From Gemmatimonadota bacterium (GTDB taxonomy: Bacteria > Gemmatimonadota > Gemmatimonadetes > Gemmatimonadales > GWC2-71-9): a DNA stretch of 18,008 nt. The notes beneath the pieces are model-generated. The model worked only from the letters and a program-made list of their open reading frames with translations, did not search any database and was not told where the DNA came from. The stretch covers positions 1-18,008 of the forward strand of contig JBDHKN010000092.1 of assembly GCA_039586365.1 (NCBI GenBank), written 5' to 3'. This document shows positions 1 through 18,008 of this stretch, in pieces (position 1 is the stretch's first letter; every line of letters starts with the position of its first letter). The position numbers and the translations under genes are program-made.

Positions 1-220
1 TAACCGTGGCCGGAGTGACACGTTCGGCGCGCAGCGAGCAGCGGTCAGGTCAGTGGCCGTGTCGCGCGCCCTCACTTAGGCTCTTCTGATTCCAGGTCGT
101 GGCGCAATTCTCCAGTCAGACTCACCCGTCAGGTGGCCCAAGTTGCAGAAATCGGGGGACTAGCTGAAGGGTCGGTTGCGCGCCAGAGCCCGGAGAGGAT
201 CGACCAGGTGGGTGAGTGGG

Positions 221-787
221 TTACTTCGCGCCGACGGGGATCGGGTGGAATCTGGTCAACACAATCTTCCACTGCCTACTCTGTCGGGCGAACAGCACCG
301 TGTAGTTCACCGTCCAGGTCAGCTCAGCTCCATTCTCGTCGGTGGCATTGACGACAGACAGACCTTCTAGTACGGCTCCGTCAGTACCAAACACTCGGAC
401 CCTCGTCCTGCCCAATTCAGACTTGCAGGTATTCAGCTTGGCCCGCTGGTCGATGACCCAGGAGTGATGGCTCTCGACGGACGGGAAGCCCGCGGCTGGC
501 GAGAACGACCAATCGGACCAATAGCCGAGGTATCTCTCCACGTCACCCGAATCCCAGGCGGCCCACCATTCAGCGTTCATTTCGCGCACGGTTTCCGCAA
601 TCGCGGCCCGTTGTTCTCCCACCATGGCGTACTTGGGCGGTTTTCCTCTCTTCCAGCCGCGAACATAACCCGAAGTGGCCCGGCGTAGCAGCCACACTAC
701 ATAGGCTAGGGTCAATAGGAGATACACGAGGAGAATGGGCAGGAAGTGTTCTGCTACAAACGAACTGAAATCGGGCAAGATGAGCAT
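221..787 (-). CDS. DUF4440/SnoaL-like (NTF2-like fold) protein with N-terminal membrane anchor
   Basis: Hydrophobic N-terminal helix (FLPILLVYLLLTLAYVVWLL), then 'AAIAETVREMNAEWWAAWDSGDVERYL...VRVFGTDGAV...YTVLFARQSRQWKIVLTRFH', the typical DUF4440 pattern. Confidence 0.75.
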   Translation of the reverse strand: MLILPDFSSFVAEHFLPILLVYLLLTLAYVVWLLRRATSGYVRGWKRGKPPKYAMVGEQRAAIAETVREMNAEWWAAWDSGDVERYLGYWSDWSFSPAAGFPSVESHHSWVIDQRAKLNTCKSELGRTRVRVFGTDGAVLEGLSVVNATDENGAELTWTVNYTVLFARQSRQWKIVLTRFHPIPVGAK

Positions 788-994
788 GATTATGCGGCTG
801 GAGATTACGGAAGTTACCTCGCCGCCGAGTTCTGTGGGAGCCCGCAGCTAGCACCACACAGCTCAGCGTCGTAACCGGAGCACTAGGTACTCCTCGGGTC
901 AGGACGGCTCCGGGGCAAGCTGCCCCACACAGCTGGGCCCGGTGTATGTTGGCCAGCGACCCGGCAGGAACGGCACTTGCATGCCAATTGATAC

Positions 995-1606
995 ATGTCA
1001 GAGCATTCCGATACCCCCATGACGTTTGCCCCTGCACAGGCCCAGGAGATCCGCGAAATGCTCGGCTCTCGGGGAAGGACCATAGCGTGTCCGATATGTC
1101 AGGGCGAGCTCAGCGTCAGAGGACCCACCGAAAGCGGTGTCTCATTGGGTCCCATATGGCGGGTGGACTGCACGGCTTGTTTCCGAACCGCCTTTGTTGC
1201 CGCGGTGGCAGGCTACCGCCGCGACCGGCCCACCACACAGACCGCGAGGTCAGCCACGCCGACAGAGGCCAGCACGATGACACCAGCCGAATCTGATCCC
1301 CGTTTCTTCGAGGCGTTCGACTGTGTCCGGCGCACACTGGCACTGGTGGTCGGGGAATTGGTACGCCTCGACAAAGGAGAGAGGATCGATCAGGATCTCC
1401 TGGAGCAGATCACCCAACAGCTCGTGCGGACTGCCGAGCTGGTGGACAAGAAGAAGAACGGAAAGCCGGCTGCCCTGCGTTTGATGCGGCGCCGAAAATG
1501 CGTGCCGAGGCCAGCCAACCCAGGCCAGCATCCGCGGACCTTAAGCGGCGAGAGCCTGGCATCGCACCACCGGCTCACCGGCGACCGCAAACCATTACAC
1601 ATGTGA
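995..1606 (+). CDS. Zn-ribbon (CPxC...CxxC) protein, possibly fused to a second helical domain starting at M1277
   Basis: CPICQ...CTAC motif. The N-terminal ~75 aa align with ORF 16806..17051. A low-complexity linker leads to an internal ATG (1277) preceded by AGAGG. Confidence 0.6.
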   Translation: MSEHSDTPMTFAPAQAQEIREMLGSRGRTIACPICQGELSVRGPTESGVSLGPIWRVDCTACFRTAFVAAVAGYRRDRPTTQTARSATPTEASTMTPAESDPRFFEAFDCVRRTLALVVGELVRLDKGERIDQDLLEQITQQLVRTAELVDKKKNGKPAALRLMRRRKCVPRPANPGQHPRTLSGESLASHHRLTGDRKPLHM

Positions 1607-1867
1607 CCGATTCACAGAGGCCCATGTAAGACCGATCGGACGTAGGTCCCACCACGAACCCCAGCAAGCCCCATATCCGGTAGTAGGCACTCAGCCAGAT
1701 CCCCACTCCACCCACACCCTGATTGCGTGCACGCCGCACGCATCCTTCGCCTCAGGCACGCAGCGGTTGCCTGTTCAAGTGACCTGAAACGGCCTTCCTG
1801 GGGTATAGACGAGTGAGTTGCAGCCCAGTTCTTCTGTCAAGCGATTTGCTCGCTCGAGGAGGCCAAT

Positions 1868-2239
1868 ATGAGAACGCTCATGTTGACTGCCGTTGGCATC
1901 TTGCTTGTGGCATGTGGACCCAGGACACCTATTCCGAACATCAACGGATTGGCGCACCAAGAACAAGCCGCAATCAGAAGCGTGAGGATCTACAGCGAGA
2001 CTCAGCTGGCCAACGTGGACTACTCAGTTCTGGGTGTTGTGGACGGCTTTTCCTGTGCGAGTCCGACTTGGGTGCTGGGACACGACGCCAGGGTCGTGGA
2101 ACAGCTGAAGTATCATGCCTGGACCCTGGGGGCAAACGGTCTAGCACACATACAGTACAGCACGGGCGCGGGTGCGTCAGAATGTGAGGAGGCCGTTGCT
2201 GCAACCGGAGATGCGATACGCGTATCAGATGCCACTTGA
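1868..2239 (+). CDS. RcsF/YbjQ-like lipoprotein
   Basis: GAGGAGG RBS; lipobox LLVAC; 'YSVLGVVDGFSC...EQLKYHAWTLGANGL...C...ATGDAIRV' matches the RcsF/YbjQ-like fold pattern with a Cys pair. Confidence 0.65.
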   Translation: MRTLMLTAVGILLVACGPRTPIPNINGLAHQEQAAIRSVRIYSETQLANVDYSVLGVVDGFSCASPTWVLGHDARVVEQLKYHAWTLGANGLAHIQYSTGAGASECEEAVAATGDAIRVSDAT

Positions 2240-2412
2240 CCAAGCGGTTCCTCATCAGGGCAGACCAGAGCCTTCCGGGCGGGCCGCACCTTTCGACTGA
2301 GCGCCGCCAGTTCCGCCGGGCGACAGCGGCGCGCCCTTGCCTCAACAAGCCCCTGGGGTTGCATTTCTTACTGTATGGCGGTCAGCAGGAACCCGGCTAC
2401 AGGAGATGGCAG

Positions 2413-2631
2413 ATGGCAGGATCCGACGAACTCAACTGCACCGACTGTGGTGCCAAGATCACCGGCGTGCCTGTCGTTCCGGCGAACGGTGAGGGTCCAA
2501 CCCAGGCGCAAGTCGAGAAACTCAAGCCCACCGTCTATCTGTGCGTGGAGTGCGCGGAGGAGCGTGGCCTGTCATTCGACCAGATAGCCATCGGACGAAT
2601 GGGGGAAGAAACTCCACCTGCAGCACCCTGA
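2413..2631 (+). CDS. Small Zn-finger protein (CxxC...CxxC), 72 aa
   Basis: AGGAG at 2401-2405 precedes ATG 2413 (internal to track ORF 2236..2631). CTDC and CVEC motifs. Confidence 0.65.
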   Translation: MAGSDELNCTDCGAKITGVPVVPANGEGPTQAQVEKLKPTVYLCVECAEERGLSFDQIAIGRMGEETPPAAP

Positions 2632-3064
2632 GACCGGTCCGATCGCGTAAGGTTCGGGAGCCCGTTGCTCGCGGCGAGAGTGAGCTTGCTCTCGTCGAGG
2701 GAGAGCTTCCCCGGACCGTGCGGAATAGCAGCCACAGCCAGGGGAAACTCACGCCAGCTGGGAGAAGAGTGACCAACGTGGTGGGGAAGCTCGCTCTTAT
2801 CGCGGGGAAGCCGACCAGTCGCCGTGGTCGCTCTGCTCACACGGTGAGGAGCATCACTATCGCCAGGAGTCAGCTCCCCGTGGCGGCCGCAACCCTTCTA
2901 AGCTGCGCTTAAATCTCTACTCTACAACGAGTTAGGCAACCGGCGACCGGGGGAGACTACCTAGGTTGCCCGGGGCCCCCGATAAAACTCGCCTTGGAAC
3001 CAGCAAGCTCGCCAGGAGACCCGACGGAACGACGGTTAGCACTGTGCCGACCGTCCCGCCGCCA

Positions 3065-3538
3065 CTACTCCGGACTGGGAAGCGGCGTGTCGGAGTTCCA
3101 GATCACCGCTTGCCACAACCAGGAATCGTCCTCCTGCTCCTTGGCGATCGCAATGTACTTACCGGTCTCGGTGATCGGCTCGGTCATGCCTTCCGCCATG
3201 CCTGTCCACGACCACGTGCCACGATCATACGCCAGGTCGCCCCGCCCGTCGATCTCAGCGGAAGTGACCGTGAATGCCTGCGCAACACCCTGCTCTCCCT
3301 CATACCCCGCCCGGATAGCCGTCAGCCCCATTCTGACCGGCGTATTGGGAGGCATCTCGACAGCGTCTTCGGTGTACAACGCCACAACTGCGTCCACGTC
3401 CCCAGTCAACACGGCTTGCGCGTAGGTGACTCCGAGCTGTCTCACTGCCGCGGAGTCTTCAGGAGATAGAGGACCGGCTTCGGACTCGCATGCTGCCAGC
3501 AAGGCCAGGCCGACGGCGACAGCGAAAAAACGACGCAT
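3065..3538 (-). CDS. DUF4440/YybH (SnoaL-like) lipoprotein
   Basis: AGGAGG RBS before MRRFF; lipobox LLAAC; 'GDVDAVVALYTEDAVEMPPN...GDLAYDRGTW...GKYIAI...W'. Confidence 0.85.
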   Translation of the reverse strand: MRRFFAVAVGLALLAACESEAGPLSPEDSAAVRQLGVTYAQAVLTGDVDAVVALYTEDAVEMPPNTPVRMGLTAIRAGYEGEQGVAQAFTVTSAEIDGRGDLAYDRGTWSWTGMAEGMTEPITETGKYIAIAKEQEDDSWLWQAVIWNSDTPLPSPE

Positions 3539-3584
3539 AGATACCTCCTGGTGTCTTGGGTAACGACTCGAGCATAACCATGGC

Positions 3585-3613
3585 AAGCTACCGGCAGTCA
3601 CCGAAGCTGGTAA
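3585..3613 (-). promoter_or_regulatory. Candidate sigma70-type promoter TTACCA-N17-TAGCTT
   Basis: Upstream of the 3538 start. The same -10 hexamer with 17-18 bp spacing recurs at 7265, 12302, 15295 and 16642. Confidence 0.45.
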
Positions 3614-3664
3614 GGATGGGCTGCAGCAGGCGAACCTCGGCTACCAGGACGCAGCTCGGCTGCC

Positions 3665-3682
3665 CGGCGGCCGAAGCCGCCG
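3665..3682 (-). other. 7-bp GC hairpin with c(UUCG)g tetraloop, possible mRNA 3'-end or stability element
   Basis: Minus strand CGGCGGC-TTCG-GCCGCCG downstream of the barrel gene. No clear U-tract. Confidence 0.4.
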
Positions 3683-3876
3683 AATCAGCTCCGCGATGAT
3701 ACCACCGCCTGGTGAGGCGGCACGCCAACGCTCTCACCAGCAAGGACTAAGTAGTGGTACCCCCGCACGCAGAGGTACGGGGGACTTGACGGTGAAATCC
3801 GCCGCAGTGGAGAGCATCGCTACGAGACGAGGCCGTGGCGCCCAGAGGCAGCGAGCGACCGCGCTATGCCAAGAGG

Positions 3877-5010
3877 CTAGAAATGCAGATGCAGCTCCAG
3901 GCTGACTCGATCGAGGTCCGTGGTGACTTGCGGAATGTCATCCAGCATCGTGTAGTATCCTGCCAGTTGCACAAAGGACATCGGAAACCACTCCAAGCCG
4001 AACCTCATCCGGATGCGCTGATCCTCCACAATGTTTCGGTTGGGATCGTGATATCCATAGGTGACCTTGGCGTTGAGACCTTTGGCGGCGAGGAGATTGC
4101 CCTCCACGTAGGCCACGAACTGATCGGGGGGACCATTGGCCGTTGCCAGCGTGTCGCTCGTGTCGTCGAAGATGTAATCCACTTCGCCCAGCACGGTCAG
4201 TGGGCCCAGGTTGAACCCGCCGAATCCGCCCGTCTTGTCCGTGTTGCTTGCCGCGTCGCTGTTGTGCGAATAGGATCCACCGACGCGGAAATGTCGATTT
4301 ATGTAGGCGGCGCTGGTCGTGAGCTGCTTCTGGCTGTCGTTCTCGACCGAGCCTGTGGTGCCGTTGGAAACCGCAACGACGAGTGAAAACGGCCCCGGCT
4401 CCATGCCGACTTCGACACCAATGTCGGGTGTGCGGTAGGTGAACCCGGTCTGCTGGCGTATGTAGGCCTCGTCGTCCCACAGCCTCCAGCCATAGGGCAG
4501 CATGAACTTGCCCGCCTTCACGTAGGCATTGAGAGGCAAACCCTCCCACAGTCCAAAGGCCTCGCGGGCAGTGGCCGCGGCGGGTCCGAGCGTCTGATCC
4601 ACATAGAACGACAACACGTTCGCGATCAGACGCGCCTGGATCTGTATTTGAGCTTCCTGAATCGCGACTTCTGAGCGCGGCGTGGCTTCCGACACGGTAG
4701 CCGCTGCCAACACCCGCAAGTCCATGCCCAGCGCGACCCAATCATTCAACGCGCGGGTCCTGATCCCTACCGTACGGGTGGGAAGTTGGGTCTGTGCCCA
4801 GGCGCTTCCGAAGTCATTGCGTCCGCCACCACCGGTACGATTGACGTGGCATTGTGCACACTTGAGCCCGGTTCGGATCGCCAAGTGGGGTTCTTCTCCC
4901 CACAGCCGCGAGGCCGCCACATGTCCGGCCAACAAGACCGCTGTGGTCAAGCCGACCCGACACAGCAGGACCCCATTGGGGGTCGGTCGATCAGTTGTTC
5001 TGCGCGCCAT
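3877..5010 (-). CDS. Outer-membrane beta-barrel (porin-like) protein with N-terminal CxxCH heme-c motif
   Basis: Signal-like N-terminus, CAQCH motif followed by 'VNRTGGGGRNDFG', amphipathic beta-strands, 'YVKAGKFMLPYG', and C-terminal Phe (LHLHF). Confidence 0.75.
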   Translation of the reverse strand: MARRTTDRPTPNGVLLCRVGLTTAVLLAGHVAASRLWGEEPHLAIRTGLKCAQCHVNRTGGGGRNDFGSAWAQTQLPTRTVGIRTRALNDWVALGMDLRVLAAATVSEATPRSEVAIQEAQIQIQARLIANVLSFYVDQTLGPAAATAREAFGLWEGLPLNAYVKAGKFMLPYGWRLWDDEAYIRQQTGFTYRTPDIGVEVGMEPGPFSLVVAVSNGTTGSVENDSQKQLTTSAAYINRHFRVGGSYSHNSDAASNTDKTGGFGGFNLGPLTVLGEVDYIFDDTSDTLATANGPPDQFVAYVEGNLLAAKGLNAKVTYGYHDPNRNIVEDQRIRMRFGLEWFPMSFVQLAGYYTMLDDIPQVTTDLDRVSLELHLHF

Positions 5011-5440
5011 CGGTTATCCACTGACGAATGATGTTTATCTGTGTCTGCGACAGGGGCGTACGACCAAGCGGCATCTGCCCACCACTTCCTCCGACACTGC
5101 CTTGGGTACCCTGGATCTTGTGAACCAGGTAGCTGGAGTCCGGTTCGCTGGGTCTCACCCGGAGTAAGCTCGACTCGTTGGACTGGACGTTGACGATGTT
5201 GGCGTAGGCCTGTCCGTCACTGAGGTTCATGCCCTGGGCTGGATTCGAGCCCGCGTGACAGCCGGAGAAGGCGCAGTTGGCGGTGAAGATGGGTTGCACA
5301 GCAGCGGCGAAGCCAGTCCCGGCACCGTTCCCATTGCCGTTATCGTCGCTGGGGTCCACTACGCCCGAACCATCTCCGGAGCATGCCAGCCCCACGACCA
5401 CCGAGCACATCGCTGCCATTCGCATTACACGTGAGTTCAT
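4991..5440 (-). CDS. Cytochrome c-like lipoprotein (CX4CH; planctomycete cytochrome C-like domain)
   Basis: GGAGG RBS before M5440; lipobox VGLAC; G/N-rich linker; 'VQPIFTANCAFSGCH...LRVRPSEPDSSYLVHKI...QMP...IRQWITDGA'. Confidence 0.75.
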   Translation of the reverse strand: MNSRVMRMAAMCSVVVGLACSGDGSGVVDPSDDNGNGNGAGTGFAAAVQPIFTANCAFSGCHAGSNPAQGMNLSDGQAYANIVNVQSNESSLLRVRPSEPDSSYLVHKIQGTQGSVGGSGGQMPLGRTPLSQTQINIIRQWITDGAQNN

Positions 5441-5588
5441 CGAAGCCTCCTCGATTGGAGAACAGGGAAACGCTGAGCTGCGTTCCAGATTCACGGAAAC
5501 CAGTCAGCTGTAACCATGGTTTCTATGGCCCACGGTTCGGGCTACGTACCAGGCTCCAGCTACGCTTTCTCAGCAATTCGACTCGGCG

Positions 5589-5786
5589 GCTGTTGCTCGT
5601 CGAGAGTTGGAGCGGAGCGTAGATTGGACGGAAGGCCGGGAGGCTCGTGGCCAAGGAGATTACTGCCAACGATGCGCCACAGATCGCCGCGGTCCCAGTT
5701 GTCCGGTCAGTGAATTAGAGGGCGCCCACGCCGAGCGCAGGCACAGTCCGCAGCCAAGGTTCGAGTGTGCCCACGTTCCTCAGCAT
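5589..5786 (-). pseudogene. YgaP/DUF2892-family membrane protein pseudogene
   Basis: GGGAG RBS. Translation is MLRNVGTLEPWLRTVPALGVGAL*FTDRTTGTAAICGASLAVISLATSLPAFRPIYAPLQLSTS, with an in-frame TAA at 5715-5717. The family FCP motif reads FRP. Confidence 0.75.
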
Positions 5787-5888
5787 GGCCGTCTCCCTGC
5801 ACTGAAATGGTTCGACGCTACTGAAAGCGGCGAGGACTGCGGTTCCTGTGTCAGGGACGCGGCCTCGTCTTTCCTGCGCTCTGAACCG

Positions 5889-5930
5889 AAACTAGGGACG
5901 CTTGCGGAGTCTGTCCGTGACTATGTCACA
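5889..5930 (-). promoter_or_regulatory. Palindrome GTGAC-N3-GTCAC (5917-5929) plus -10 TAGTTT (5889-5894); candidate class II Crp/Fnr-activated promoter
   Basis: The perfect inverted repeat lies just after the crp stop and is centred about 41 bp upstream of the inferred transcription start. Confidence 0.5.
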
Positions 5931-5935
5931 GAGCG

Positions 5936-6601
5936 CTAACGCTTACCCAGCGCGCGAAGACCGTCGATGTCAGCGACCGTGATGCTGCCGCGCGCCAGAG
6001 TCACCAACCCCGCTCTCTCGAAGTCCTTGAGTAGTCGGGAGATGACTTCCCGCGAACTGCCGAGTTCGGCTGCCACCGCTTCGTGCGTGGTTTGGATGGA
6101 GGCACTGCCCTGTCTTAGGGTTACCGCAGTGAGGTATTCGATAAGGCGAACGTCCAGCCGGCGGAAAGCCACTTCCTCCACAACGGCAATGACGGAATCG
6201 AGCCGCCGTGCCAGTAGGTCGAATACGTAGCCACGCCAGATCTGGAATCGATTCACCCAATCCCGGAAGGTCTCGGCCGGAATGGCGTACGCCTCCACTG
6301 GTGCCTCGGCGACTGCACATGCTGGGAATTCGGCGTCGCTCAGAATACATGCCGCCGTCAAGATACATCCTTCCCCCGACTCCAGGCGATACAGTGTGAT
6401 CTCCCTCCCCGTCTCGCCGGTTTTGTGCACTCGCACCGTACCCGACAGAACCAGTGGCATGTGCGCGCACTCACCACCTTCAGCACAGATGACCTGACCG
6501 GTGGGCACGCTCACTTCGGTGCCGCGTGTCGCCAACAGATCGAGAATATTCGTCTCGGCGTGGGCGAGGAATGGGAACGCCTCACGCACCCTTCGTGACA
6601 T
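5936..6601 (-). CDS. Crp/Fnr family transcriptional regulator
   Basis: cNMP-like domain 'LVLSGTVRVHKTGETGREITLYRLESGEGCILTAAC' and HTH 'TTHEAVAAELGSSREVISRLLKDFE'. Confidence 0.95.
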   Translation of the reverse strand: MSRRVREAFPFLAHAETNILDLLATRGTEVSVPTGQVICAEGGECAHMPLVLSGTVRVHKTGETGREITLYRLESGEGCILTAACILSDAEFPACAVAEAPVEAYAIPAETFRDWVNRFQIWRGYVFDLLARRLDSVIAVVEEVAFRRLDVRLIEYLTAVTLRQGSASIQTTHEAVAAELGSSREVISRLLKDFERAGLVTLARGSITVADIDGLRALGKR

Positions 6602-6732
6602 TGCTACCTCGTCGTTGTTGTGTGCCGGACAGAATCCCGTGTGGTTTTTTACGCGCAGCAGACGTCCATGCTTGGACTGGTCTGGTTGCAGTGAAGGTGC
6701 GCTCAGCGGGACTTCGCACCGCGGTTCCTATG

Positions 6733-6891
6733 TCAGCTCAGTATGATCGTTAGCAGCACACCAAACAAGACGGCCACAACTGCCAACAGCGCCCAGATGT
6801 CGCCCCAAGCACCCTGCTTCGGTTTGCGCATCCGGCCCTCGGACAACCGATCCAGCTGCCGCTTGATTCCACTTGGAGTGAGTCTTGGCAC
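6733..6891 (-). CDS. Small tail-anchored membrane protein, 52 aa (below ORF-track cutoff)
   Basis: AAGGAG RBS and GTG start. MPRLTPSGIKRQLDRLSEGRMRKPKQGAWGDIWALLAVVAVLFGVLLTIILS has a basic N-terminus and a C-terminal TM helix. Confidence 0.6.
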   Translation of the reverse strand: MPRLTPSGIKRQLDRLSEGRMRKPKQGAWGDIWALLAVVAVLFGVLLTIILS

Positions 6892-6936
6892 GCGAGCTGC
6901 TCCTTGCTGCTCAACGGCAGTCCGTGTAGTGCGGCC

Positions 6937-7236
6937 TCAGGGAATGGAGTCGTTGCACTCCGGTATCCGGCCGAAGGCCCTATGATGCTCACGCAAGAGC
7001 TCCCGCTGCCGCGCGATCGGCCTGCCATGAGCCTCCGCTCTGAAATGCGTAGCTCTCTGAGTGCAGTCACCGGCGTGCCCCGCAAGGTGCTGGCGCAGTC
7101 GCGAGCGAACGCTATCTCTGGCTGTTCCGAAGTACACTGTCTCGCTGCTAGTCTCGAGCAGATAGACACCGGGCGAGTCGGGCGCCCTGTCCAGGTTCTC
7201 CAGCCTGAACGGGACGTGGTCCCCCATCATATGCAC
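6937..7236 (-). CDS. Small stand-alone GIY-YIG nuclease-like protein
   Basis: AGGAGG RBS; 'PDSPGVYLL...VYFG...VRSRLRQH...ATHF...RELL...PECN'. Confidence 0.75.
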   Translation of the reverse strand: MHMMGDHVPFRLENLDRAPDSPGVYLLETSSETVYFGTARDSVRSRLRQHLAGHAGDCTQRATHFRAEAHGRPIARQRELLREHHRAFGRIPECNDSIP

Positions 7237-7264
7237 TGTACCTCCTAATGTGGTCCCAACGTCA

Positions 7265-7293
7265 AAGCTAGTGGGCAGAGACGGCCCTGAGAA
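7265..7293 (-). promoter_or_regulatory. Candidate promoter TTCTCA-N17-TAGCTT
   Basis: Upstream of the GIY-YIG-like gene RBS; recurring -10 hexamer. Confidence 0.4.
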
Positions 7294-7521
7294 GACAGTC
7301 CGGCTCGAATGTGGTTGCTGTGTGCAGAGCTGGTCAGTGACACGGTCCGCCTCGCCCCCATGGCGCTTTCAGGTGGCGGGGTCGCAGGTCAAAACAAGCC
7401 ACACTCGGAGGCATCCCCATGTGGGCTACGGTCTTCTGCCATACCCGCTCGTGGATTGCACCTACCCTGCCCGAACGCAAGTCGGAACTTTGCCTCAGCT
7501 CAAGCTCAACCCACGGTCGAA

Positions 7522-7788
7522 CTACCTGATCGTCTCACCATCTGCGAGGTTGTACAACCACGCCAAGATCGCTCCGCAGACCGCCCCATCCACACCCCCG
7601 TACAGCGCTGCAATTATCACCGATCCAAAACCTGCTGGACCGTGATAACCGGGATAAACTGATGCCATCAGCTCCAGAAACGCCACGCCGTAGGCCGGAA
7701 AGATCAGGTTGGCGATCCCGACAAGCAGCATGCATCCGCCCATCAGCACGGCACCGACGATAGCCAGAGCCTTGATGTTGAGTGACAT
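7522..7788 (-). CDS. Small two-TM membrane protein (DUF5676 / 'bacteriophage holin'-annotated family)
   Basis: AGGAGG RBS before MSLNIKALA; 'LMASVYPGY...G...YGGVDGAVCGAILAWLYN' family signature. Confidence 0.7.
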   Translation of the reverse strand: MSLNIKALAIVGAVLMGGCMLLVGIANLIFPAYGVAFLELMASVYPGYHGPAGFGSVIIAALYGGVDGAVCGAILAWLYNLADGETIR

Positions 7789-8003
7789 GGGAACCTCCTG
7801 GTGGAAGACAGTCGAGTCCGGCAAACGTACACGCCGGCCCGCTGCCGGCCAGTGGACACTTCCGGCTTCCCGCTATGGGATCAGGTGCGCTGCTAGGACA
7901 TGGGCAGATCTACGGCCGATCCTTGGAAGAATCGACATATGAGAGATCGAGCAACACACGAAAACAGGTCCGCAACTTCTTGCGACCCTTTCGCTTACTT
8001 CAG

Positions 8004-8056
8004 TGCCCGCGGAGAGACTCGAACTCTCACGGAGTTGCCCCCACGGCATTTTGAGT
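8004..8056 (-). pseudogene. 3' fragment of tRNA-Leu(CAA), probable att-site duplication
   Basis: Minus strand: A-CTCAAAA (anticodon loop), TGCCG, variable arm GGGG-GCAA-CTCC, T arm GAGAG-TTCGAGT-CTCTC, acceptor 3' strand CGCGGGC-A. The 5' anticodon strand (GTGGA) does not pair, and the D arm and acceptor 5' strand are absent. Confidence 0.85.
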
Positions 8057-8210
8057 CCACTTACCTAGCTGAATAGCCTGCACAAACACAACACAGACTG
8101 CACGAGGCCGCCAGTCCTTAAGAAGTTCCCCCACAACAACATACGTCATGTCGGGCTCAGACCGTGAGAACGAGCTCGTGTGCATCCTGCGCAGGGCGTT
8201 CTCTTCAGTT

Positions 8211-8230
8211 AGGGAACAGAAAGGGAACAG
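8211..8230. repeat. Tandem direct repeat AGGGAACAG x2 (11-bp period), candidate integrase arm-type sites
   Basis: Exact 9-bp repeats at 8211-8219 and 8222-8230, about 155 bp inside the tRNA fragment. Confidence 0.45.
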
Positions 8231-8903
8231 TTGATGGTTCCCGTTTGTCACCGCTATTGACACCACGAGAAAGGGCCGGCGGTTGGCCAGCGCTCTCGCC
8301 ATCGAAAGGAACGAACAGCGGCTCGAACGCGCCTGGAACCGCATCCGGCATTCTGTCGCATGAAACAGACTGCCAGAAGAGAAACTACAGAACTTTCGGC
8401 ACTTGACCCGGATCGCCCAGCAGGGTGCGTTTTCGGCCCCGATTGCTGGGTTACCCTACCCCTGGCTTCCAGCTAGGACCGTTCAATTCGCTTAACCAGG
8501 CCGTTAACGAACGATCGGGCCTTGGTCCTAAAGCACACTAGGCGCCGAGCCGATAACTGATAGTGGCCAGCGTCGGAGGGTCGCCTTAGCGGGCCCCCAC
8601 TTCACACCGGCCCACCTTCGTCCCGGCTTCTCCGGGGCTGGGTCTGCCCCGTGACTCTCCCGCGTAGCCTGACTCGGCCAGGTACGTTTGTGTGCCCGGC
8701 TATTCTGTCCCAAGTCTTGCCTTTCTCCTGTTGTGGTAAGTCTCCACGACGGGGGGTTGACGCTTTCTATTCAGCCACTGAGCTGCCGTTCCTATGCCGC
8801 TTCCCGTTCTGCGGGCTCTTCAACCTCCGTCGTCGCCGCCTGAGCGAATCCCGGAGGGCAATGATGGCGGCCAATCAACGCAGTGAAACTTTACTCAGTC
8901 GGA

Positions 8904-8924
8904 CTACGATAGTATATATCGTGG
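8904..8924. promoter_or_regulatory. AT-rich inverted repeat ACGATA-N5-TATCGT, candidate PadR operator
   Basis: Perfect 6-bp arms (8906-8911 and 8917-8922) about 40 bp upstream of padR. PadR regulators commonly autoregulate. Confidence 0.45.
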
Positions 8925-8963
8925 AGTGGAATACTACCTACCTAAAATAGTGAATTGCAGAAG

Positions 8964-9323
8964 ATGGCCTCAAATGAAGCCAAGCGGTACCGACCCGTTT
9001 CAGCTCAGGTGTTTCAGATCCTACTGGCTGTGAGCGACAGACAACTGCACGGTTACGGCATTATCCGGGACGTGAAACGGCGGACCGGAGGCCAGGTCAT
9101 ACTCACGGCCAGCACGCTCTACTCTGCCATCAAACGGATGCTCGAAGCTGGACTTATGGCTGAGTCGGAAGAGCGGCCCGTGCCGGAACTCGACGACGAG
9201 CGGCGCCGCTATTACAGCATCACTGCTGAGGGGCTGCGGGTGTTACGGCGCGAAGCCGAGTGGTTACAGCAGCTCGCCGACATGGCGCGGGACAAGCGCA
9301 TCTTAAGACCGCGAGAGTCCTGA
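8964..9323 (+). CDS. PadR family transcriptional regulator (alternative start TTG 8955)
   Basis: 'FQILLAVSDRQLHGYGIIRDV...STLYSAIKRMLEAGLM...DERRRYYSITAEG'. Confidence 0.95.
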   Translation: MASNEAKRYRPVSAQVFQILLAVSDRQLHGYGIIRDVKRRTGGQVILTASTLYSAIKRMLEAGLMAESEERPVPELDDERRRYYSITAEGLRVLRREAEWLQQLADMARDKRILRPRES

Positions 9324-12058
9324 TGCGGTCTACCAACAGATCCGGGGTGCGTCCCTTTGTGGTGCGTGCTTACGCATGGCTCGCCATTGCCCTGCTGCCG
9401 CGGAGTTTCGCGGTGCAGTACCGCGACAGAATTGTCGCGGTCTTCTCCGACATTTGGCACCACGCCCTGCTCGACAGCGGCACGTGGCGCCGTAGCGCAC
9501 TATTGCTGCGGGAGTTCTCGGCCCTCAGCCACACTGTCCTCTGCGAACACTTGAATGTCTTGAGAGACGCCTGTTTCAAGTCCCCCGCACCCCACCGCGC
9601 TGAACGTGGCCCCAGCCGGAGGGCCGGTTGGCACATATCTGCTCTAGTGGGTGATCTCAAGTACGTCATACGCAGTTTAGCAAGAAGCCCAGGATTTGCG
9701 CTGGTTGCAGTGAGCACGCTTGCGCTGGGTATTGGTGCCGTTACGACCATCTTCAGTCTCATCAACGGCCTGCTGCTGCGACCCTTGCCGTATGCCGACT
9801 CTGCTGAACTCGTCTACATGTGGGAAAAGCTGGCTTCATTCGAGAACGCGTCGGTCTCTTATCCCAATTTCCTCGATTGGCGGGAGCGCAACCGGGTCTT
9901 CGAAGATTTGGCGACGTTCAACGACGGCAGCATCAACCTGACTGGCGTGGGGGATCCAGTCGAGTTGGACGTAGTGAGGGTTTCCGCCTCGATGTTCCCA
10001 ATCCTACAGCAGGAGCCAGAACTGGGTCGCACGTTCTTGCCCGAGGAAGACAGAGTCGGGGGCGAAAGGGTGGCAGTCCTGGCGAATGGGTTCTGGCGGG
10101 ATCAGCTCGGCGGTGACCCGACGGTAGTAGGCAAAACGCTAACCCTCGATGGCCTTCCCTACTCAGTGGTCGGGGTGATGCCGCGGCAATTCGTGTTTCC
10201 CCCGCAGGGCGGCCACGTCGACATCTACCTTGCCGTTGAGCAGTTCGCCGAGAACTGGATCGACGACCGGGACAATCACCCTGGGTTGGCGGTCATAGGA
10301 CGGCTGAGGCCGGGAGTCACTCTCGAGCAGGCTGCCCGTGACCTGGAGCGAGTCGCGCTCGAGTTGGAGGCGGAGTATCCGGACGTGAACGAGGGTAGTC
10401 GCGTGCACGTTGCCTCGCTGCACAAACGAATGACCCGCAATTTCCGTGAGCCGATGATGGTGCTGCTACTCGCTGTTGGCTTGCTGCTCATGATCGCCTG
10501 CACCAACGTGGCCAATCTGGTTCTGGCGCGCAGTACGGCACGGCAGCGCGAGATCGCCATACGTTCCAGTCTCGGTGCCAGCGGCTCCCGTATCGTCCGT
10601 TTGTTGCTGACGGAAAGCTTAGTCCTCTGGGTGGTCGGGGGCATGCTGGGTCTCGGGGTAGCCTCTCTGGCGACGCGGTCACTCGTTGCGCTCCGAGCGG
10701 ATGCTATCTCACCCATCTTCCATGTGGGTATCGATCTACTGGCCGTTGTTGTCACGCTGAGCGTTTCTCTGGTGACCGGTATGTTGTTCGGGCTGATGCC
10801 GGCGCTCAACTCCATACGGCTCAACCTGCTTGAGCATCTCAAGGAGGGAAGCCGCGCCTCGGGCGGCATGGGACGCAACCGACTCCGCAGTGCTCTCGTG
10901 GTGGCCGAGGTGAGCCTCTCTGTCGCTTTGCTGGTGGCGGCTGGCCTCACAGTCCGCAGCCTCTCGAACATGCTGGGGGCCAATCCAGGGTTCGATGCCC
11001 GCAATGTGCTGTCCGTCGAACTCAACCTGCCGCGCAGCCGCTATCAGGCAGAGGAGCAACGCACGGCTTTCCACCACCAGCTGCTGGATCGGGTCAGGCA
11101 GTTGCCGGGTGTTGTGTCTGCAGCTACCACGTATGTGGTGCCGGTGGGACCTGGGGGATGGCAGAATGCTTTTCACGTTGAGGGTGAGCCCCCAGAAAGA
11201 GACGGCGTTTACACGTTCGCGGAGGTGAGTTCTGTCTCGGACGGCTATTTCGAGACGATGGGTATCCCGCGGTTCCGGGGACGCGAGTTTGCGCGCAGCG
11301 ACGGACCCGATGCACCACTGGTGGTGGTGGTCGACGAGATGCTGGCCCAGCGCTATTGGCCGGGGGAAGCTGCTATAGGCAAGCGACTGAAGTTCGGAGA
11401 CTACACATCCGAGAACCCTTGGATGGAAGTGGTTGGGGTCGTGGGGCACGTGAAGGTCAACGGCGTGGTGCCCGAGGCACTGCCTCAGTTCTACCTCCCG
11501 CACGGGCAAGACAACGAGCGGGGCTACCACGTCATGGTTAAGACAGCTGGCGACCCAACGCAGCTAGTGGAACCGATTCGCCAAGCGGTGCTGGAGGTCG
11601 ATCCGACCCAGCCTCTGGCCGAGACCAACACCATGACGCACTACGTGAGACGGAGCACCAGGGACGCCAGGTTCTCCGCGTTGCTCCTAGGGGTCTTTGG
11701 GGCCGCCGCGTTGTTGCTCGCCGCAGTCGGCATCTACGGCGTCATGGCACAGGCGACGGCTGAGCGCACTCACGAGTTGGGAGTGAGGATCGCCCTAGGT
11801 GCGACCGGTGCAGCAGTGCTCAGCATGGTAGTTCGTCAGGCGATGGTGCGAGTTGCGTTAGGGGCCATGCTCGGTCTCACCCTGGCCGCGGTCCTTGGTC
11901 GCTTACTGGCCAGTCGCCTGTTTGGCGTGTCGGCGCTTGACCCGGTCACATTCGTTGTATCGCCACTGCTGCTGTCGCTGGTTGCGCTGGTCGCGAGCCT
12001 GGTACCTGCTCGCCGGGCCATGAGGGTCGACCCCCTTAGGGCCCTGCAAGAGGAGTAG
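9323..12058 (+). CDS. ADOP-type duplicated ABC transporter permease (MacB/FtsX-like)
   Basis: TGATG coupling to padR; 'DLKYVIRSLARSPGFALVAVSTLALGIGA', 'LMIACTNVANLVLAR...REIAIRSSLGA', 'RTHELGVRIALGA', 'PARRAMRVDPLRALQEE'. Confidence 0.95.
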   Translation: MRSTNRSGVRPFVVRAYAWLAIALLPRSFAVQYRDRIVAVFSDIWHHALLDSGTWRRSALLLREFSALSHTVLCEHLNVLRDACFKSPAPHRAERGPSRRAGWHISALVGDLKYVIRSLARSPGFALVAVSTLALGIGAVTTIFSLINGLLLRPLPYADSAELVYMWEKLASFENASVSYPNFLDWRERNRVFEDLATFNDGSINLTGVGDPVELDVVRVSASMFPILQQEPELGRTFLPEEDRVGGERVAVLANGFWRDQLGGDPTVVGKTLTLDGLPYSVVGVMPRQFVFPPQGGHVDIYLAVEQFAENWIDDRDNHPGLAVIGRLRPGVTLEQAARDLERVALELEAEYPDVNEGSRVHVASLHKRMTRNFREPMMVLLLAVGLLLMIACTNVANLVLARSTARQREIAIRSSLGASGSRIVRLLLTESLVLWVVGGMLGLGVASLATRSLVALRADAISPIFHVGIDLLAVVVTLSVSLVTGMLFGLMPALNSIRLNLLEHLKEGSRASGGMGRNRLRSALVVAEVSLSVALLVAAGLTVRSLSNMLGANPGFDARNVLSVELNLPRSRYQAEEQRTAFHHQLLDRVRQLPGVVSAATTYVVPVGPGGWQNAFHVEGEPPERDGVYTFAEVSSVSDGYFETMGIPRFRGREFARSDGPDAPLVVVVDEMLAQRYWPGEAAIGKRLKFGDYTSENPWMEVVGVVGHVKVNGVVPEALPQFYLPHGQDNERGYHVMVKTAGDPTQLVEPIRQAVLEVDPTQPLAETNTMTHYVRRSTRDARFSALLLGVFGAAALLLAAVGIYGVMAQATAERTHELGVRIALGATGAAVLSMVVRQAMVRVALGAMLGLTLAAVLGRLLASRLFGVSALDPVTFVVSPLLLSLVALVASLVPARRAMRVDPLRALQEE

Positions 12059-12277
12059 AACTCTGGGAACTAGACTCCGAGGCAATCCGATTCGCTGAGG
12101 GCAAGGCTGCAGCCGAGAGGCCAGAACCGCATACCTGGTACGTGATCAATCCGGCCCTGCACATCGCTGCATCGGGAAACCGACTTCGGATGACGGCGGC
12201 TGTCCAAGTACCTCAGTCTGCACATTTCTCTTTGTGAGCCCTGGGCGTCTGGCGGGGCTCGGGGGTTTCGTCGCTCC

Positions 12278-12307
12278 TTGTCCCGCCGATTGAGCCACCT
12301 GTAGCTT
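12278..12307 (+). promoter_or_regulatory. Candidate promoter TTGTCC-N18-TAGCTT (sRNA copy A)
   Basis: Both hexamers and the spacing are identical in copy B (15271-15300), while the spacer carries substitutions. Confidence 0.6.
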
Positions 12308-12312
12308 TCGTT

Positions 12313-12470
12313 AGGAGGCTGGTTTCGGGTATCGCACTCACTCGGTCTGTCAGGCCGAACATCGGCCTCCTGGACAAGGCCCCGAGCGGTCAGAACCGCT
12401 TCGACGATTCCGGTTGATACCCGGGGGCTCAGATCGTCGTTAGCCGGATCCTGCTCGGGGTTCTTGCATT
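12313..12470 (+). ncRNA. Putative two-hairpin small RNA, copy A (unrecognised family)
   Basis: Stem 1 is 12314-12328/12355-12370. Stem 2 is 12378-12389/12451-12462, with an inner helix 12402-12408/12433-12439. Pyrimidine-rich tail; homologous to 15306-15400. Confidence 0.6.
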
Positions 12471-12677
12471 TCCCCTTAGTTCGCGTTCCGGGATCTCAAC
12501 ACACCCTGAATGGCTCGCCACTGGTTTTAGATAACAGACCTCCATTGCAGTGGTGCGTCACCGCAGGGTGAGGATCTGGCCCCGCTGTCCCCTGTCTACC
12601 AGCAAGGTGTACATGCCGTCAACTTTCATAGAGGAGACAATGCCACCTGAGAGGCAGGCTGTAGAGAGGCAGATGTC

Positions 12678-12938
12678 GTGGCCGAAGTGAAGGAGCGGGA
12701 TAGACGCTATGCACGGCAGTTGCCGGACGAGTTCATTACGATGTCGGGGATGCCAGGTGACCGGCTCACGTTGCTGGTTGGTCGCCACTGGGCATCCCAA
12801 ACGGCACCGGCCCGTGCAGAACTGGCGCACGCATTGTTGCTCGTCCTGCAACCGCTGCTTGGTCCTGGAGCCGAGGTTACCGAGCGGAAGCGTCAGGCCT
12901 GTGAAGACATTGTGGCCAGTTGGCTGACCAGACAATAG
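12678..12938 (+). CDS. Hypothetical helical protein, possibly frameshifted from ATG 12640
   Basis: Protein-like sequence ending 13 bp before the RRM gene. The best RBS (GAGGAG 12631) serves an out-of-frame ATG at 12640 that gives only 16 aa. Confidence 0.4.
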   Translation: MAEVKERDRRYARQLPDEFITMSGMPGDRLTLLVGRHWASQTAPARAELAHALLLVLQPLLGPGAEVTERKRQACEDIVASWLTRQ

Positions 12939-12951
12939 GAACGGGTCCGAC

Positions 12952-13200
12952 ATGAACATCTACGTAGGCCATCTGTCGCACGATGTCACTGAAGAAGACT
13001 TGCGAGAGGCTTTCGAGGCGTTCGGGCAAGTCTCATCAGTCGACGTGATAAAGCACAAGTTCAGCGGCGAATCGAGAGGATTCGGCTTCGTTGAGATGCC
13101 GACCGAAACTGAAGCGAACGCTGCAATCGTGGGTCTCAGTGGTAAAGAGCTGAAAGGGCAAGCGCTCACCGTGAATACGGCTCGTCCTCGCAGAACGTAG
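12952..13200 (+). CDS. RNA recognition motif (RRM) RNA-binding protein
   Basis: RNP2 'IYVGHL', RNP1 'RGFGFVEM', and 'LKGQALTVNTARPR'. Confidence 0.95.
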   Translation: MNIYVGHLSHDVTEEDLREAFEAFGQVSSVDVIKHKFSGESRGFGFVEMPTETEANAAIVGLSGKELKGQALTVNTARPRRT

Positions 13201-13264
13201 CAGTGACTGTCGGTGCTCGCGGGCTCACTCATGACCCGTATGTGATCTCTGGTGAACTAGCTCT

Positions 13265-13489
13265 GTGTCTTGGCCGACCTGGTCGGTGAGGTTCCAGCGG
13301 TTCAGTCGTTGGGGAGGCACGGGTCCTCCAGTGCAGGAACGTCGGCAAAAAGAGCGCCGGTCCGACCGCAATTGGCGATGGGTGGGGGAGCTCATAGGCG
13401 ACCGCCGTCGAGTACGCTTTCCAAATGATGTCGAGCGTCGCAACGGGACGGAGCGCCGGTCCGAGGAACGTCGGTCGATCCATGACTGA
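13265..13489 (+). CDS. Small Arg-rich [E/D]RR-repeat protein
   Basis: ERRQKERRSDR...DRRR...ERRNGTERRSEERR. The start codon is uncertain. Confidence 0.55.
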   Translation: MSWPTWSVRFQRFSRWGGTGPPVQERRQKERRSDRNWRWVGELIGDRRRVRFPNDVERRNGTERRSEERRSIHD

Positions 13490-13669
13490 CGGTTGAGACG
13501 CAAACGAGAGCGCAGCACCCGCTGAGGTGGTTGCAGCAAAGACCCTGTGCAATGGGCTGTCCGTAGTGTCAGGATTCGACCCTGAGAGGATACCGAGCAG
13601 AGTGATCCCGGCCTCTGACGCGACGGTGGCTGCGACATCATGGTCGCTGGCCAGCCTTGAGGAGGTGTG

Positions 13670-14485
13670 ATGCGCGCTAGACACCCAACGATGAAGCATC
13701 ACTTCGCTAGAGTAGCACCGCGCTATCGCCAGATGCGGGACCTGGACGTGACCGCGGTCGGTGAGATAGCATGGATTCTCAAGCGCCTTGCGAGGTCTGG
13801 GTCCCGCATTGTGATCCTCGACGTGGGATCGGGAACCGGTAGATACCTTGAATCGGTTCTCGCCGAGTCCGGTCTGGAAGCGACACGCCGATGCTGTGCC
13901 GTCCGGTACGATGCCGTGCGCGAGATGCTGGGAGGAACCTCGCTCTTCGAGGGGTTGCCCAGCCGCTCTATTAAGTCGGTGGTCGGTCTTGCAGAGTGCC
14001 TTCCATTTGCCGCCAGTAGTATTGACGCCGTCCTGGCATTCAACGCTATCCACCACTTCGGCGCCACCGGGTTCCTGGCCGAAGCGGGTCGTGTGTTACG
14101 ACCCGAAGGCAGGGTGATCATCTACACCCGTACTCCGGAACAGAACCGCTGCACGGTGTGGGGAATATTCTTTCCTCGATTTGCCGACAAGGAGGATCGC
14201 CTCTTCACAGTGAGGGAGCTTACTGCTGTTGTGGATCAGACAGGAGCTTTCGGGAAGGTCGAGTTACGAGCTATTCCTTGGAGGGTCGAGACCGATTTGC
14301 GCCGCTTGATCGAACAGGCTCGAAGCGGTGCATACTCGACGTTTGAGTTCTACTCACGGAGCGAGTTCGAGAACGTTGTGGAGACTTTTGAGAGGCGGGT
14401 GCTGGATCACTTCGAGGATCCGTCGAAAATTGTCGTGCAGAATGATCACTTGCTTGCAGTTGCCACTAGGAGGTCGAGGACCTGA
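13670..14485 (+). CDS. Class I SAM-dependent methyltransferase
   Basis: GAGGAGG RBS; motif I 'ILDVGSGTG'; 'AECLPFAASSIDAV...AIHHF...EAGRVLRPEG'. Confidence 0.9.
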   Translation: MRARHPTMKHHFARVAPRYRQMRDLDVTAVGEIAWILKRLARSGSRIVILDVGSGTGRYLESVLAESGLEATRRCCAVRYDAVREMLGGTSLFEGLPSRSIKSVVGLAECLPFAASSIDAVLAFNAIHHFGATGFLAEAGRVLRPEGRVIIYTRTPEQNRCTVWGIFFPRFADKEDRLFTVRELTAVVDQTGAFGKVELRAIPWRVETDLRRLIEQARSGAYSTFEFYSRSEFENVVETFERRVLDHFEDPSKIVVQNDHLLAVATRRSRT

Positions 14486-14703
14486 GCTTACGGTGGAGTG
14501 AACGGGGCGACCGAGCCTCTTCCATAAGGCTGCGACCTCAAGTGCAGACTAGGATTCCCGCCGGCTCACAACGCGCGGTTGCTCGCACTCAAGGGGGTGC
14601 ACCCGCAATGCACCGAAACAAGGGACACGAGTACTCCGAAACAGTGATGATTGGCGCCTGGTGACCTTGGCACGACGGCGGGGTTGATTGAGAAGCAGGA
14701 TTA

Positions 14704-15240
14704 ATGGCGGGTTACGAGACCAGGTTGCTGTGGGCTGTCAAAGAGGTCTTGATGGCTATGGACCACGCCGAGGCCATGCGTGCGGCATTCGGGGAAGAGC
14801 CACGGTTCTCAGAGGAACAGCTCGAGCTGGCATTTGATTCGTTGACTGGTCTGTTGACCGAAGATGAACAAGCCGACTTGGTTCACTGGGTGTCCGACCG
14901 CAATCTCACTCAGGCGCACAGAGCCGAGATTCGTGAGACTGACGCTGAACTGCACCAAGAGCTGCTGACCCATCTGCGCGACGGGGAACCCTACTGGGAA
15001 CTCTATCGACGGCTACCGCCGCACCTACAAGCACATATGCGTCGCATACCTGGAATGATCTGCACAAAGGGCGAATGGTATCGGCGCCAGGTTTTTGTCT
15101 ATTGGCTCTCCCATGCTCCCCAGTGGTTGCAGCGGCGGTTCCGGCTTCCGCGGTTCGTTACGTGGTCGAAAGCTCAGCGACAAGCATTCAGTAGATGGAA
15201 AGAGTTGGATAGCCCGCCAGATGGAACAGAGGACCCGTGA
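14704..15240 (+). CDS. Hypothetical protein (start may be ATG 14752)
   Basis: Long ORF with an acidic helical N-terminal half and a basic, Trp/Arg-rich C-terminal half. No family recognised. Confidence 0.6.
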   Translation: MAGYETRLLWAVKEVLMAMDHAEAMRAAFGEEPRFSEEQLELAFDSLTGLLTEDEQADLVHWVSDRNLTQAHRAEIRETDAELHQELLTHLRDGEPYWELYRRLPPHLQAHMRRIPGMICTKGEWYRRQVFVYWLSHAPQWLQRRFRLPRFVTWSKAQRQAFSRWKELDSPPDGTEDP

Positions 15241-15270
15241 ACCGACGCGGCACCGCCAGTACGTCGGTCC

Positions 15271-15300
15271 TTGTCCTTCCAGTTGAGCCACCCTTAGCTT
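15271..15300 (+). promoter_or_regulatory. Candidate promoter TTGTCC-N18-TAGCTT (sRNA copy B)
   Basis: Hexamers and spacing identical to 12278-12307. Confidence 0.6.
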
Positions 15301-15305
15301 TCAAT

Positions 15306-15400
15306 AGGAGGCCGGATTCAGGTTCCCAACCTGAACACTAGCCTCCGGCCCCGAGCAGCAGAGTCGCGTTTCCATCAGTCCTGCTCGGGGTCTTTGTATG
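15306..15400 (+). ncRNA. Putative two-hairpin small RNA, copy B (unrecognised family)
   Basis: Stem 1 is 15307-15324/15328-15346 and stem 2 is 15347-15358/15381-15392, followed by TTTGTATGT. Homologous to copy A. Confidence 0.6.
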
Positions 15401-15541
15401 TCGCCTCTGGCGAACTCGCTGCGCTGCCAGAAGACGCCAGGGCTTGCACACGGTCGCCGCCCGCTGGCCAAACGCTGAATGTTCCGTAAAGTAGGCCCTC
15501 CCGACTGGAGATCGTGGCTTACAGGCGACTCTAGGGCCTCG

Positions 15542-15608
15542 ATTTCGCCAGGAGTATGAACTACGGAATGCGGCTTAACTTCGTGTCCACCAAATCGGGT
15601 CAAGTCCA
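15542..15608 (+). mobile_element. IS3-family right-end remnant (transposase C-terminus plus terminal inverted repeat)
   Basis: 'ISP / EYELRNAA*' (stop 15576-15578) resembles the end of IS3 OrfB. It is followed by GTGTCCACCAAATCGGGTCAAGTCCA, whose reverse complement TGGACTTGACCCGATTTGGTGGACAC resembles an IS3-family 5'-TG IR. Confidence 0.7.
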
Positions 15609-15905
15609 TACACTGTGTACATCCTACCGACTTCCTTTAATCCTAACCAGGATGGCAACTACATCTACGCCACGAAGAATGCCCAAGGTCAATGGGTGCC
15701 GGTCTACGTTGGGGAGGGAGATTTAGCCGATCGAGCGGGCGACAATCATCACCAAGCAGACTGCATCAAGAGGAAAGGTGCCACGCACTTTCACTGCCAC
15801 CTCAATCCGGCTGCAGGGACACGGCGGAGCGAGGAGGCCGATCCCTTGACTAGGTACACCAACGCCTATCAGCCGTACGGCTGCAACGAGAAACAAGGTG
15901 GGTAG
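15609..15905 (+). pseudogene. GIY-YIG nuclease-like protein, probably 5'-truncated by the IS3 end (could restart at GTG 15615)
   Basis: YTVYILP...GNYIYA...VYVGEG...R...DCIKRKGATHF...EEAD...GCN. The frame begins exactly at the IR boundary and there is no RBS. Confidence 0.65.
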
Positions 15906-16225
15906 GAGTTCTGATCGAGCCTGGTCGGCCGGCAAGACGGAGTGCAGATTTTGCAGGTAACTGACCGATATTGAGAGTGTGGTATGGAAGTCAAGCTAGC
16001 AGATGCATCTGTGGCTGGTTCTGGGTGCGTGTTCGAGTCCTGATAATGCACCTAGCGAGCCTCTCGTACGGGACAGCTGCGTTATAAGGATCGTGGAGAA
16101 CCCAGAACACGCACCGCAGACCTGATTCGCACAGCAAACACTATAAATCGGTGTATGTTGAGGATTTCCTTCGGCCACCGAGCCGCCGGCCCCGGCGCTG
16201 GGTGGACGGGGTTCTCCTCTTGTTG

Positions 16226-16558
16226 TTACATCGGCTTCGCGTGGTGTACTGGCTCGGGCTGTTCCGCTGGTTGTGCCGAGCCCCCTAACGTCTTCACCGC
16301 GTCTACTGCAAGGACAACCAGCGCCAGCGAGCCCAGGACAGCTGGGACGTAATACACCTCACCGCGGTTCAACCCTTCGAACCAATGACCAAACACGGGT
16401 GAACCTAGCCAGGCTCCAACCCAGCCGATGACAACCTTGCCGAAGTACGAGGTGAGTCCGGGAACTACGTGGTACCTGACGCCGAAGTGCAGAATTGCTG
16501 AGACTACCACACTGATGACTAGCAGGATCAAGAAACTGATGAAGTCCATCCCTATCAT
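16226..16558 (-). CDS. GlsB/YeaQ/YmgE (transglycosylase-associated) family membrane protein
   Basis: GGAG RBS; three TM segments; 'KVVIGWVGAWLGSPVFGHW...VPAVLGS'. Confidence 0.75.
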   Translation of the reverse strand: MIGMDFISFLILLVISVVVSAILHFGVRYHVVPGLTSYFGKVVIGWVGAWLGSPVFGHWFEGLNRGEVYYVPAVLGSLALVVLAVDAVKTLGGSAQPAEQPEPVHHAKPM

Positions 16559-16578
16559 TTCTCCAATCTCCTTCTTGC

Positions 16579-16670
16579 GCCGGCCGCGGGGGACCGCGGC
16601 CGGCAGCTAACTGCAACGCGCCAGGGCCGAATCGCACGCAGAAGCTACGGCTGCAGACCCGATGTGGCTA
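16579..16670 (-). promoter_or_regulatory. Candidate promoter TAGCCA-N17-TAGCTT (16642-16670) and perfect 11-bp leader hairpin (16579-16604)
   Basis: GCCGGCCGCGG-N4-CCGCGGCCGGC lies between the -10 element and the RBS. Confidence 0.45.
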
Positions 16671-16805
16671 GGACAGGATCGCACCTAGCGTCTGGGCCCT
16701 GGCGAGGAAGAGCCTACTCGATCAGCTTTCAACAGTGAGCATCTCGGTAGGCGGTGACGTCCTACGCCTGTACGACGTCTCGTGTCGGGTGGAGTGTCGG
16801 TCTAG

Positions 16806-17051
16806 ATGTCGTCTAGCAGGAAGCATTCAGATAGCCATACCCTGACTCCTTACTCACGGGAAGACGAGGCGCGCATCCGCGCCAGGGCGAAGAACCCGGA
16901 TCTGGCGCTTGTGTGTCCTCTGTGCGTCGCCTCACTTTGCGTTGGCCCTCCAATCCAAGAAGGCCAGCACATGATTCGGCTGCTGGCATGTCCGATCTGT
17001 CGACGGTGTCTCAGGATCAAGGACATGCCCGAGAGACGAGAACTGAAGTGA
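16806..17051 (+). CDS. Small Zn-ribbon protein (CPxC...CPxC)
   Basis: CPLC and CPIC motifs. Paralogous to the N-terminus of 995..1606. GTGA overlap with the ferritin-like gene. Confidence 0.7.
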   Translation: MSSSRKHSDSHTLTPYSREDEARIRARAKNPDLALVCPLCVASLCVGPPIQEGQHMIRLLACPICRRCLRIKDMPERRELK

Positions 17052-17485
17052 CAACGGACAACCGGACTCTGATTGAGGACCTCGACGACGATCTAGCCGG
17101 AGCACTTCGCGCAATCATCCAGCTCATCATATATGCAGCCAAGGCTAAGGGCCGCTACGGACAGCGGCTCACGCAATTCTTCCTAGCAGGGATTCCTGAC
17201 CAACAGGCGCATGCTCAGTTTCTTGCCAAGGTGATCGTGGTGCTAGGAGGTGATCCGACGACCCTCCCGCGGGCGGTTCCTCGGGCCAGTACAAATCGGG
17301 AGATGTTGGAGGCCGTGCTGGCAACTCAACGGCAAACGGTGCAGGATTATGGTGAGCGGGTGAGGGAAGCTCGGGAATTCGGTCATCAGGCGCTCGCCAA
17401 GAAGTTGGAGGAAATGTTGCGGGAGGAGGACGTCCACGCAGCGAGAACTGAGCGGATCCTTCGTGACTGGCGGCTGCAGTCGTAA
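17048..17485 (+). CDS. Ferritin-like/bacterioferritin-family protein with degenerate ferroxidase centre
   Basis: 'DLAGALRAIIQL..YAAKAKG...FFLAGIPDQQAHAQFLA...LGGDPTT...LEEMLREEDVH'. The GTG start overlaps the upstream stop. Confidence 0.8.
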   Translation: MTTDNRTLIEDLDDDLAGALRAIIQLIIYAAKAKGRYGQRLTQFFLAGIPDQQAHAQFLAKVIVVLGGDPTTLPRAVPRASTNREMLEAVLATQRQTVQDYGERVREAREFGHQALAKKLEEMLREEDVHAARTERILRDWRLQS

Positions 17486-17517
17486 GCGCCTCGCCTGACG
17501 GTCGTACCTTAAGGAGG

Positions 17518-17610
17518 ATGAAGAGATGGGCGACGACGTTATTGGGCTTGTCCTTTGTTGTCATCGCGGTCTGGGTGCTTGTCCGCTTTATGAAACGGAA
17601 GAGGAAGTAG
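17518..17610 (+). CDS. 30-aa single-TM peptide with basic C-terminus (below ORF-track cutoff)
   Basis: MKRWATTLLGLSFVVIAVWVLVRFMKRKRK. AAGGAGG abuts the ATG, so SD spacing is poor. Confidence 0.5.
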   Translation: MKRWATTLLGLSFVVIAVWVLVRFMKRKRK

Positions 17611-17695
17611 ACCAACCGCAACCACGGCCGAGGCACTCTCGCCGCGGGCACCAGTCTTGGAGGTAGATTCATCCTGTTTTCATCTGGTTCTATAG

Positions 17696-17902
17696 ATGCC
17701 CGAATACTGCTATCACTGTGGCGGTGAGTTGGAGGAGGGCGTTTCGCGGCAACTCGTCCCTACCGAAACCGCGCCAGCCGATCCACGACCCGGTCGGCCC
17801 TGCTGCTGTGAAGAGATCCCTGACAATACGGGGGAAACACTCCGCATCAGTGACCCCATCATAGCTGATTGGAACCTGGCCGAGGACGATGAGAAGGACT
17901 AA
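17696..17902 (+). CDS. Small Cys-rich acidic protein (CxxC...CCC)
   Basis: 'YCYHCGGEL...RPCCC', with an acidic C-terminus. Confidence 0.5.
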   Translation: MPEYCYHCGGELEEGVSRQLVPTETAPADPRPGRPCCCEEIPDNTGETLRISDPIIADWNLAEDDEKD

Positions 17903-18008
17903 GAGTGACAACCAATCGATGAAGGAAGAGGACTCACCGTGGGCCTCTCCAACATAGATGAATGGCGCTCATTCTGTGCCGAAGCCAGCAAGTCCCGGCA
18001 GCCGTCTC

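Follow-up and report, generated by a model that had tools for sequence, protein, structure and literature searches.

Two related units near a tRNA scar

The window (the whole 18,008-nucleotide stretch of DNA that was analysed, from the Gemmatimonadota genome G000) carries two copies of a compact unit, copy A at 12278-12469 and copy B at 15271-15399, which have in common a -10-like box, two successive hairpins and a U-rich tail. The features of the locus are as follows.

8004 to 8058, minus strand: 3' 55 nt of tRNA-Leu(CAA), an integration scar (motif scan; 95% match to the 3' part of the intact tRNA-Leu(CAA) in genome G002)
12236 to 12266, plus strand: short, degenerate GC hairpin that precedes copy A and belongs to the hairpin-2 family (fold of -18.5 kcal/mol)
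12278 to 12307, plus strand: predicted promoter of copy A, TTGTCC-N18-TAGCTT (from sequence; the -10 register is kept across units)
12314 to 12370, plus strand: hairpin 1 of copy A, with outer stem GGAGGC/GCCUCC, a bulge and inner stem 12324-12328/12355-12359 (fold, alignment)
12329 to 12354, plus strand: loop 1 of copy A, variable, 26 nt
12360 to 12370, minus strand: GGAGG, then ATG after 3 nt (GTG in copies B and C8), a possible antisense target site
12379 to 12469, plus strand: hairpin 2 of copy A, with outer stem CCCCGAGC/GCUCGGGG, a long irregular inner stem and the U-rich tail; predicted terminator
12470 to 13486, plus strand: duplicated segment, common to copies A and C54, that contains a single-RRM gene
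12952 to 13200, plus strand: the single-RRM gene within that segment
15271 to 15300, plus strand: predicted promoter of copy B, TTGTCC-N18-TAGCTT
15307 to 15346, plus strand: hairpin 1 of copy B, its loop cut down to 9 nt, 3 of them unpaired (fold)
15348 to 15399, plus strand: hairpin 2 of copy B and U-rich tail; predicted terminator (fold)

A preliminary description of this DNA had drawn attention to the two copies, and its account of their anatomy is borne out: 12269-12330 and 15262-15323 align without gaps at 50 of 62 positions (81%; BLAST E 2e-9 within the genome), TTGTCC-N18-TAGCTT is present in both, and GGAGG begins 6 nt past the -10 box. Also as described there are the compensatory change in stem 1 (TTCGG/CCGAA in A, TTCAG/CTGAA in B) and the stem 2 pair that is G-U in A and A-U in B; the lengths given as about 155 and 95 nt measure 156 nt (A) and 93 nt (B) from hairpin 1 to the tail. 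Folding z-scores are -3.0 for copy A and -4.9 for copy B. A consensus promoter and terminator scanner called neither promoter nor the stem-2 terminator, its sole call being a small hairpin at 12446-12463. The short hairpin ahead of copy A probably terminates the permease transcript that comes from upstream; similarity of the copy A region to C8 starts at 12238, and seven short copies of the hairpin-2 type occur in G000.

The tRNA-Leu scar was located on the minus strand with copies A and B at higher coordinates, and we infer that the island lies on the higher-coordinate side of the scar. Four of the six units in G000 have a tRNA scar or an integrase remnant no more than 10 kb away, and such zones make up 4.3% of the genome; counted by locus, the figure is 3 of 5 (p about 8e-4), with the threshold and markers picked after the data were seen and with A and B not independent of each other. 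C51, L107 and C86 have integrase or phage-like fragments nearby, and the contig of C54 carries no island marker. Within the segment that A has in common with C54, positions 12698-12916, which make up most of an ORF at 12678-12938, are found in the window copy and not in the C54 copy.

A genus-restricted family of predicted small-RNA genes

Homologue searches recovered 19 units in three genomes and one metagenome contig: six in G000, 11 in G002 and one in G006, both from the same Gemmatimonadota genus, and one in metagenome contig L083. Eight of the 19 lay outside the training set of model R1. Model searches of samples of the family (n = 140), the order (n = 148) and the class (n = 148) gave no full unit beyond the genus among the 20-22 candidates scored per genome, a limit by which remote homologues may be missed. 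The weak model matches inspected (excluding L125 and L126) proved to be coding sequence or short terminator-like hairpins. BLAST of copy A matched none of 60 relatives, though the same genus carries diverged units. Pattern scans of genome contigs yielded true matches in the proportions 0/0, 1/12, 3/9 and 0/1, and a metagenome scan one true match in seven, with a pattern whose stem-2 interior of 38-68 nt excludes short forms like B. Six scans of viral contigs contained no true match among 1, 9, 0, 0, 4 and 20 loci, annotated plasmids and phages gave no match to the unit, and no intact element bearing it was seen in the viral, phage and plasmid collections. A loose two-motif pattern matched 226 of 401 genomes, on a par with its reversed control, and was dropped.

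Literature searches returned no description of the family and no paper describing a Gemmatimonadota small RNA; the main text of PMC5737381 makes no mention of Gemmatimonad. An Rfam check of the window (Rfam 15), suggested in the preliminary description, gave no family match, the only entry being DUF805b (E 4.5) elsewhere in the window, and ten homologue loci matched no family either, the only entry being mir-486 at 22 bits against a gathering score of 69. The motifs of the paper lacking a mention of Gemmatimonad should fall under such Rfam searches. The repeats are copies of an uncatalogued, genus-restricted family; the kind of small RNA is already known, and the family is new and narrow.

The preliminary description had regarded both loops as unrelated between copies. 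This holds for loop 1, which is hypervariable, with a length of 3-55 nt across units; it is often self-folding and partly single-stranded (mean unpaired probability 0.41-0.75). Between A and C54 it is identical at 16 of 33 positions, which is the random level (shuffle mean 14.75), within a duplicated segment that is 78-90% identical. The interior of hairpin 2, however, is conserved within subfamilies: the 61-nt loop 2 described for copy A is not an open loop but folds as an extended irregular stem, and it is not freely variable, since 59 of 63 positions are identical in C8 and 52 of 64 in C54.

Several features argue for transcription of the units. The pattern TAnnnT stands 6-7 nt ahead of hairpin 1 in 13 of the 15 units with intact 5' ends (background 0.0044 per position); the -35 box is retained in the A-type subfamily only, and the G006 unit has the promoter-like TTGCTA-N17-TATGGT. 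TATATT also occupies the apparent -10 position ahead of lexA and recA in G000. In the stem alignment 93.6% of cells are paired and double changes occur in 8 cells, with one of 500 shuffles as high; as most outer-stem pairs are invariant across units and the sequences are related, this covariation is thin. The plus strand folds better than the opposite strand in all five units compared, and units have a G-U bias between strands and a U tail on one side only. The proposal of an independently transcribed small-RNA family with a fixed scaffold draws support from the 19 homologues, the fixed register of the -10 box, the compensatory pairs, the difference between strands and the U-rich 3' tail, and we consider that the unit is quite probably a real small-RNA gene. 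A LexA operator was considered separately and rejected: the TTCGG direct repeat with 6-nt spacing is present upstream of lexA and recA and absent from A, B, C8 and C54.

Possible roles of the RNA

Our preferred, though tentative, explanation is that A and B, as genus-restricted multicopy predicted small-RNA genes, may be antisense regulators of the FinP/RepX/ctRNA type, past or present, of island-borne mobile DNA; most of today's copies, it appears, have lost their controlled gene and persist in island debris. Antisense or counter-transcribed RNA was one of three options in the preliminary description, beside type I antitoxins and guide-like RNAs, and it fits best, on the basis of anatomy and island context. 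The analysis yielded no transcript, no conserved gene on the opposite strand and no target in trans, so the mechanism is one that we infer. RNA polymerase would start about 6 nt downstream of the -10 box, and a transcript of 90-175 nt would be ended by hairpin 2 and the U-rich tail; pairing with an opposite-strand transcript would begin at the exposed, fast-changing loop of hairpin 1, the CCUCC arm would then mask the ribosome-binding site, and change in the loop would prevent cross-reaction between paralogous copies.

The predicted features include the two stem-loops and 3' U tail, transcribed from their own promoter, that mark FinP-type RNAs, and in three subfamilies the opposite strand carries a Shine-Dalgarno (SD) sequence and ATG or GTG inside hairpin 1. 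The candidate target site at 12360-12370 is weak because its SD-start spacing is short: the 3-nt spacing of the A type occurs in 6 of 223 long-ORF starts, and a start codon 3-10 nt after GGAGG is expected by chance 23% of the time. In agreement with the preliminary description, no conserved ORF follows the SD and start (the opposite-strand peptides have 6-49 aa, and the loops, with 26, 28, 33 and 9 nt, are out of frame), nor does the unit overlap the start or leader of an invariant opposite-strand gene. The opposite strand meets the 3' end of a convergent gene, not a gene start, in 10 of the 19 units, and no conserved opposite-strand promoter beyond hairpin 2 was seen by eye.

It is unlikely that the units are instead stand-alone paralogous small RNAs acting in trans, in which loop 1 pairs with host mRNAs or the RNA binds a protein, for example the single-RRM protein. 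They are self-contained from promoter to terminator and occur in unrelated contexts, tandem units included, loop 1 is partly single-stranded, and the RRM gene was duplicated along with A and C54; the multicopy C4-like sRNAs with variable loops of Acinetobacter baumannii Group 1 provide a precedent (PMC5320573). Yet among eight loop and inner-stem segments none had a match in G000 longer than in shuffles, and in a search for duplexes in ribosome-binding-site windows A and C54 did no better than shuffles (10/20, 16/20), while C8 beat 20 of 20 by just 0.1 kcal/mol, on a 4Fe-4S gene. Neither Hfq nor ProQ was found in G000 (86% complete), and the RRM gene adjoins just two of the 19 units (A and C54).

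A non-autonomous DNA repeat, a MITE- or REP-like hairpin unit with an incidental outward promoter and terminator, is quite unlikely. It would accommodate the fairly sharp edges of similarity at promoter and tail, the mosaic copies, the outer stem of hairpin 2 that is common to short gene-end hairpins in G000, G002, G003, G006, G182 and G254, and outer stems kept by sequence more than by covariation. Against it stand the fixed register of the -10 box, the G-U bias and the one-sided tail, as well as a low copy number with 76-85% identity among A-type copies; the 60-nt flanks revealed neither target-site duplications nor terminal inverted repeats of a consistent kind (two of the 19 units are cut by contig ends), and the sole Y1 transposase match in G000 lies on another contig, with no unit in its locus.

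Less probable again is a leader that controls downstream plus-strand genes in cis, be it a riboswitch, an attenuator or a nascent RNA like put. Two adjacent hairpins right after the promoter, followed by a U-rich stretch, would suit such a leader, as would the downstream RRM gene common to A and C54, but the downstream neighbours are otherwise unrelated, the L074 unit is directed at the end of a convergent gene at a distance of about 80 nt, no alternative anti-terminator fold is evident, and Rfam gave no cis-element match. We also think it very unlikely that the family forms a modular small-RNA chassis whose paralogues swap or rewrite one recognition loop, as an Hfq- and ProQ-independent, re-programmable antisense or guide system policing gene islands in trans.

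The type I antitoxin option suffers from the absence of a conserved toxin ORF, and its one concrete form is very doubtful indeed: in five units of G002 a small Zn-ribbon ORF starts on the opposite strand 67-72 nt behind the -10 box, a divergent arrangement fixed in these 5 of 19 units and with a palindromic promoter region, yet the RNA does not overlap the ORF, pairing with its leader is no better than in shuffles (24-93 of 100 as good), the protein is predicted to form a helix and a Zn-ribbon and is not a hydrophobic peptide, and none of the 17 Zn-ribbon paralogues in G000 adjoins a unit. This protein has no PHROG and no Foldseek match at E<=0.001, and its Atlas matches are Gemmatimonadota clusters without a name. 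Least probable of all is a guide-type RNA of the bridge, omega or CRISPR kind, with loop 1 directing a nuclease or recombinase in trans: the constant scaffold, a loop changing far faster than its flanks and several copies per genome recall one, but the loop's length range and self-folding do not, its genomic matches are not above chance, the 21 window ORFs scanned (Pfam) include no effector, whether nuclease, recombinase or reverse transcriptase, and 30 neighbouring ORFs (PHROGs) gave only integrase fragments and one weak HNH.

The present interest of the family is limited by its narrow range and the absence of a found target. Small RNAs of Gemmatimonadota have hardly been described, and the family offers defined, testable predicted transcripts in a lineage in which neither Hfq nor ProQ was found, together with a natural series of loop variants on a single scaffold. 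If the antisense reading is true, the unit would mark the control module of a tRNA-targeting mobile element not described before; if the loops were re-targeted in trans, it would show mobile-element antisense RNAs turning into host regulators.

Relation to known systems

With C4 of P1/P7 and the Acinetobacter C4-like RNAs the family has in common multiple copies, an association with islands or phages, a constant scaffold with a variable loop, and a first helix that starts with GG; in C4, however, there are three stem-loops (P1-P3) along with complementary target sites (PMC5320573), whereas hairpin 1 here is unbranched. Identity with C4 antisense RNA was rejected, there being no three-stem-loop fold, no Rfam C4 match and no loop target above shuffles in G000. 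An attC reading was also set aside, as no matching inverse core site was seen by eye.

Sok/hok is a type I toxin-antitoxin RNA system with a divergent or overlapping layout, and IstR1/tisB is listed as type I (PMC5415839). The five G002 units resemble such systems in placing a small RNA gene beside an opposite-strand small ORF; they differ in that the partner is a Zn-ribbon protein, that pairing is not above chance, and that the partner is absent beside the window copies.

Two stem-loops and a U tail lying over a translation start constitute the layout of FinP/traJ and RepX/repA (PMC8136791), in which the RNA has 75-79 nt as against 90-175 nt in this family. Unlike FinP and RepX, the family has no sequence or Rfam match, no invariant opposite target gene and no FinO/ProQ that was found, and has several chromosomal copies. 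Plasmid counter-transcripts differ in that no rep gene or origin lies near the units and no leader transcript over the unit is evidenced; the family is nevertheless like the pSK41 and pT181 RNAI counter-transcripts in size range and two-stem-loop layout (PMC5703833), and the five G002 units whose promoter lies just behind a divergent gene start add to this likeness.

Units and their distribution

The repeat noted in the preliminary description is real: 12269-12330 and 15262-15323 align without gaps at 81% identity (BLAST E 2e-9 against the genome). The proposed layout also holds: in both copies, A and B, TTGTCC-N18-TAGCTT is followed after 6 nt by hairpin 1, and a short linker leads on to hairpin 2 with its U-rich tail (folding z-scores -3.0 for A and -4.9 for B). 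A consensus promoter scanner called neither promoter, and it is conservation that supports the predicted promoters. An Rfam search gave no match at either copy. The genome holding the window (G000) contains five full units and one partial unit:

Window 12278-12469: full unit, copy A
Window 15271-15399: full unit, copy B
Contig C8, 9472: full unit
Contig C54, 10961: full unit
Contig C51, 27915, minus strand: full unit
Contig C86, 11317: partial unit, hairpin 2 only

Pattern scans revealed homologues in two other genomes of the genus (G002 and G006) and in one metagenome contig, L083, loci identical in sequence to the G002 matches being counted once; covariance models, the first built on 11 units and the second on 18, put the number of units at 11 for G002 and 1 for G006. 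The total is 19 units, 8 of them outside the first model's training set. Of the 8 genomes in the genus, 3 give strong matches; the remaining genomes are 63-94% complete. The relationship to these units suggests that the window itself belongs to Gemmatimonadota. Beyond the genus, samples of the family (140 genomes), order (148) and class (148), with 20-22 candidates per genome scored, yielded no unit, nor did the viral, phage and plasmid collections searched, and no description of the units was found in the main texts of the open literature. The units form a real and uncatalogued family that is small-RNA-like, restricted to the genus and of a kind already known; its function we infer.

Evidence for a predicted RNA gene and variation among copies

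A TAnnnT box (background frequency 0.0044 per position) precedes hairpin 1 by 6 nt (7 in G006) in 13 of the 15 units with intact 5' ends, the exceptions reading TATATC and GATATT; the covariance model was trained with this box included, and a separate 11-unit check of it was made by pattern. The G006 unit has the promoter-like sequence TTGCTA-N17-TATGGT. The -35 box is conserved in the A-type subfamily only, the C51 type having a palindrome in its place. In G000, TATATT appears to occupy the -10 position of both lexA (C126) and recA (C62), overlapped by a TTCGG-N6-TTCGG direct repeat that occurs twice upstream of lexA and once upstream of recA. Folding of the + strand beats that of the minus strand in all five units compared, by 0.8-14.8 kcal/mol.

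Covariation, expected from the preliminary description, is present in part. In a MAFFT alignment with our own structure 93.6% of cells pair, and double changes, in 4 of 22 pairs (as high in 10 of 500 shuffles) or 8 by cells (1 of 500), exceed most shuffles, but many outer pairs are invariant. A model-fitted alignment has 8 pairs with double changes but is biased to the structure; hairpin 2 alone was recovered by RNAalifold from an earlier alignment that was out of register.

The variable loops first described are borne out for loop 1, which changes fast, but not for the inside of hairpin 2, which is conserved within subfamilies. Copy A and the C54 unit are part of the same segmental duplication (window 12254-13486, excluding 12698-12916), in which identity is 518/574 over the RRM region, 178/228 in the downstream spacer, 13/15 and 16/16 in the hairpin-1 arms and 52/64 inside hairpin 2, with loop 1 at shuffle level (15-16/33). 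Between copy A and the C8 unit, identity is 59/63 within hairpin 2 against 17/28 for loop 1, and in G002 loops of 11, 23, 26 and 55 nt sit within near-identical stems. Because the promoter regions of B and C54 are 90% identical, mosaic exchange among copies could explain loop-1 divergence equally with selection.

The outer stem of hairpin 2 is common to short gene-end hairpins in G000 and other Gemmatimonadota genomes, and thus looks like a lineage-typical terminator. Short imperfect hairpins with this stem and a T-rich tail, several identical over 27-29 nt, lie in G000 at C8:9403, C10:9329, C18:12493, C44:10985, C54:45346, C63:65650 and C74:297, with further members in G002, G003, G006, G182 and G254; one copy is ~0.9 kb upstream of an integrase adjoining tRNA-Leu(TAA).

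Genomic setting

Other features of the window

995-1250 and 16806-17051: Zn-ribbon family ORFs
6937-7236, minus strand: small stand-alone GIY-YIG-like ORF (Pfam match)
8004-8058, minus strand: tRNA-Leu(CAA) scar
8955-12058: PadR regulator, then duplicated MacB/FtsX permease, inside the island
12678-12938: ~86-aa family ORF, an insertion relative to the C54 duplicate
12952-13200: single-RRM gene
15427-15480, minus strand: degenerate C74-type hairpin pair, convergent with copy B and forming an apparent inverted repeat with 12234-12254
15490-15545: short repeated motif, also at C29:5890-5969 (94% over 33 nt) and C8:9997-10046
15615-15905, plus strand: second small GIY-YIG-like ORF (likeness by eye alone)
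16608-16690: likeness, by eye, to a degenerate integron attC site, directly after a small minus-strand ORF

The tRNA-Leu scar reported earlier proved to be the 3' 55 nt of tRNA-Leu(CAA), 95% identical to the intact G002 gene; no intact tRNA-Leu(CAA) was found in the G000 assembly. Integration into tRNA genes has a usual geometry that fixes the side of the island relative to the scar, and the island therefore probably lies on the higher-coordinate side. Fragments of tRNA 3' ends are abundant in G000 (C3, C8, C21, C37, C51 twice, C56, C75, C76 and C78), as are phage-integrase matches (11), and the genome is rich in stacked tRNA-targeted islands.

Ten of the 19 units come after the end of a gene on their own strand, mostly with a hairpin between. 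Five are divergent from a small Zn-ribbon ORF, the distance from the -10 box back to the ORF start being 67-72 nt. Two others come second in a tandem arrangement, and a further two are truncated. In G000, 4 of 6 units have a tRNA scar or integrase no more than 10 kb away, and such zones make up 4.3% of the genome; by independent loci the association is 3/5 (p ~8e-4, at a 10-kb threshold picked post hoc). Integrase fragments are close to the C51 and L107 units and a phage-like ORF adjoins C86; the C54 contig carries no tRNA-scar or integrase marker, and the gene directly upstream of its unit is presumably pilT-type.

The same small-ORF families surround units in all three genomes. The Zn-ribbon proteins (~70 aa, helix plus CxxC/CxxC) number 17 in G000 and occur in G002 at L037, L073, L107 and L109; their Atlas matches are unnamed Gemmatimonadota clusters alone, and a structure search gave no clear fold match. 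An unannotated ~86-aa family starting 'ARQLPD(E/D)F' has six copies in G000 (the window, C2, C3, C52, C64 and C130), with loci also at L084 2660-2923 and L020 3176-3397. The single-RRM genes of the window and C54:11399-11644 are 97.6% identical, each downstream of a unit.

Possible functions and known systems

The main rival reading is a trans-acting sRNA, a mode that the available part of PMC5320573 proposes for the multicopy C4-like sRNAs of Acinetobacter; against it, loop matches in G000, including the complementary loop targets envisaged at the outset, were not convincingly better than shuffles, and a search for Hfq and ProQ found neither. A MITE, named earlier as an alternative, is opposed by the absence of both terminal repeats and target duplications. 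Two options raised in the preliminary description gained no support: for guide-like RNAs no effector was found among the window ORFs or unit-neighbouring ORFs scanned, and for type I antitoxins pairing with the Zn-ribbon ORF's transcript was not supported, this ORF lying beside none of the G000 units despite 17 paralogues. A cis leader was rejected, the downstream neighbours being unrelated and some convergent.

We tentatively suggest, at somewhat below an even chance, that the units are antisense control RNAs from a degenerate integrative element, most of which would have lost their targets. The antisense option raised earlier stands on anatomy and mobile-DNA setting, but not on a target. Inside hairpin 1 the opposite strand carries an SD and ATG/GTG in three subfamilies; few real starts (6/223) have the 3-nt spacing seen in the A type, and a start codon 3-10 nt after GGAGG is expected by chance 23% of the time. 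The opposite-strand peptides show no conservation over the units compared, loop lengths are out of frame with each other, and no conserved opposite-strand promoter was seen.

FinP and RepX, in the available part of PMC8136791, have two stem-loops, a U tail and their own promoter, and overlap the start of translation of an invariant gene on the opposite strand. The units resemble them in their two stem-loops, U tail, predicted promoter and mobile-DNA setting, and share the layout of plasmid counter-transcripts as given in the accessible portion of PMC5703833; a search for an invariant target gene on the strand opposite the units, as FinP and RepX have, found none. Because of this, and of the missing Rfam match, they fall outside every family tested, and on anatomy they would be of the FinP/ctRNA type in their working.
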